From Dehalococcoidia bacterium (GTDB taxonomy: Bacteria > Chloroflexota > Dehalococcoidia > GIF9 > UBA5629), in NCBI GenBank assembly GCA_050011565.1, contig JBEKIW010000003.1, positions 242,383-306,382 of the forward strand: a stretch of 64,000 bases of DNA, given 5' to 3'. The position numbers and the translations under genes were made by a program. The notes beneath the pieces are model-generated. The model made no database searches. It was not told where the DNA came from and was given only the letters and a program-made list of their open reading frames with translations. Position 1 is the first letter of the stretch. Each line of letters opens with the position of its first letter. This document shows, piece by piece, positions 1 to 64,000 of this stretch.

Positions 1-578
1 TTAATAGCTCGCTCAACGATAAGACGGACCTCAGCATCACTCAAGGAATTCAGACTAAACACCCGGCATCTGGAAAGCAGCGCTGAGATAACTTCAAAGG
101 AAGGATTTTCTGTAGTGGCGCCGATGAGAATTACTACACCGTTTTCCACATACGGCAATATGACGTCTTGCTGAGTCTTATTAAATCGGTGAATTTCATC
201 AATAAACAGGATAGTACGCTGTCCGGTAAGCCTGCGTCTACGCCTGGCCTCATTCACAATGCGCCGTAAATCCGCGACTCCGGCATTGACGGCACTTAGA
301 GGGCTGAAATGCGATTTGGTAACGTTAGCGATAACGTAGCCTAAAGTTGTCTTGCCGCTGCCTGGTGGCCCCCAGAGAATCATCGAAGGTAACTGGTCTG
401 CTTCGATGGATTTTCTCAGCACCCGCCCTTTGCCCACAATATGTTCTTGCCCCACAAACTCATCGAAATTATGTGGGCGCATTCTGGCGGCTAGAGGTAA
501 ATCACCGGGCAATTCACCGTATGCCCAAACATCCTTTTTCTCCTTCTCCTCCTGCCCAGTCAAATCGAAAAGAGTCAT
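1..578 (-). CDS. rarA: Replication-associated recombination protein A (RarA/MgsA AAA+ ATPase), 5' part; runs off the window start
   Basis: Not in the ORF track. Manual translation from ATG at 578: MTLFDLTG...PLAARMRPHNFDEFVGQEHIVG...MILWGPPGSGKTT (Walker A)...LFIDEIHRFNKTQQD...LIGATTENPSFEV, all typical RarA motifs. Confidence 0.95.
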   Translation of the reverse strand, partial: MTLFDLTGQEEKEKKDVWAYGELPGDLPLAARMRPHNFDEFVGQEHIVGKGRVLRKSIEADQLPSMILWGPPGSGKTTLGYVIANVTKSHFSPLSAVNAGVADLRRIVNEARRRRRLTGQRTILFIDEIHRFNKTQQDVILPYVENGVVILIGATTENPSFEVISALLSRCRVFSLNSLSDAEVRLIVERAI

Positions 579-579
579 G

Positions 580-1689
580 CTAATCCGTCTTCTTCTCCGC
601 CTCCACCGCTGGGGCTAGCCTGGCTGCCCTGTCATAATAGCTTTTAATTCTGTCAACATAAATCAACTCCGAAACAAGCACTGTCACTTTGGTAAAATTC
701 TTCGAGCCATAGAAATTACCATCTCTTATTTCAGCATTGGGTGCCAGCTCTCGTAGGCGATTACCCAGAGCCTTAATCATGTCCACATTGGCTTTTCCGG
801 CCGGTGCCGAAAGTAGAAACAAACCCTTACCGGCATCTTCCAGCTTGCAGTCAACCGACAACCGCATTAAAGCCAAATCCATGGCTTCCATGACTCTGAA
901 CGTATCAGAGCTCTTCCCCTCGAACCCGGCAGTTCTTCTGAACGAAAATATAGAGGATTGGAACTGGGCCTTGCCGACACCTATTGCCGTCCAACCGAAT
1001 AGACTTTGCATGATATCACCGGCGTCGAGCACTTTCCCGGCAACATACTTCGAGCCGGCTATCTCGCCAGCGCAGAGCAGGTCATAGAAGGGCAAAACTA
1101 ATTCCCTATTCAAGCCGCCCATCTTTTGCGGTTGGGCTATGTTCCCCAGCAGCCCCAAACCCCCGTTATCTGCTAGAAATACAGCATCAGCCACCTTGTC
1201 AATGGTCTTTAGACACATAGCCGTATTGTGAATACGCTGCGCATCGTCCAGCTCAGAATCAAAGGGTAAAACTAGAAGCGCGTAAACCGGCTTATCGATA
1301 TGGCGCTCTTTGAGCATCTGAATCATCACCGGAAGACCGCCGGAACCAAGGCTACCGGCAGCGCCGGCAATGAACAGAAAGGCATCAGTATTTATGAAAG
1401 CACCCAGCCTCATGGCTAACATAACCCGCTCGCTTTCATGACGCATCAGCTTGGCTCCTGCTTCCGTCGACTTATCTCCCATCCCAAGAGAGCCGCGAAT
1501 AGGTACTGCCTTCAGCCAGTCCCATCCCGATTTAGTCAGTTCAGCCAGAACAGCCGGCTCATTATTAACGGCATAGGCGCAGGTAACTATGTTAGCGTGC
1601 CATTCTGCTCTCGCCATTTTATTTAACTCAGCGAATTCGCGAGCCAGTCTACAGCCGCAGTCTCCAACGCCGATAACCATCAATTTCAT
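580..1689 (-). CDS. Tubulin/FtsZ superfamily protein (CetZ-like) with a divergent GTP-binding loop
   Basis: N-terminal MKLMVIGVGDCGCRLA, signature region AGAAGSLGSGG, LVLPF, ADAVFLADN, T7-like VLDAGDI; 369 aa with no FtsZ C-terminal tail. Confidence 0.85.
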   Translation of the reverse strand: MKLMVIGVGDCGCRLAREFAELNKMARAEWHANIVTCAYAVNNEPAVLAELTKSGWDWLKAVPIRGSLGMGDKSTEAGAKLMRHESERVMLAMRLGAFINTDAFLFIAGAAGSLGSGGLPVMIQMLKERHIDKPVYALLVLPFDSELDDAQRIHNTAMCLKTIDKVADAVFLADNGGLGLLGNIAQPQKMGGLNRELVLPFYDLLCAGEIAGSKYVAGKVLDAGDIMQSLFGWTAIGVGKAQFQSSIFSFRRTAGFEGKSSDTFRVMEAMDLALMRLSVDCKLEDAGKGLFLLSAPAGKANVDMIKALGNRLRELAPNAEIRDGNFYGSKNFTKVTVLVSELIYVDRIKSYYDRAARLAPAVEAEKKTD

Positions 1690-1711
1690 GTTATTTCTAT
1701 CTCCTTGCCAA

Positions 1712-1740
1712 AAAGTAGCAGATATACACCGTTATGTCAA
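1712..1740 (-). promoter_or_regulatory. sigma70-type promoter for the tubulin-like gene and rarA
   Basis: TTGACA (1740-1735), 17 nt spacer, TACTTT (1717-1712) on the minus strand, overlapping the amrA stop codon. Confidence 0.5.
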
Positions 1741-2252
1741 GCAAACCTTTCCACCCGGAAACGATACAATCTTATCGGCTCCCCGGCTGATATGCCGGCT
1801 TTAGCCCGGCAAATTTCCATTTGTTCTTCAACTTTATCCACGCCTGCCAGGTCAGGCAACAACAGCCCGCGCCTGTAACCGCATTCTACAATCACACCAT
1901 ATTTCCGGGGGTCAAGCTGGTCAGTGCTTTGCACCGGCTCCGGTTCCGTAAGAATATCTACACTATATTCAAGGTCAACCAGCTCAGAGGTCTCCACCGG
2001 CATAAACCTTGGGTCCTGTGTAGCTGAGCTTATAGCATTGGCTACGATTTCCTCAGCTACGTTCGTCCTTGTTGGCATGAAAGTACCGATACAGCCCCTT
2101 AATTCACCGCGCTTCTTAATAGATACAAAAACTCCTGCCCTCTGCTTCATCTCAGCGGTAAGCTTCCGCGGCTTGAATATCTTGCCCTGGCGGATATACC
2201 TTTCTACTGCTTTTCGAGCTAATTCAACTATCGCAGGACGTGGTTTAGTCAT
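1737..2252 (-). CDS. amrA: AmmeMemoRadiSam system protein A (AMMECR1 domain)
   Basis: [22 protein letters not shown] and GLLLP motifs. Confidence 0.93.
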
Positions 2253-2271
2253 TTGACTGCATTCTCTCCGA

Positions 2272-3075
2272 TTACTTTATTAATATTCCGGCATAACCCA
2301 CCACACTGCTGTAATCACCCGATGCGTCGCCGCTGGTCTGATACTTAACCAATTCTGCTTTTTTAGCGCCCATTTCCTTGGCCGCAGAGATAAGGCTGAC
2401 CACCGGTGCATAACCGCACATTGATATATCAAAATCAGCAACTCGTCTCAATAACTCGTCCTCATCTAAATTCAATATAGCCTCAATCGCCTTACTGTCC
2501 TTCTTCCTGGCTGACTCCTGAGGCTCATAATGCGTCATGTCGCTGCTGGCCAGGATTGTGACTTGCTTCTTCGACTCTTTTATGGCGGCGGCTAATTCCT
2601 TACCGATTCTCTTATATACATTCCCGCGAGCGTGAGCCAGAACTATGGGCACTATCCTAACATCTGGTTTGAAATACTGCAAAAAGGGCACCTGGACCTC
2701 AAGAGAGTGCTCAAATTGATGCGCCATATGGTCTTCTTCCAAATAGCTCGAAGATGTTAAAATTCGCTGTCCCAGCTCCGAGTCAATCTCCGTCTCACCT
2801 AAAGGTGTTATCCACGTGCCTTTGGTCATGATACTAAAACTTTTTCCTCGCCCGGTGTGATTTGGGCCAAGCATGACAAAGGTATCATTGAATTTAATCT
2901 CAGATATGACTGCTCCGGCTACCATACCCGAGTAGACATATCCGGCATGAGGCGAAATCAGCCCGATTACCTCAACCTTCCCTGCCTTGTCGTCTACCAT
3001 GCTCTCAATCATCGTCCTGAGCCCGTCCGATGAGCCCGGGTAGAACTGTCCGGCAGCAATCGGCTCTCTAATCAT
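2272..3075 (-). CDS. amrB: AmmeMemoRadiSam system protein B (MEMO1 family)
   Basis: [37 protein letters not shown] and VVGY motifs. Confidence 0.95.
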
Positions 3076-4135
3076 GCACTCCTCCTCGTGATAGTAAAAA
3101 CTGGCGAACCCAACCGGTCGTCTTGATATTAAGCTCAGACCCGCAAAACTTACACTTGGAACCGTCTACGCCAACTATGTCAACGTCATACCCCACCCGC
3201 TTAATCACCACGTTGCCGCAGCAGTAACAAACCGTGTTTTCCGCACTATGGCCGGGCACATTACCCAGATATACGAAACGCAGCCCAACTTTTTTGCCGA
3301 TATTGTAAGCCTTTTCCAGGCTTGCTATCGATGTCGGCGGCAGATGCATCAGGTTGTATTGTGGATAGAATCGGGTCACATGCCACGGTGTCAGCTCACC
3401 CAGCTCATCGCGTATCCAGCCGGCGATACCGTTTAGCTGCTCGTCATCGTCATTCATCGTCGGAATAATATTAGTCACCACCTCGACATGCATTCCCCAC
3501 TTTTTTTGAGCTCTCTTGGTAACGTCCAGTATGCCTCGCCACCGTGGAATTTTGGCTAAGTCACGATATAATTTGTCGGAAAAGCCCTTGATATCAACGC
3601 GCCAGGCATCAAGATAGGGGCCGATGGCATCCAGAGCTTCAGGTGTCAGGTAACCGTTGGTAACGTATCCCGTATAAAGGCCCTCTTTCTTGGCCAGTTT
3701 GGCTGAGTCCAGAGTATATTCGAACCAGATGCTCGGCTCGTTATACGTCCAGGTAATACCGCCGCAGCCGCGCTGCTTAGCCAGCTTCACAGCCTCCTCC
3801 GGCGGCAAGTAACGTGACTCATCTGACATCTCCGCCGGTGTCTCAATACAGGAAATCTGCCAGTTTTGACAATGTTTGCAGTGAAAATTACATCCCCAGG
3901 TGCCCAGGGATAAAGCTGAACTTCCCGGGAAAAAATGAAACAGGGGCTTTTTCTCAATAGGGTCAACAGCTACCGAGGAGGCTTGAGCGTAGTTGAGAAC
4001 ATGGAGAATACCGTCATCGTTTCGGCGCACCCGACAGACACCAAATTTGCCGGGGTTAATCACACAGCGCCATTGACAGATATTGCATCGTACCCTGGAT
4101 TCAGAAAGCTTTTCATAAATGAACACTTCAATCAT
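3068..4135 (-). CDS. amrS: AmmeMemoRadiSam system radical SAM enzyme
   Basis: N-terminal Cys cluster, DPIEKKPLFHF, GCNFHCKHCQNWQIS (CxxxCxxC), TYNEP; adjacent to amrB/amrA. Confidence 0.95.
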   Translation of the reverse strand: MIEVFIYEKLSESRVRCNICQWRCVINPGKFGVCRVRRNDDGILHVLNYAQASSVAVDPIEKKPLFHFFPGSSALSLGTWGCNFHCKHCQNWQISCIETPAEMSDESRYLPPEEAVKLAKQRGCGGITWTYNEPSIWFEYTLDSAKLAKKEGLYTGYVTNGYLTPEALDAIGPYLDAWRVDIKGFSDKLYRDLAKIPRWRGILDVTKRAQKKWGMHVEVVTNIIPTMNDDDEQLNGIAGWIRDELGELTPWHVTRFYPQYNLMHLPPTSIASLEKAYNIGKKVGLRFVYLGNVPGHSAENTVCYCCGNVVIKRVGYDVDIVGVDGSKCKFCGSELNIKTTGWVRQFLLSRGGVHD

Positions 4136-4306
4136 AGAACCGCCCCACGTACCAATTATATCATTTCAATACGACTATTATAATAGCATGCTTACACTCC
4201 ACTTATTGCTGAAGGCTTGGTTAATATATGAAGGGTGGTTGCACCAACTAGACAATGCCTAAAACTTGGTCTACAATTTCTTAAGAAAAACCTGAAAGGT
4301 GTAGAC

Positions 4307-5473
4307 ATGATACTAGAACTCAACGAAGCCCAAAAAATACTCCAGAAGAACGCCCGCGAATTTATGGAACGTGAAATAATACCCATTGCCGATGAATATG
4401 ACCGCAAATATCATCCAATGCCCAAAGATGTTGCCCTCGGCCTGCTCAAGAAACTACTCCCGCTGGGCTACGTGGGCTCGACTTTGCCCCCGGAGTACGG
4501 CGGCCAGAGTTTGGACCTCGTCTCATACGGTGTACTCGGAGAGGAACTCTCACGCGCCTACCTCAGCCTGGGCATGATTGTCCTGATACAGGATGGCAGT
4601 GTGCTCCCTGTAATAGTTGCCCACGGTACTCCTGAGCAAAAAGCCAGGTACATCCCCAAAATAATGTCGCTGGAAAAGATAACCTGCTTTTGCCTGACTG
4701 AGCCCGATGTCGGCTCCGGAGCCCGTGACTTGAGTACTTCAGCAACACTTGACGGAGACCATTATGTACTCAACGGTACCAAAACATGGATAACCAATGG
4801 CGGCATCGCCGACCTGGCACTCGTTTTTGCCTCTACCGACCGGAGCAAGGGAGCCAGGGGTATTTCTTGTTTCCTTGTCGATAGGGATGAATCACCATTC
4901 ACCAGCCGGGAACTACCTAAATTAGGCTGCCGCTCCTGCCCTACCTCAGAGCTTAGCTTCGATGACTGCCGTGTGCCTAAGGAAAACCTGATTGGCACGC
5001 CGGGCAGCGCCTACGTGCTGGCGCTTTCTGAGCTGGCTAAACTTCGAGTCGCCGTCGGAATAGGAGCCGTAGGTTTAGCTCAGGCTGCTCTCAATGCAGC
5101 CATCAAATACGCCCAGGAAAGAAAACAATTTGGCCGCCCTATCGGTAGCTTTCAGCTCGTCCAAGAAATGATTGCCGATATGGCTATACTGACCGATGCC
5201 GCCCGATTAATTTGCTTCAGAGCTTTGTATCTGATAGGTAAAGGCCAAACCCCGTTCAAGGAAGCGTCTATGGCCAAAGCCTACAGTACCGAAATGGCTG
5301 TTGAGGTAACATCCAAAGCCATCCAGGTCCACGGCGCCTACGGTATCTCCGAAGAATACCCCGTGGAGCGTTATTTCCGCGACGCTCGCACGCTTACTTT
5401 CCCTGATGGTGCTACACAAATACAGAAACTGGTCATCGGCCGTGAACTATTGGGCATTTCGGCCTTCGTCTAA
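4307..5473 (+). CDS. Acyl-CoA dehydrogenase
   Basis: CLTEPDVGS, NGTKTWITNG, RKQFGRPIG, AIQVHGAYG. Start moved to ATG 4307 after a GAAAGGTG RBS (ORF track starts at 4235). Confidence 0.92.
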   Translation: MILELNEAQKILQKNAREFMEREIIPIADEYDRKYHPMPKDVALGLLKKLLPLGYVGSTLPPEYGGQSLDLVSYGVLGEELSRAYLSLGMIVLIQDGSVLPVIVAHGTPEQKARYIPKIMSLEKITCFCLTEPDVGSGARDLSTSATLDGDHYVLNGTKTWITNGGIADLALVFASTDRSKGARGISCFLVDRDESPFTSRELPKLGCRSCPTSELSFDDCRVPKENLIGTPGSAYVLALSELAKLRVAVGIGAVGLAQAALNAAIKYAQERKQFGRPIGSFQLVQEMIADMAILTDAARLICFRALYLIGKGQTPFKEASMAKAYSTEMAVEVTSKAIQVHGAYGISEEYPVERYFRDARTLTFPDGATQIQKLVIGRELLGISAFV

Positions 5474-5488
5474 GGCCCTATAAAAACC

Positions 5489-6082
5489 ATGCTCGTCATT
5501 GGCCTAACCGGGAACTTAGGCACCGGCAAGACCGAAGTAGCTCAGATTCTTGCCGAACTCGGCGCTGTAGTAATAAACGCCGATGAGCTTGGGCATGAAC
5601 TCCTCCAACTGAGTACCCGGGCATATACGGAAATAGTGGCTGCTTTTGGCAAATCTATACTCAAACATAATGGAGAAATAGACCGTAAAAAACTGGGCCA
5701 GCTGGTCTTTGATGACCCCGCAGCATTGAACAAACTTAACCGGATAATGCACCCGCGGATATACGAGATAGTCAGGCAAAAAATAGAGGAATATCGCCAG
5801 TCAGGTGCCGGGGTTGTAGTCCTCGAAGCTGCTCTGCTTATCGAAGCCGGTTGGAAGCCGCTCCTAGACCAGGTCTGGGTTACCACAGCCCCCGAAGCCA
5901 CCATATTAGAACGGCTGAAGAAGGCCAGAGGGCTTAGTCAAGAGCAGATCCTGGCTCGCCTCAAGGCTCAGATGCCGCAAAAAGAAAAGATGAAACAGGC
6001 AGACTTGGTCATAAACACCGATTGCCCAATCGACGAACTTAGAGCCAGAATAACCGAATTATGGAACAAGCTCCAGGTCTGA
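5489..6082 (+). CDS. coaE: Dephospho-CoA kinase
   Basis: IGLTGNLGTGKT P-loop, IDRKKLG, MHP, EAALLIE. Confidence 0.95.
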   Translation: MLVIGLTGNLGTGKTEVAQILAELGAVVINADELGHELLQLSTRAYTEIVAAFGKSILKHNGEIDRKKLGQLVFDDPAALNKLNRIMHPRIYEIVRQKIEEYRQSGAGVVVLEAALLIEAGWKPLLDQVWVTTAPEATILERLKKARGLSQEQILARLKAQMPQKEKMKQADLVINTDCPIDELRARITELWNKLQV

Positions 6083-6099
6083 AAAGACCCCAAGTTACA

Positions 6100-6543
6100 C
6101 TACCAGTTCCAGGCCAGCAGTAAGGCAAGGACAATCCCCAAAATAGCCCCGGCAGCAACCTCAAACTTGGTATGGCCTATTAGCTCTTTTACACGCTGCT
6201 GAAACGCCGGATTACCTTTAAAAAGCTCCTCCACGATGTGATTCAGCATCGTCGACTGGGTACTTACCGTCTGGCGCACTCCGGCAGCATCATACATCAC
6301 CACCAGCGCAAAAAAAGCAGATATGGCGAAAACGGCCGAACCTACACCGTAAACTACAGCTACGGTCGTCGCCAGCGCACAGACCAGTGCAGCATGCGAG
6401 CTGGGCATGCCACCCATGGTAATCAGATAGGAAAAATTCAAATGCCTGTCTTTTATAGACTCAATAATAACCTTCAATATCTGAGCCACACACCAGGCAG
6501 CCGCAGGCACCCATAATGCTTTATTGCTTAAAACTGATTCCAA
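6100..6543 (-). CDS. Divergent PAP2 family membrane protein (DUF212/YuiD-like)
   Basis: GGMPSSHAA, VMYDAAGVR, KELIGHT. Confidence 0.9.
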   Translation of the reverse strand: MESVLSNKALWVPAAAWCVAQILKVIIESIKDRHLNFSYLITMGGMPSSHAALVCALATTVAVVYGVGSAVFAISAFFALVVMYDAAGVRQTVSTQSTMLNHIVEELFKGNPAFQQRVKELIGHTKFEVAAGAILGIVLALLLAWNW

Positions 6544-6789
6544 GATTTCTCCTTTTACGCGAGCTATCTGCTACTTAAGTTATCTTAAAGAGGTAAATTA
6601 TACCACAGACGCAGCTGCTATACTTACGAATTGACCTCTCTGGTAAAAGCACAATTTATTAGTGCTTTTCTTCGGAGCAAAAGAGCCGTCTGAATATTTT
6701 TAGCCAAGAGGCGCAGACCGGTGGAGCTCGACTAAATCAAGAGGATATCACGGAAAATAGAAGACCGTTTCATATGCGGCAGAGCGACT

Positions 6790-7497
6790 TTATTGAAGCG
6801 ACTTATAGACTTCCAGGCTGCCTATATCGAACCACACATCACTGAACAGATAAGCATTGACCTGGTCTATTTCTACCAGATAAGAGATAAAGTTGCCCAG
6901 ATTGTCCCCGCCCTCGGTACAACATTGAAATACCAGTGGAAATATACGGGGCGGGAAAATATAGCAGGCAATGGCGACCAGGCTCGATTCAGGCTTCATC
7001 GGCTTCTCAACAAGCTCGACTATCCTGTTACCTTCTAACCGGACGACGCCGAATTGCCCCGCCTTACTTTTATCACCGATATCATAAACAGCCACCAGAG
7101 TGTGTTCGCCCGTATAAGCAGCAATGAACTTACGCAGGTCGAACTCGAAGTAGTTATCGCTGGCTATGACCAGCAAATCATCGGTTATATTTTTAGTTTT
7201 AATCCAATAGTCCAGTGAGCCTACGGCACCAAAGGCCTGTTCCTCGGTTAAGACCGGCTCAACGCACAGGGTCACTACCCTGCCTATCTTATCTTTCCAC
7301 TGGCGAAAATCAAGTTCGAATTTCCGGTTGATGTTAACCAGTATATCTATATCTTGAGGAATCTTATCGATAATGTGGCTTATTACTGGTTTACCGTTGT
7401 ATTCGAGCAGCGCCTTCGCTTTACTTTTGGTCAGTGGATATAGCCTCGTCCCGAAGCCGCTAGCCAGTATCAAACATTTCATAAAACTGAGCTTCAA
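6790..7497 (-). CDS. Sugar-phosphate nucleotidyltransferase family protein
   Basis: ILASGFGTRLYPLT...K, EKP, WFDIG. Confidence 0.88.
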   Translation of the reverse strand: MKLSFMKCLILASGFGTRLYPLTKSKAKALLEYNGKPVISHIIDKIPQDIDILVNINRKFELDFRQWKDKIGRVVTLCVEPVLTEEQAFGAVGSLDYWIKTKNITDDLLVIASDNYFEFDLRKFIAAYTGEHTLVAVYDIGDKSKAGQFGVVRLEGNRIVELVEKPMKPESSLVAIACYIFPPRIFPLVFQCCTEGGDNLGNFISYLVEIDQVNAYLFSDVWFDIGSLEVYKSLQ

Positions 7498-7520
7498 CTA
7501 ACAGAGGAGTTTAACCTGAT

Positions 7521-8669
7521 TTATTTGACGCCCGAGGCTTCACCGTAGATGCGCTCTTTCCAGCGCACACCCAGGCCAACCACTTCCCGCCAGAGACCGT
7601 ATAGGCCGGCCGAGAACCAGAAGGAAAAACCTATCGGATGCAAGAAGGTCGAAAGAAGTGATTGCCTGAAATGATGTTCCACCAGCCAGCGCATAAAAAT
7701 AATCATCCCTATCTGAAAAGTAACGATGAATCGCCAATCGGTGGGAGCCGCCACCGAAAAGAAGCCACTCCACAACCAGTAGAAAGGGGCTAAATAAAAA
7801 ACGAAGGCAGCAGCTAGTAGCGCCACCACCGCCACCGGTGACAGTGCCGCTATGGAATATATCCACTTGACAAAACCCTCCCATATAGCCCCCACGGTCC
7901 GGTACATGCGACAAGAGAATACTGTAGATAAATCGACGGCTACATGCCTCCCTCCCTGCCGGACCGTTTCAACTCCAAGCCAAACGTCCTCAAGTATCCT
8001 GTCTTTCACCGCCATGTGTCCGCCGATGCGCCAGTATTCCTCTCTGCGGAAAAGAAGAAACTGGCCGATAGTCAATGACGGCCTGTGCCCTACGGAGCGA
8101 TGCAGCCACCATAAAGGCAGCCAGCTCATAATAACGAAATACATTATAGGCAAGGCTATCTTCTCAGGAAGAGATTCAGCCATCTGTCGAGGAAAACCGG
8201 AAAGCAGAGAAAGTTTAAGCTCAACGGCTAATGCCAACGTGCTGCGCATCATGTGTGGCTCACTTTTAGTATCGGCATCAAGAAACAGCAGCCAGGAACC
8301 TTTGGCATTTTCGGCAAGCTGGTAGCAGGCAAACGGCTTACCTGCCCAGCCCTCAGGAAGTGGTTGCCCTTTTAGCAGCCTGATACGGTCGTCTTTAGCT
8401 GCAATTCGTTCCACAATCCCAGCCGTGCGATCCTTCGAGTTATCGTCTAAAACTATAATCTCGAAGTTCGTATAGTCCTGTTTTTGTAGTGACTTCAGGC
8501 AGGTTTCTATATTTTCCTCTTCGTTCCGTGCTGGAATAAGCACCGAAACCAGAGGTGCTGGCCCGGCTATCCGGCTACTGCTGTCCGGTCTTCTCAGCGA
8601 CCTCAAATTGAGTATCAGATTAATGGAAAAGACAACCAGCAAGGCAGCAATTACTATTTGATATAACAT
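7521..8669 (-). CDS. Membrane GT2 glycosyltransferase (CrtQ/CruC-like)
   Basis: SVLIPARNEE, DDNSKDRT, LPEGWAGKPFAC, FLDAD, ILEDV; transmembrane segments at both ends. Confidence 0.88.
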   Translation of the reverse strand: MLYQIVIAALLVVFSINLILNLRSLRRPDSSSRIAGPAPLVSVLIPARNEEENIETCLKSLQKQDYTNFEIIVLDDNSKDRTAGIVERIAAKDDRIRLLKGQPLPEGWAGKPFACYQLAENAKGSWLLFLDADTKSEPHMMRSTLALAVELKLSLLSGFPRQMAESLPEKIALPIMYFVIMSWLPLWWLHRSVGHRPSLTIGQFLLFRREEYWRIGGHMAVKDRILEDVWLGVETVRQGGRHVAVDLSTVFSCRMYRTVGAIWEGFVKWIYSIAALSPVAVVALLAAAFVFYLAPFYWLWSGFFSVAAPTDWRFIVTFQIGMIIFMRWLVEHHFRQSLLSTFLHPIGFSFWFSAGLYGLWREVVGLGVRWKERIYGEASGVK

Positions 8670-8682
8670 TTCCTAAATCCTG

Positions 8683-9321
8683 CTAGTGGCGGCTTATGTG
8701 CGCTGTTCTCCTGGCCTGAAACCAGGTAATCAGCTTCCCCCTTAATCTCGGCCTGGTAGTCCTTAGGTCTTCGAAATGCTTCACCGCCAGTATCCCTATA
8801 ACACAAACAATAAACAGCGGCTCTAATGAAAACCCCTTTGTAACCAGTAAGTAAATCAACGTCGCCGTCATGGCAACCGTTACTCTCCAGGCATCAACAT
8901 CAATTAAAAGGTATGCCAAAAACATGAATATAACAAGTGAGATAAACATCTCATGTTGCGGCATTGCCAGCAGTACACCTCCTGTTACCGCCAGCGCCTT
9001 GCCTCCATTGAAGCTCAATATCGGTGTGAAAGCGTGACCCAATATGGCACTCAAGCCGACTGCCATCACCATTGCATCGGGCAGGCCGAAGTGATAATAC
9101 GCCAAGGCTACAAAAGGTACACCTTTTCCCATATCTAGAAATAAAACCAGAGCAAAAGTCCAGCGACCTCCGGCTCGCATAACATTATACGAACCCGGAT
9201 TGCCGTCCCCATAGTTTCTTACGTCCTTGCCTAATAGCCACTTCCCGACCCACAATGCAAAAGGACAGGCACCAAGCCAAAAAGCCAGCACGAAAAGAAG
9301 CGCAAAATAGAAAATATCCAC
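8683..9321 (-). CDS. PlsY-like acyltransferase
   Basis: DVRNYGDGNPGSYN, DMGKG, GHAF, GGKALA motifs; multiple transmembrane helices. Confidence 0.85.
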   Translation of the reverse strand: MDIFYFALLFVLAFWLGACPFALWVGKWLLGKDVRNYGDGNPGSYNVMRAGGRWTFALVLFLDMGKGVPFVALAYYHFGLPDAMVMAVGLSAILGHAFTPILSFNGGKALAVTGGVLLAMPQHEMFISLVIFMFLAYLLIDVDAWRVTVAMTATLIYLLVTKGFSLEPLFIVCVIGILAVKHFEDLRTTRPRLRGKLITWFQARRTAHISRH

Positions 9322-9507
9322 TCTACAGATACCCTCTAAGTATGCCCCTCTGTACCTAGTAACACAAGGTACAGATTAAACGATAAACCCCGCTCTGTCA
9401 ATAGGACGCCTTCATACGAAGGCTAAAATTGAACTCCTGCTAATGTCAATAGTATCATACAGGAAGTGCTTTTTCTACGGTGATAGCAAAAATTAACAAT
9501 TGCGTAA

Positions 9508-9984
9508 ATGATTAGAGAGCTTTCCTACGTAGATATAGACTGCATTTATGACATCATAAACTCGGCCGCTGGCGCCTACAAGGGCATCATACCATCAGGC
9601 TGCTACCACGAGCCGTATATGCCGAAGGAAGAGCTGCAAAGGGAAATGAAGAGCATGACTTTCTTCGGCTGGGAAGAGGGGCGCAAATTGGTCGGTGTTA
9701 TGGGATTTCAGCCGGTTAAAGATGTGACGCTTATCAGGCATGCTTATGTATTACCTGACCGGCAGGGTAAGGGCGTCGGCACCAAGCTTCTCGACCACCT
9801 GAAGCAGATGACCAGGAGCAGCCAGTTGCTGGTGGGTACCTGGGCAGATGCTACGTGGGCGGTAGAATTCTATCAAAAGCAGGGCTTTAAGCTTATGCCC
9901 GATAAAGACGAGCTATTGTTGAGCTACTGGAAGATCCCCCGGCGTCAGATTGAGACCTCGGTGGTTCTGGGTATTGATTTGTAA
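9508..9984 (+). CDS. GNAT family N-acetyltransferase
   Basis: YVLPDRQGKGVGTKLL acetyl-CoA motif A; FYQKQGF. Confidence 0.88.
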   Translation: MIRELSYVDIDCIYDIINSAAGAYKGIIPSGCYHEPYMPKEELQREMKSMTFFGWEEGRKLVGVMGFQPVKDVTLIRHAYVLPDRQGKGVGTKLLDHLKQMTRSSQLLVGTWADATWAVEFYQKQGFKLMPDKDELLLSYWKIPRRQIETSVVLGIDL

Positions 9985-10039
9985 AACCCTGCCATTTGAA
10001 AAACGAAATACTTCTGGCTATATTAAGCTTTAGATATGG

Positions 10040-10477
10040 TTATGCTAATAATTGCTGGACAATCTCCGCAGCATCGCGGACAAATTTAGTGCAAAGGGTA
10101 TCGCGGAGCTTCTTATCCACAAATGTCTTCTGGCCTTCCGGCATGCTTAAATCACACCCGAGCAACTCCCGGCATACAATTGACCCGTTAAGAGACTTAA
10201 ACCTGCCCACAAACTCCCTAACCAACCGGTTAGTCTTTTCATGTGATTTTGTATCTTGAATCGTCGTCCGACCATATTTAAGGCCTATGACCATAAAGGC
10301 TCCGGTCACCGCCCCGCATGTCTCGCCCATTCGACCCATTCCCCCACCAAACGCGGCACTGACCTTTAAGGCAGTTTCGCGGTCCATACCGAACCGTCCG
10401 GCGTAAGCAGTAAGTAATGCCTGAGAGCACATAAATCCTTCATTGAAGCAAGAAACGGCTTTTTCAACTTCACTCAT
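10040..10477 (-). CDS. C-GCAxxG-C-C family putative redox protein
   Basis: CSQA, GGGMG...TCGAVTGA, CRELLG and a terminal Cys. Confidence 0.9.
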   Translation of the reverse strand: MSEVEKAVSCFNEGFMCSQALLTAYAGRFGMDRETALKVSAAFGGGMGRMGETCGAVTGAFMVIGLKYGRTTIQDTKSHEKTNRLVREFVGRFKSLNGSIVCRELLGCDLSMPEGQKTFVDKKLRDTLCTKFVRDAAEIVQQLLA

Positions 10478-10511
10478 GTTTCAATTCCTCCCAGACATTT
10501 TTATTAGCTCG

Positions 10512-11429
10512 CTATCGGCGCTTACCCCGCTTTTTAGGCGGTATCCTGGCTTCGCAGGGTACCTTGGTCTGGCATAGCCCGCAACCCAGATAGCGACCGA
10601 TATAGCCGTCTTCTCTGCCTAACTCCTTGACTATCTCTTTCTGCCTGGTAAACAAGAACTCCAGGCACTTGTTCTTGTCGTGCCCCTGCTCGCTGATAGC
10701 ACCGGCTGGACATCGCTCGGCACAACGTCTACATGACCCATCACGGTAAAAGAGGCAGTTGGCTAAATGGTCCTTGTATACCCTTAGGCTGGGTGGGATT
10801 CTGGCGTCGGTCACCACACTGCCACAGCGCATAGCCATTCCCCTCGGTGTAATGAAGCCATCGTTCAGGCTAAAGGTCCCCAGGCCGGCAGCGTAGGCGA
10901 TATGCCTCTGTGACCAGTTGGATACATAACCGCCGGGCAGGTTCTTCAATTTAAAGAAACCAGCCAGTTCCGGCGCTACAGCCATATAGCCCATACCCTC
11001 CAGTAGTGATATCAAATAACGTGATAGTTCATCGATGAGGTGCTGACCGTGCCAGCGGGTGTGGTTCCACCTGAGTGATGGAATCATTGTTTCCTTGCGT
11101 AAGCTCAGCCGAGTCTCATACGTAACCGGCAAGACAAAAGAGATTACGCTCACTTCGGACGAACGCTTCTGAATGCCCTCTTTGGACTCGAGGTACTTTT
11201 CTAAGACCTCACGTGGAGTAAGGTGGAAATCACCTATTATCGTTTTATAGTCTCGAAATATAGCGTCATCGCCATCGGCAAAACCAACCAACGGCTCATC
11301 GAAGATGCATCCGTCGTCGAAGGACTCAAGCCGGTTTGCCGGGTTTTTCGCCACATACTCTTTAATTGCCTTTTCCAGAAAGGCAGCCGCATTCTCCTCG
11401 GATAGCACTCGATTCAATTTACTCACCAC
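10512..11429 (-). CDS. QueG/reductive-dehalogenase-superfamily 4Fe-4S protein
   Basis: WSQRHIAYAAGLG, CRRCAERCPAGAI, CGLCQTKVPCE. Confidence 0.75.
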   Translation of the reverse strand: MVSKLNRVLSEENAAAFLEKAIKEYVAKNPANRLESFDDGCIFDEPLVGFADGDDAIFRDYKTIIGDFHLTPREVLEKYLESKEGIQKRSSEVSVISFVLPVTYETRLSLRKETMIPSLRWNHTRWHGQHLIDELSRYLISLLEGMGYMAVAPELAGFFKLKNLPGGYVSNWSQRHIAYAAGLGTFSLNDGFITPRGMAMRCGSVVTDARIPPSLRVYKDHLANCLFYRDGSCRRCAERCPAGAISEQGHDKNKCLEFLFTRQKEIVKELGREDGYIGRYLGCGLCQTKVPCEARIPPKKRGKRR

Positions 11430-12390
11430 TGAAGAGCCTCCGGGGGTTTCCCACCATCAGGGTATTAATCTTGTCCTCGCTGACTCCAGCCTCTCTCAGC
11501 GCCGGGATGATGTTATTGAAAACGTGGACGTAAGACCAGTTAGCCAGAAGCGGTTTGGCAGCATCTGAAAATTCGAAGGGGCGGCCCAGCCGGTAGGCCC
11601 AGCAATCTTGAGACAGCATAATTCTATCAGCGTGGCCGATCCCAATCAGACCAATAAGGCAAGCCTTCCTCAATTTGTCCGGGAAAAGAATGTCAATACC
11701 TAACCGGTCGAAGGCTATATTCACTCCTTTTTCCAGAACGGAGAGATGATAGTTCAGGTCGGCATTGCCGCACATGTGCCCGATAACTACACGCTTGGGG
11801 TCGGCACCTTCGGAGATAAGCAGGTCAGCCTGCTCCGGCCCCATGGTTCCGGATTCGGTGTGGGTGATAATAGGCACGCCCGTTTCCTTCTGTGCCCTGG
11901 CTGCTGCCTTAAGTACCTTCTCCTCATAAGAACTTATCCTGGCATGCCCCGTGGCTACCTTGATGACACCGGCTTTAACCCCGGTATTGCCTATGCCCTG
12001 CGTAATCTCCTTAACAAGTGTCTCGCACAATTCAGTGGTGATATCATACGCCAGACTGCGAAACTTGAAATAGCCGGCCTTCCCGTATTTCTCCGTGTAA
12101 AAACCCGTAGCGCAGATAATATTGACACCCAGTTTCTCGGACACAATCTTCTGCAACTCTACATCCCTGCCCATGTCAGTGGCGGTAGCATCAACCAGCG
12201 TCTTCAAGCCGTAGCCCTTGGCTTCCCTCAAAGCCTCCACACAAGCCGCAGCGGCTGCTTCCCGGTCATAGGGCGGAGCCAGCGCATCACAATCCCACCC
12301 CAGATAAGCAAAAACTAGATGCTCGTGCATCAGGGTCACGCCCAGCTCGTCTGCGGAAACCGGACCCAGTACCGTGTTAATTTTAGCCAT
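11419..12390 (-). CDS. Phosphotriesterase-like protein (amidohydrolase, PTE family)
   Basis: TLMHEH, GVIKVAT (carboxylated Lys position), THT, IGH and SQD metal ligands; start taken at ATG 12390 (MAKINTVLG). Confidence 0.9.
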   Translation of the reverse strand: MAKINTVLGPVSADELGVTLMHEHLVFAYLGWDCDALAPPYDREAAAAACVEALREAKGYGLKTLVDATATDMGRDVELQKIVSEKLGVNIICATGFYTEKYGKAGYFKFRSLAYDITTELCETLVKEITQGIGNTGVKAGVIKVATGHARISSYEEKVLKAAARAQKETGVPIITHTESGTMGPEQADLLISEGADPKRVVIGHMCGNADLNYHLSVLEKGVNIAFDRLGIDILFPDKLRKACLIGLIGIGHADRIMLSQDCWAYRLGRPFEFSDAAKPLLANWSYVHVFNNIIPALREAGVSEDKINTLMVGNPRRLFSGE

Positions 12391-12625
12391 GAAATTACCT
12401 CTTTTTCTTGCGTTTGCGCCGGAATAGCTGCGGGGCTTCAAACATTGACGCTAAATTATATCAATTACTGAAGCAGCGCGGTAATTATTAATTTGAACAG
12501 CTTCGATCTACTTATTTTGACAGCATGAACCCCGTAGCTAAACCTTTCCAGACTCGCCACCGTTATAAGAGGATGGGAGCGGTATTCGACCTGGTGTTTA
12601 ATTAATAAAAGGGGGTGAATTCAAA

Positions 12626-13519
12626 ATGGCAATCTCCAGAGGCAGTTTATTTGCAGTTGTGGCGGTGTTGGCTATGGCTGCCATTTTAGGCAGCGCTTGC
12701 GCGGCTCCGGCACCACCACCAGTGCCACCACCAGTGCCCGAACCTAACCAGTCGCCCGTAATTTCAAAAGTAACCGCTAGCCCGGCGGAGGTAGTCTCTG
12801 GAGACAGCACGACTATCATCGCTGCTGCTGCTGACCCTGATGATGACCCACTTACCTATAGCTGGTCAGCTAGTGAGGGCACTATCACCGGTACGGGCAG
12901 TCAGGTCACCTGGGTCGCGCCAAACAATAGCGGGAGTTTTAACATAGGCGTGACTGTCAAGGATAATCGGGGCGGTCAGACGACAGGCAGCGTGACAGTT
13001 ACTGTTTCACCACCTACAAAAACAGTAACCCTCAATCCCGTTGCTTCAGAAACCGGCACCGTATACCAGAACAATGCCACTGACTATTCACGTACCATGG
13101 CTGGAGACAACGCTCAGAATGTCGGCTGTCGCGCTTGCTGGAGCTTCGATATTTCCAGCCTCGCCCACAAAGATATACAGAATGCCAGCTTGAAATTCAC
13201 CACCGGGCGTATAGTTGGCGACCCATTCTCCTACATGCCCTCATCAGGATTTGGCGGACTATGGCTGTGGCAAGACACCTACGGTTCCGGTATGCTGCCA
13301 GTTTTCGGCTATGTCGGTGCCAAGTTGATGAACACCGGACTCATATATGAGCCGCCGTCTGTCGTAGATGTCACCATAGAGGTAAAACTACCTTCTAATT
13401 TCGGGAATGATCGCTTTCAGGTTGAAGCCCTGTTCAATAAAGTAAGCAACGGTGACAATGCCGCCGAATACATTGAATGGTCCTCCGTTGTCCTCGAGGT
13501 AACCTACGCAGTCGAGTAA
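12626..13519 (+). CDS. Lipoprotein with Pro-rich linker, PKD/Ig-like domain and a C-terminal beta domain
   Basis: Lipobox LGSAC, PAPPPVPPPVPEP linker, DPDDDPLTYSW...VKDNRGG Ig-like repeat. Confidence 0.75.
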   Translation: MAISRGSLFAVVAVLAMAAILGSACAAPAPPPVPPPVPEPNQSPVISKVTASPAEVVSGDSTTIIAAAADPDDDPLTYSWSASEGTITGTGSQVTWVAPNNSGSFNIGVTVKDNRGGQTTGSVTVTVSPPTKTVTLNPVASETGTVYQNNATDYSRTMAGDNAQNVGCRACWSFDISSLAHKDIQNASLKFTTGRIVGDPFSYMPSSGFGGLWLWQDTYGSGMLPVFGYVGAKLMNTGLIYEPPSVVDVTIEVKLPSNFGNDRFQVEALFNKVSNGDNAAEYIEWSSVVLEVTYAVE

Positions 13520-13568
13520 CCTAGCTGCCGAATAGATATATTAATTGGCTTCGGTACTGTTAAATAAT

Positions 13569-13598
13569 TAGCTGCCCCCTAGAAATAGCGGGCAGCTA
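13569..13598. terminator. Hairpin between convergent genes
   Basis: TAGCTGCCC-cctagaaatagc-GGGCAGCTA inverted repeat between the lipoprotein gene and the dnaN stop. Confidence 0.55.
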
Positions 13599-13619
13599 TA
13601 ATCTTAATAACCTGTTTAG

Positions 13620-14747
13620 TTACCACTGCACGAACATCGGCATGACGACGTGGATGTAGTTGTCAGTGCCAACGGGGCGGAGCACACCGGGGCTGGAGGA
13701 AGTAGTAGTTTCCAGAGCCACCTGCTTCTCGTCGAGTACGGACAATACATCCGAGAGGTATTTGGCATTAAAGGCAATCTTGGCCGCCTCACCGTCAATT
13801 AAGGCGTCAATCTCACCCATGTTATCTCCTACTTCTTCAGCGCGGGCTGAGATATTCATTTTACCCGGTGTAAGCTCGACTCCGGGGCTTACCACCAGGC
13901 GGACAATGCCGCTGCCGTCACGTGCAAAAATGGAGGCCATCTTTATAGCACGTAAAAACTCCGCCACATCGACAACCGCCCGTGTAACGTAGCTCTGCGG
14001 TATGAGCTGCGAGTAGTTGGGGAATGCGCCCTGTATAAGCTGCGATACCATCTCAATGTTCTTGAGCTTGAACAAAATCTGGCTTTTTTGCTGGTTAACC
14101 GTAATTTCCACCGGTTCTTCCTGGTCGGTTAGAAATCGGCCTAATTCGTTCAATGCCCGCGCCGGAACAATTATGGCGGTTTTATTCTTGACCGGCGATA
14201 GCAGAGAGGTATTATGTACCGCCAACCTGAAGCCATCGGCTGCTGCCATAGCCAGCTTATCTCCGTCAAATTCCAGCTGAATGCCGGTAAGTACCGGTCG
14301 TGACTCCTCAGCGGCCGCGGCAAAGGTAACCTGGTTAATCCCATCCTTCAGTGCCTCGATTTCAATTTTGGTAGCCAGGCCGTCAGCAACCTGGGGAATG
14401 GGCGGAAAATCTTGAGCATCGAGGCCGTTGATTCTAGCCTCAAAACGAGCACATTTAAGTTGAAGGGTTCGTTGTGTAAGTGCAATGTCAATTTTATCGT
14501 TGGGGAGAGAGCTGATGAATTCGGTCAAAAGTCGGGCGGGTATGGTGATGGCGCCTTCTTCTTCTATTTTGGCGCCAAGCCAGCAGCTAATAGCTATCTC
14601 CAGATTGGTGGCGGCTAGCTTAAGGCGAGACTGGTCAGTGGCTATCAAGACATTCTGAGTAATAGGCAGGGTACTTCTAGTGGCTACAGCCCGACTAACT
14701 ATGCCTAAACCTTTACTCAGGTTTTCTTGAAGGCAGGATAGTTTCAT
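13620..14747 (-). CDS. dnaN: DNA polymerase III beta sliding clamp
   Basis: ATNLEI, SRPVLTGI, AADGFRLA, FPNY, IAFNAKYL, VVMPM; 375 aa. Confidence 0.97.
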   Translation of the reverse strand: MKLSCLQENLSKGLGIVSRAVATRSTLPITQNVLIATDQSRLKLAATNLEIAISCWLGAKIEEEGAITIPARLLTEFISSLPNDKIDIALTQRTLQLKCARFEARINGLDAQDFPPIPQVADGLATKIEIEALKDGINQVTFAAAAEESRPVLTGIQLEFDGDKLAMAAADGFRLAVHNTSLLSPVKNKTAIIVPARALNELGRFLTDQEEPVEITVNQQKSQILFKLKNIEMVSQLIQGAFPNYSQLIPQSYVTRAVVDVAEFLRAIKMASIFARDGSGIVRLVVSPGVELTPGKMNISARAEEVGDNMGEIDALIDGEAAKIAFNAKYLSDVLSVLDEKQVALETTTSSSPGVLRPVGTDNYIHVVMPMFVQW

Positions 14748-14776
14748 GTCACACCCCCCAACAGTTGTAGTGTCAA

Positions 14777-14805
14777 AGTATACGCCGCCCGCAGGGTCAA
14801 GTCAA
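14777..14805 (-). promoter_or_regulatory. sigma70-type promoter of dnaN
   Basis: TTGACT, 17 nt spacer, TATACT on the minus strand. Confidence 0.55.
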
Positions 14806-14830
14806 TCGGTTTGGCCATTGTACATTGATT

Positions 14831-14873
14831 AATTTGGATTTGTTTGGGATTTCGGATTTAGTGCTTAGTTTTT
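14831..14873. repeat. Family C AT-rich ~7-mer periodic element
   Basis: aatttggatttgtttgggatttcggatttagtgcttag; related sequence at 23576-23652. Confidence 0.6.
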
Positions 14874-14877
14874 TGAT

Positions 14878-14917
14878 GAGATTGCCACGTCCTTCAGCGG
14901 AAGGGCTCGCAATGACA
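14878..14917 (-). repeat. Family A REP-like palindrome
   Basis: GAGATTGCCACG-ccttc..gaagg hairpin-CTCGCAATGACA, the reverse of GTCATTGCGAG...GTGGCAATCTC. Confidence 0.8.
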
Positions 14918-14924
14918 TAAAGAT

Positions 14925-15383
14925 CTATTCAAGCCTGATTGTACCGCTTTTACCGCCGCTTTTCCTGACCAGGCGGATGTTGTCCAGGCGCAAAGTCTGG
15001 TCTACCGTTTTGCACATATCGTATATAGTCAGCCCGCTAACGGCGACGGCAGTTAAGGCTTCCATCTCAAATCCCGTCTTGCCGCTGCCCTTTACCGTTG
15101 CCGTGATTTCCACCGCCGAGGCTTTATCATCTAAAGAGAATTCAATATTTACGTCTTCGATAAGCAGCGGATGGCACAGCGGTATGAGCCGATGAGTTTC
15201 TTTAGCCGCCATGATGCCGGCAACACGCGCTGCCGCCAGAACGTCACCTTTGGGCAACTTACCCTTTTTAAGCAAACTCAAAGTTGCCGCCTGCATCAAT
15301 ACCTTTCCTCTGGCTACCGCCTGTCTGGAGGTAATCGGCTTTCCCCCGACATCTACCATCCGAATATCCGAAGATGAACTCAT
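14925..15383 (-). CDS. moaC: Cyclic pyranopterin monophosphate synthase
   Basis: RMVDVGGK, KGDVL, LIPLCHPL, TGFEMEAL, IYDMCK, KSGGKSG. Confidence 0.97.
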   Translation of the reverse strand: MSSSSDIRMVDVGGKPITSRQAVARGKVLMQAATLSLLKKGKLPKGDVLAAARVAGIMAAKETHRLIPLCHPLLIEDVNIEFSLDDKASAVEITATVKGSGKTGFEMEALTAVAVSGLTIYDMCKTVDQTLRLDNIRLVRKSGGKSGTIRLE

Positions 15384-15384
15384 A

Positions 15385-16401
15385 TCAACCTCCCACCTGT
15401 GACATTAAACGTTTTTTGGAAGCTCTGCCCTGGGATAGTTCATGCTTCTGCGGCTTCTCTTGAATAGCCTCGGTGATGACTTTTTTCAGCTCCCGGGGTG
15501 AGGCCCCGCTACGCACCGGCTGGCGGAGGTCAATTTCACGGTCACTGAGCAGGCAGGGACGGAGCTTGCCTTCGGCAGTAAGACGGAGGCGATTACAACT
15601 AAAGCAAAAGTGCTGGCTGACCGGCGCGATGAAGCCAATGGTACCTCTGGCTTGCGGAAGGCGGAAGTATTTGGCCGGACCGTTTCCCGTTATGGGCAGG
15701 CTGGGCTCCAGCTTCCCCAAGATTTGGAGACGTTCTTTAATTTCGTCAACCGAGACGAAGGCAGGATGAAGGTTAGCTTTGTCTCCTATCGAATGACCGT
15801 CAGGAGGGTTATCGATGGCAAATGGCATTAATTCGATAAAACGTACGTGCCAGCCTTCAGCTGTAGTTAATCTGGCAAAATCCATAACCTCATCATCATT
15901 TATACCTCGCATTACCACCATATTGACCTTGACTGGATTCAGCCCGCAGGCCTTAGCCGCCTCAATGCCCTGCAGCACATCGCTCAGCCTATCCTGACGG
16001 GTGATGCGCTCGAACTTGGCTCGACTTAAAGAGTCCAGGCTGACATTTACCCGTTTTAAACCGGCCCGTTTAAGCTCAGCCGCATACTGCTTAAGCAGAA
16101 CCCCATTGGTAGTCAGTGAGATATCATCGATGCCGTCAATTCCAGCCAGCATGGCCACCAGTTCACTCAGCCTGGCTCTGACCAGCGGCTCACCGCCGGT
16201 AAGCCTGACTTTATTAATGCCAAGCTCTGCAGCCAGACCGGCAACTCTGGCAATCTCCTCATAAGTCAGGACCTCTCCTTGAGGCAGCAGGGCAATGCCT
16301 TCTGGCGGCAGGCAGTAGATGCAGCGCAGGTTGCAGCGGTCGGTCACCGAGATACGGAGGTAGTTTATGGGACGGTTGAAAGGGTCGGAAAGACCGGTCA
16401 T
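15385..16401 (-). CDS. moaA: GTP 3',8-cyclase
   Basis: YLRISVTDRCNLRCIYC, FCFSCNRLRLTAEGKLRPCL, C-terminal GG. Confidence 0.97.
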   Translation of the reverse strand: MTGLSDPFNRPINYLRISVTDRCNLRCIYCLPPEGIALLPQGEVLTYEEIARVAGLAAELGINKVRLTGGEPLVRARLSELVAMLAGIDGIDDISLTTNGVLLKQYAAELKRAGLKRVNVSLDSLSRAKFERITRQDRLSDVLQGIEAAKACGLNPVKVNMVVMRGINDDEVMDFARLTTAEGWHVRFIELMPFAIDNPPDGHSIGDKANLHPAFVSVDEIKERLQILGKLEPSLPITGNGPAKYFRLPQARGTIGFIAPVSQHFCFSCNRLRLTAEGKLRPCLLSDREIDLRQPVRSGASPRELKKVITEAIQEKPQKHELSQGRASKKRLMSQVGG

Positions 16402-17006
16402 AGCTTCACTTTTTCTGCGAGTTGCCCAAGTATGCGATATGCCTCACGGGCCGCTTTGCCACGGTGACTGATTTGATTTTTTATGTCTAAGGGCAGCTCG
16501 GCCATAGTTTTCTTATAATCAGAAAGATAAAAAACCGGGTCATAGCCGAACCCGTTTTCACCTCTGGGTTCCAAAGTAATTAAGCCCGGACATTCTCCAT
16601 GACACAGCTCTATTCTTCCCTCGGGAGTCGCTATGGCGATAACACATTTGAAATGGGCAGTCCGATTCTCTAAAGGTACCCCCTTCAACCTCGCCAGAAG
16701 ATGTTCAATCCTGTCTTTATCGCCGGCTGCTTCTCCGGCAGCGCGAGCCGACCGGATACCCGGCTCGCCACCCAGGACATCAACTTCCAGCCCGGAATCG
16801 TCAGCCAGTGTAATGACGCGACTCGCCTTGGCGTAAGCGTTAGCTTTTACGCTGGCGTTCTCCTCGTAGCTGAGACAGTTCTCCTCCACAGCTATGTCCA
16901 TACCTTCCTCATCCGGTGTCACCAGTTCGAATGGCAGACCGCTCAGTAGACTTCGATATTCGCGGATTTTTCCCCGGTTAGTGGTCGCCAGTAACAGCTT
17001 GGTCAT
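16398..17006 (-). CDS. rdgB: Non-canonical purine NTP pyrophosphatase (Ham1 family)
   Basis: ATTNRGK, ADDSGL, GFGYDP, KNQISHRG. Confidence 0.95.
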   Translation of the reverse strand: MTKLLLATTNRGKIREYRSLLSGLPFELVTPDEEGMDIAVEENCLSYEENASVKANAYAKASRVITLADDSGLEVDVLGGEPGIRSARAAGEAAGDKDRIEHLLARLKGVPLENRTAHFKCVIAIATPEGRIELCHGECPGLITLEPRGENGFGYDPVFYLSDYKKTMAELPLDIKNQISHRGKAAREAYRILGQLAEKVKL

Positions 17007-17024
17007 TTTCTTAATAGCAACTTA

Positions 17025-17060
17025 TTCCTCTCCCCTCTAGGGAGAGGTTAGGTGAGGAGG
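17025..17060 (+). repeat. Family B REP-like palindrome
   Basis: CCTCTCCC-ctcta-GGGAGAGG followed by ttaggtgagg; copies at 24557 and 24961. Confidence 0.7.
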
Positions 17061-17069
17061 GTTCCGCTT

Positions 17070-18164
17070 CTAAACCTTCTTGAATCTTCCCTTAAGCTTC
17101 TTCATCACCTCGGGCATGGTAGTATATTCCATCTCGTCCAGTGGCAGGCGATGGGGTTCAAAAGGCCCGTGATGCCGTAGTATATCAGCAATGATATTGG
17201 CTTCTGCGCGGGCATTGTCGAAAGCCGGGTCATCGAACATATCGCGAGGTCCAATCAGCATGCCTCTGGCAAGCTGAAAACCGGCGGCAATAACTCTGGG
17301 CGGACCATCAAAACGTGAGGGGTTACTATCCCTAACGGCTACCGGCATCAATGGACCGTTATGTGAACCTCTCATCCAGCCTTCCACGATGTGCGGGTGG
17401 GCAAAAGGCTCCAATATCTCGCCTACGGCGGGGAAGTGACCCTGGGAGCGGACGATGCACACCGGGTCGTCTTTGCCGACGTATCGGCCAGCCATACGGG
17501 AGAGTCTCTGTGTCGACGAGGCCGCTGCTATTTGGCCGCTCTCCCGGTGGTATACATTTTTAACAGCAAATCGGCTGGGCGCACCTATAAAAACCAGCAT
17601 ATCGTAGATTTCCTCAGGTGTATTAAATACTATCTTCTTGCTATCCTTAACATCATGGACCTCGAAAGAAAAACCGCCATGCATATTTGCAGCGATGACC
17701 AGGCCGATGGTGTTAAACGGGTCGGCGAAGATTTTGTATAGCGGCAGGTTCCAGGCACCTGAGGCTGTTTTGTCCGCCATGAAAATGATAATCGTCTCGG
17801 CCTCTCGTTCCTCAATTTCCATCTCAGCCACCCCGGGCCCCATACCCTTTACGTTTCCCGAAAAGGCGTCAGCCAGCAAGTCTTGACCGGCACCATGCAG
17901 CTTAAGCTTCTTGGCTATTTTGGTGCAGTCGACGAAGGTATCCCACGCCAGCTTGTGTACCTTCTCGCTATCCTCTCCATGCCGGTGCGTCATGATTAGC
18001 TGGAGGTCGTCACCGCAACGGGTAACATGATAGTCCATCAGGAACCCGGACTTCTTAGCCGCTGCCATACATTTTTCAGCTTTGTCCAGCACCTCCGGAT
18101 GCGAGCTGGAGTGGCCCACATAGCCGCCGATGTCAGCCTTGATCACGCTTAAAGTTAGCTTCAT
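17070..18164 (-). CDS. fbp: Bifunctional fructose-1,6-bisphosphate aldolase/phosphatase (class V)
   Basis: SVIKADIGG, GDDLQL, GAGQDLL, ADKT, DPFNT, YVGKDDP, FDGPP, EYTT. Confidence 0.95.
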   Translation of the reverse strand: MKLTLSVIKADIGGYVGHSSSHPEVLDKAEKCMAAAKKSGFLMDYHVTRCGDDLQLIMTHRHGEDSEKVHKLAWDTFVDCTKIAKKLKLHGAGQDLLADAFSGNVKGMGPGVAEMEIEEREAETIIIFMADKTASGAWNLPLYKIFADPFNTIGLVIAANMHGGFSFEVHDVKDSKKIVFNTPEEIYDMLVFIGAPSRFAVKNVYHRESGQIAAASSTQRLSRMAGRYVGKDDPVCIVRSQGHFPAVGEILEPFAHPHIVEGWMRGSHNGPLMPVAVRDSNPSRFDGPPRVIAAGFQLARGMLIGPRDMFDDPAFDNARAEANIIADILRHHGPFEPHRLPLDEMEYTTMPEVMKKLKGRFKKV

Positions 18165-18192
18165 TTTGCCCCCTTTTTATTTTTAATTTGCC

Positions 18193-18227
18193 ATTTTGCA
18201 TTTTGATATTTTATTTTTGACTTTTAA
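18193..18227. repeat. Degenerate heptamer tandem repeat
   Basis: attttgc attttga tatttta tttttga cttttaa. Confidence 0.5.
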
Positions 18228-18234
18228 GTTATCT

Positions 18235-19911
18235 TTACACCAGTGCCGGCAGCCGGTATTCCCCAAACGCTTTCCGCAGCACGCCGCAGACTTCACCCAG
18301 AGTTGCATAGGCGTTTACCGCTTCAAGAAGATAGGGCATCAGATTTTCATTGCCCTGGGCAGCCTGTTTTAGCGCCTCCAGCTTTACCGAAACCAGTTCA
18401 TTATCCCTCTCGCGGCGCAATCTGCTGAGCCGCTCCAGCTGCCGTTTCTCGCCCTCTTTATCCATCTCCAGAATTGGAATCGTTACCGGCTCATCAGTGG
18501 CATATTCATTGACGCCGACAACGATACGCTTTTTATTTTCTATTTCTTTTTGGTAGCGATAAGCCGAGTCAGAGATTTCTCTATGAAAGAAGCCGGCTTC
18601 GATAGCTGGTATAACGCCGCCTAAAGAATCTATTTTGGCAAAATACTCATATACTGTCTTCTCCGTCTTATTGGTCAGGCATTCAATGAAATAGCTGCCG
18701 CCAAGCGGGTCAATAGTATTAGCCACTCCGCTTTCGTGGGCGATAATTTGCTGAGTACGCAGAGCAATGGTCACCGCTCTTTCCGAAGGTAATGCCAGTG
18801 CTTCGTCCATAGAGTTGGTATGCAGCGATTGTGTCCCGCCTAGAGCCGCAGCCAGTGCCTGAATAGTGGTACGGACGATGTTGTTCTCGGGCTGCTGGGC
18901 ACTGAGTGAGCAGCCTGCCGTCTGAGTATGAAAGCGAAGCCATTGGGAGCGTTCACCGCCGTTAAACCGCTCTTTCATTTCCCGCGCCCAGATGCGGCGG
19001 GCGGCACGGAACTTGGCTATCTCCTCAAAGAAATCATTATGGCAATTAAAGAAGAAGCTGAGCCTGGGAGCAAAATCATCTACCTTTAGTCCGCGGTCGA
19101 TGCCCGCCTGAACATATGCCAGACCATCGGCCAGGGTGAAAGCTAGCTCCTGAACGGCAGTGGCGCCGGCTTCACGTATATGGTAGCCGCTGATGCTGAC
19201 GGTATTCCAGCGCGGCACCTTTTTCATGCCATATTCGAAAGTGTCAACGATAAGACGCATAGAAGGCTTGGGCGGGAAGATAAAAGCGTTCTGAGCCATA
19301 TATTCTTTAAGAATGTCATTCTGTATGGTGCCGCCAAGTTTATCCAGCGGAACTCCTCGTCTCTGGGCATTAGCCAGATACATAGCCCAGATAACCGCTG
19401 CCGGCCCGTTTATGGTCATAGAAGTGGTTATCTCATCGACTGGAATGCCGTCGAACAATATCTCCATGTCAGCCAGGGAAGAAACAGCCACGCCGCATTT
19501 GCCAAATTCCCCCTTTGCCTCAGGTGCATCCGAATCGTAGCCGTTTAAAGTGGGGAAGTCGAAGGCAACGCTCAGCCCGGTTTCCCCGTGCTTAAGTAGA
19601 TACTTGTAGCGGGCATTGGTCTCTTCGGCACAGCCGAAGCCGGCAAACATGCGCATCGTCCACAGCTTGCCTCTATAGCCGGAATAATGAACGCCGCGGG
19701 TATACGGATATTCGCCGGGAAAGCCAAGGTCCCTCAAAAAGTCTGTGCCAGCAATGTCAATTGGTGTGTAGAGGCGCTCGATAGGAACGCCGGAGGCAGT
19801 AACAAAGGAATCCTGTCTTTCCTCAAAACATTGAGCTCGGGCATGCCACCGGCTGGCTTTTTTCTCTAAATCATCTGATTTTCGCGGCTCCGGTTTACCC
19901 ATATTCCTCAA
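18235..19911 (-). CDS. B12-dependent acyl-CoA mutase large (substrate-binding) subunit with isobutyryl-CoA mutase-type residues
   Basis: [45 protein letters not shown]; WTMRMFAGF and KEYMAQ; no B12-binding DxHxxG domain. Confidence 0.9.
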
Positions 19912-19914
19912 CCT

Positions 19915-20475
19915 CTAGTATTCAATGCCCTTGCGGGACAGCATCCCTTTGTCAAACGGATGCTTTACCTTGACCATATTGGTAACCAGGTCAGCTAGCT
20001 CGATTAACTTCGGGTCAGCATAGCGGCCGGTGAGAATAAGCTCCACTTTTTCCGGCTTGTCATGTATCAACTTTACGACGCTATCCACGTCAATCAACTT
20101 CCAAGCAGCGGCTACATTTACTTCATCGAGTATAACTACATCGTATTTCAGACTGAGCATGGCTTTCCGGGCAGCTTCCAGTGCCTTCCTGGCTTCTTCC
20201 TTCTCCTCCGGTTTAACATTAGCGGGGTCGACGAATTCCTGAAATCCGAACCTTTCCACGGTACAATTTGGAAGTTGGCACAGGATTTTATGTTCCCCGT
20301 ATGGGAAATCGCCTTTCATGAAGAATACGATATAAACTCGGAGGCCATGCCCCAAGGCACGGATGATAGTCCCCAGAGCTGCCGATGTTTTTCCTTTGCC
20401 CTCGCCGGTAAAAATTTCAACCAGGCCCCTGGTTGAAGTTGCAGCAGATAAGGTCTCGGCTGATTCCCCGGTCAC
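19915..20475 (-). CDS. cobO: Cob(I)alamin adenosyltransferase (CobO/BtuR family)
   Basis: TGEGKGKTSAALG, ILDE, LTGR, KHPF, RKGIEY. Confidence 0.93.
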   Translation of the reverse strand: MTGESAETLSAATSTRGLVEIFTGEGKGKTSAALGTIIRALGHGLRVYIVFFMKGDFPYGEHKILCQLPNCTVERFGFQEFVDPANVKPEEKEEARKALEAARKAMLSLKYDVVILDEVNVAAAWKLIDVDSVVKLIHDKPEKVELILTGRYADPKLIELADLVTNMVKVKHPFDKGMLSRKGIEY

Positions 20476-20549
20476 CTCGACAGCAGTTTAACAAAAAGCC
20501 GGATATAGTGTCAATCGAGAAACAAAATACAAAGGGAGTGTGTTTAGTC

Positions 20550-20595
20550 TGTCATCGCTAGGAGCCCTTCTTCGGAGAGGCGACATGGCGATCTC
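20550..20595 (+). repeat. Family A REP-like palindrome (degenerate)
   Basis: TGTCATCGCTAGG...CATGGCGATCTC with an internal hairpin. Confidence 0.65.
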
Positions 20596-20616
20596 GATGG
20601 TGCGAAGAAATTAACA

Positions 20617-20644
20617 TTGACATCCTGAGCCTTAACGGTATAAT
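20617..20644 (+). promoter_or_regulatory. sigma70-type promoter of the AOR gene
   Basis: TTGACA, 16 nt spacer, TATAAT; AGGAGG RBS before 20703. Confidence 0.6.
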
Positions 20645-20702
20645 AATCTGGTTATCCCGCTGCTTAAACTTGTGCAGCATTTATTGATTCAGGAGGTAAA
20701 TT

Positions 20703-22544
20703 ATGCGCGGAGGCTACATGGGCAAAATGCTGTTCGTTGACCTGACCCAGAGGAAAATATCCGTGGAATTGGCGGTAGACGACTTGTATCAAAATTTCTT
20801 CGGCGGCTACGGTATTGGTGCCAGAGTCCTTTTCAGCCGGCAGAAAGCTAAAGTCGACCCGCTGGGACCGGATGCCATGCTGGGATTCGTCACCGGCCTT
20901 CTAACCGGCACACCCGCTCTGTTCGGCTCCAGGTACGTAGTAGTTGGCAAATCGCCGCTGACCGGAACCTGGGGCGATGCCAACTCCGGCGGTGATTTCG
21001 GCCCGTACCTGAAATTCTCCGGCTATGACGCCGTTTTCTTCACCGGTATTTCGCCCAGTCCAGTTTACCTCTTCATCGACAACTGTAAAGCCGAACTTAG
21101 GCCAGCAGATAAATTATGGGGTAAAGACACCTGGGAAACCGAATCACTGCTTCAGGACGAGCTTGGCAAGGAGGCTCGAATCGCCTGCATCGGCCCGTCG
21201 GGTGAGAGCCTATCGCTCATTTCCTGCATCATTAACAACAGGGGACGAGCCGCCGGCCGTTCCGGCCTGGGTGCCGTGATGGGCTCTAAAAAGCTGAAGG
21301 CTGTTGCAGTGAAGGGAAATCAAATAGTCCCGCTTGCTAACGAGTTAGAGATAAAGGCGGCGCGCACCAAACACCTGGCTCAACTAGGTGGTGCCGTCGA
21401 AGCGTTCCGTAAATTGGGCACTTGTGCCGGCTTGAATGTACTAGTTCAAACTGGTGATACGCCGGTCAAGAATTGGAAAGGTACGGCACTGGATTTTACC
21501 ACTGGTGCCGTCATCAGCGACCAGAGAGTAATCGATTTACAGGAGCGCAGATATGGCTGCTGGCGCTGTCCTGTTGCCTGCGGCGGGCATATGAAGCCCG
21601 GCACACAGTATCACTACCCGGCATTGGTTCACAAGCCCGAATACGAGACACTGGCAGCCTTCGGCTCAATGTGCTTGAACGACAACCTCGAGTCCATAAT
21701 CATGGTCAACGATATCTGTAATCGCTATGGGGTGGATACCATTTCCGCCGGTTCTATAATATCCTTCGCCATAGAGTGCTACGAAAACGGATTAATCAGT
21801 AATAAAGATACCGATGGTATCGAGCTCAGGTGGGGCAATCACAAAGCCATCGTAGACATGACTGAGAAGCTGGCTAAGCGGCAGGGCTTCGGCGGGGTAC
21901 TTGCCGACGGCGTCAAACGGGCAGCCGACCAGATAGGCAAAGGAGCCGAAGAATTTGCTGTTCATATACATGGCGAGGAAGTGCCCATGCACGACCCCAA
22001 ACGATACCTGAATTATGCCACTTCTTATCTCGATTCCACGCCGGCCCGCCACACACAGGGTAACTACACCACCAAGCCGGCCAGCGGCCTGGAATTCCCG
22101 GCGTACGACCGCAAGTCCACTGCCGGCCGTGGCGAGGCGAATAAGATGGGCAGCGACCTGATGCATGCCATAAGCTGTGCCGGCCTCTGCCAGTTCGGCT
22201 ACGGCTTCATGGATGCCAGCGCACTCACCGACTTCATAAACCTGACCACAGGCTGGAACTATAGCATCGACGACCTGCTGAAGGTGGGAGATAGGGTGGC
22301 GACCATCCGGCAGGCGTTCAACGCCCGGGAAGGTATTAGCATATCTGACTTTCGGGTCCCTGGCAGGGTCGCCGGCAATCCACCACCCGAAGCTGGCCCC
22401 ACTGCCGGCAAGACTGTGGACTTCGATACTTTGCTTAAAGACTATTTCACAATCCGTGGCTGGGAAGTCAACACCGGTGTACCGACTAAAAATAAGCTGC
22501 TTGAGCTAGGCCTCGACGACGTAGCTAAGGCTCTGTGGGATTGA
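20703..22544 (+). CDS. Aldehyde:ferredoxin oxidoreductase family (W/Mo-pterin)
   Basis: KSPLTG, RAAGRSGLGAVMGSKKLKA, CWRCPVACG, PEYET, GVDTIS, late Cys in AGLCQF. Confidence 0.93.
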   Translation: MRGGYMGKMLFVDLTQRKISVELAVDDLYQNFFGGYGIGARVLFSRQKAKVDPLGPDAMLGFVTGLLTGTPALFGSRYVVVGKSPLTGTWGDANSGGDFGPYLKFSGYDAVFFTGISPSPVYLFIDNCKAELRPADKLWGKDTWETESLLQDELGKEARIACIGPSGESLSLISCIINNRGRAAGRSGLGAVMGSKKLKAVAVKGNQIVPLANELEIKAARTKHLAQLGGAVEAFRKLGTCAGLNVLVQTGDTPVKNWKGTALDFTTGAVISDQRVIDLQERRYGCWRCPVACGGHMKPGTQYHYPALVHKPEYETLAAFGSMCLNDNLESIIMVNDICNRYGVDTISAGSIISFAIECYENGLISNKDTDGIELRWGNHKAIVDMTEKLAKRQGFGGVLADGVKRAADQIGKGAEEFAVHIHGEEVPMHDPKRYLNYATSYLDSTPARHTQGNYTTKPASGLEFPAYDRKSTAGRGEANKMGSDLMHAISCAGLCQFGYGFMDASALTDFINLTTGWNYSIDDLLKVGDRVATIRQAFNAREGISISDFRVPGRVAGNPPPEAGPTAGKTVDFDTLLKDYFTIRGWEVNTGVPTKNKLLELGLDDVAKALWD

Positions 22545-22611
22545 ACCTGGCATGCAGGAATAGTACTGAATTTGACATTCGGCTACCTAATCTGGTAAAT
22601 TATCTTTCGCT

Positions 22612-23001
22612 TTGAAAATGACACAGAGTTACGCTATAGTCGAAACCGGCGGCAAGCAATACAAAGTGGCGCCGGGTCAAAAAATCGATGTCGACCGCCT
22701 GGCTGTTGGCAAAGGCAAAGATATCGAGCTGTCCAGGGTATTGCTTATCGCCGATGGTAAGGATACCGTCGTAGGTAATCCCACAATAGATGGCGCCAAA
22801 GTAGTCGCCACCTGTCTCAGCGAAGGGAAGAGCGCCAAGGTTATAGTTTTCAAATATAAACCGAAGGTACGCTATCGCCGGAAAAAAGGCCATCGACAGA
22901 TTTATTCAAAGTTAGAAATCAAGGAAATCGTTAAACCGGGCGAGGAGGCAGCGCCGAAGAAAACTACAAAGAAAAAGGTGGCGACCGGAAGTAAAAGCTA
23001 A
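22612..23001 (+). CDS. rplU: 50S ribosomal protein L21 with Lys-rich C-terminal extension
   Basis: [19 protein letters not shown]. Confidence 0.97.
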
Positions 23002-23264
23002 TGGCACATAAGAAGGGCGGAGGCAGTACTCGTTACGGACGTGACAGCCAATCAAAACGATTGGGTGTAAAAAGATATGGCGGTCAACAGGTTAATGCTG
23101 GCACCATACTGGTCAGACAACGAGGCACTCGCATTCAGCCGGGTAACAATGTCGGCGTGGGCAGAGACCATACACTATTCGCACTTATCGATGGCGCCGT
23201 CAAATATGAACCGGCAACCAAGAACCGCAAAAAAGTCAGCGTTTATACCGAGCAAGTTAAATGA
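23001..23264 (+). CDS. rpmA: 50S ribosomal protein L27
   Basis: [22 protein letters not shown]. Confidence 0.98.
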
Positions 23265-23467
23265 GACCTAAAATACATCCTGAGTATTACACAGATGCCA
23301 AGGTAACCTGCTCCTGTGGCAACACCTTTACCACCGGCTCCACCAAGAAGCAGCTCAGAGTGGAGCTGTGTAGCAAATGCCATCCCTTCTTCACCGGCGA
23401 GCAGAAGATAGTTGATACTGCCGGCAGAGTGGAACGCTTCAAGCGTCGCTACAAGATAAAGGAATAA
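23261..23467 (+). CDS. rpmE: 50S ribosomal protein L31 (Zn-binding type)
   Basis: [25 protein letters not shown]. Confidence 0.97.
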
Positions 23468-23476
23468 AGTCCTCAC

Positions 23477-23568
23477 GTCATTGCGAGGCACGAAGTGCCA
23501 TGGCAATCTCCGCCTTTCATTTATGTCATTGCGTGAAATCCTTTCGCGGAAGGGGTCGTGGCAATCTC
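23477..23568 (+). repeat. Two tandem family A REP-like palindromes
   Basis: GTCATTGCGAGGCACGAAGTGCCATGGCAATCTC (23477-23510) and GTCATTGCGTG...GTCGTGGCAATCTC (23525-23568). Confidence 0.85.
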
Positions 23569-23575
23569 TGTGAAG

Positions 23576-23652
23576 AAAATCCCAAGCACCAAACTTTAGG
23601 ATTTTAAATTTCGAATTTGTCTGGGATTTGGAAAATTGGAATTTAGGATTTA
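23576..23652. repeat. Family C AT-rich ~7-mer periodic element
   Basis: aaatcccaagcaccaaa...gaatttgtctgggatttggaaaattggaatttaggattt; resembles 14831-14873 in both orientations. Confidence 0.6.
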
Positions 23653-24603
23653 GTGAAGCAGAGAGATTACAAAGTGGAAAAACCAGCGCCCTTCTATTAT
23701 GGCGGCCAAGCGGTAATGGAGGGCGTAATGATGCGAGGGCGAAAAAGCATTGCCGTCGCCGTCCGCCGTCCTAATGGCGAGATTAGCCTTACCAGCCAGC
23801 CTCTGGCCAGCCTGTATAAAGGCCGAGCTAGAAACTGGCCCTTCATCAGGGGAATCATCGTACTTATCGAGACATTGGCCCTCGGGACTCAATCCCTGCT
23901 TCATTCCGCCCAAATTGCCGCCGCCGAAGAGGAAGAGAGCATATCTCCGGCGCTGCTCTGGGGAAGCGTAGTCATCGCCGTTGCCTTTGCTGTGGCCCTT
24001 TTCTTTATCGCCCCGCTGCTACTCACCCGCTATCTGGTCGACCCCTACATCACCTCATCTTTTGTCAGCAACCTTATCGAAGGCATTATACGCATCGGCA
24101 TCTTCATAGCATATCTGAAAATCATAAGTCTGATGCCGGAAGTGAAAAGGCTTTTTACTTATCATGGAGCCGAACACAAGGTGGTCAACGCCTATGAAGC
24201 TGGAGTACCCCTGGAGTTAGACTATGTTAAAAACTACTCTACAGCCCACACCCGGTGTGGCACCGGCTTCCTGCTGGCAGTTATGGTTATCTCTATTTTT
24301 GTTTTTGCCCTGCTCGGCCGTCCGTCGATATGGCTCAGCATTCTGTCTCGCATCGTTCTCATCCCTGTCATCGCCGCTATCGGCTACGAATTCGTTCGCT
24401 TTGGGGCAACCCATTACCGGAATGTTATTGTACGTAGCCTTCTGGCTCCGGGACTGCTGCTGCAGTCCCTGACCACGGGTGAACCGAACGACAGCCAGTT
24501 GGAAACAGCTTTATCGGCGATGAAAAAAGTCATCGAAACCGACAGTGGCCAGTCATCTCCCTCTCCCTCGACAGGAGAGGGTCAGATTGAGGGTGAAACC
24601 TAA
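23653..24603 (+). CDS. DUF1385 family membrane protein (YqhQ-like)
   Basis: GGQAVMEGVMMRG, YHGAEHK, HTRCGT; usual position downstream of rpmE. Confidence 0.9.
   Translation: MKQRDYKVEKPAPFYYGGQAVMEGVMMRGRKSIAVAVRRPNGEISLTSQPLASLYKGRARNWPFIRGIIVLIETLALGTQSLLHSAQIAAAEEEESISPALLWGSVVIAVAFAVALFFIAPLLLTRYLVDPYITSSFVSNLIEGIIRIGIFIAYLKIISLMPEVKRLFTYHGAEHKVVNAYEAGVPLELDYVKNYSTAHTRCGTGFLLAVMVISIFVFALLGRPSIWLSILSRIVLIPVIAAIGYEFVRFGATHYRNVIVRSLLAPGLLLQSLTTGEPNDSQLETALSAMKKVIETDSGQSSPSPSTGEGQIEGET
24557..24597 (+). repeat. Family B REP-like palindrome inside the DUF1385 coding end
   Basis: CCCTCTCC-ctcgaca-GGAGAGGG tcagattGAGGGTGAA. Confidence 0.7.
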
Positions 24604-24617
24604 AAGTGCTGCGAGGC

Positions 24618-24938
24618 TTAATCTACGTCTTTCTTGTCGAATTTCTGGAAAAAACAGCTCCGGTTGCCGGTATGACATACCGGGCCGGACGGCTTAGCCT
24701 TAATCAATATAGCGTCGCTGTCGCAATCCTTGGCTATTGACTTCACTTTTAGAATACTCCCCGAGGTAGCTCCTTTGTGCCACAATTCCTGGCGGCTCCG
24801 GCTATAGAACCATACCTCTCCACTGTCCACAGTACGCTTTAGCGCCTCTTTATCGGCATAGCCCAGCATCAACACTTCCCCGTTGTCAGCGTCCTGAACT
24901 ATGACCGGAATCAAGCCTTTATCATTAAATTTTAACAT
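24618..24938 (-). CDS. hisI: Phosphoribosyl-AMP cyclohydrolase
   Basis: [30 protein letters not shown]. Confidence 0.96.
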
Positions 24939-24960
24939 CTTATACCACCTTATTTTTCCG

Positions 24961-24999
24961 TCCCATCTCCCTTGAAGGGAGAGGGCCTGAGTGATGGTG
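24961..24999 (+). repeat. Family B REP-like palindrome
   Basis: CCCATCTCCC-ttgaa-GGGAGAGGG cctgagtgatggtg, between hisA and hisI. Confidence 0.7.
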
Positions 25000-25007
25000 T
25001 AACTTTG

Positions 25008-25718
25008 TTACCCCACTGCCAGAGCCTCTTTCAAATTTATGTCGCCGGTATAAATCGCTTTGCCCACGATAGCCCCCTCCACCCCCAGTTTCTTAAGCTT
25101 TTTCAAATGGCTTAATTTTGAGATGCCACCGGCGGCGATGATGGGCAGGTTCACGCCCTTCACCATCTCGGCTATGGCCTCGAAACCGGGTTCGGTAAGC
25201 GTGCCATCTCGTTTTATGTCAGTATATATAATGCGCCTTACGCCCATAGCAGCCATCTGCGAGCCAAGCTCCAATGCCTTAGTTTTCGTCCCCTTCACCC
25301 AACCATGCGTGGCTACATAGCCGTCACGGGCATCGATGCCAACGACGATAGCCTCATCATACTTCTGGCATAAACTCTTTATCAACTCTGGATTTTCCAC
25401 AGCAACTGTTCCTAAAATTACCCGGTCCACACCTATGTTCAATAGCTCCGCTACGGTAGCCTCGTCTCTTATACCGCCGCCAAGCTGCACCGGCAAGTTC
25501 ACCCGCTTTACTATATCTTCGATAACCGTTATATTACGGGGCTTACCTCCGGCAGCGCCATCCAGGTCAATCACGTGCAGCCTCCGAGCCCCCTGAGCCC
25601 TCCAGCCCATGGCGACATCTACCGGATTCTCGGAGAAAACCGTTTCCTTAAGGTAATCTCCCTGATACAGCCGGACACACTTGCCCCCTTTAATATCGAC
25701 TGCCGGAATTACTTCCAT
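25008..25718 (-). CDS. hisA: ProFAR isomerase
   Basis: IPAVDIKGGKCVRLYQGD, HVIDLDGA, QLGGGIR, TDIKRDGTL. Confidence 0.96.
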   Translation of the reverse strand: MEVIPAVDIKGGKCVRLYQGDYLKETVFSENPVDVAMGWRAQGARRLHVIDLDGAAGGKPRNITVIEDIVKRVNLPVQLGGGIRDEATVAELLNIGVDRVILGTVAVENPELIKSLCQKYDEAIVVGIDARDGYVATHGWVKGTKTKALELGSQMAAMGVRRIIYTDIKRDGTLTEPGFEAIAEMVKGVNLPIIAAGGISKLSHLKKLKKLGVEGAIVGKAIYTGDINLKEALAVG

Positions 25719-25815
25719 ATCAACTTACCATACGAGCGTTTAAATTTCCTTAAATTTGCTATACAATATTAAAGCTTTAACTCATTACTTTCAAATACAA
25801 GGAGGATAAACAACA

Positions 25816-26958
25816 ATGGACTTCGAGCTTTCCGAAGAGCATAAAATGTTCCAGGAAGCCATTTGCAACTTTGCGGAGAAAGAAATCGCCCCGCTCGTTG
25901 AGGAAGCCGAAAAAACAGCTACCTTCCCCCTACAGCTATTTCCCAAGATGGGAAAATTAGGCTATCTCTGCGTCAGATACCCGGCTAAATATGGCGGTGC
26001 TGAGATGGGCAAAATTGGTGACTGTATTTCAATCGAGCAAGTAGCTTACCACAGCGTCGGCATATGTGCCGGCATCATGGTTCAAAGCGGCATCGGCACC
26101 ACAGCCGTCTACACTCGCGGTAACGAAGACCAGAAGAAGAGATACCTGGTACCGGCCATTAAAGGAGAAAAAATAGCCGCTTTCGGACTTACCGAGCCTA
26201 ATGCCGGCTCTGACGCCGCATCCATACAAACAACTGCCAATAAAAAGAACGGCAAATATGTCCTCAACGGCACCAAAATCTTCATCACCAACGGCAATAT
26301 CTGCGACTTTGTTCTGGCTGCTGCTTATACAGACAAAAGCAAAGGGTCTAGAGGTGGCGTAAGCTTATTCATTGTCGAGAAAGGCACTCCCGGGTTCAAT
26401 CGAGCTAAGCTTCACAAGTTTTGCGGTCGTTCCGGTGAAACGGGTGAGCTGACTTTTGAGGACTGCGCCGTGCCTGAAGCTAATCTTATCGGTGAAGAGG
26501 GCAAAGGCTTCCCTTACGTGATGGAATCGCTAATGGGTGGCAGGATATCCCACGCCTCCAGAAGTTTAGGCCTGGCCCGGGCAGCTTACGATGCTTCACT
26601 CAAATACGCTCAAGAAAGAGTTCAATTCGGCCAGCCTATAGCTAAATTCCAGACCAATGCCTTTAAGCTGGCACGAATGGCACTGGACATAGAGGCAGCT
26701 CGGTGGCTTATATTCCACGCTGCCTGGCTCTATGACCAGAACAAACCGCACGTTAAAGAAGCAGCTATGGCCAAGCTTTTCGCCAGCGAGGTTTCGGTCA
26801 GGGTAACTACCGAAGCCATGCAGATTCATGGGGGCTACGGTCTGACGGAAGATTCCGTAATCCAGCGTTACTTCCGCGACTCCCGAATGTCAACCATCAC
26901 CGAGGGTACCTCGGAAATCCAGCAGCTCGTTATCTCGCGAGAAATCGGCATTCGCTAG
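25816..26958 (+). CDS. Acyl-CoA dehydrogenase
   Basis: FGLTEPNAGSD, NGTKIFITNG, ITEGTSEIQ (canonical catalytic Glu). Confidence 0.93.
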   Translation: MDFELSEEHKMFQEAICNFAEKEIAPLVEEAEKTATFPLQLFPKMGKLGYLCVRYPAKYGGAEMGKIGDCISIEQVAYHSVGICAGIMVQSGIGTTAVYTRGNEDQKKRYLVPAIKGEKIAAFGLTEPNAGSDAASIQTTANKKNGKYVLNGTKIFITNGNICDFVLAAAYTDKSKGSRGGVSLFIVEKGTPGFNRAKLHKFCGRSGETGELTFEDCAVPEANLIGEEGKGFPYVMESLMGGRISHASRSLGLARAAYDASLKYAQERVQFGQPIAKFQTNAFKLARMALDIEAARWLIFHAAWLYDQNKPHVKEAAMAKLFASEVSVRVTTEAMQIHGGYGLTEDSVIQRYFRDSRMSTITEGTSEIQQLVISREIGIR

Positions 26959-27031
26959 CGGTAGAAACAATTTGTAGCACTGCACTAAGGCATTGGGTCA
27001 AACAATAAGCCAACAGTGAAAGGTGATACAC

Positions 27032-28585
27032 ATGTCAAACACAAAAGAGACAATCGAGGCATACAAGGCAAAGCGAGAAAAAATAAAGCAAATGGGAGAC
27101 CCCAAGGCCATTGAGCAGCGCCACAAAGCTGGGCAATGGTCGGCACGAGAAAGGATCGATTATTTCTTCGACCCGGGTACTTTCACCGAAATAGGGCTTT
27201 TCGTTAAGCACCGCACTATAAATTTCGGCATGGATAAAAGGGAGATACCGGCTGAAGGCGTAATAACAGGCTACGGCAAGGTAAATGGCCGTCCCGTCGT
27301 CGCTATCGCCGAGGACTTTACTGCCATGGCAGGGACTTTTGGCGAATACCACGGCAAGAAATTTGCCCGCGCACTCGATTTTGCCAAGGACATGGGCTGG
27401 CCCTGCATAAGCATGAACGATTCGGGAGGAGCCCGGCTTCAAGAAGGCATGGATACGCTCGAAGCCTATGGTTGGCTATTCAGAGCTCAAATACAGGCTT
27501 CGGGCATAGTGCCTCAGATATCTCTGCTCATGGGGCCGTGCTTAGGTGGACAGGCTTATCATCCGGTAATGCAGGACTTCCTCATCCAGTGCCGGCATAC
27601 CGGCTTCATGGGCATCGCCGGCCCGGCTTTCGTAAAAACTCAAGTCGGTGAGGAAATCACCCTAGACGAGCTTTCCGGCTGGAAAGCACACGCCGTGAAA
27701 TCGGGACAAACGCATGTGGTCGTTGAGAATGACAAAGAGGCACTGGACACCTGCAAACAACTTCTCTTCTTCCTGCCGTCGAATAATAAAGAAAAACCGC
27801 CATGCATCAATACCCAGGATGAAGCGGATAGAACAGTACCGGAATTGGATACCATCATTCCTGACCGTCCGAACCAGTCATTTGATATGCTTAAAGTAAT
27901 TAAGCTGGTGGTAGATGATGGTTACTTTTTTGAGCTGTTGAAAGACCATGCACAGAACTGCATCATAGGCTTCGCCCGGTTCAATGGTCGTACGGTAGGC
28001 ATAGTCGCCAACCGCCCGGCGCATATCGGCGGCGTTATCGACGTGGATGCCGCAGACAAAATGGCCAGATTTATCAGGTTCTGTGACCTGTTTAATATAC
28101 CGCTGATTAGCTTCCAGGACTGTCCCGGTTACATGATAGGCTCCGAACAAGATTGGAAGGGCATTCTACGCCACGGTGCCAAGTTGCTTTACGCCTGGGC
28201 CGATGCTACCGTGCCGCTGATTTCGATCATAGTTAGAAAATCTTACGCCGGCGCCCATTACGGTATGCTGGATAAATCCATCGGCGCCGACCTGGTATTT
28301 GCCTGGCCCACAGCTCTGGTTACCATCGTCGGTGCTGAGACTGCAGCCAGCGTCATCTTCGCCAAGGAGATAAAAGAGGCAGAAAGCCCAAAAGAGGTGA
28401 GGGCCAAACGAGTAAAGGAGTATCAGGAGCTATACGAGAATCCCTATATGGGAGCCGAACGAGGCTATATCGATGATATCATAATGCCCAGCGACACCAG
28501 GAAGATGATAAATAGAGCCCTGGATGCACTGGAAAATAAGACTGTGGCCAGACCGTGGAGAAAGTACTCTAACATCAACCTATGA
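27032..28585 (+). CDS. Acyl-CoA carboxyltransferase subunit (PccB/MmdA-like)
   Basis: ARERI, DSGGARLQEG, GPCLGG, RFIRFCD, RKSYAGA; start at ATG 27032 or GTG 27023. Confidence 0.92.
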   Translation: MSNTKETIEAYKAKREKIKQMGDPKAIEQRHKAGQWSARERIDYFFDPGTFTEIGLFVKHRTINFGMDKREIPAEGVITGYGKVNGRPVVAIAEDFTAMAGTFGEYHGKKFARALDFAKDMGWPCISMNDSGGARLQEGMDTLEAYGWLFRAQIQASGIVPQISLLMGPCLGGQAYHPVMQDFLIQCRHTGFMGIAGPAFVKTQVGEEITLDELSGWKAHAVKSGQTHVVVENDKEALDTCKQLLFFLPSNNKEKPPCINTQDEADRTVPELDTIIPDRPNQSFDMLKVIKLVVDDGYFFELLKDHAQNCIIGFARFNGRTVGIVANRPAHIGGVIDVDAADKMARFIRFCDLFNIPLISFQDCPGYMIGSEQDWKGILRHGAKLLYAWADATVPLISIIVRKSYAGAHYGMLDKSIGADLVFAWPTALVTIVGAETAASVIFAKEIKEAESPKEVRAKRVKEYQELYENPYMGAERGYIDDIIMPSDTRKMINRALDALENKTVARPWRKYSNINL

Positions 28586-29346
28586 CAGCTGGAGATAGAA
28601 CACAGGTCGACTACACCGGTATTTCAAAAATATATGACAGCTACCGCTCCTATCCCGACGATCTGATAAAAAGGATTATTGAGCTGGGACGGATTGGCCG
28701 GGGAAAGAAGGTTCTAGACCTCGGCTGTGGTACCGGAAATATAGCCAGGCAAATAAAGAATAATATAGATGCTGATTTAATTGGCGTCGATGTATCGCTG
28801 GACATGTTGAAAGTGGCCACGAGTAAATCTCTTGAAGTTATCGGCATCGACATCGATAATCAGCCATTACCCTTCCGCGATAGTTCTTTCGACACCGTAA
28901 TAGGGGCCTACGTTATCCACCAAATAAAAAACCTGAATTTTATGCTCTCGGAGATTTATCGCGTGTTACGGGATGGCGTCCTGGTCCTCCTAACCTCCAG
29001 CCATAAACAAATCGAAGACCAGCATCCGATTATCAAAGATTTCTTCCCCAGCTATGTCGGTATCGATAAGGGCAGATTTCCGGATATTGACCGGATAGAC
29101 TACGTATTGGAGTCTCTTTCTTTCAAAGATATTAGACACGAAGAGGTGACTGTCGAGAATATCCCCATAGACTATGAATATCTGCAAAAAGTAAAAAACA
29201 AATATGTTTCGACCTACCACCTTATGCCGCAAGGCGAATTCGAGAATGGTATCGCCAAATTGGAAGCGTTTATTATGAACAGAAATCAGCCCCAATTCAG
29301 GGACTGGCATGGAACGATAATATGTGGACTCAAGACTATCAAATAA
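28582..29346 (+). CDS. Class I SAM-dependent methyltransferase
   Basis: VLDLGCGTG, GVDVS, LPFRDSSFD. Confidence 0.88.
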   Translation: MTAGDRTQVDYTGISKIYDSYRSYPDDLIKRIIELGRIGRGKKVLDLGCGTGNIARQIKNNIDADLIGVDVSLDMLKVATSKSLEVIGIDIDNQPLPFRDSSFDTVIGAYVIHQIKNLNFMLSEIYRVLRDGVLVLLTSSHKQIEDQHPIIKDFFPSYVGIDKGRFPDIDRIDYVLESLSFKDIRHEEVTVENIPIDYEYLQKVKNKYVSTYHLMPQGEFENGIAKLEAFIMNRNQPQFRDWHGTIICGLKTIK

Positions 29347-29358
29347 AGGAGGACTAAA

Positions 29359-29571
29359 ATGGAATTAGTTAATACGTGGCCGACACCGGTGTGGACGACA
29401 TGGTGGGTTATCCTTCTGCTCGTTCTCTGGACGCTGCCGTGGAAGGGCGTGGCCCTGTGGAAGTCTGCCGGTAACAAGCAGCTGGCGTGGTTCGTCTGTA
29501 TTTTTATATTTAACACACTGGCCATCCTGGAGATAATTTACATCTTCGGATTCAGCAAGAAGAAATCGTAA
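29359..29571 (+). CDS. Small membrane protein (DUF5652-like)
   Basis: WTLPWKGVALWKSA...WF...NTLAILEIIY; strong AGGAGG RBS. Confidence 0.75.
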   Translation: MELVNTWPTPVWTTWWVILLLVLWTLPWKGVALWKSAGNKQLAWFVCIFIFNTLAILEIIYIFGFSKKKS

Positions 29572-29626
29572 CTATAAGCTTACCACGTAGACACAGCCTT
29601 CGCCTGTTTGCTATACTCAAAGACTC

Positions 29627-30517
29627 GTGAAGCTAAAAATATGGTTTCTTGAGACCAGGCCACAGTTTTTATTACTTTCTGTAGTGCTGGCTTTTCTGGG
29701 CACCTCTATTGCCTGGCATGATGGTGCCTTTCATCTTGGCTATGCAATCCTGGCTTTCATTGGCCTCCTGTTGTGCCATATCAGCGTCAATGTCCTCAAC
29801 GACTACTACGATTACAAAAGCGGCATCGACCTCAAGACCAGAAGGACGCCGTTCAGCGGCGGCAGTGGTTTTCTACCCGCTGCCTCTCTAAATCCCAAGC
29901 ACGTCTTGTGGTTCGGCCTGGCTTGCTTCCTGCTGGCGGTGCCGATAGGTATTTACTTCGTGCTGGTTAGCGGCTGGCTATTGCTGCCTTTGCTCGTTAT
30001 CGCGGCTATATGCATTCTCTTCTATACGCCGCTATTAACCAAACGGGGCTGGCCTGAGTGGTCGCCGGGCATCGGCCTAGGTGCATTGCCCATTCTCGGA
30101 GCTTACTTCGTCCAGACAGGCGAATACACACTTCCTGCCGTTGTAGCTGCCATACCGTCCGGGATATTAGTGCACAACCTGCTACTGTTGAACGAATTCC
30201 CCGATGCCGAAGCCGATAAAACGGCGGGCAGAAAAACACTGCCCATAACTATGGGCGGGAGAGGTGCCGGTATAGTCTATTCGGTGCTAACCATAATACT
30301 CTACCTGTGGATCATCGCCTGGGTAGCAGCCGGGCTGATGCCGGTTTTCTGCCTGATAGCACTGGCAACGCTCCCCTTCGCCGTCAGAGCAATTCGAGGT
30401 GCGCTTAGATACCACGACGAAAGCAAGCTGATGCCAGCCATGGCTAGTAATGTACTGGTTGTCCTGTTGACCCAGTTGCTTCTAGGCATCGGTTATATTC
30501 TGGCAGGAGTTTTCTAA
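29627..30517 (+). CDS. UbiA/MenA family prenyltransferase
   Basis: NVLNDYYDYKSGID, TPFSGGS, NEFPDAEADKTAGRKT. Confidence 0.9.
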   Translation: MKLKIWFLETRPQFLLLSVVLAFLGTSIAWHDGAFHLGYAILAFIGLLLCHISVNVLNDYYDYKSGIDLKTRRTPFSGGSGFLPAASLNPKHVLWFGLACFLLAVPIGIYFVLVSGWLLLPLLVIAAICILFYTPLLTKRGWPEWSPGIGLGALPILGAYFVQTGEYTLPAVVAAIPSGILVHNLLLLNEFPDAEADKTAGRKTLPITMGGRGAGIVYSVLTIILYLWIIAWVAAGLMPVFCLIALATLPFAVRAIRGALRYHDESKLMPAMASNVLVVLLTQLLLGIGYILAGVF

Positions 30518-30529
30518 GATAAAATAATT

Positions 30530-30617
30530 TGTCATCGCGAGGGGCATCAGCCCCGTGGCGATCTCGGTATGTGGCTGACAAAAGCAATGAGATTGCTTCG
30601 CTTCGCTCGCAATGACA
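30530..30617. repeat. Inverted doublet of family A REP-like palindromes
   Basis: TGTCATCGCGAGGGGCATCAGCCCCGTGGCGATCTC (30530-30565) then GAGATTGCTTCGCTTCGCTCGCAATGACA (30589-30617). Confidence 0.85.
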
Positions 30618-30630
30618 AACGAGGTATACT

Positions 30631-32334
30631 ATGTCCACCGACCTTATTCTACTGCATGCACCCAGTGTCTACGATTTCCGCAAAAAGACCATACTTTACG
30701 GACCGGTCAGCGACTTAATCCCGCCTTCTTACGTCTTCGAAATGTACCCCATCGGGCTTACCAGCATCGCCGAATATCTGGAACGCTTCGGTTATCGAGT
30801 GCGCATCGTAAATCTTGCCGTGCGTATGCTCCGGGACAGAAAATTCGATGCCGAAGCCTTTATAAGGCAGCTTAAAGCTCCGGTCTTCGGCATCGACCTC
30901 CACTGGATGTTGCATTGCCATGGCGCCATCGAGGTGGCCAGGATAGTCAAGAAATGGCACCCTGAATCAAAGCTCATATTCGGCGGCTTTTCCTCCACCT
31001 ACTTCTATAAGGAGCTGCTTGAATATCCCGAGATAGATTATGTGCTCAGGGGCGATTCCACGGAGGAGCCATTCAGGCAGCTAATGGACTGCATAAAAAA
31101 CCATAAAGAGCCTGAAAAAGTCCCTAATCTTGTCTGGAAAGATGGCCGTGGCAAGATACACGAAAATCCCTTCTCCCACGTTCCCACCGACATCGACGAT
31201 GTAATGGTCAATCATTTCGGCAATGTGATACGCTCGGTCATCAGGTTCCGAGACTTTGTCAGCTACACACCGGTCAAGGACTGGGCTCGCTATCCCATAA
31301 CGGCGGTCCTTACCTGCCGCGGTTGCACGGAGAACTGCGTTATTTGCGGCGGCTCTGCCGCAGCCTTCAGGAAATGCTATAACCGGGCCAGACCGGTTTT
31401 CCGTTCTCCGGAAACCGTAATTCGTGACATCAAACAAATCTCGCGCTTCAGTAACGGACCCATCTTCATACTCGGTGACTTGAATCAAGCGGGTGAAGCA
31501 TACGCCAACAAGGTTTTGAACCTGCTTCGCCGGAACCCGGTAAAGAACCAGTTTATACTCGAATTATTCTATCCGGCCTCAAAGGAGTTTCTGCGCCGGA
31601 TGAGCCTGGCCTGCCCTGACTTCTGCCTGGAGATTTCTCCCGAATCGCATGACCCCGCCATAAGAAAAATAATGGGCCGGCCATATTCCGATAAGGACCT
31701 GGAACAAACGCTGAGCGACGCCCTGGAAGTGGGCTGCCGGCGCCTGGATGTATTCTTCATGATTGGCTTATCCCGGCAGACGCCGCAGTCGGTAATGGAC
31801 ACCATCGATTATTGCGAGCACTTATTTCAAAGATTTCGCGGAGACAAGCGCCTTTCGCTGTTTATCTCTCCGCTGGCGCCGTTTCTCGACCCCGGTAGCC
31901 TGGGTTTTGAGCATCCCGAGCGCTACGGTTACCACGTACTGTTTCGGAAGTTAGAAGACTATCGCCAGGCGCTGGTATCTCCGAGCTGGAAATATTCCAT
32001 GAACTATGAGACTGACTGGATGACCCGCCAGCAGATTGTGGATACCTCTTATGAAGCCATACTGCGCCTGAACCAGCTCAGGGTGAAGTACAACATCATA
32101 CCCGGGAAATTGGCCGGAATAAGCGAGCAGCGCCTGAGGGCTGCCTGGGAAATGGCACACCGCATTGATGACCTGCTGTTTAAAAACAGTATTGAGGAAA
32201 TAGACTGCTTGAAACCTGAGGTGGACAGAATCAACATGTTCCCCGTGGCTGAGAAAATCCAGCTGGAGGTGCCTCCGCCATTCATCAAACTGAAGCCATT
32301 CCGGGCCCTCTGGTACTCATTGACAGGGCAATAA
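30631..32334 (+). CDS. B12-binding domain radical SAM protein (TIGR04190-like)
   Basis: DLILLHAPSVYDFR, FEMYPIG, GIDLHW, RGDSTE, CTENCVICGGS (CxxxCxxC), SPES, PFLDPGS. Confidence 0.85.
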   Translation: MSTDLILLHAPSVYDFRKKTILYGPVSDLIPPSYVFEMYPIGLTSIAEYLERFGYRVRIVNLAVRMLRDRKFDAEAFIRQLKAPVFGIDLHWMLHCHGAIEVARIVKKWHPESKLIFGGFSSTYFYKELLEYPEIDYVLRGDSTEEPFRQLMDCIKNHKEPEKVPNLVWKDGRGKIHENPFSHVPTDIDDVMVNHFGNVIRSVIRFRDFVSYTPVKDWARYPITAVLTCRGCTENCVICGGSAAAFRKCYNRARPVFRSPETVIRDIKQISRFSNGPIFILGDLNQAGEAYANKVLNLLRRNPVKNQFILELFYPASKEFLRRMSLACPDFCLEISPESHDPAIRKIMGRPYSDKDLEQTLSDALEVGCRRLDVFFMIGLSRQTPQSVMDTIDYCEHLFQRFRGDKRLSLFISPLAPFLDPGSLGFEHPERYGYHVLFRKLEDYRQALVSPSWKYSMNYETDWMTRQQIVDTSYEAILRLNQLRVKYNIIPGKLAGISEQRLRAAWEMAHRIDDLLFKNSIEEIDCLKPEVDRINMFPVAEKIQLEVPPPFIKLKPFRALWYSLTGQ

Positions 32335-32418
32335 GACTTGATATCTCGAAATGGCGGTGGTGCAATCCCTGATTACGACTCGAATATTTCATTAACTACC
32401 AACAGAGGTTAATCTATA

Positions 32419-32928
32419 TTGGTAAATAAGAACATCCTCATACGCAATGCGCGGTCTGATGAGTTGGACGAGGTATCACTGCTGCTCAAAGATGCCTACC
32501 AGCAGTATGAGAATATCATCCGGCCTGAAGCTTGGAAACCATATCTGGAAGACATAATGGATGTGCGAAGCCGCCGGGGCAAGTCAGATTTGATTGTTGC
32601 TGAACTGAACCATCGGCTTACAGGCTCTGTCACCCTCTATCTGGATGGTTCGCACTCGTTTCCAGAAGCGTGGCCGGGAGGTTGGGCAGTAGTTCGTTTG
32701 CTGGCAGTTCACCCGAAATACCGTGGCCAGGGTATTGGCCGCGCGCTTATGGAAGAATGTATTCATCGCTGCCGTCAAGCCAAGGTAGCAGCCATCGGCC
32801 TGCATACTACGGAAGCCATGGATATCGCGCGACAGATGTATGAGCGGATGGGGTTTGTGCGAGTGCCGGAATCTGATTTTCACCCCGCTCCGGATGTTAC
32901 AGTAATGGCTTACAGCCTCCGGCTTTGA
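32419..32928 (+). CDS. GNAT family N-acetyltransferase
   Basis: LAVHPKYRGQGIGRAL, MYERMGF. Confidence 0.88.
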   Translation: MVNKNILIRNARSDELDEVSLLLKDAYQQYENIIRPEAWKPYLEDIMDVRSRRGKSDLIVAELNHRLTGSVTLYLDGSHSFPEAWPGGWAVVRLLAVHPKYRGQGIGRALMEECIHRCRQAKVAAIGLHTTEAMDIARQMYERMGFVRVPESDFHPAPDVTVMAYSLRL

Positions 32929-32975
32929 ACAATGTGCCCACAGTCCAGATTAGTTGAAGCGGCTTCTGTGACGTA

Positions 32976-33004
32976 TTGACAAAATCCAGACCGCAGGGTA
33001 GACT
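32976..33004 (+). promoter_or_regulatory. sigma70-type promoter of the substrate-binding protein gene
   Basis: TTGACA, 17 nt spacer, TAGACT. Confidence 0.55.
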
Positions 33005-33270
33005 GATTCCGAAAAAACAAATACAACCAACACCTTAAATAACGTTAACTGGCTAGAAGTAGTGCAGGGATGAAAAAAGGCACGGCAATCGCTAGATAAT
33101 GTAGTGATGGCTGGTGCCTTTTTAGTTAAGAAGGGGGGTGAACCGGGCAGAAACTGATATTGAGGTACACAGTTTATGGGGCAACTGTAGGGAGCGAGGA
33201 AGTATCGCTGTGGTACAAACAGCGAAAACTCATAAACAAGGCAGTAAAAATATAAAAGGGAGGTGATTAA

Positions 33271-34650
33271 TTGGTCAGAAAGGTTTGCTTTACTCTACTA
33301 GCCGTACTACTTATGGCTGCGATGGTGATGATTGGCTGCGGGCCAAAAGCACCGGTATCGACAGAACCGATAGTAATCGGCTATGTCGGACAGGTGTCGT
33401 CTCCCGGCGTAAAGCCCGCCATGGATGCCATGCAGATGGCGTGCGACGAGATAAACGCCGCCGGCGGAGTCGGTGGTACTCAGCTTAAATTTGTAGTTGA
33501 AGACAGTAAAGGGGATACCTCATTGGCGGTAGCTGCAGCTACCAGAATGGTGCTTGATGACAAAGCACTCATCTACTTTGTGGAAGGCAGGACCGAGATA
33601 TGCCTGGCCGTTACGCCAAAATCGGTAGAGCTTTATAAAGAGCGACCACACATACTTATTTATCAGGGCCCCATGGGTAGAGAGCTGACGACACCGGTAA
33701 TGGACGATTATAATACATACAAGTTCTGCTTCCGAGATTACGACCCTGAAGACGGCCATTATTCCTCTATACCGGCTACTTTCGCCTTTTTCAAAGAGGT
33801 AGTAGGGGCAACTAAGATTGCCTGGCTCTGGGAAGACCTCGCCTGGACAAAATTATGGCGAAATGGCATTCCCGAGAAGAATCTGCCGAAGTGGACGGAT
33901 TATGCCAAGCAGACATACGGCCTGGAGACAGTCTATGACAAACCGGTAAGGGCTAAAATGGGGATGTACTTGCCGATACTGGAAGGGATAGCCGCAAGCG
34001 GAGCAGAGGTGATATTCTTCTGTTCCAGCTGGTTCACCGACACCGATGTTTTCGCCAAGCAGTGGGCTGAGTCTTCAGCTAAGGACATACAAGTATGCTT
34101 TTATGGCGGAACATCACAGACCTACGATTTCTGGGACCTGACCGGCGGTAAGTGCCTGGGGGCACTTAGCCCGTTTTATGAGAAGGAGATTCCCGCCACC
34201 CCAGACACTATTGCATGGTTGCAGAAGTGCCATTCAAAGGGAATCCCGGTGCAGAATAATGTAATCGTGGGCTACGCCGACATTTATCTTATCAAGAAGT
34301 TAATAGAGAAAGTCGGCAGTACCGATGTTGAAGCCTTAATACCGGCGCTGGAAGGGCTGTACGTAGAGAATGTGGGACCGGTAACACTGCAGGGAATATG
34401 TGGGGATAAAGTTTCACCATTTTTCCACTCACGCTTTGATTGCGACCCCAATAATCCTTTGGTGCCGAACCCAATCTTTTTGCCTGACAAGTATATAAAC
34501 CCCTTAGGCCAGTTCCAGGGGAAGGATAATGTAGTCCTGATGGGCACTGGATTTAAGAGTGAGGAGAATCCGCCGCGGTATAAGGGAGAATTTGCCGAGC
34601 CCGAGAAGTACAAGACTCCTGCCCAGTTGCGACAAGAAGCTGGTCAGTAG
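33271..34650 (+). CDS. ABC transporter substrate-binding lipoprotein (LivJ/HAAT family)
   Basis: Lipobox MIGC, EPIVIG, ACDEINAAGGV, VEDSKGD. Confidence 0.85.
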   Translation: MVRKVCFTLLAVLLMAAMVMIGCGPKAPVSTEPIVIGYVGQVSSPGVKPAMDAMQMACDEINAAGGVGGTQLKFVVEDSKGDTSLAVAAATRMVLDDKALIYFVEGRTEICLAVTPKSVELYKERPHILIYQGPMGRELTTPVMDDYNTYKFCFRDYDPEDGHYSSIPATFAFFKEVVGATKIAWLWEDLAWTKLWRNGIPEKNLPKWTDYAKQTYGLETVYDKPVRAKMGMYLPILEGIAASGAEVIFFCSSWFTDTDVFAKQWAESSAKDIQVCFYGGTSQTYDFWDLTGGKCLGALSPFYEKEIPATPDTIAWLQKCHSKGIPVQNNVIVGYADIYLIKKLIEKVGSTDVEALIPALEGLYVENVGPVTLQGICGDKVSPFFHSRFDCDPNNPLVPNPIFLPDKYINPLGQFQGKDNVVLMGTGFKSEENPPRYKGEFAEPEKYKTPAQLRQEAGQ

Positions 34651-34728
34651 ACTTCACTCAAGACTGATCTTAATTTACGGATTTCGGACCGGTTTGAAAA
34701 TCGGTAACTAAAGCGACGTTGGAGCTAA

Positions 34729-34762
34729 AAAAGAAAGAGCCTCAGTTGAGGCTCTTTCTTTT
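34729..34762. terminator. Bidirectional intrinsic terminator
   Basis: AAAAGAAAGAGCCTCA-gt-TGAGGCTCTTTCTTTT perfect inverted repeat between convergent genes. Confidence 0.9.
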
Positions 34763-34781
34763 GCTTTATTTCCAGCGAAGC

Positions 34782-36110
34782 TTAATCTGAAAGATATTTT
34801 TTACGGATATAGTCGTTATCCTGACCGATATCGCAGGATATCCACTTTACTCTCGGCGGTGACTCCGACATTTTTATAAAGTTGGCCGGGATAACGAACT
34901 TTCCCAGTTTCTTATCATCGAACTCCTGAAACGTTTTGCGTATAGTCCAGTGCGGATTTATCATAGCCTCGGAAGGCTTCGGCACCTTCATAATGATAGG
35001 CACACCGCCACCTCTCCACTTAGAGCGCGCTGACTTTATGCTGTATTCCAGTGCCTTCTTTATAAGCTCGTCTGAGGTATATTTAACTGTTTCCGCCTCT
35101 ATCAAGCCATATAATTTCTCTATTTGCTCCAGTATATCCGTTATGCGGTCGAAGGTAAACCTCCAGTCGTCCTCAATTTTCCATAGTTTAAGAATTTTAA
35201 GTAGTGCTCTAAAGTCATGGTCGCGGGGAGCCGCTATAGCCACAATACCATCTTTGCTCTTCCAGAACCCGTATGGATATAGAGTGAAGTCGTGGCGACC
35301 CAGTCTGGGCCGGGCTTTTTCCCAGGTGTAGCCAATAAACACCGGATATCCCACAAGTGACGCATAGGCATCCGCAGTTGCCACATCTATCATCTGGCCT
35401 TCATCGGTGGCTTCCTTATACACCAGAGCCATAGCTCCACCCAAAGCGGCTTCTAAACCCGATATATACCACCCTATCCAGGCTCCGGCTCTAAAAGGCC
35501 AGTTATATGGTTCAGGAGAAATGTCAGGGTCCCCTATATTTGCCGCCAGACCTGAGGCAGCCTGAGATGTTATATCTGAGTCGGGTAAATTGCGGAACTC
35601 CTTGGCTTTATCGGTGTACTGACCGTAAGGAGTAATTGCAATGTAGACCAGGCCTGGATTGGCCTGACTCAGCTGCCGGTAGCCTATCCCCCAAGAGTCC
35701 ATCTGCCCTGCAGGGAAAGTCTCAATTAAGACATCGGCCTTTGCTGCCAGCTTTTCAAAGTCTCTGCGGCCCTTTGCCGTCCTGACGTCCAGCGTCAGAT
35801 AACGCTTGTTTCTGGCCTCCATTATAAAAGGAATACCCACGCCGTTTACATTAGCGCCATAGGGTGTTATTTTTCTTGACGGGTCCCCCTCGGTAGGCTC
35901 AATTTTAATGACCTCGGCACCGAATTCGGCGAATAAACTGGCGGCTATGATTCCCGAGAAATTAGCATAACTGGCGTCAAGGACTACAACGCCGTCTAAA
36001 ACTTCAGGCTTTCCCTCCGGGCTTATCATGTTGGCTAAGAACTTTTCGCGTTCCCGCCTGGAAATGCCGTACCTTACTAAAACTTGCTCTTTCTCTTTCC
36101 CCTTACTCAT
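34782..36110 (-). CDS. Class III CoA-transferase (CaiB/BaiF) subunit, probably non-catalytic
   Basis: LDGVVVLD, FGAEVIKIEP, RNKR, ITPYGQ; IGWYISG at the catalytic Asp position. Confidence 0.88.
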   Translation of the reverse strand: MSKGKEKEQVLVRYGISRREREKFLANMISPEGKPEVLDGVVVLDASYANFSGIIAASLFAEFGAEVIKIEPTEGDPSRKITPYGANVNGVGIPFIMEARNKRYLTLDVRTAKGRRDFEKLAAKADVLIETFPAGQMDSWGIGYRQLSQANPGLVYIAITPYGQYTDKAKEFRNLPDSDITSQAASGLAANIGDPDISPEPYNWPFRAGAWIGWYISGLEAALGGAMALVYKEATDEGQMIDVATADAYASLVGYPVFIGYTWEKARPRLGRHDFTLYPYGFWKSKDGIVAIAAPRDHDFRALLKILKLWKIEDDWRFTFDRITDILEQIEKLYGLIEAETVKYTSDELIKKALEYSIKSARSKWRGGGVPIIMKVPKPSEAMINPHWTIRKTFQEFDDKKLGKFVIPANFIKMSESPPRVKWISCDIGQDNDYIRKKYLSD

Positions 36111-37465
36111 GGGCTTTGTTTCCCCCCATCACCCTGATAATTAAACACGGGGTCTTTCTCAATATCGTAGTATACCGGCGGTTTGATGCCCGGCCTGTCA
36201 TCCCAGTACCCTATGACCCTCTCCTTCTCCAGCTTTTTTATTTCTTCTTCCGATAATCTAAAAAATGTCTTCAGCACGTAGCGATTGTGATAGCCAAGCG
36301 GCCTGGAAAGCCATTTTACTCTACCGGGAGTTTTGCTTAACATGGCTGATGGCCCAGGCAACACAAACTCTCGATACATATCGTCCTTGAAAACTATGAC
36401 ACTTCCCCTCTCCCTCCGCCATTCATCATTAGCTATTTGGAAATCGTCCATTACCTCCGCGACAGGGAAGCCGTGCTCTTTAGCCAAATTAACTATTTCA
36501 GCGCTTTCCTTTTTGCTAACCCACTCCTGCGCAATATCATATAGTCTACTGGCATTTTCCGGCTTTAACCTCTCAAACCCGTCTTTATATTCTGTCGCCA
36601 GCTTTTTCTGTCCCATGGCTGAAGACAGCGCTTTAAATTGTTCCTCTGTGGCAACTGCCAGAGCCACAAACTTACCATCACGAGATTTGAATATGCCCGA
36701 TGGCGCCATTGTTGGGTCGGTATTGCCCACACGCTCCAGCTCTTCGTTGGTTATGCTGAAATAGGTAAAATTGGGCAATATCCGCATTAAAGCTTCCGAT
36801 TGTGCCAGGTCTATATACTGCCCCCTGCCGGTCTTCTTCCGATGGTAGAGAGCCATGACCAGCGCCAGCGCACCTACATTTCCCGGAAAGTAATCCCCGA
36901 GATAATCGGGCAGCTTGTAGTATTTATCTGTTCCGGGATAACCCGTCAGACTTATGGCGCCGCTGGCAGCCTGGGCCAGCAAATCCCAGCCGGGGAAAAA
37001 CCTCAGTGGACCGTACTGCCCGTAGGTGGCACAACTCAAATAGATTATTTTAGGGTTGATTTCGCTGAGCTGGCTGTATCCAACTCCCCAGGCTTCCGCG
37101 GTGCCGGCGGCAAAGTTTTCAACCACCACATCGGCTTGTTCGACTAACTTGTAAATCAGCTCTTTCCCTTTAGGCAACTTCAAGTTAACCGATAGAAAGT
37201 TTTTATTGTAGTGTACAAAATGGAAGCAGACGCTTGAGTGCTTCCAGAACTTACCCCAGTAGACTCCAAATCTCCACAAGTCACCGACAAAAGGCATTTC
37301 AATCTTAAATACTTCTGCACCGTACTGTGCCAGTAGCCTGGCGGCAATAGGTCCAAATATTACATGCGAGAAATCCAGGACTTTAATCCCGTTAAATACC
37401 TCGGGCTTTTCTTTTATCTTAGACGGGTCGAACAGCTTCTTGGTATAGTCGAAGTAGTCTTCCAT
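36107..37465 (-). CDS. Class III CoA-transferase (CaiB/BaiF) subunit
   Basis: GIKVLDFS, ADVVVENF, YGQYGP, PGWD, LGDYFPG. Confidence 0.9.
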   Translation of the reverse strand: MEDYFDYTKKLFDPSKIKEKPEVFNGIKVLDFSHVIFGPIAARLLAQYGAEVFKIEMPFVGDLWRFGVYWGKFWKHSSVCFHFVHYNKNFLSVNLKLPKGKELIYKLVEQADVVVENFAAGTAEAWGVGYSQLSEINPKIIYLSCATYGQYGPLRFFPGWDLLAQAASGAISLTGYPGTDKYYKLPDYLGDYFPGNVGALALVMALYHRKKTGRGQYIDLAQSEALMRILPNFTYFSITNEELERVGNTDPTMAPSGIFKSRDGKFVALAVATEEQFKALSSAMGQKKLATEYKDGFERLKPENASRLYDIAQEWVSKKESAEIVNLAKEHGFPVAEVMDDFQIANDEWRRERGSVIVFKDDMYREFVLPGPSAMLSKTPGRVKWLSRPLGYHNRYVLKTFFRLSEEEIKKLEKERVIGYWDDRPGIKPPVYYDIEKDPVFNYQGDGGKQSP

Positions 37466-37467
37466 TC

Positions 37468-38172
37468 TTATCTTCCTAAATAGGCTTCCTTAATCAGTTC
37501 ACTATCCAGCAGTCTATCACTTGAATCCTCCAGTACCATTCTTCCATTCTCCAGTATGTATCCCCTATCTGAAATCGTTAGTGCTTGACGGGCATTTTGT
37601 TCGGAAAGTAAGGTGGTGATTTTCTCATCACCAAGCTTCCCCAGGATATTGTAGACTTCAGAAAGCAGCTTCGGAGCTAGGCCGAGAGAGGGCTCGTCTA
37701 CCATTATCAATTTCGGCCGAGACATTAAGCCCCTGCCGATAACCAGCATTTGCTGTTCCCCGCCGCTTAAAGTCCGTGCCGGCATATTACTTCTCTCTTT
37801 CAGTAGAGGAAACAGGCCGTATACCCACTCTAACGAATCATTTCTCTTATGCCAGGCTTCGTTAGAATAGGCTCCCAGGAAAAGATTATCCCGCACGTTT
37901 ATATAAGGAAAAATCTTTCTCCCTTCGGGCACCTGGGCAACTCCTCGCCTCACTATCTCGTGGGGAGACATACTATCGATATGTTCGCCCTGGAACACAA
38001 TTTCTCCCGAGACAGGTTTCAGCATCCCCATAATTGTGTTCACTAGTGTCGTTTTACCGGCACCGTTTGAACCCAAGAGCGCTACGATTTCACCCTGTCG
38101 AACATTGAAACTCACATCCCGCAGTATGGGGGTAACGCCATAAGACACATTGAGATTCTTTACCTCAAGCAT
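37468..38172 (-). CDS. Branched-chain-type ABC ATPase (LivF-like)
   Basis: GSNGAGKT, VPEGR, LSGGEQQM, DEPSLGLAP. Confidence 0.93.
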   Translation of the reverse strand: MLEVKNLNVSYGVTPILRDVSFNVRQGEIVALLGSNGAGKTTLVNTIMGMLKPVSGEIVFQGEHIDSMSPHEIVRRGVAQVPEGRKIFPYINVRDNLFLGAYSNEAWHKRNDSLEWVYGLFPLLKERSNMPARTLSGGEQQMLVIGRGLMSRPKLIMVDEPSLGLAPKLLSEVYNILGKLGDEKITTLLSEQNARQALTISDRGYILENGRMVLEDSSDRLLDSELIKEAYLGR

Positions 38173-38173
38173 T

Positions 38174-38905
38174 TTAGCTTTTACCTAAATACGATTCGAT
38201 TACCATTGGATTATTTGCCACTTCCTGAGGACGACCTTCGGCAATCTTTTCGCCGTAGTGCAAGACTATTACCCGTTCGGCAGCCTTCATCAAGACCGCC
38301 ATAACGTGTTCTATCCAAAGCACAGTCACGCCGAACTGGTCTTTGGCGCGTTCAATTAACCTTACGGCCTTCTCCGCCTCTACTGGATTCAACCCGGCCA
38401 TAACTTCGTCAACAAAAATTAGCTTTGGCTCCGTTGCCAGCGCCCTGGCTAACTCCAGGCCTCTCATCTCGAACAAGGTAAGGTCGCGTGCCAGGACATT
38501 TCTCTTACTAAATAAACCGACAAATTCCAGATAATGGGTGGCTTCAGTCATGGCGTCCTCAAAGCTCCTATTTGGCCTGTCCTTGCCATAAAGTGCACTA
38601 ACGACAACACTGGCCAACGTTGTGAGTTCAGGAAATGGCCTTGGTATCTGGTAGGTTCTACATATACCCAGCTTACATCGCTTCCACGGCGGTAACCTGG
38701 TAATATCCTTACCCATAAATTCTACCTTGCCGGAATCAACACTAAGGCTGCCGCATATCATATTGACCAGGGTCGTCTTACCCGCTCCGTTCGGCCCCAT
38801 TAGCCCCACAGTTTCCCCCTCGTTAATAGACAGACTTACTCCATTAACTGCAGTTAAGCCCCCAAAGTGCTTGCTGACATTTGTAACTTTCAGTATTTCG
38901 ACCAC
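38174..38905 (-). CDS. Branched-chain-type ABC ATPase (LivG-like)
   Basis: FGGLTAV, GPNGAGKT, RTYQ, DEVMAGL, IEH. Confidence 0.93.
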   Translation of the reverse strand: MVEILKVTNVSKHFGGLTAVNGVSLSINEGETVGLMGPNGAGKTTLVNMICGSLSVDSGKVEFMGKDITRLPPWKRCKLGICRTYQIPRPFPELTTLASVVVSALYGKDRPNRSFEDAMTEATHYLEFVGLFSKRNVLARDLTLFEMRGLELARALATEPKLIFVDEVMAGLNPVEAEKAVRLIERAKDQFGVTVLWIEHVMAVLMKAAERVIVLHYGEKIAEGRPQEVANNPMVIESYLGKS

Positions 38906-38908
38906 GAA

Positions 38909-39946
38909 CTATCTCCTAACATGCAAGGTTGGCAGGTATTCTCTATAGTGACGCTTCCGGTACAGCCCGAATAGACCTTCAGGGAGAACTAGAAGCAGTA
39001 TAAGCAGTATGACAGGGAACAGAACCGGCGACATGTCCCCCGTGGTGCGTATTAGTATCATCTCCAGAAATGCGATGAAGTATCCTCCGACAATGCATCC
39101 ATATATCTGCATTCGGCCGCCTATCATTGTCACCATAAATACCTTCAGCATGAATGAGAGTGGCAGATAAGTTTGTCCGGAAAATGCTCCATAGTAGTGA
39201 GCATAGAACCAGCCTATTACGGAAATCATCCCCGCCGCCACAGTAAAACTGATTACTTTAACCTTATTAACGTTTACGCCAATGCTATTGGCAACTTCCT
39301 CATCATCGTTAATAGCCGCCATCTGTACGGCATATCTCGACCTGAGAACTTTATCAACTATAAACAGATAGATTAGCATGATAGCCAGCGAAATAAAGGC
39401 ATATATAAGCAGGTTCAACCTAAAAGAGCCCACGGACACAAGAGGTGCTATACCGGAAAGGCCGGTATCACCCTTGAACAGGTCTGAAAAAATAAAGGTG
39501 ACTTCCAGGAACAACAAGGGGAAAAGCAGTGTTAACAGGCTGTAGTACAACCCACCGGCTATTATGCTGAGAGGACTCATAATGAAACCAAATAACAGGC
39601 CGGCCAGAGGAGCCGCAAGCAGTGTCAAACCGGGGTTGAGACCGAAATGTATACTGAGCAAAGCAGCAGCGTAGCCTCCTATACCGATGTAAAACTGGGG
39701 CCCGAAATTCATTCGCCCCGTGCCGATAGTCATCAACGCCAAAGGAATGGCTATAGCGGCCAGCAGGTTAGCATCGATAACCGTAGACAGAAGTGGTGGA
39801 TATACGAAATATACCACCACCGGCACTACGATTAATATGCCGACGTATATTAAAGGATTCCGCCAATATCTGGGCTCAATTCCCCATTCCCACTTTCCAC
39901 CTCCGACACGAAATACCAGTCGGTCTCTCTTAACTTCTAATTCCAT
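38909..39946 (-). CDS. Branched-chain-type ABC permease (LivM-like)
   Basis: Multi-TM protein with GIGGY, GDTGLSGI and PEGL motifs; operon context. Confidence 0.88.
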   Translation of the reverse strand: MELEVKRDRLVFRVGGGKWEWGIEPRYWRNPLIYVGILIVVPVVVYFVYPPLLSTVIDANLLAAIAIPLALMTIGTGRMNFGPQFYIGIGGYAAALLSIHFGLNPGLTLLAAPLAGLLFGFIMSPLSIIAGGLYYSLLTLLFPLLFLEVTFIFSDLFKGDTGLSGIAPLVSVGSFRLNLLIYAFISLAIMLIYLFIVDKVLRSRYAVQMAAINDDEEVANSIGVNVNKVKVISFTVAAGMISVIGWFYAHYYGAFSGQTYLPLSFMLKVFMVTMIGGRMQIYGCIVGGYFIAFLEMILIRTTGDMSPVLFPVILLILLLVLPEGLFGLYRKRHYREYLPTLHVRR

Positions 39947-39951
39947 CTAAT

Positions 39952-40827
39952 TCACCACACAGTTTCACTTTTAGCTATTCCTTGCGGTCTAACAATCAGC
40001 ATTATCAAAACGACTATTAAGGCCGACAGGCCCATAAATTGAGGCTGAGCTATAACAAAGCCTACAACTGAGTGACAAAAGCCTATTATATAGCTGGCTA
40101 TAATGGTACCTTTGATGTTGCCCAGGCCGCCGAGTACACTTACTAAAATGGCGATTATCATATATCCCCAACCCATGGACGGTTCTACCGCCCAAATAGG
40201 AGCAATTGCCAGTGTAGCCAGTATCACAGGGATAAGCACCAGCACCATAATAAACATGAATACTCTCTCAACCTGTATGCCCATCAACCTGGCGCTATAT
40301 ATATCATAGGAAATAGCTCGCACAGCCAGGCCTAATTTAGTTTTTAAGAAGAAAAGGACAAATAGTCCCGTTACCACTATTCCCAGGATAGCCGCGAATA
40401 TCAGTTGGTTTGATACGGTTACGTGGCCAATCTTACTCAGCCCCGGTACCACGGTTGTCTCGAGGTAGATTCCAGTTTGTATAGGGTAGAAACGCAGCGC
40501 GCCCTGCTCCAGAATAATAGCCACGAATAGAAGCCCCAGTATAAGGATTTCCTCTTGTTTTATATAGCGCACGATTAGCCCCTTGTAGATGGCTATGGCG
40601 ATGCCGGCCTGGATTACTAACATGGCAGCTATAGAAGGAACCAGGCCCCAGTGAAATAAAGACATGAACATCCAGGTGAAATAAATCGTGGCTGTAAATA
40701 TGTACGCGTAGCCCAGGTGAAAGATTCTAAGTACGCCGCATATCAGGGAGAAACCTAACGAGACCAGAAGATAGAGGGAGCCCAACAGGAAGGTATAAAT
40801 AAGGGTTGTTTCTATTGCAACCAGCAC
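39952..40827 (-). CDS. Branched-chain-type ABC permease (LivH-like)
   Basis: GSLYLLVSLGFSLI, TKLGLAVRA, LGGLG, RPQG. Confidence 0.9.
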   Translation of the reverse strand: MLVAIETTLIYTFLLGSLYLLVSLGFSLICGVLRIFHLGYAYIFTATIYFTWMFMSLFHWGLVPSIAAMLVIQAGIAIAIYKGLIVRYIKQEEILILGLLFVAIILEQGALRFYPIQTGIYLETTVVPGLSKIGHVTVSNQLIFAAILGIVVTGLFVLFFLKTKLGLAVRAISYDIYSARLMGIQVERVFMFIMVLVLIPVILATLAIAPIWAVEPSMGWGYMIIAILVSVLGGLGNIKGTIIASYIIGFCHSVVGFVIAQPQFMGLSALIVVLIMLIVRPQGIAKSETVW

Positions 40828-41094
40828 ATTAACTCGCTTTCACCAGCAATTTTCCTGTGCTAAAGCCGCTGAACGGAAATGATAACAGGGGATTAAGCTT
40901 ATGTCAATGGTCGCATAAATCAACGCATACCGCATTTTGCGGCATTTAGTGTAGATTAAACATTACGATGAAATGTAAAGCCCTCTTTGTATTCTACCTA
41001 TCTCTCGGGTAAGACTATTTCAGGGCATCTTGAATAGGATAGCCTTATGACAGTATGAGCTTTTCGTAGTAGCGCTCAGAGATAGGAATCAGGA

Positions 41095-41211
41095 TTATTT
41101 GCGTTTTCTGTTGCAGAAGGAAAATTCAATTTTCTTACCGTTATGCTTCTTGTTCTTCTTATTTACATTCTCTACAAAAGTCTTAAGGTCGACAGCAGGT
41201 TTCTTACTCAC
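41095..41211 (-). CDS. Possible 38-aa Lys-rich small protein
   Basis: GTG start, MSKKPAVDLKTFVENVNKKNKKHNGKKIEFSFCNRKRK; AAGGA upstream; lies in an otherwise empty ~500 bp gap. Confidence 0.35.
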   Translation of the reverse strand: MSKKPAVDLKTFVENVNKKNKKHNGKKIEFSFCNRKRK

Positions 41212-41331
41212 TGAAATTCATTTCCTTTACTTTTTATACTTCGAAACCGTATTGTATCATCCATTTGGATATCACGGCAACTGCGTACGGACAAACGTCA
41301 AAGATTACGGTAGGAGGGACGAGAAAGTGGG

Positions 41332-42354
41332 CTATTTCTGCCTCTTGGTGGTAGAAACAAAAGGATGGCCTTTTCGTTCAAAATCAGGGACGTAATCTTC
41401 CGATGCTCCAATTTCCTGTATCCAACCATTTTCTATCCCTAAATCCGGTAGCAACTGGAGAACCATTTCATACTCAGCCGCTGAAATAGTTCGGGAAAGC
41501 AAAGGGATTTGTTGGGCCCGGTGCAGCGGTATGTACTGAGACATTATGCTAACTGTCACCGTGGAGGAAAGCTCCCGAGCTAGCCAGGTCAATGATTCAT
41601 CGCTGCCCGCCAACCCGTTGGGCAGAATAAGGTGACGCACAATTAATCCCTGTTGTGCCAGGCCAAACTCATCCACTGTCAGGTCCCCAACCTGCCGGTA
41701 CATTTCTTTAATAGCTTGGTGAGCGCGCTCTACATAATCCGGAGCATGCGAGAACTTCTTAGCCAGATCGTCAGAGGCATATCTTAAATCTGCCAGGTAA
41801 ATACTTATTATACCGTCAAGCTCTCTTAGAGAAGCCACAGAATCATAGCTACTGGTATTGTAGACTAATGGCACTCTAAGCCCCATAGGCACGGCTTCCA
41901 GGACAGTGCGCACCAGTTGGGGAACAAAGTGAGAAGGCGAAACAAAATTAATATTGTGACAGCCCAGTTCATCCTGAAGGCAAAGGATGCGTTCCGCCAA
42001 AGCATGGCAATCTATCTGCTTTGACTGTTGCTTCTTCCAATTCTGACTTATCTGATAGTTCTGGCAATAAACACACCTCATATTGCAATTGCCAAAGAAC
42101 ACTGTACCTGACCCCTTTGTTCCCGAAATAGCCGGTTCTTCGCCATGATGAGCGCAGGCCGTTGAGACGATGGGAAGACGACCCGAGCGGCAGTAACCGA
42201 GTTCGCCTTCTAACCGATTAATATGACATTCCCTGGGGCAGATATCACAGGAGGCTAACCGGGCTTCAAGGGCGTTAGCTCGCCGCTCCAATTCACCATT
42301 GTGGTACAGAGCAATATAACCTGGTTCAATAGATACCATAGACATCACTAACAA
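41332..42354 (-). CDS. Radical SAM protein (PflX-like)
   Basis: CDICPREC, HHGEEP, GSGTVFFGNCNMRCVYCQN, GCHNINFVSPSH, RHLILP. Confidence 0.9.
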   Translation of the reverse strand: MLVMSMVSIEPGYIALYHNGELERRANALEARLASCDICPRECHINRLEGELGYCRSGRLPIVSTACAHHGEEPAISGTKGSGTVFFGNCNMRCVYCQNYQISQNWKKQQSKQIDCHALAERILCLQDELGCHNINFVSPSHFVPQLVRTVLEAVPMGLRVPLVYNTSSYDSVASLRELDGIISIYLADLRYASDDLAKKFSHAPDYVERAHQAIKEMYRQVGDLTVDEFGLAQQGLIVRHLILPNGLAGSDESLTWLARELSSTVTVSIMSQYIPLHRAQQIPLLSRTISAAEYEMVLQLLPDLGIENGWIQEIGASEDYVPDFERKGHPFVSTTKRQK

Positions 42355-42558
42355 TATTGACGCAAACCGCCAATAGACACTTTAGGTTCATGAAGGGCGC
42401 TTGTCAAGTAAGCTCAAAAGCACAATTTGGCTGACTGTTCAATTACGTTGCCCAGCCTACTAGACCCGGAAACCATGGTGATAGTTAATCACCGTCCCTG
42501 CCGAATCATGCAGATGCAGTCCAGGCATTTACCGTACTTCTAAGAAACTCATCACCCA

Positions 42559-42587
42559 TTGACATTGTATAGAATATCTAGTATAAT
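42559..42587 (+). promoter_or_regulatory. Consensus sigma70 promoter
   Basis: Perfect TTGACA, 17 nt spacer, TATAAT. Confidence 0.75.
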
Positions 42588-42714
42588 ACATCTAGAAGTA
42601 AAGTTCTAGTAGTATTTATCCAGTAATGTTACACTTGAGATATTGCAAATAGGCCAGTAGTTTTGTCAATAGGATTTTGGGCGTTCAAATGTGAAGAAGG
42701 AGATTAATAAGTAA

Positions 42715-43038
42715 GTGAGAGAGTGGAGCCTGATTACAAATCATGGGCTTGTATTGGCTGCAATATCAAGGGATTCAAAGCAGACCATCAGAGAAATAGG
42801 TGATGCTGCTGGTATTACGGAGCGAACGGCATACGGGATTGTTGTAGATCTCGAGAAGGCAGGATATATCAAGAGAACCAAGGTTGGTACGCGTAACATG
42901 TACACGATAAACCCTGACATGCCGCTCGTGAGTACACTGAGCGATGCTTCCGTGGGAGACCTGCTTGCATTGTTTGTTGGCAGGCAACACCGGAAAGGAA
43001 CGAAGAGGATCAAGACCTTGCGAGAGGTCAATGTCTGA
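42715..43038 (+). CDS. Winged-helix DNA-binding protein
   Basis: WSLITNHG, TIREIG..AGITERT...DLEKAGYI.R.KVG.RN.Y. Confidence 0.85.
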   Translation: MREWSLITNHGLVLAAISRDSKQTIREIGDAAGITERTAYGIVVDLEKAGYIKRTKVGTRNMYTINPDMPLVSTLSDASVGDLLALFVGRQHRKGTKRIKTLREVNV

Positions 43039-43182
43039 CGTGGTATGCACCTTCTGAACACTGGTTCTTGACGAATCAGGGAATGGAATAGGCGTTACAC
43101 TTCAAGCAATCCTGTAAGAAGGGGCAAAAGGAAAGTATGTTTGTGAAGGGCTTAATGCATTAACAAACCTGAGGAGCAATCT

Positions 43183-44028
43183 ATGAACGACTATGGATAC
43201 ACTATCAACAGTGCAACATTGCCACGCGATGAAGAAAAATTCGTGGAAAGGAAGGAGATGAGATACCGATTGTCTCCTGTAGCAAATGGTATCAAGGTGA
43301 ACGGTAAAATCATGCTGCCGGCGAACGCCAGTGCCTCTAATCTCGTCCCCGGTGCGGTTCTATGCCATGGTTTTGGCGCAGACCAGAACGTTATGGAATC
43401 CAGTGCTCTGCTTCTGGTCAAGAAGGGAATAGCGACCATCGTCTTTGATTTGCGCGGTCACGGTTCGAGCGAAGGTTGCCTCGATGGCAACTTTGAAACA
43501 GATGTAATCGATGCCTGGCGGCTGCTTACCAGTTTACGTGAAGTCGATAGTTCACGGGTTGCCCTCATCGGGCACAGTCTTGGTGCCCTCTCATCAATTC
43601 TGGCTGCAAAAATAGTGAAGCCAAAAGCGATAGTGGCCTTATCATGCCCCTATGATATAAATGGAAGGGGGCTTAAGGATCCTTCTCATAAGGTTTTCCC
43701 TTTGGTTAGGTGGGCGGTTACTGTTATTTGGAGGTTTGCCATATTGTTCACGGGCCAAAAAGTAAAAGTGAATTGGAAAAAGTTCCTTGAATCATGGTCG
43801 CAGGTGAAGCTGTCTTCAGCACTAGCGGAGCTTGGTGAATGTGACAAGCTCTTTGTTTTCAGCGAAGACGACAGGCTAACCCCGTACAAGAAGTTCGCCC
43901 AAATCTACGAGAAAGCCCCCGGGCCAAAGCAAAAAATGTTGACCAGAGGGTCTCATTCAACACCGGTCGAAGCGGAGATTCTTCGCTTCGAATGGGTTGG
44001 CTGGGTTGTCTCAGCTTTAACTGTCTGA
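43183..44028 (+). CDS. Alpha/beta hydrolase
   Basis: CHGFG, DLRGHGSS, GHSLG nucleophile elbow, Asp/His near the C-terminus. Confidence 0.88.
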   Translation: MNDYGYTINSATLPRDEEKFVERKEMRYRLSPVANGIKVNGKIMLPANASASNLVPGAVLCHGFGADQNVMESSALLLVKKGIATIVFDLRGHGSSEGCLDGNFETDVIDAWRLLTSLREVDSSRVALIGHSLGALSSILAAKIVKPKAIVALSCPYDINGRGLKDPSHKVFPLVRWAVTVIWRFAILFTGQKVKVNWKKFLESWSQVKLSSALAELGECDKLFVFSEDDRLTPYKKFAQIYEKAPGPKQKMLTRGSHSTPVEAEILRFEWVGWVVSALTV

Positions 44029-44164
44029 AAGTCTGCTGACCTGATCCAATAATTACACCGCTTTCTAAGTTAGAGGCACTTATCGTTTCCGTGTCCGGCT
44101 GAATGAGTTCCTGGCTGCCTTCCCGCCAAAATAGCAAAGTGCTAGCCTGCAAGTATACCGATTG

Positions 44165-45160
44165 TCATTTCACTCGTAAGCAAGCTTTGACAGTATCTTT
44201 AAAAGCTTTTTGTAGATTCCCCCTACCATAGCCAAGTTCTTTAACTGCTGGTGATGGATCAAAAAATGTATTTCTTGTTTGAATTGCTGCAAACTTAACA
44301 GGATCAAGTCCACCTTCTTCACCACGAAGTTTGTGCCGCAATTTTATTATTCTCAGGATAAGTCGGACCACAAAGGTCGGTAGTATTATTATCTTCTTTT
44401 TCTTGCCAAGTATATTCAATATTTTTTCTATGAATTCAACCCATGTAAGGTTTTCATCTCCAATTGTATAATGTTCTCCACCCCTTCCAGTTTCGATGGC
44501 TCCCACGATAGCTTGACCAACATGTTCAACAGCGATCATATTAGTCCCCCCTTTCATATAGAAAAGAGGGTAACGAGAATTGATATATTCTATTAGAGGT
44601 TTCCACAACGGTGTTCGACCAGGCATGCTACCAAAAATATAGGGCAACTCGAGAATCACCAACTGAAGATCTGGCATAGCAGCGTCCATAGACCTCCGAG
44701 CTTGTTCCTTTCTGGATCTTATGTAAGAATGATATTCTGATAGCTTTTCATTTGGCCAAACACGATCGAAGTACAAGAAATATGAACTCAAAATAACACC
44801 ACGCTTTATACCTGATTGGCGAGCAAGCGATATAATTCTCTCACAGGATCGAACATTAGCCTGATAGAAAAACTCATATGCTGGAGCTTTGGGGATAACC
44901 CGGTCATCGGCTCCAGCAGCGAAAACTATTGCGTCGTGACCTTTTAGGATATCCATGATGTTACTATCGTCTAGTTCATCGATATTTACCAGGACAACAT
45001 TTACATCTTTTGGGAACAGGCCTTCTTCAGGCAATGGTGGGAGAGCGATTACGGTGACACTATGTTCTCGATAGATAAATTCTTTAACCGCGCAATATCC
45101 AAGGAAACCAGTCCCACCAATAACTACCACCTTTTGCTTTTGATGAGACTTTTCGACCAT
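44165..45160 (-). CDS. NAD-dependent epimerase/dehydratase family protein
   Basis: IGGTGFLG, FAAGAD, YIRSR. Confidence 0.85.
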   Translation of the reverse strand: MVEKSHQKQKVVVIGGTGFLGYCAVKEFIYREHSVTVIALPPLPEEGLFPKDVNVVLVNIDELDDSNIMDILKGHDAIVFAAGADDRVIPKAPAYEFFYQANVRSCERIISLARQSGIKRGVILSSYFLYFDRVWPNEKLSEYHSYIRSRKEQARRSMDAAMPDLQLVILELPYIFGSMPGRTPLWKPLIEYINSRYPLFYMKGGTNMIAVEHVGQAIVGAIETGRGGEHYTIGDENLTWVEFIEKILNILGKKKKIIILPTFVVRLILRIIKLRHKLRGEEGGLDPVKFAAIQTRNTFFDPSPAVKELGYGRGNLQKAFKDTVKACLRVK

Positions 45161-45294
45161 ATGATTATCTCTTAAAAGTTATGGCTAACAGTATAACAGT
45201 GAAAGGTTTCTTAGATGAATTACGAAGTAACAAAATGGTTGATTGTTCAACCTTTTGCATAGCAACAAGCTCGTAGTTGAGGCCGCATGTTTGA

Positions 45295-45870
45295 TTATCC
45301 TTCCTCATCACTACTATTGTTCTTCCACGGGCTTAATCTCGGGATCCATCGAGGCACATTATTCCTATAACGAAGGTATTCATCGCCAAAGCGTTTAACT
45401 AACCCCGGTTCTTCCGAAAGTATGAAATAAACATGATTTGTAACAAAACACAAGATAAACCAACTCAATATTGCGATAGAACCGAACACAATCGATTCTC
45501 CAAGTAGCGCAATTAACACGCCTGAAATCATCGGGTTTCGAACGTAGCGATATGGCCCGATAACCACAAGTTTCTTTGTCGGTGCCCACGGAGCCAGGGT
45601 TCCTTTACCGACCTTCATAAAAAGCATAATAGTAGCTATCAGCAAATATAAACCGGCCATGACGGTAATAAACCCAATACAAACTACAAGTGCGTCGTAA
45701 GGTAATCCCAGTCCCCAACCGAATCTAAAACCTTTTGTGCCAACAATAACCAATAATGGGATAACCACTAATACTGTGAACGGTAAGACGAAAGACCTAA
45801 TTTGGGAGGCTGTATTCTGGTGCATTTTTACAATGTTGTCTAGTTGCATTATATAGCAAATGCCCTTCAA
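45295..45870 (-). CDS. ICMT/PEMT-family membrane methyltransferase
   Basis: GKGTLAPW..TKKLVVIGPYRYVRNPM, EEPGL..RFG.EY..Y...VPRW. Confidence 0.85.
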   Translation of the reverse strand: MKGICYIMQLDNIVKMHQNTASQIRSFVLPFTVLVVIPLLVIVGTKGFRFGWGLGLPYDALVVCIGFITVMAGLYLLIATIMLFMKVGKGTLAPWAPTKKLVVIGPYRYVRNPMISGVLIALLGESIVFGSIAILSWFILCFVTNHVYFILSEEPGLVKRFGDEYLRYRNNVPRWIPRLSPWKNNSSDEEG

Positions 45871-46002
45871 TGAAATATATTGCTTCAGCTTTGCCCAAAG
45901 ATTGAAGAACTATCAGATTGCACTTATTGACGAAATGTGTCTTTTAAATACGATGTTGATATTGATGGTTGTGCCGCGTTACACTAGCCGTTATCAATAA
46001 CC

Positions 46003-46650
46003 GTGAGAAATAATGTGATCAAATTGTTCAAGAAAGAACTGCGGGGTATCGCCTCCTTTTTCAGGAGAAACTACCGTGAGATAGTCGTAATCGGTTTAGC
46101 CACTCTTTTTCTCACCGTCGCCGGATATCATCCGATCGGGCCACCATGGGTTAGCTCTCTAATATATTTTGCAGTATTGCCCATTATAACTATTACGGTT
46201 ATTTTGCGAAGAAATCCCCTGGATTTTGGTCTGAGGTTAGGTAACTTCAAGGTATGGGGTTTTTATGTCATCGCCACACTAATAGTTGCGCTTCCCATAC
46301 TTTATGTAGCCTCTCGTAGCTCTCTCCTGGCAAATTATTACACTCTACGGCAATTCGATGTGGTCAAATACTCTCTCGAGACGACTGCATATTTGTTAGC
46401 CTGGGAATTTTTATTTCGAGGCTTTCTCCTCTTCGGGCTAAAGGAGAAATTAAAGGAGAGCAGCATACTGGTTCAAATGGTCCCGTTTGTACTTGTTCAT
46501 TTCGGGAAGCCGGAGATAGAAACAATAAGCACCATATTAACGGGAATCTATTTTGGCTATGTCGCATATCGCGGAAATTCCTATTGGCCAGCTTTTATTA
46601 TTCACCTGTTTATCAATATTATCTTTCTAATTTTCGTGAATATTTTCTGA
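46003..46650 (+). CDS. CPBP (Abi/Rce1-like CAAX) intramembrane protease
   Basis: WEFLFRG, FVLVH, IIHLFIN motifs; multi-TM. Confidence 0.85.
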   Translation: MRNNVIKLFKKELRGIASFFRRNYREIVVIGLATLFLTVAGYHPIGPPWVSSLIYFAVLPIITITVILRRNPLDFGLRLGNFKVWGFYVIATLIVALPILYVASRSSLLANYYTLRQFDVVKYSLETTAYLLAWEFLFRGFLLFGLKEKLKESSILVQMVPFVLVHFGKPEIETISTILTGIYFGYVAYRGNSYWPAFIIHLFINIIFLIFVNIF

Positions 46651-46660
46651 GGCAACCCGC

Positions 46661-46700
46661 TCATTCTGAGCCTGTCGAAGAATGTACCCTCGCGATGACA
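46661..46700. repeat. REP-like remnants
   Basis: TCATTCTGAGCCTGTCGAAGAA followed by CTCGCGATGACA (family A end). Confidence 0.45.
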
Positions 46701-46718
46701 AAATAATTGGTCAAGAAA

Positions 46719-47879
46719 TTATCTTTTTAATATGGTAACGACAGCATTTGGGCCGGCACCGCTGCTGTGACATAGCCCAATCTTAGCCCCCTGAACTTGC
46801 CTGGGACCGGCAAGTTCCCGTAGTTGATTAACTATCTCAATAATCTGCCGCCCGCCGGTAGCTCCCAGCGGATGTCCGCAGCCCACAAGGCCGCCGCCTG
46901 TATTTGCCGGGAGCTTTCCTCCTATCTCAAAATAGCCCTCTCTCAGCAGGTGAGGGGCCTCTCCCGGTTGGCAAAAACCCAGGTCCTCGACATCCGACAG
47001 AAATGCGGGCGCCATGGCTTCGTAAGCCTCGATTACATCCATGTCCTCCGGACCGTAGCCTGAGATTTCCCAGGCTTGCCTGGCTGCTTCCTTGGTCAGA
47101 TTGGTGGTCGACTTAAACTTGATGCTTTCCCCTCCGTAAAATCCGGTAGTATGAACGGCGGCAGCTACTTCAATCTTCTTCTCCTTTGAAATACGTGACT
47201 TAAGCTTGTCACCGCTGCACAAGATAATAGCCACCGCTCCGTCTACCATCGCGGCAGCGTGCAACAGGCGTACCGGCGCGGCAATTACACGAGAGTTAAG
47301 AACCTCTTCGATGGTAACCTCCCCGCCCTGATACCATCTGGCGTACGGATTCAGATTGGCATTCTTGCGCTCCATCACGACTACCCGGGCAAAATCCTCT
47401 TCGGTGGCTCCATAATCTGCCATATACCTCACCACCCCTTGAGCATAGTTTGCCGGCTGGATATTAAACCCCAAAGCCAGTTCCCATGGTTTAAAGGCAG
47501 TGCTGGCTAGCAGACCTCGGCCCATCTTCTCAAAGCCAAGTGCAATTACGATATCATATAACTCAGTAGCCACCATCTGGTAGCCTAGCCTGAACGCCGC
47601 TGATGAACTGGAGCAAGCCTGCTCGATATTGATAATCGGTATGCCGGTTAGACCCACCTCGGCAATGACCTGATGACCTTTGCCTGTCCCGGCGTAGACA
47701 TTGCCGCAGAATGCCGACTGGATATCTTTCCATTCCATCTCCGCATCTTCCAGGCAATTCAGTATTGCCTGACTTCCAAAATCGTAATATTCCTGGTCAT
47801 CGTATCTCTGAAACCTGACTATACCAATCCCACCTATGTAAACCTTGCGCAAGGCTTGCAATTCTTTTATCGACTTCAT
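46719..47879 (-). CDS. SCP2-type thiolase
   Basis: NIEQACSS, DGAVA, GCGHPLGATG, RQVQGA. Confidence 0.9.
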   Translation of the reverse strand: MKSIKELQALRKVYIGGIGIVRFQRYDDQEYYDFGSQAILNCLEDAEMEWKDIQSAFCGNVYAGTGKGHQVIAEVGLTGIPIINIEQACSSSSAAFRLGYQMVATELYDIVIALGFEKMGRGLLASTAFKPWELALGFNIQPANYAQGVVRYMADYGATEEDFARVVVMERKNANLNPYARWYQGGEVTIEEVLNSRVIAAPVRLLHAAAMVDGAVAIILCSGDKLKSRISKEKKIEVAAAVHTTGFYGGESIKFKSTTNLTKEAARQAWEISGYGPEDMDVIEAYEAMAPAFLSDVEDLGFCQPGEAPHLLREGYFEIGGKLPANTGGGLVGCGHPLGATGGRQIIEIVNQLRELAGPRQVQGAKIGLCHSSGAGPNAVVTILKR

Positions 47880-47899
47880 GGCATTAAACCTCTTTTTTA

Positions 47900-48340
47900 C
47901 TATTCCTTAACCGGCTTAAATTTATGAGCCATAACCTCATTGCCTTGCTCATCCTCACCTAACTTCTCGATAACCAATTCCACGGGCATGCCTATTTTAA
48001 GGTCTTTGAAATCACAGCCTGTGAAGTGAGCCAGTACCCTGACCTCCGGTAAGGCTATTATGCCGTAAGCGTAAGGTACCTTCCCCACAAAGAACTGCGT
48101 TGGCTGCTGCATGATAACACTGAAGCTGTGAATCTTTCCTGTCCGGCTCAGCTTGCAGTCCTCCAGACCCCGGTGCTGGCAGTGAATGCAAATCCCCCTT
48201 TCCCTTTTGGGGAAGAAGACCTCTCCGCAAGCAGGACAGCGGCTGCCAATCAACTGCGGCTTCTCATCAGGAGATGATGGAGTGGTCCACAGCCCGGGCC
48301 TCACCGGCACCTGTTTTTTCTCATCATCCGTCATTGTCAT
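47900..48340 (-). CDS. DUF35 Zn-ribbon/OB-fold thiolase partner
   Basis: GSRCPACGEVFFP...CIHC, GKIHSFS, VPY, IGMPVE. Confidence 0.92.
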   Translation of the reverse strand: MTMTDDEKKQVPVRPGLWTTPSSPDEKPQLIGSRCPACGEVFFPKRERGICIHCQHRGLEDCKLSRTGKIHSFSVIMQQPTQFFVGKVPYAYGIIALPEVRVLAHFTGCDFKDLKIGMPVELVIEKLGEDEQGNEVMAHKFKPVKE

Positions 48341-48345
48341 ATTCC

Positions 48346-49125
48346 TTATCCTACTTTAAATACCGGCCTTCGCTTTTCTCTGAAGGCTCTGCGTCCTTCT
48401 TCCATGTTTTCCCTGGCCAGCGGTGTAGACATCTCTTGAGCCGCGATGTCGACATCCAGTTTCAGGGCAGATTGGAGGTCCATCTGCATGCCCTCGTTGA
48501 CACATCTCTTGGCTATCTTTAAACCATGGGGCGGCATGTCCAGCATTGCGTCAGCCATTTTCCTGGCTTCGTCCATCAATGACACCACAGGAACAACTTT
48601 ATTAACCAGGCCAATGCGGTAAGCTTCCTTAGCATCAATTCGCTCAGCTAGATAGAGCATCTCCTTGGCCCTGGTTATGCCTACTATCCTTGGGAGCCTC
48701 TGCATTCCCCCCGCCCCCGGAACTACTCCTACCTTTAGCTCAACCAGCCCAAATTGAGCAGTCTCGGAGGTTATGCGCAGGTCACAGCACAGGGCTAACT
48801 CAAGGCCGCCACCCAGGCAATAGCCGCTTATGGCAGCAATGGAAGGCCTATCAAAATCCTCGATCTTCTTAAACTGGTCCCGCGAGCTGGGACGGGTCAC
48901 CCCGGGCGGAAACTGTTCCCTAATATCAGCTCCGGCGCTGAAGCACTTTTCCCCTCCGGTAATAATTATTACCCTGATACTCCTGTCCTGCTCAATGTTG
49001 TCCCATACCTCCTTCATCTCCGCCTGCATTCTGGTGTTGACACTGTTCAGGCTCTCGGGTCTATTCAGCGTGATAGTGGCAATACCGTCGCCTTTTTCGT
49101 AGAGCAGAGTCTTAAATGCCATCAC
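48346..49125 (-). CDS. Enoyl-CoA hydratase
   Basis: FSAGADI, GGGLELAL, VELKVGVVPGAGG (both catalytic Glu present). Confidence 0.93.
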   Translation of the reverse strand: MMAFKTLLYEKGDGIATITLNRPESLNSVNTRMQAEMKEVWDNIEQDRSIRVIIITGGEKCFSAGADIREQFPPGVTRPSSRDQFKKIEDFDRPSIAAISGYCLGGGLELALCCDLRITSETAQFGLVELKVGVVPGAGGMQRLPRIVGITRAKEMLYLAERIDAKEAYRIGLVNKVVPVVSLMDEARKMADAMLDMPPHGLKIAKRCVNEGMQMDLQSALKLDVDIAAQEMSTPLARENMEEGRRAFREKRRPVFKVG

Positions 49126-49146
49126 TAATTCCTCCTCGAAACGTGC

Positions 49147-49962
49147 TTATGATACCATGCTGAATCCGCCGCTAACGCTGATGGTCTGACCTGTTATGTG
49201 CCTGGAAACGTCCGATGACAGGAAAACACACATTCTGGCCAAATCTATCGGTTCTCCCAAGCGGCGCATGGGATATACCTTTAACATTTCATCACGTCTC
49301 TTCTGAAATTCTTCCTCGCCCAGCTTTGCCTTCATGGCTTCGCTCGCCCGCAGGTTTCTTTCGGTCTGGGTAGCTCCTGCCGAAACGCCGTTAACATTTA
49401 TATTATGACGCCCTACTTCTCTGGCCAGGGCTTTTTGGAAGGCAATAATGCCGCCCTTTGCTGCCGAATAGGCAACCATGAACGGCTCACCTATCCTCCC
49501 CGCATCAGAAATCATATTCACAATCTTCCCATATTTCCTCTGAATCATGCCGGGAAGCACAGCCCGTGTGCAGTTGAAGACCCCGTAGAGGCAAAGGTTC
49601 ACGGTATAGTCCCAGTCCTCTTTTTCCGTTTCGGCAAACGGACGGGGAGTCTTACCTGCTTCCCAATTTATGCCGCGGCCGGCATTATTTATGAGTATAT
49701 CCACCTTGCTGAACTCCTCTATCACCTTCTTGACCATGGCGTTGACCTCTTCCGGACTATCCACAGCCGCCTTAACTGCTAAGGCTTTCACCCCGAGTGC
49801 TCTAGCCTCCTTAGCCACCCCCTCCGCTCTTGACAGGTCAATGTCGTTAACCACCACATCGGCGCCTTCACCGGCCAGTGTCAACACGGTCATTCGACCA
49901 ATACCTTCGCCTGAGCCGGTAACTATAGCCACTTTTCCTTTCAGGTCGAAATCCATAGCCAT
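49147..49962 (-). CDS. Short-chain dehydrogenase/reductase (3-hydroxyacyl-CoA dehydrogenase-like)
   Basis: TGSGEGIG, NNAG, YSAAKG, ITGQTISVSGG. Confidence 0.93.
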   Translation of the reverse strand: MAMDFDLKGKVAIVTGSGEGIGRMTVLTLAGEGADVVVNDIDLSRAEGVAKEARALGVKALAVKAAVDSPEEVNAMVKKVIEEFSKVDILINNAGRGINWEAGKTPRPFAETEKEDWDYTVNLCLYGVFNCTRAVLPGMIQRKYGKIVNMISDAGRIGEPFMVAYSAAKGGIIAFQKALAREVGRHNINVNGVSAGATQTERNLRASEAMKAKLGEEEFQKRRDEMLKVYPMRRLGEPIDLARMCVFLSSDVSRHITGQTISVSGGFSMVS

Positions 49963-49984
49963 TGCCTCCTTTCAGAAAGTGTAT

Positions 49985-51148
49985 TTATCTCAGTGCATTT
50001 ATGCCTGTAAGCTCACGCCCCACCACCAGCTTCTGTATCTGGGTAGTGCCGTCAGGAATAGTAAACGGCCTGGCATCCCTGTAATATCTCTCCAACCGGG
50101 CGTCGGTCTGAACCCCAACAGCTCCGTGAATCTGAATTGCCTTGTATGTTACCCGGTTCACCATCTCCGTATTAAAAGCCTTGGCCATAGAAACATATTT
50201 TCGTACCTCCCCCAGTGACAGGTTTTTATCGATGGCATTAAAGGCGCGATAAGCAAGGAAACGTCCGCAATCAATTTCGGTAACCATATCAACCAGCATC
50301 TCCTGAATCATCTGAAAGGAGGCAATAGGCTTACCGAACTGCTTCCTTTCCCTGGTATAGCTCAAGGAAGCATCGAACGCAGCCTGGGCAAGGCCGACAG
50401 CTCTGACGGAGAGACCGGCGCGGCCGTGATTAATTACTCTGGCAAACTCGGTATCTCCGGCTCCCAGGAGAAGATTATCCCCGGGAACACGACAGTCAGT
50501 AAAGTTGGTCTCTGAAAAGGAACTGCACCTCCACCCTATCTTATGCATCTCCCTGGTTTCATAAGGGGATTCGGCTCTATCTACGAAAATAGTGCCAACC
50601 CCCTCGACCCCTTTACCCCTGTCGAGCAGGCAGAGCACAGTAATATAATCGGAAACACAGCCATTGCTGGTCCATGTCTTTGTCCCATTAAGAACCCAGT
50701 AGTCACCTTCCAGAGTGGCTTTAAACTCGATGCCTCTGGGAGCAGCCGAGCCGACGTTAGGTTCCGATATTCCCGCACAGCCTAACATTTCCAGCGAAGC
50801 GATGCGCTTGGCATATTTCGCCCTAAGTTTATCGTTCATTCTGGAGGTATTAGCCTCTCCACCTCCGATGGTAGCAATAACCGAACTCAAACTGGGCCAC
50901 CAGTATCCCGATTCTTCCAGTAGCACCGCGTAGCTCGACCAGCTAAGGCCCATGCCTCCGTACTCCTCGGAGGAAGTGCCGGTTACGTAGCCTAAAGGCA
51001 GAAGCATGTTGAGGTAATGATGATATTCTTCCCTGGTAAACGTGTCCCCTTTTTCACGCTCGTCGACTATGGGGTCGATCTCTTTCTCCCAGAAATCGCG
51101 GGCATTTTTCTTAAGCATCTTCTGGTCTTCGGTAAACTCGAAGTCCAT
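49985..51148 (-). CDS. Acyl-CoA dehydrogenase
   Basis: ISEPNVGS, NGTKTWTSNG, RKQFGKPI, TIPDGTTQIQ. Confidence 0.92.
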   Translation of the reverse strand: MDFEFTEDQKMLKKNARDFWEKEIDPIVDEREKGDTFTREEYHHYLNMLLPLGYVTGTSSEEYGGMGLSWSSYAVLLEESGYWWPSLSSVIATIGGGEANTSRMNDKLRAKYAKRIASLEMLGCAGISEPNVGSAAPRGIEFKATLEGDYWVLNGTKTWTSNGCVSDYITVLCLLDRGKGVEGVGTIFVDRAESPYETREMHKIGWRCSSFSETNFTDCRVPGDNLLLGAGDTEFARVINHGRAGLSVRAVGLAQAAFDASLSYTRERKQFGKPIASFQMIQEMLVDMVTEIDCGRFLAYRAFNAIDKNLSLGEVRKYVSMAKAFNTEMVNRVTYKAIQIHGAVGVQTDARLERYYRDARPFTIPDGTTQIQKLVVGRELTGINALR

Positions 51149-51193
51149 CTATCTTACCTCCATTCTGTTTCATCTTCCTGCTGGTAAAAGAGA

Positions 51194-52342
51194 TTAAATA
51201 TCCCCTTTTCGCTGTAGCTCTTCAATTTCCGTTTTAGTATAACCGAGCCAGTCCAGAATCTCTTGAGTGTGTTCACCTAGCACAGGTGGTAGCCTCCTGA
51301 TTTGAGGCTGCGTTTCCGAAAACTTCGCCGGATAAGCTACCTGTTTTACCTTGTCGCCATTAGCATTCTCCACCTCGAGGAAAACGCCGCGCTGTAAAAG
51401 GTGGTCGTCGGCAACAACCTCCTCCAGGCTTAAAACAGGAGCGCAGGGAACGTCAGCTTCAGTCAGAACCTTAACCCATTCATCGCGCGTCTTAGCCAGC
51501 AGCGCCTTTTTGAGCACAGCCACCAGCTCGTCCCGCCTCTGCCACCTTTGCTCGCGTGGCATATCAGCAAATTCCGCCTTGCCTATACTATTACATAAAT
51601 TGCGCCAGAAGTAGTCCTCATGAGCAATGCTGAGAGTAAGGAACTTGCCGTCCTTAGTAGTAAATACCCCCATGGCCGGTTCTCCACCGGTTCGTCGGGG
51701 CGGCACACCGGTACTGAAGTAGCTTCCTAACGGAACGCTCAGCCAGGAGACCAACCCATCGGTCATGGAAACATCGATATATTGTCCGGACCCCAGTCTC
51801 TCGCGGGCAATTAGAGCGCTGAGTATGCTGATAGCAGCAAACATGCCTGCTGACAGGTCGGCTATGGTAATTCCCGGTAGCTGGGGGACGCCTTCGGAGT
51901 CTCTGGGAGTAAAATTCAATATGCCGGCAATTCCCTGATAACTGGAGTCATGCGCCGGCCAGTCCCGGTAAGGGCCGTCCTGGCCGTAGCCGGAAACAGA
52001 GCAGTAAACGACCTTAGGATTTATGCCCTTAATTGCGTTATAGCCTATGCCCAGTCGCTCAACTACGCCGGGCCTCATACATTCTATTATGACGTCGCAA
52101 TTCTTAGCTAACCTGTAACAGACCTCTTTGCCTCTTTCCGACTTCAGGTTAACGGTGAGACTGCGCTTGTTCCGGTTGGTAATCTCTAAGAAATGAGGTA
52201 AGACCCTGGCTGGATTGCCTGCGCCGGGGCGCTCCAGGATGATAACGTCTGCCCCCAGGTCTCCCAGTAACATGGAACAATAGGTTACCGGCAGCTTCTC
52301 TTCTACCGTTAAAACTCTTATACCCTGTAGCGCTAATGCCAT
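51194..52342 (-). CDS. Class III CoA-transferase / alpha-methylacyl-CoA racemase-like protein
   Basis: LGADVI, RNKRS, SGYGQDGP, PAHDSSY, IADLSAG. Confidence 0.88.
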   Translation of the reverse strand: MALALQGIRVLTVEEKLPVTYCSMLLGDLGADVIILERPGAGNPARVLPHFLEITNRNKRSLTVNLKSERGKEVCYRLAKNCDVIIECMRPGVVERLGIGYNAIKGINPKVVYCSVSGYGQDGPYRDWPAHDSSYQGIAGILNFTPRDSEGVPQLPGITIADLSAGMFAAISILSALIARERLGSGQYIDVSMTDGLVSWLSVPLGSYFSTGVPPRRTGGEPAMGVFTTKDGKFLTLSIAHEDYFWRNLCNSIGKAEFADMPREQRWQRRDELVAVLKKALLAKTRDEWVKVLTEADVPCAPVLSLEEVVADDHLLQRGVFLEVENANGDKVKQVAYPAKFSETQPQIRRLPPVLGEHTQEILDWLGYTKTEIEELQRKGDI

Positions 52343-52418
52343 CCCTTACCGCCTATCACCTTCGTCTGGGCGCCTTAAGACAGTCTCTTATGCAGCAATC
52401 TTGATAAAGAGAGGTAAC

Positions 52419-53651
52419 CTAGATTACACCCTCTGCCTCAAGCTTGCCCAAATCCTCACGGCTATAGCCTAAAAGCCCACCGTATATTTCCTCATTATGC
52501 TCCCCCTTTGCCGGGGATGGGCGCTCTATCTTCGGGGGTGTAGCTGACATCTGCAGCGGAGGATTGCAAACTAGAAACTTTAGCCCCCCAGGGCCGGGTA
52601 CTTCTGTTAGCATCCCCGTTTCCTTAATATGTGGGTCGTTAGCTACCTCGGTTATGTCATAGCAGATGCCGCAGGGGATGGGTATTTTCTGCGCCTCAGC
52701 AAATACCTCTTCAGCAGTTTGGGAAGCTACCCATTCGGTAACTACCGGGTAGGTAATATCGCGGTTCAACCAGCGGTCCCAATCATTTTGCAACCTGGGG
52801 TCGGTAGCCAGGTCCTCTCTGCCGATGAACCGGCAAAACCTGCGCCACATTCGATTGCCCAGCATGCTGATGTATACCCATCTTCCGTCTTTGGCCTGGA
52901 AGGTGTTGGAAGGTCCTATTCCGTAGGGCTGATTACCCGCCCTCTCGTGAGGCAGGCCGGCTGTTTCCCATGCTGATATATACCCTCCCGCATACTGAAG
53001 AGCCGTCCTCAGCAGTGCCGTCTCAATCATCTGCCCCTCACCGGTCTTTTGCCGGTGATAAAGTGCCGTCACTATGCCGATAGTGGTCAGCATCGCCGTG
53101 CCGAAGTCCACGGTGGATATGGCATCGCGCATTGGCGGTCCGGGTGACCCGCTTAACAACATTATTCCGGCCAGTGCCTTGGCAACCGGGTCATAGCCGA
53201 CACGGTTCTTATACGGACCGCTGCTACCGAAGCCGGTTACATGGGCAAAGATTATATCAGGCTTGATTTTTTTAAAGTTATCGTAAGTAATGCCCATATC
53301 CTCAGCGGCACGAATGCTAAAGTTATGGACGGCCACATCGCAATGCCTTACCAGTTCCTTCAAAATCTCCCTGGCTTTAACATTTTTCTCTTTCCGGCCC
53401 ATATAATTAAGTGAGATAGCCTTCTTGTTGCGGTGTAAATAGGCGTAGCCCCACACATCGCCATAAGGTGTCAGGCGCTCCGGATACTTCTGCTTAAACG
53501 TTTGCCAGTCTTCCGGGCGTCTGTCTTCTATATCGCAGGGCTCGACTCTGATAACCTCGGCACCTAAATCAGCCAGAAGCGTAGCACTGTAAGGCCCGGC
53601 TAGCACGCGTCCTAAATCAAGTACCCTGACACCTTCTAATGCTCCTGCCAT
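52419..53651 (-). CDS. Class III CoA-transferase
   Basis: LEGVRVLDL..VLAGP, RNKK, GFGSSGP, VGYD, TVDFGTA. Confidence 0.92.
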   Translation of the reverse strand: MAGALEGVRVLDLGRVLAGPYSATLLADLGAEVIRVEPCDIEDRRPEDWQTFKQKYPERLTPYGDVWGYAYLHRNKKAISLNYMGRKEKNVKAREILKELVRHCDVAVHNFSIRAAEDMGITYDNFKKIKPDIIFAHVTGFGSSGPYKNRVGYDPVAKALAGIMLLSGSPGPPMRDAISTVDFGTAMLTTIGIVTALYHRQKTGEGQMIETALLRTALQYAGGYISAWETAGLPHERAGNQPYGIGPSNTFQAKDGRWVYISMLGNRMWRRFCRFIGREDLATDPRLQNDWDRWLNRDITYPVVTEWVASQTAEEVFAEAQKIPIPCGICYDITEVANDPHIKETGMLTEVPGPGGLKFLVCNPPLQMSATPPKIERPSPAKGEHNEEIYGGLLGYSREDLGKLEAEGVI

Positions 53652-53816
53652 TTCAAGAACCGCCTTCCAGTTTGCTTCTGCTTAATAGGTATCTGCCGCA
53701 GGATATTTTACCACTTCTTGAGTTAGAGTTGCCTGTATGATAGAGGGAATTATCCTGATTGCTATCAGGGTCTTGCCTATATATAATAATTCTTATCAAC
53801 AGGAAAGGAGATTTCT

Positions 53817-54350
53817 ATGGGTGAAATAGACCTTAGCACTGCGATAGAATTGAGTTCGCCATATCCATACACATTGGTCGTCACCGTGGACAAACAGGGT
53901 AAACCAAACGTCATGGGCGCTGCCTGGTGGACCTTCACATCCGTGCAGCCGCCGATGATAGCTATCTCCATCGGTCATCCCCGGTATACTCACGAATGTC
54001 TGCAAAGTTGTAAAGAGTTTGTGCTTTGCTTTCCGTCGCAGGAGCAGGCTAAGCCCGCCTGGTTCTGCGGAACTAAGTCTGGGCGAGCCATGGATAAATT
54101 CGCCGCCGCCGGGCTCAAGGCAGCTCCTGCCAAAGTGGTCAAACCGCCAATTATCGAGGGGGTTACCGTAGCCTATGAGTGTAAGGTGGTAGCCGAGCTG
54201 GTATGCGGCGACCATACTCTTTTTAGCGGTGAGGTTGCCGCCATACATGGTGACCCTCAAAAGGCGAAGCACATCTACTCCGTTCACTACAGAAAGCTGG
54301 TGAGTATCGACTGGCAGGGTGCAGTCGATTTCAACCTGGAATACAAATAG
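53817..54350 (+). CDS. Flavin reductase family protein
   Basis: LVVT...PNVM, SVQPP, CGTKSGR..DKF, GDHTLFSGEV. Confidence 0.9.
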   Translation: MGEIDLSTAIELSSPYPYTLVVTVDKQGKPNVMGAAWWTFTSVQPPMIAISIGHPRYTHECLQSCKEFVLCFPSQEQAKPAWFCGTKSGRAMDKFAAAGLKAAPAKVVKPPIIEGVTVAYECKVVAELVCGDHTLFSGEVAAIHGDPQKAKHIYSVHYRKLVSIDWQGAVDFNLEYK

Positions 54351-54503
54351 GTTGCTCAATTTACCCATGTGAATACCCCCCAACATACACTGAGGCAGTC
54401 CATTCCTAAAGATACACTAAATATTAGGCTGCCTTGTGACCAAGCCACCGAGCTTCATTGGGATTGAACTCAAAATTGGTAATGTGTTGCCGGAGCTTCG
54501 ACC

Positions 54504-54558
54504 TTGACATATGAACTCCCATAAAGTAATATAAGTATATTAGCAAGGACTTATATTA
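54504..54558 (+). promoter_or_regulatory. Promoter with ArsR-type operator
   Basis: TTGACA at 54504; perfect inverted repeat TAATATAAGT (54527-54536) / ACTTATATTA (54549-54558) ending at the start codon. Confidence 0.65.
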
Positions 54559-54966
54559 ATGGAGAGCCAAGATAGGTTTCCGGAAAACACCATCGAACAG
54601 GCAGCGGTTTTTAGAGCACTGGCTGACCCCACCCGTCTCAAGCTATTGAAGCTCCTCTGCGGCCAGCGTACTCCGGATGCACTTTGTGTCAATGCCCTGG
54701 CTGCGTTACTAGGGGTGACCCAGTCTGCGGTCTCTCAGCACCTGCGAGTGCTGAGAGCCATCGGGCTGGTGAAAGGCGAAAGGCGAGGCTACCATATCCA
54801 CTACTTTATAAACCGCGACGTGCTTGAGAAATGTCGTAAGCTTACGACGGCTTCTCTAAGTAGCGCGGAGCCGGACAAGGAGGAATCATGTCAGAAATAC
54901 TGTCCGGAGAGAAAGAGGAAACATGCGTCAGAGGAACGCATTGCCGAGCCCGGAGAAGGTAGCTAG
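54559..54966 (+). CDS. ArsR/SmtB family transcriptional regulator
   Basis: FRALADPTRL, LCV, SAVSQHLRVL...GLV. Confidence 0.92.
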   Translation: MESQDRFPENTIEQAAVFRALADPTRLKLLKLLCGQRTPDALCVNALAALLGVTQSAVSQHLRVLRAIGLVKGERRGYHIHYFINRDVLEKCRKLTTASLSSAEPDKEESCQKYCPERKRKHASEERIAEPGEGS

Positions 54967-54968
54967 AC

Positions 54969-55919
54969 ATGCCGGATATAATGCCGATCGACAGCGCGGC
55001 AATCGAGGTACGCAATCTTACCAAGCGCTATGGGGCAGTCACTGCGGTTGACAAAATCAGCTTTGCAGTTGGGACAGGTGAGTTCTTCGGCTTCCTCGGT
55101 CCCAACGGTGCCGGGAAGACAACTACCATAAGGATGCTCACCGGGGTCATCGAAGCAGACGAGGGCATTGCCCTGCTTAAAGGCTCCGGAGTTGGGAGTC
55201 TGAAGGCGAAACAGATGGCTGGAGTTGTCCCGGAGATGGCAAATGCTTACGTCGATCTCTCGGGCTGGGACAACCTGATGCTTATGGCCGAACTTTATGG
55301 TGTCTCCTCCAGTGAGGCAAAGGAAAGAAGCCAAGCCCTATTGGAATCTCTGGGACTTATCGAGCGGAAAGATAGCCTGGTCAAGACATATTCCAAGGGG
55401 ATGAAGCAGCGGCTCATCCTAGGTATGGCTCTCGTGAGTAACCCCGACATACTCTTCCTGGACGAGCCCACCTCTGGATTGGATGTTCAGAGCACTCGCC
55501 TGATTAAAGAACTGCTACGCAGCCTGAATGGTGGAGGAAAAACTATCTTTCTCACCACCCACGACATGGATGAAGCCAACCAACTCTGCGACCGAGTAGC
55601 TATTATCAACAAGGGCAAAATAGTTGCCATTGATGCCCCGGAGAAACTGAGAATGGCTACTAGCGGCCGGCATTCTGTTGAAATTAGCTTTAATGAGAGT
55701 GTAAATCTGGAGAGTCTGGCACAGCTCCCTGGAGTGAAAGAATTTGAAAAGGTCGGTGACAAGTACCGTCTCTATACGGATAACCCGAGTGAGCTTGTGA
55801 TAACACTAGTCAACTATTCCTCCGCTGCTGGCCTTAAGATAGTTACCCTCAATACGTTGGCCCCTTCTTTAGAAGATGCATTTGTAGCATTGACCGGCAT
55901 GGAGGCAAGGCATGTTTGA
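54969..55919 (+). CDS. ABC-2 type (DrrA-like) exporter ATPase
   Basis: GPNGAGKTT, YSKGMKQR, LDEPTSGLD, TTHDMDEA, LEDAF. Confidence 0.93.
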   Translation: MPDIMPIDSAAIEVRNLTKRYGAVTAVDKISFAVGTGEFFGFLGPNGAGKTTTIRMLTGVIEADEGIALLKGSGVGSLKAKQMAGVVPEMANAYVDLSGWDNLMLMAELYGVSSSEAKERSQALLESLGLIERKDSLVKTYSKGMKQRLILGMALVSNPDILFLDEPTSGLDVQSTRLIKELLRSLNGGGKTIFLTTHDMDEANQLCDRVAIINKGKIVAIDAPEKLRMATSGRHSVEISFNESVNLESLAQLPGVKEFEKVGDKYRLYTDNPSELVITLVNYSSAAGLKIVTLNTLAPSLEDAFVALTGMEARHV

Positions 55920-56667
55920 GCTAGCTACGGCATGGCAGCAGTTTCGTCGTGCACTGGTAATAGCAGGCAAGGATATCCGTATCTACTACTCCAAGGGGCC
56001 GGTAATAATCTTTGGAGTTCTATTCCCCATTTTTCTATTTCTGTCTTTTACCATTGGCAGGCATGTGACCGTTGAATTTATGATACCTGGACTTTTGGGA
56101 ATGATTCTGTTCTTCACTGCGACCTCAATCTCACCGATAGTCATGCCGTGGGAAGCACAGGCAAGAACGTTAGAGCGGCTGATGTCCTGTCCGATAAAAC
56201 CGGAAACCATAGTCATGGGGGACATAATTGCCTCTTTCGCCTTCGGGGCAGCCATATCAATTGTGCCCGTGATTATTGGCCTTGTCATGGGAATAACAAT
56301 ATCAAACCCGATGATTCTTGCGTTAGCGATTATTCTAGCGGCTATTTGTTTTGCTGCTCTCGGTATTATATTCTCAATTCCACCTACCAATATACCTGCT
56401 ACAATAAATATGATTGCCTCAGTGGTCAAATTCCCGGTGGTCTTTATCAGTGGGATTTTTATCTCGTTGAATGAACTGCCTGTCTGGGGACAGTGGATTG
56501 CCTATATATCACCTCTAACCTACTTCACTGACATTGCCCGTAATTATATTCAGGGCCAGGGATACCTGCCACCTGTTATTGACTTCGCTGCCCTGACAGG
56601 TTTTACTGTCGTTTTTCTTCTGGTAGCTATATACATGCACAGGAAGACAATGCCAATGAGAATATGA
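55912..56667 (+). CDS. ABC-2 type exporter permease
   Basis: Six TM segments, TLERL, FISGIF, SPLTY. Confidence 0.9.
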   Translation: MFELATAWQQFRRALVIAGKDIRIYYSKGPVIIFGVLFPIFLFLSFTIGRHVTVEFMIPGLLGMILFFTATSISPIVMPWEAQARTLERLMSCPIKPETIVMGDIIASFAFGAAISIVPVIIGLVMGITISNPMILALAIILAAICFAALGIIFSIPPTNIPATINMIASVVKFPVVFISGIFISLNELPVWGQWIAYISPLTYFTDIARNYIQGQGYLPPVIDFAALTGFTVVFLLVAIYMHRKTMPMRI

Positions 56668-56824
56668 TGTGAAAAAATGCATAAATCGGACGTAACTAAC
56701 GATTTTTTACAAAAAATTCACATCATCTTCGTCAAATCTTCAAAAAATCTTGATATATGAACTATAGGGTCTTAACATTACAGCAGAAATCTATGCGCTG
56801 TTATTATTAAATAGAGTCAGGTAA

Positions 56825-58114
56825 ATGTTTTATTACGCTATAAAAGAGCTGTTGAAAAGGAAAAAGTTATACTTGCTCAATGTCATGACTATCGGCTTGG
56901 TCACGTTGATGGTCATCACCTTGAACAGTCTGGCAACTGCCTATAGAGAAGCAGCTAGATTACCATTCGAGGATATTCAAGGAAACATTATCATACAGAG
57001 AAATGGGAATGTTCCTGAGACTACATCAGGAGTTTTATTATCATGTTCGCTGGCACCGATCCCACAGGTGTTAGTATCCCAAATAATCAATATTGATGGA
57101 GTAAAAGATGTTTCCGCCGCTCTTTCGCTATGGGTTTTCGATCCGGATAATTTCAAACGCGTTTCAGGAGTCGATTTCCATGACAACTTCGGCAAAAAGC
57201 TGGCCGCTAAATTGATTGATGGTTCCATCCCCAACACAGATAACCAAATACTCGTCGAAAAGACCTATGCCCAAAAATATCCACTTGAAGTAGGCCAGGA
57301 AACTACTATATCAGGCCAGCATTTTACAGTCACTGGAATTGTAGGCACCGCTGGGAACGAGGTTATGGCATCTGATATTTATCTCAATTTAGGAGCGGCT
57401 CAAGAAATGGCCTATCAATCAAAAAACCTGCAGCAGGTGGAGACCTTCAATAAGACAGATGTGAATGTAATATTTGTTAATGTCAGCCAACCTGACCTGA
57501 AAACCATAGCACAGAATATAAAAGAAATTGTAACAGACTCAGGTATAAATACGGGGAAAACACCCTTAGGCGAGACCATCGGCAGTTACAATATCTACAC
57601 ACCGGAATCGTTCGAGAATCAAATATCAACAGTTTTCCGCATATCGGATAAATTAACATGGGTCATTTCCCTGATACTTTTTATTGGAGCTGCGATTATA
57701 GTTGCCAGAAACGCACTGCGTATTATCCTGGAAAGAAGAAGAGAATTCGGTATCATGAAAACTGTCGGTTTCAGAAATCGGGATATACAAAGTGAAGTGA
57801 ACTTAGAAACCTTTATTCAGATTGTTGCCGGTTTTTTTGCGGGTCTTATTCTATCAGCAATCGCAGTCGTCACCTTGAGCCATACCACGGTATCTATAGC
57901 CATACCCTGGGAATTAACTGCCTATCCTCATTTTCTGCTCAGTAACCCCAGCGAAGCAAATGTCACTCAAATGCATTTCCTTCCAATTAGACTAGAACCG
58001 TTATATGTATTTGCGTCATTGGCAATCATCATGGTTGTGGGGCTGGCCACTTCATTCCTAAGCGTTTGGCAGATAAATAAACTCAAACCCATGGAGGTGA
58101 TGAGACATGAATAA
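56825..58114 (+). CDS. MacB/FtsX-like ABC permease
   Basis: N-terminal TM, large extracytoplasmic domain, ERRREFGIMKTVG, KPMEV. Confidence 0.9.
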   Translation: MFYYAIKELLKRKKLYLLNVMTIGLVTLMVITLNSLATAYREAARLPFEDIQGNIIIQRNGNVPETTSGVLLSCSLAPIPQVLVSQIINIDGVKDVSAALSLWVFDPDNFKRVSGVDFHDNFGKKLAAKLIDGSIPNTDNQILVEKTYAQKYPLEVGQETTISGQHFTVTGIVGTAGNEVMASDIYLNLGAAQEMAYQSKNLQQVETFNKTDVNVIFVNVSQPDLKTIAQNIKEIVTDSGINTGKTPLGETIGSYNIYTPESFENQISTVFRISDKLTWVISLILFIGAAIIVARNALRIILERRREFGIMKTVGFRNRDIQSEVNLETFIQIVAGFFAGLILSAIAVVTLSHTTVSIAIPWELTAYPHFLLSNPSEANVTQMHFLPIRLEPLYVFASLAIIMVVGLATSFLSVWQINKLKPMEVMRHE

Positions 58115-58775
58115 TATTGTTACCGTGAATCAACTGACGAAAACCCTGGGTAATATCAGAATTATTGATCACGTATCCTTCAATATAGAAAAAGGTGAAT
58201 TTCTCGCTGTGCAGGGTCCATCCGGCTCTGGAAAAACTACCCTGATTGGCCTTTTAGCCGGCCTGGAAAAGGCAGACGAGGGTAACATTGTAATTGATGA
58301 TAACGAATTGACTTCGATGACCGAGGATGAACTGGCAATATTCCGCAGGTACAATGTCGGTTTCGTTTTTCAATCTTTCAACCTTATACCTACGCTCAAC
58401 GTAGTAGAGAATATCGCTCTGCCACTGTTCCCGGAGCATATATCCAGGAATGATATGTTTGAGCGGGCTCGAAAAGTGGCAAAGACTGTTGGGCTAACCG
58501 AAAGGTTGGACCATTATCCCAACGAGCTTTCTGGAGGTGAGCAGCAAAGGGTGGCAGTAGCCAGGTCATTGATAAATGAGCCTAAACTCATTTTTGCCGA
58601 TGAACCCACCGGTAACCTTGATAGTAAGACCGGTCAGATGATAATTGAACTACTGCGTAAACTGAATAGTGAAAGGGGGCAAACGGTGGTATTGGTGACA
58701 CATGACGACAGGATAGCTAAAGAATCTGACCGCATAATCAAACTCTTAGACGGGAGAATAGCTTATGAGAATTAG
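58107..58775 (+). CDS. LolD/MacB-type ABC ATPase
   Basis: [40 protein letters not shown]. Confidence 0.95.
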
Positions 58776-59286
58776 ACCGGCCGGTTTCACAGCGGTGCTT
58801 TTGTTAGGTACCCTGATAATAGGCTTTTTGTCTTCGACCGGGTGCTCCTCGGAATCTTCTGCCGGCGAGACTACTCAATCTCAATTAGAAACAAGTCTAT
58901 CAGACAATAAAGAATCTACATCAATCCCGTCTACAACAACACAGCCTCCCACAGAAGTCAGTTCACCCACAGTTCCAACAAGTCCTGTTAGCATTGTCAT
59001 TGCCGGATACATCAATCATGGCCCTATGCAACCGACAGTCCGTGCCATCAAGGAAGTACTTACCAAATACGATGATAAGGTCGCTGTCACCTGGATTGAC
59101 TTAGGCACAACGCAAGGAGAGAGTTATTTCCAGGACCACGGACTTACTGCACACATGAATGTCATAATAAACGGTACGTCAATATACCAGGTCGATGGCA
59201 AAACCGTAGATTTTGAGTGGTTCGAAGGCCAGCAATGGACTGAAAAAGACCTGGACACAGTATTGGCGAACCTAGTTAGCAAGTAA
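58765..59286 (+). CDS. Lipoprotein with Ser/Thr-rich linker and a small thioredoxin-like domain
   Basis: Lipobox STGC, S/T/P-rich linker, beta-NHGP-helix pattern. Confidence 0.65.
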   Translation: MRIRPAGFTAVLLLGTLIIGFLSSTGCSSESSAGETTQSQLETSLSDNKESTSIPSTTTQPPTEVSSPTVPTSPVSIVIAGYINHGPMQPTVRAIKEVLTKYDDKVAVTWIDLGTTQGESYFQDHGLTAHMNVIINGTSIYQVDGKTVDFEWFEGQQWTEKDLDTVLANLVSK

Positions 59287-59341
59287 TCACAAATTAACTA
59301 AATTAGTTACGAATTGTGATTGTCAAGGAATTTAAACGTAG

Positions 59342-60529
59342 TTGCTGTATCTTGTCAAGGAATTAACGCGAAGGAAAGGCAGGACTGTAACTAATCTGCT
59401 GGTTGTTGCAGTTTTGGTAGCTATTTTCGTGGTTCTGACCTCGGTGATGAATTCATACTCTGAAGCCATTTACCTGCCTTTTCAGGGCGTAGGTGTCGAC
59501 ATGGTAATTCATAAGTCTAGTCCTCAATCTGCCGATACTCCCACCAGCTCAATGCGCCTGCCCTTTGGCAGCGGAGTATTTAACCAGAACGAAATAGATA
59601 ACATAGCCGCCTTAAGTCATATAAAAGATGTCTCTAAGGCACTCATATTGTGGCAGTTTGACAAGGGGGAGTTCATTTCAATAGAAGGGCTGGAACCTGA
59701 CAGTTTCATAGGTGAGAAATATAAGTCATGGGTCACATCCGGTCATTTTCTCCAGGTGGGAGAGGAGCGTAAGGCGGTAGTTGAGAAGCACTTTGCCAAA
59801 TTCTATGGGCTGAATTTGGGAGACAGTGTGTTGTTAGGCAACACCCCTTTTGAAATTATTGGCATTCTTTCTACACAAGAGCAGAGCCAGATTTCTGCGA
59901 CAAACCTTTATGTAAATTTACCGGATGCGCAGATACTTCTGGACACAAAAGGGTACAGCCAGCTCTATGTCAAACTTGATGCTCTGTCTTCAGAGGATAC
60001 TGTCCGGTCCGAAGTCAGTGAAATTGATAAAGACGCTGTCGTTGTTTCAGGAAGCTCTATTGCGGCATCGGTTAGCAATGTTATTAAAATTTATGAGAAA
60101 TTCCGTTTGCTTGCCTTGGCGATTATTGCAATCATCCTAGCCCTAATATTGTTCCAGGTTAATACTACGTCTCTAATGGAACGAAGAAAAGACATAGGTA
60201 TTTTACAGACAGTTGGCTGGACGAAAGCAAACATAAGCAGGCAGATAATCTCGGAGATATTCGTACAGACCATGTTTGGGTTTATTCTGGGTATTATAGT
60301 CAGCATTCTCACACTAGTTGGCATTGGTTCTATAAGCATACAGGTCAACACAGCTCAGAGCCTGGGCAACAACTTGTCTACTTTAACCGCGCCTCTAGTA
60401 CCATCAATCGCCGCAATCGCTCAGTTTCTTATACTGACTTTGGGGATCTCAATCATAGTATCATTCTTCCTATCTAGACAGCTAGCCCGTATGAAACCAT
60501 TAGTTAATCTAAAAAACCAAAGCTTGTAA
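59342..60529 (+). CDS. Second MacB/FtsX-like ABC permease
   Basis: ERRKDIGILQTVGW, KP near the C-terminus, same topology as 56825..58114. Confidence 0.9.
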   Translation: MLYLVKELTRRKGRTVTNLLVVAVLVAIFVVLTSVMNSYSEAIYLPFQGVGVDMVIHKSSPQSADTPTSSMRLPFGSGVFNQNEIDNIAALSHIKDVSKALILWQFDKGEFISIEGLEPDSFIGEKYKSWVTSGHFLQVGEERKAVVEKHFAKFYGLNLGDSVLLGNTPFEIIGILSTQEQSQISATNLYVNLPDAQILLDTKGYSQLYVKLDALSSEDTVRSEVSEIDKDAVVVSGSSIAASVSNVIKIYEKFRLLALAIIAIILALILFQVNTTSLMERRKDIGILQTVGWTKANISRQIISEIFVQTMFGFILGIIVSILTLVGIGSISIQVNTAQSLGNNLSTLTAPLVPSIAAIAQFLILTLGISIIVSFFLSRQLARMKPLVNLKNQSL

Positions 60530-60658
60530 CAGGTGCCATTAAGCCGATCTACCCAGATTAATACTGTTAGTTGAGCATCTACACGTTACATATCCCAAAA
60601 GTATGATAGAATCTGACAGAGGAATCGGATTGATAAATCCCCCTAGGGGAGCAAAACA

Positions 60659-62164
60659 ATGGAAAAGTCCATAATCATCATCGGGGCTGGAATTGCCGGC
60701 CTGTCTGCAGGCTGCTACGGCCAGATGAACGGCTACCTTACGCAGATTTTCGAAATGCACGATAAGCCGGGCGGGCTATGCACTTCGTGGAAGCACAAGG
60801 ATTACACCATCGATGGCTGCCTCCACTGGCTGGTAGGCTCGAGCCCCGGCAATAGTTTCTATCGCATCTGGCAGGAGCTGGGTGCAGTGCAAGGGCGACA
60901 CATGATTGACCATGAAGAGTTTATACGTATTGAGGGAGACGAGGGCAAGGTATTTGTGGTTTACACCGACGTCGATAAGCTGGAACAGCACATGAAGGAG
61001 CTTGCCCCGCAAGATAAGAAGGCAATTGAGAAATTCACCAATGCCGTGCGCACCTGCGCCAGGGTCGACTTACCGGTAGACAAAGCTCCCGAGCTTTACG
61101 GCCCGCTAGATGGGCCTAAGATACTGGCCAAGATGCTTCCCTTCTTGAAGATTATGCAAAGCTGGAAAGGAATTTCCATTCAGGACTTTGCCCAGGAGTT
61201 TAAGGACCCATTCCTGCGCCAGGTTTTTCCCCTCACCTTTAATCTTCCCGATTTTCCCATGATGGCCGTGCTGATGACACTTGCCTGGATGCACCAGAAA
61301 TCAGCCGGTTTCCCAGAAGGTGGCTCGCTAGAATTTTCTCGCGCCATCGAGCGACGCTACCTGAATTTGGGAGGTGAAATTCACTACCGTTCACCAGTAA
61401 GTAAAATCTTAGTCCAAAACGGCAAATCCGTAGGCGTGCGCCTGGCTGACGGCACCGAGCATCGGGGTGATATCGTTATCTCTGCCGCCGATGGTCATTC
61501 AACTATTTTCCAAATGCTTGAGGGAAAATATATCGATAAAAAAGTCCAAGAATACTACGAGCAGCTTCCTCTGTTTCCTCCCCTGATTCAAGTGACTTTA
61601 GGTGTTGCCCGCTCTTTCCAGGGAGAGCCGCGCCTTCTACTCTATCATCTTAAACAGCCAACTATAATTGCCGGCAAGGAAGAAAAACTTTTGGGGGTGG
61701 AGATTTACAACTTCGACCCCATCCTGGCGCCGCCGGGTAAAACGGTATTGGATGTGAAGCTTTTCTCCGATTACGAGTATTGGAAAAATCTAAAGCAAGA
61801 GCCCAAACGCTACAAAGCGGAGAAAGAGAAAATCGCTAAACAGGTTATTAATTTGCTTGACCAACGTTTCCCCGGCCTAACCGGACAAGTTGAAATGTGC
61901 GACGTGGCGACGCCGATGACCTGGGAACGTTACACCGGCAACTGGCGGGCCAGTTTTGAAGGCTGGCTAATTACTACTAAAACCTTCGGCATGAGCATGA
62001 GCAAAACCTTGCCCGGACTTAAGAACTTCTACATGTGCGGTCAGTGGGTAGAGCCGGGAGGCGGAGTGCCTTCAGCGGCTTTATCGGCTCGCAATTTAAT
62101 TCAGGTCATCTGCAAGCGGGATAGAAAATCGTTTGTGTCGAATACGCCATCTGCCCAATCTTAG
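60659..62164 (+). CDS. Phytoene-dehydrogenase-like FAD oxidoreductase
   Basis: IIGAGIAGL, PGGLCTSW, ATPMT..RYTG, CGQWVEPGGG. Confidence 0.88.
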   Translation: MEKSIIIIGAGIAGLSAGCYGQMNGYLTQIFEMHDKPGGLCTSWKHKDYTIDGCLHWLVGSSPGNSFYRIWQELGAVQGRHMIDHEEFIRIEGDEGKVFVVYTDVDKLEQHMKELAPQDKKAIEKFTNAVRTCARVDLPVDKAPELYGPLDGPKILAKMLPFLKIMQSWKGISIQDFAQEFKDPFLRQVFPLTFNLPDFPMMAVLMTLAWMHQKSAGFPEGGSLEFSRAIERRYLNLGGEIHYRSPVSKILVQNGKSVGVRLADGTEHRGDIVISAADGHSTIFQMLEGKYIDKKVQEYYEQLPLFPPLIQVTLGVARSFQGEPRLLLYHLKQPTIIAGKEEKLLGVEIYNFDPILAPPGKTVLDVKLFSDYEYWKNLKQEPKRYKAEKEKIAKQVINLLDQRFPGLTGQVEMCDVATPMTWERYTGNWRASFEGWLITTKTFGMSMSKTLPGLKNFYMCGQWVEPGGGVPSAALSARNLIQVICKRDRKSFVSNTPSAQS

Positions 62165-62429
62165 ACGCGCAATTAGATTGGTTGAACTTCTGGCATAAAC
62201 TTATTACCCGCCTTTTGAATTTAGTTTGACTGACATTGCCTGATAAACTTACCAGCCTAAAGCATCTGCTTTCAAAATACACCTTAATTTTAACCACAAA
62301 ATTCTCGTGAAATCCTATCAGAGGAGCTTGACAACCGCCATTTTTGCTATAATATAACCATCGTATACTAAATTCGCATAAATAATTTCATCTAAATATA
62401 GCAAAACATGAAAATAGCGGCCTAAGACC

Positions 62430-62516
62430 TAGTAGGTGAAAGCGAGATACAATTAAAGCTATCATAACTGTCTGGTCACTTGTTCTAATGCTGAGCCAAT
62501 AGTGAAACCTACCCAA
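62430..62516 (+). ncRNA. Candidate c-di-GMP-II riboswitch
   Basis: GG..AAAGC-GAGAT ... GGTCACTT ... TGAGCCAATAGTGAAACCTACC mirrors the class II pattern GGGCACTT...GAGYTAGTAGTGCAACCGRCC with compensatory pseudoknot TCACT/AGTGA. Confidence 0.7.
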
Positions 62517-62591
62517 GGGGGTCGGTTTTCTGATACAGTATAGCTAGCATCGATGGCTTTTACGGTTACTGTGAGCATGGGAGGTTTTATC

Positions 62592-64000
62592 ATGAAAAGA
62601 AAGATTCGCAGGTTTTTTCAGGCTCTTGTAGTCGTGATGCTAATGATGAGCCTGGTTTTAGTCACTCCATCAGTTGTCCAGGCTCAGACTCTATCCTTAA
62701 GCCCCACCTTTGGAGCGCCAGGGACAGGAATAACCATCACCGGCAGTGCCTTTACACCGAGTACTGCCGGGTGGGTCTGGTTTGACAGTGATGGTGATAG
62801 TGTCAGAGATGCTACCGAGCCCCAGGTTCCAGTGACAACTACCGCCGCCGGCGCTATCCCCCCTGGAACGACCTTGGCTATACCAACAGTGACCCCGGGC
62901 ATCTACCAGGTGCGGGCTGACATACCTGTGGGCGTGCCTATTGAAGCTGCGACAGGCTTTACCGTACTACCTATCCCCAGTATAACACTGAGCCCCATAA
63001 CGGGAGCGCCAGGGACAGGGATAACCATCACCGGCAGTGCCTTTACACCGAGTACTGCCGGGTGGATCTGGTTTGATAGTAATGGTGATAGTGTCAAGGA
63101 TCCTACCGAGCCCCAGATTTCAGTGACAACTACTGCCGCCGGCGCTATCCCCTCTGGAACTACCTTGGCTATACCAACAGTGAACCCAGGCATCTACCAG
63201 GTGCGAGCTGACATACCTTCTGGTGGGTCTGTTGAAGCTACGGCAATCTTTACCGTACCACCTATCCCCAGTATAACACTGAGCCCCATAACGGGAGCGT
63301 CAAGTACAGTAGTAACGATTACCGGCAGCGGCTTTGTGCCAAATACTGCCGGGTGGGTCTGGTTTGACAGTGATGGTGATAGTGTCATAGATGTTACAGA
63401 ACCCCAGGCATCGGTAATTACTACTGGTGCCGGTGCTATCCCTGGCGGAATCATCCTGACTGTGCCAGCGGTGGTACCTGGCACTTATGGGGTACGGGCT
63501 GACATACCTGTGGGCGTGCCTGTTGAAACTGCGGCAAGCTTTACGGTGCCTTCACCCAGCATAACCTTAAGTCCCGCCTCAGGGGTGCCCGGCACTGTAA
63601 TAACGCTTACCGGCAGCGGCTTTGCCATAAATACTGCTGGTGTGGTCTGGTTTGACAGTGATGGCAGTGGTGCCCTAGACCCTGGCGAGCCTTGGGTGGC
63701 GGCGACTACTACGGCGGCTGGTGCTATCCCCGCTGGAATCATCCTGAGTATGCCAGCGGTGGTACCTGGCACTTATTTGGTACGGGCTGACATACCTGTG
63801 GGCGTGCCTATTGAAGCTGCGGCAAGCTTTACGGTGCCTTCACCCAGCATAACCTTAACTCCCGCCTCAGGGATACCCGGCACTGTAATAACGATTACCG
63901 GCAGCAGCTTTGCCATAAATACTGCTGGTGTGGTCGGCTTTGACAGCAATGGCAATGGTGCCATAGACCCTGGTGAGCCGCAGGTGGCGGTGACTACCAC
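62592..64000 (+). CDS. Large secreted protein with tandem ~96-97 aa Ig-like (IPT/TIG-like) repeats; runs off the window end
   Basis: Absent from the ORF track. GGGAGG RBS, ATG 62592, signal peptide MKRKIRRFFQALVVVMLMMSLVLVTPSVVQA, then repeats LSPxxGxPGTxITITGSxF...WFDSDGD...D..EP...PGxYxVRA; frame open to the window end. Confidence 0.88.
   Translation, partial: MKRKIRRFFQALVVVMLMMSLVLVTPSVVQAQTLSLSPTFGAPGTGITITGSAFTPSTAGWVWFDSDGDSVRDATEPQVPVTTTAAGAIPPGTTLAIPTVTPGIYQVRADIPVGVPIEAATGFTVLPIPSITLSPITGAPGTGITITGSAFTPSTAGWIWFDSNGDSVKDPTEPQISVTTTAAGAIPSGTTLAIPTVNPGIYQVRADIPSGGSVEATAIFTVPPIPSITLSPITGASSTVVTITGSGFVPNTAGWVWFDSDGDSVIDVTEPQASVITTGAGAIPGGIILTVPAVVPGTYGVRADIPVGVPVETAASFTVPSPSITLSPASGVPGTVITLTGSGFAINTAGVVWFDSDGSGALDPGEPWVAATTTAAGAIPAGIILSMPAVVPGTYLVRADIPVGVPIEAAASFTVPSPSITLTPASGIPGTVITITGSSFAINTAGVVGFDSNGNGAIDPGEPQVAVTT
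62685..64000 (+). repeat. Intragenic tandem repeat, at least 4.5 units of 288-291 bp
   Basis: Unit starts at 62685, 62976, 63267, 63555 and 63843. Confidence 0.92.

What the first reader, a model, noticed from the sequence alone, without database searches (positions are those of the whole stretch)
580..1689. Bacterial CetZ-like tubulin with a degenerate GTP-binding face but intact T7 acidic loop
Seen: T1 loop is GVGDCGCR (tubulin/CetZ normally GxGQxG), the signature GGGTG[S/T]G reads AGSLGSG (Gly to Ser, Thr to Leu), and the T7 loop keeps its acidic pair (VLDAGDI; FtsZ NLDFADV). There is no FtsZ linker or C-terminal peptide. Established: T1/T4 bind the GTP phosphates, and T7 of one subunit triggers hydrolysis in its neighbour. 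Inference: a pseudo-GTPase paralog that could cap or depolymerise filaments, or form heteropolymers with a canonical CetZ-like partner encoded elsewhere, which would be a non-FtsZ cytoskeletal system in this lineage.
Basis: partly seen in the sequence, partly recalled or inferred. Interest (0 to 1): 0.7.

Follow-up and report, generated by a model that had tools for sequence, protein, structure and literature searches.

The report
Bacterial CetZ-like tubulin with dead GTP pocket
This gene encodes a well-conserved copy of an archaeal-type tubulin-like cytoskeleton protein in a wall-less Dehalococcoidia bacterium that has lost its own GTP-phosphate loops but kept the loop that fires GTP hydrolysis in a neighbour, so it probably regulates filaments built by its intact sister protein.

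Summary
Window 580-1689 (minus strand) is an intact 369-aa ORF with Pfam Tubulin and CetZ_C domains. Its closest solved structures are Haloferax CetZ1 and CetZ2.

The odd motifs are not decay.
- Among 165 distinct orthologues, none has the T1 Gln, and all have L/V/I/F in place of the signature Thr.
- The T3 GHGVG is deleted in at least 111 of 117 aligned members.
- The T7 catalytic acid is kept in 117 of 117.
- Pairwise dN/dS is about 0.09, like the neighbouring housekeeping genes.

The clade is monophyletic (100/99). It always sits between AMMECR1 and rarA. In all 10 genomes examined in full it co-occurs with exactly one canonical paralogue (GQCG, GHGVGK, GGTGSG), which has a C-terminal PSL[LI] tail that this protein lacks. 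In this genome the partner lies 5.5 kb away. The genome gave no true MreB hit and no SEDS or SepF hit.

Best reading (0.45): an accessory subunit, dead at its own nucleotide site, that docks by its T7 face on the canonical filament and caps or destabilises it. Binding and nucleotide status are untested. CetZ-like proteins in Dehalococcoidia are mentioned once in print. I found no description of the degenerate clade. The scan has noted this pair before on other genomes.

The parts
580..1689 (-). Degenerate CetZ-like tubulin paralogue ('DEG'), 369 aa, protein P0001
   Evidence: ORF and translation. Pfam Tubulin + CetZ_C. AF2 model pLDDT 84.6, pTM 0.87. Best folds CetZ2 4b45 (TM 0.82/0.90) and CetZ1 4b46.
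1648..1671 (-). T1 loop, residues 7-14, GVGDCGCR. The Gln of G.GQ.G is replaced by Asp.
   Evidence: Canonical relatives have Q in 72/72. The DEG alignment has D109 N4 K3 R1 of 117. 0 of 165 distinct DEG sequences have Q.
1462..1503 (-). T3 region, residues 63-76. The GHGVGK loop is lost through a 3-residue deletion, and the region is variable.
   Evidence: H-G-V columns are gaps in 115, 114 and 111 of 117 DEG sequences and invariant or nearly so in 72 canonical ones. Mean pairwise identity is 0.27 in DEG against 0.97 in partners from the same 10 genomes.
1336..1368 (-). T4 signature, residues 108-118, AGAAGSLGSGG (canonical AGAAGGTGSGA).
   Evidence: The Thr position is L/V/I/F in 165/165. 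The preceding Gly is replaced in 162/165.
1006..1038 (-). T7 loop, residues 218-228, GKVLDAGDIMQ. Residues 219-228 (KVLDAGDIMQ) are identical to the partner's.
   Evidence: The catalytic acid (D225) is D114 + E3 of 117. The first Asp (D222) is D90 G23 S4 of 117.
3..578 (-). rarA/mgsA (N-terminal part inside the window). Its start lies 1 base after the DEG stop codon.
   Evidence: Pfam MgsA_C/AAA on the full ORF. It is immediately downstream of DEG in 9 of 10 genomes; it was not found in G132.
1737..4135 (-). AMMECR1 (1737-2252), Memo (2272-3075) and radical SAM (3068-4135): the conserved upstream neighbours.
   Evidence: Pfam. AMMECR1 is directly upstream of DEG in 10 of 10 genomes.

Best explanation
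The gene encodes a maintained, folded paralogue of the bacterial (Dehalococcoidia) CetZ-like tubulin. Its own nucleotide-phosphate site has been rebuilt: T1 Gln is now Asp, the T3 GHGVG loop is deleted, and the T4 Gly-Thr is now Ser-Leu. It therefore cannot hydrolyse GTP at its own site and most likely does not bind it.

It keeps the trans-acting T7 catalytic acid. It lacks the C-terminal PSL[LI] tail of its canonical sister.

I propose it is an accessory subunit of the filament made by the canonical paralogue (P0122, 5.5 kb away). It docks with its T7 face onto the GTP-bearing face of a canonical subunit and completes that active site, so it can trigger hydrolysis there. It then presents a nucleotide-free, fast-evolving top face to which no further subunit adds well. 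The effect would be end-capping, length limitation or destabilisation of a non-division cytoskeleton in a bacterium without wall or MreB.

Shown: the gene and fold, the motif state and its conservation, purifying selection, single origin, and co-occurrence with one canonical copy.

Inferred: no GTP binding, contact with the partner, the orientation of docking, and capping.
For: 1. Family and fold.

2. The phosphate-contacting positions are replaced throughout the clade:
- Q10 is present in 0 of 117.
- The T3 H-G-V residues are deleted in 111-115 of 117.
- T4 Thr is present in 0 of 117 (aligned set) and 0 of 165 distinct sequences.
- The Gly before it is replaced in 162 of 165, sometimes by Y, R or F, which should fill the phosphate site.
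- The T6 Asn, invariant in 72/72 canonical copies, is relaxed to 99 of 117.

3. The trans-acting T7 acid is kept in 117 of 117. In this genome residues 219-228 of T7-H8 (KVLDAGDIMQ) match the partner's, although the two proteins are only 48% identical overall.

4. Purifying selection: median pairwise dN/dS is 0.089 (109 of 231 pairs usable) and 0.042-0.086 against the window gene. Compare RarA 0.092, AMMECR1 0.108 and the partner 0.041.

5. Single origin: the clade has 100/99 support. It is also defined independently by its slot between AMMECR1 and rarA.

6. Co-occurrence: all 10 genomes with this type have exactly one canonical copy. The 83 other copies in the class sample are all canonical. 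With the clade HMM, 62 of 76 family-f1 genomes (plus G000) show a clear orthologue, and 4 more show pieces.

7. The least conserved parts are the top-face elements. In the same 10 genomes: T3 0.27 vs 0.97, H6 loop 0.30 vs 0.87, H2 0.36 vs 0.85.

8. The canonical partner keeps its own T7 acid (72/72), so it can polymerise and hydrolyse by itself. That fits an accessory subunit rather than an obligate one.

9. Only the canonical copy has the conserved C-terminal PSL[LI] tail (P390 and L392 invariant). It resembles the DVPSFLRR peptide of this genome's FtsZ.
Against: - No experiment or computation here shows contact between the two proteins.
- Linkage is loose. The genes are convergent, 3-7 kb apart in 4 genomes, on other contigs in 6, and about 460 kb apart in G471.
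- E. coli FtsZ T108A loses GTPase activity but still makes GTP-dependent polymers. Loss of nucleotide binding therefore cannot be read from the Thr change alone.
- Ribose- and base-side residues are largely kept (E146 115/117, F201 113/117, N194 117/117). That would also fit a retained nucleotide or another ligand.
- The first T7 Asp is lost in 27 of 117.
- The protein evolves 4-6 times faster than its partner, which may partly reflect relaxed function.
- In two genomes of one genus (G466, G467) the frame is interrupted at or near T runs. This is either a pseudogene or sequencing error.
- The region labels are my own approximate mapping, and the 'top face is relaxed' argument is indirect.
Confidence: 0.45

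Rival explanations
1. Obligate heterodimer or alternating co-polymer, like alpha/beta-tubulin. The degenerate subunit and the canonical subunit alternate. One interface (degenerate top against canonical bottom) is static and nucleotide-independent. The other carries the exchangeable GTP and is activated by the degenerate subunit's T7.
For: There is one copy of each type per genome in 10 of 10 genomes. The T7 acid is kept in 117/117. Both genes are under purifying selection. A few positions are specific to partners of the degenerate copy, for example Trp70 in T3, invariant in 10/10 and 0/59 elsewhere. This is confounded by shared ancestry.
Against: In a strictly alternating polymer the canonical subunit's own T7 acid would face a site without GTP and should be free to drift. 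It is instead invariant, 72/72 overall and in all 10 partners. The degenerate top-face loops are the least conserved parts of the protein, which is unexpected for a permanent interface. The 4-6-fold rate difference between the two also does not fit tightly co-evolving halves.
Confidence: 0.2
2. Autonomous protein that still holds a nucleotide, or another ligand, as a structural cofactor. It is GTPase-dead in cis, like FtsZ T108A. It forms static homopolymers or acts as a monomeric scaffold, independent of the canonical paralogue.
For: FtsZ T108A polymerises with GTP but has almost no GTPase activity (PMC5979038, passages). Base- and ribose-side residues and the Gly scaffold of T1 and T4 are kept: G7, G9, G12, G112 and G115 are invariant. 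Asp10 with Cys11 and Cys13 (at least 90% conserved) could form a new ligand or metal site.
Against: Three phosphate elements are changed together, not the Thr alone. The T3 loop is deleted. Bulky residues (Y, F, R, N) replace the T4 Gly in some orthologues. The T1 position varies among D, N, K and R. A conserved T7 acid in 117/117 has no role unless it faces a GTP-bearing subunit, and homopolymers of this protein would offer none.
Confidence: 0.15
3. The function is tied to its operon rather than to a cytoskeleton. It could be a scaffold or substrate for the AMMECR1/Memo/radical-SAM system, or a partner of RarA.
For: AMMECR1 is directly upstream in 10/10 genomes and rarA directly downstream in 9/10. 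The stop and start codons abut or overlap.
Against: The AMMECR1-Memo-radical SAM trio and rarA are widespread without any tubulin-like gene (established knowledge, not tested here). The gene descends from the CetZ-like 'A' lineage of this order (91/64 support; the alternative placement is rejected at p-AU 0.0002). It appears as one insertion into that slot. Conserved order within one order of small genomes is weak evidence of shared function.
Confidence: 0.08
4. A decaying gene copy on its way to loss.
For: It evolves 4-6 times faster than its partner. Frames are interrupted in G466 and G467.
Against: The reading frame is intact in all 10 fully read genomes and in 22 complete copies (the window's own plus 21 from metagenome contigs). 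dN/dS is 0.04-0.09. The same substitutions are kept down to 42% identity. The AF2 model is confident.
Confidence: 0.02

Closest known systems
Archaeal CetZ1/CetZ2 of Haloferax volcanii (PDB 4b46, 4b45)
   Same: It has the same two-domain fold, including the CetZ-type C-terminal domain (Pfam CetZ_C). These are the best matches by sequence and by structure (TM 0.79-0.90). There is no FtsZ-type linker.
   Different: The host is bacterial. Identity is only 24%. It falls in a Dehalococcoidia clade beside, not inside, the clade that holds a named haloarchaeal CetZ. The GTP-phosphate loops T1, T3 and T4 are not those of CetZ.
Canonical CetZ-like paralogues of Dehalococcoidia. [quoted passage not shown] In this genome the copy is P0122.
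   Same: This is its nearest relative (48% identity). It belongs to the same order-level 'A' lineage. The T7-H8 stretch is identical, and the core and C-terminal domain are shared.
   Different: P0122 has GQCG, GHGVGK and GGTGSG and a roughly 30-residue tail ending PSLI. It evolves 4-6 times more slowly. It sits between a TIG-domain membrane protein and a terminase-like gene.
Alpha/beta-tubulin and BtubA/B heterodimers
   Same: They work as two paralogous subunits with unequal nucleotide sites, where the T7 of one completes the site of the other (established knowledge, recalled).
   Different: In those pairs both subunits bind GTP and both keep GGGTGSG. Here one subunit has lost the phosphate loops. 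Pairing is not demonstrated. Sequence similarity to tubulin and BtubA is marginal (E 4e-4, one 80-residue stretch).
ARC3 of chloroplasts: an FtsZ-like domain protein that directly inhibits Z-ring assembly (abstract in the listing; domain scheme in PMC12232670)
   Same: It offers a precedent for a tubulin-family-derived protein that regulates, rather than builds, the filament of its active relative.
   Different: ARC3 is a multidomain eukaryotic protein with MORN repeats and is not a CetZ relative. That its FtsZ-like domain does not bind GTP is recalled, not seen in a call.
E. coli FtsZ T108A (signature Thr to Ala)
   Same: The substitution is at the same position of the signature. GTPase activity is almost zero (PMC5979038, passages; PMC13732431, passage).
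   Different: It is a laboratory point mutant that still assembles with GTP. Here the change is natural, always to a larger hydrophobic residue, and combined with changes in T1 and T3 and at the neighbouring Gly.

Membership tests
Tubulin/FtsZ superfamily | N-terminal Rossmann-type GTPase domain recognised by PF00091 | tested here: met
   64.9 bits against a cut-off of 33, residues 3-177. Fold confirmed.
Tubulin/FtsZ superfamily | Signature [GA]GGTG[ST]G (T4) with G.GQ.G (T1) and a Gly-rich T3 loop, that is, a working GTP-phosphate site | tested here: not met
   AGSLGSG, GVGDCG and T3 deleted. The same state holds in 117/117 aligned and 165/165 distinct orthologues.
Tubulin/FtsZ superfamily | T7 loop with the catalytic acidic residue | tested here: met
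   LDAGD. D225 is D or E in 117/117.
Tubulin/FtsZ superfamily | GTP binding, GTP-dependent polymerisation | not testable with these tools
   Needs purified protein.
CetZ (archaeal tubulin-like cell-shape proteins) | CetZ-type C-terminal domain (PF21011) | tested here: met
   42.2 bits against a cut-off of 21.6, residues 193-356.
CetZ (archaeal tubulin-like cell-shape proteins) | Closest solved structures are CetZ | tested here: met
   4b46 and 4b45 are top by sequence and by Foldseek.
CetZ (archaeal tubulin-like cell-shape proteins) | Placement inside the archaeal CetZ clade | tested here: not met
   In a FastTree of 93 rows it lies in a 40-row clade (100*) that holds the main-group Dehalococcoidia copies placed in that tree plus unnamed representatives. 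The other large clade holds a protein named CetZ of Halogeometricum and Nitrososphaerales proteins. Only 10 representatives were looked up for names, and 5 of them had one. I therefore call it 'CetZ-like', as PMC9871819 does.
CetZ (archaeal tubulin-like cell-shape proteins) | Role in cell shape or motility | not testable with these tools
   No cultured host or genetics.
FtsZ | Equivalog model TIGR00065, linker plus C-terminal peptide, dcw/ftsA context | tested here: not met
   16.5 bits against a cut-off of 295.2. No tail. The true FtsZ is elsewhere, on contig C4.
TubZ/PhuZ (plasmid and phage tubulins) | Sequence similarity and plasmid or phage partition context | tested here: not met
   E 0.016-0.21, with only short stretches aligned. 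The chromosomal slot is conserved across families.

The most novel reading that the evidence does not exclude
Wall-less Dehalococcoidia have independently evolved an 'active plus inactive subunit' tubulin-family system. The degenerate paralogue would be a genetically encoded filament-end cap and GTPase activator for the canonical CetZ-like filament. It would be a natural counterpart of engineered interface-dead FtsZ mutants and the first dedicated pseudo-GTPase regulator inside a prokaryotic tubulin family. Similar partial degeneracies in other unnamed CetZ-like clusters suggest this may be a recurrent way to control such filaments.
Probability: 0.35. Interest if true: 0.75.

Novelty: new variant of a known kind. 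Interest (0 to 1): 0.6.

Why it matters
CetZ proteins are studied only in archaea, where they shape cells. Here a related family is found in bacteria. By the searches run on this 99%-complete genome, the host has no true MreB, no SEDS protein and no SepF.

If the degenerate paralogue regulates the canonical one, three things follow:
- It gives a simple two-protein system for asking how tubulin-family filaments are capped or turned over without a GTP site in the regulator.
- It is an independent parallel to the division of labour in alpha/beta-tubulin.
- It offers a handle on how wall-less bacteria set their shape.

It is also a warning for annotation. These genes are deposited as 'cell division protein FtsZ', which they are not.

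Tried and rejected
- **Complex prediction** of P0122 (with GTP and Mg) plus P0001, each with its alignment. No verdict: ipSAE 0.18, 0.31 and 0.24, median 0.24, against a mark of 0.32. Controls were not run. This is not evidence either way.
- **Expression.** No RNA holder was listed for window 1-4200.
- **Separating the two types by score alone.** With the P0001 query the scores overlap. With the clade HMM the gap is clear in family f1 (at least 514 bits vs at most 471) but not in f3 (474-480). The f3, f80 and 10 unresolved f1 genomes were therefore left unclassified (147 of its matches were not listed).
- **'Diverged B-paralogue' origin.** Rejected by the AU test (p 0.0002). The caveat is that the group was named after seeing the tree.
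- **Partner-specific substitutions** as a co-evolution signal. Only 10 positions were found, and they are confounded by shared ancestry. They were not used as evidence.
- **Prophage reading** of the terminase-like gene between the two paralogues. Rejected because gene and position are conserved across three families. PHROG and Pfam hits are weak.
- **Low-GC segments** of the window (44-46 kb, 56-58 kb). They encode ordinary hydrolase, epimerase, methyltransferase and ABC-transporter genes.
- **Literature.** The searches 'CetZ + Chloroflexi', 'CetZ + Dehalococcoid' and 'pseudoGTPase + FtsZ' found no description of the degenerate clade. PMC7203096 was listed, but its held text had no CetZ passage. 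Supplements were not opened.
Full report
**What is there**

Window 580-1689 holds, on the minus strand, an ATG-started ORF of 369 codons. An AAGGAG sequence lies 11 bases before the start.

- Pfam finds the tubulin/FtsZ GTPase domain at residues 3-177 (64.9 bits, cut-off 33).
- Pfam also finds the CetZ C-terminal domain at residues 193-356 (42.2 bits, cut-off 21.6).
- The FtsZ equivalog model fails (16.5 bits against 295.2).
- Among solved structures, Haloferax CetZ1 (4b46, E 9.3e-23 over residues 1-355) and CetZ2 (4b45) are far ahead of BtubA, gamma-tubulin, TubZ and FtsZ.
- An AlphaFold2 model built on 117 relatives is confident (pLDDT 84.6, pTM 0.87). Its best Foldseek matches are again CetZ2 and CetZ1 (TM 0.82/0.90 and 0.79/0.88).

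**The organism and its other tubulin-family genes**

The genome is 2.0 Mb in 8 contigs and 99.2% complete. It has three PF00091 genes:

1. A canonical FtsZ with GGGTGTG and a DVPSFLRR C-terminal peptide. It lies beside an actin-fold gene that I take to be ftsA; the only support is a weak MreB_Mbl hit, and I did not scan it directly.
2. A second CetZ-like gene, P0122, of 393 aa. It lies outside the window at G000:C3:236278-237459, 5.5 kb from our gene and convergent with it. Its motifs are canonical: GLGQCGSR, GHGVGK, GGTGSG.
3. Our gene.

Named homologues are all uncultured Dehalococcoidia or Chloroflexota.

Family searches on the genome gave these results:
- For MreB, only weak cross-hits to two actin-fold genes.
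- No SepF.
- No FtsW/RodA.
- A single Mur-ligase-domain gene.

This fits the wall-less biology known for this class. That link is established knowledge and was not tested further.

**Is the odd pocket decay or design?**

I read every CetZ-like hit in a 301-genome sample of the class. Of these genomes, 57 had hits, and all 97 places listed were fetched.

- Ten copies have the degenerate state. Each is the only such copy in its genome: 8 of 8 sampled genomes of the window's family (f1, including G000) and 2 of 2 of family f3.
- Each of these ten genomes also has exactly one canonical copy.
- The other 83 full-length copies in the class are all canonical. These include complete single-contig genomes that carry two or three copies.

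In an alignment of 117 degenerate-type proteins against 72 canonical ones:

| Position | Canonical (n = 72) | Degenerate (n = 117) |
|---|---|---|
| T1 Gln | Q 72 | Q 0 (D 109, N 4, K 3, R 1) |
| T3 His-Gly-Val | H 70, G 72, V 72 | gaps in 115, 114, 111 |
| T4 Gly before Thr | G 72 | mostly S (86) |
| T4 Thr | T 72 | T 0 (L 79, V 21, I 10, F 7) |
| T6 Asn | N 72 | N 99 |
| T7 catalytic acid | D 72 | D 114 + E 3 |

Adding 80 genome loci gave 197 distinct sequences. One under 300 aa was dropped and 5 could not be parsed. Of the rest, 165 are degenerate and 26 canonical. In the 165:
- The Thr position is L, V, I or F in 165 of 165.
- The preceding Gly is replaced in 162 of 165.
- None has the T1 Gln.

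**Selection**

I took 29 metagenome loci. From these, 22 complete degenerate genes (the window's own plus 21 from the loci) gave a median pairwise Nei-Gojobori dN/dS of 0.089. Only the 109 of 231 pairs with dS between 0.05 and 1.5 were used, and pairs are not independent. Against the window's gene the values are 0.042-0.086.

In the same loci:
- canonical partner: 0.041 (17 of 21 pairs)
- RarA: 0.092
- AMMECR1: 0.108
- Memo: 0.100

**Counter-observations**

- The degenerate copy evolves 4-6 times faster than its partner. Tree path lengths are G000-G182 0.66 vs 0.15 and G000-G013 1.53 vs 0.26.
- In one genus two genomes (G466, G467) have the frame interrupted at or near short T runs. I cannot tell pseudogene from sequencing error.

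**Origin and context**

The degenerate copies form one clade (100/99 in a careful IQ-TREE of 56 rows; 100 in the 94-row quick tree). The motif columns were not removed from these alignments. The group is, however, defined independently by position:
- AMMECR1 is directly upstream in 10 of 10 genomes.
- rarA is directly downstream in 9 of 10. It was not found next to the gene in G132.
- In the window the rarA ATG starts one base after the stop codon.

The clade attaches to the order's 'A' lineage of canonical copies with moderate support (91/64). Forcing it together with the other widespread paralogue lineage ('B') is rejected (p-AU 0.0002). The caveat is that I named that group after seeing the tree.

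The canonical partner has its own conserved slot: Rho, a TIG-domain membrane protein, the partner gene, a terminase-large-subunit-like gene and a 126-aa ORF. TIG and the terminase-like gene are present in 10 of 10 f1/f3 genomes. In the neighbouring family f2, TIG is present in 6 of 6 and the terminase-like gene in 5 of 6.

The two paralogues are 3-7 kb apart in four genomes. They are on separate contigs in the other six, and about 460 kb apart in G471. Linkage is therefore loose.

An HMM of the clade run over 202 genomes of the order gave:
- A clearly separated high-scoring hit (at least 514 bits, the next at most 480) in 62 of 76 f1 genomes besides G000.
- The same in the single f79 genome.
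- None in 119 f2 genomes (best listed score 427).
- In four further f1 genomes, the gene in pieces at contig ends or with interrupted frames.
- Ten f1 genomes unresolved, nine of them below 90% complete. 147 of that search's matches were not listed.

**How it most likely works**

From established knowledge of the fold (recalled, not from a call):
- T1 and T4 hold the phosphates.
- T3 senses the gamma-phosphate and is part of the top longitudinal face.
- T7 of the next subunit completes the active site.

Here every phosphate element is rebuilt. Some orthologues carry bulky residues (Y, F, R, N) where the signature Gly should be. The trans-acting T7 acid is never lost.

In ten paired genomes the regions that are most conserved in the partner are the least conserved here:
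- T3: 0.27 vs 0.97
- H6 loop: 0.30 vs 0.87
- H2: 0.36 vs 0.85

The beta-strand core, H7 and H8 are better kept (0.58-0.76). The region boundaries are my approximate mapping from motifs and the model.

In this genome residues 219-228 of T7-H8 (KVLDAGDIMQ) are identical in the two paralogues, which are 48% identical overall.

The canonical partner keeps its own T7 acid (72 of 72) and alone carries a conserved tail ending PSL[LI] (P390 and L392 invariant). This tail resembles the FtsZ C-terminal peptide of the same genome.

Taken together, I read the protein as an accessory subunit. It docks by its T7 face on the GTP face of a canonical subunit. It can fire that GTP. It offers no proper face for further growth. 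And it is not itself tethered.

The alternating heterodimer model is less likely, because it would free the partner's T7 from constraint and should conserve the degenerate top face.

A retained structural nucleotide cannot be excluded. FtsZ T108A loses GTPase activity but still assembles with GTP (PMC5979038, passages; PMC13732431, passage). The ribose- and base-side residues here are also largely kept.

**Comparison with what is known**

[quoted passage not shown] The passages I read say nothing on motif loss.
- A review of archaeal CetZ diversity (PMC9856176, passages) does not mention Chloroflexota (0 occurrences).
- Searches for CetZ with Chloroflexi or Dehalococcoid, and for pseudoGTPase with FtsZ, returned nothing on such a paralogue. 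Supplements were not opened and may list these sequences.

In a broader FastTree the Dehalococcoidia main clade (40 rows, 100*) is separate from the clade that contains a named Halogeometricum CetZ and Nitrososphaerales proteins. 'CetZ-like' is therefore the right label, not 'CetZ'.

Other unnamed CetZ-like cluster representatives also show partial changes (GGMGSG, GGVGSG, GSTGSG, or GDCGC with an intact T4). Erosion of the pocket may recur in this family.

**Earlier notes of this scan**

Look-ups by sequence and by words show that the same pair, the same AMMECR1-rarA slot and a similar 'caps or regulates' reading were noted before on other genomes. These are unchecked AI notes and I do not count them as evidence. 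My own tests agree with them.

**Verdict**

- It is a new variant of a known kind.
- It has moderate to high interest, because it offers a simple, testable two-protein system for regulating tubulin-family filaments in wall-less bacteria.

Noticed in passing
L004:8396-13471 (= G000:C3, just outside the window's left end): The canonical partner gene is always flanked by a 599-aa TIG/Ig-domain protein with a C-terminal membrane helix and short basic tail (same strand, 84-base gap). On the other side lie a 468-aa terminase-large-subunit-like gene and a 126-aa ORF, on the opposite strand. This order holds in families f1, f3 and f2, so the terminase-like gene is not a recent prophage remnant. PHROG and Pfam hits to terminase are weak (E about 5e-6 and 1e-4).
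   Followed up: partly
L002:1495-2673 (P0122), last ~30 residues: Canonical Dehalococcoidia CetZ-like proteins end in a conserved tail, ...EEAxKDxPSL[LI] (P390 and L392 invariant in 72 sequences). It resembles the DVPSFLRR C-terminal peptide of the genome's own FtsZ. It may be a shared anchor-binding motif. The degenerate paralogue lacks it.
   Followed up: partly
whole genome G000: Family searches found no SepF and no FtsW/RodA. For MreB there were only weak actin-fold cross-hits (45 and 39 bits). There is one Mur-ligase-domain gene. The genome is 99.2% complete, which is consistent with a wall-less cell.
   Followed up: partly
L125/L131 (G466:C2:242765-243846) and L128/L130/L133 (G467:C2:38326-39416): In two genomes of one genus the degenerate gene is read in two or three frames, with breaks at or near short T runs and otherwise clean sequence. 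This is either a recent pseudogene or assembly indel errors. A third genome of the genus (G468) has an intact copy.
   Followed up: partly
proteins P0128, P0132, P0202, P0152, P0208, P0254, P0259 (unnamed cluster representatives): Other CetZ-like lineages show partial pocket changes: GCGDCGCR with an intact GGTGS, or GSTGSG, GGMGSG, GGVGSG and GGGYGGG. Erosion of the GTP site may have happened several times in this family.
   Followed up: no
window 1737-4135 (-): A complete AMMECR1-Memo-radical SAM trio (AmmeMemoRadiSam-type) lies directly upstream, on the same strand as the tubulin-like gene and rarA. The gene order is conserved, but nothing here shows a functional link.
   Followed up: partly
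window 43183-47879 and 54969-60529: The two lower-GC stretches (0.41) encode ordinary genes. These are an alpha/beta hydrolase, an NAD-dependent epimerase, a PEMT-type methyltransferase, a CAAX protease-like protein, a thiolase, and ABC and MacB/FtsX-type transporters.
   Followed up: yes
annotation in public records: Both paralogue types are deposited as 'cell division protein FtsZ' or 'cell division GTPase FtsZ'. The FtsZ equivalog model scores only 16.5 bits against a cut-off of 295 for this protein.
   Followed up: yes
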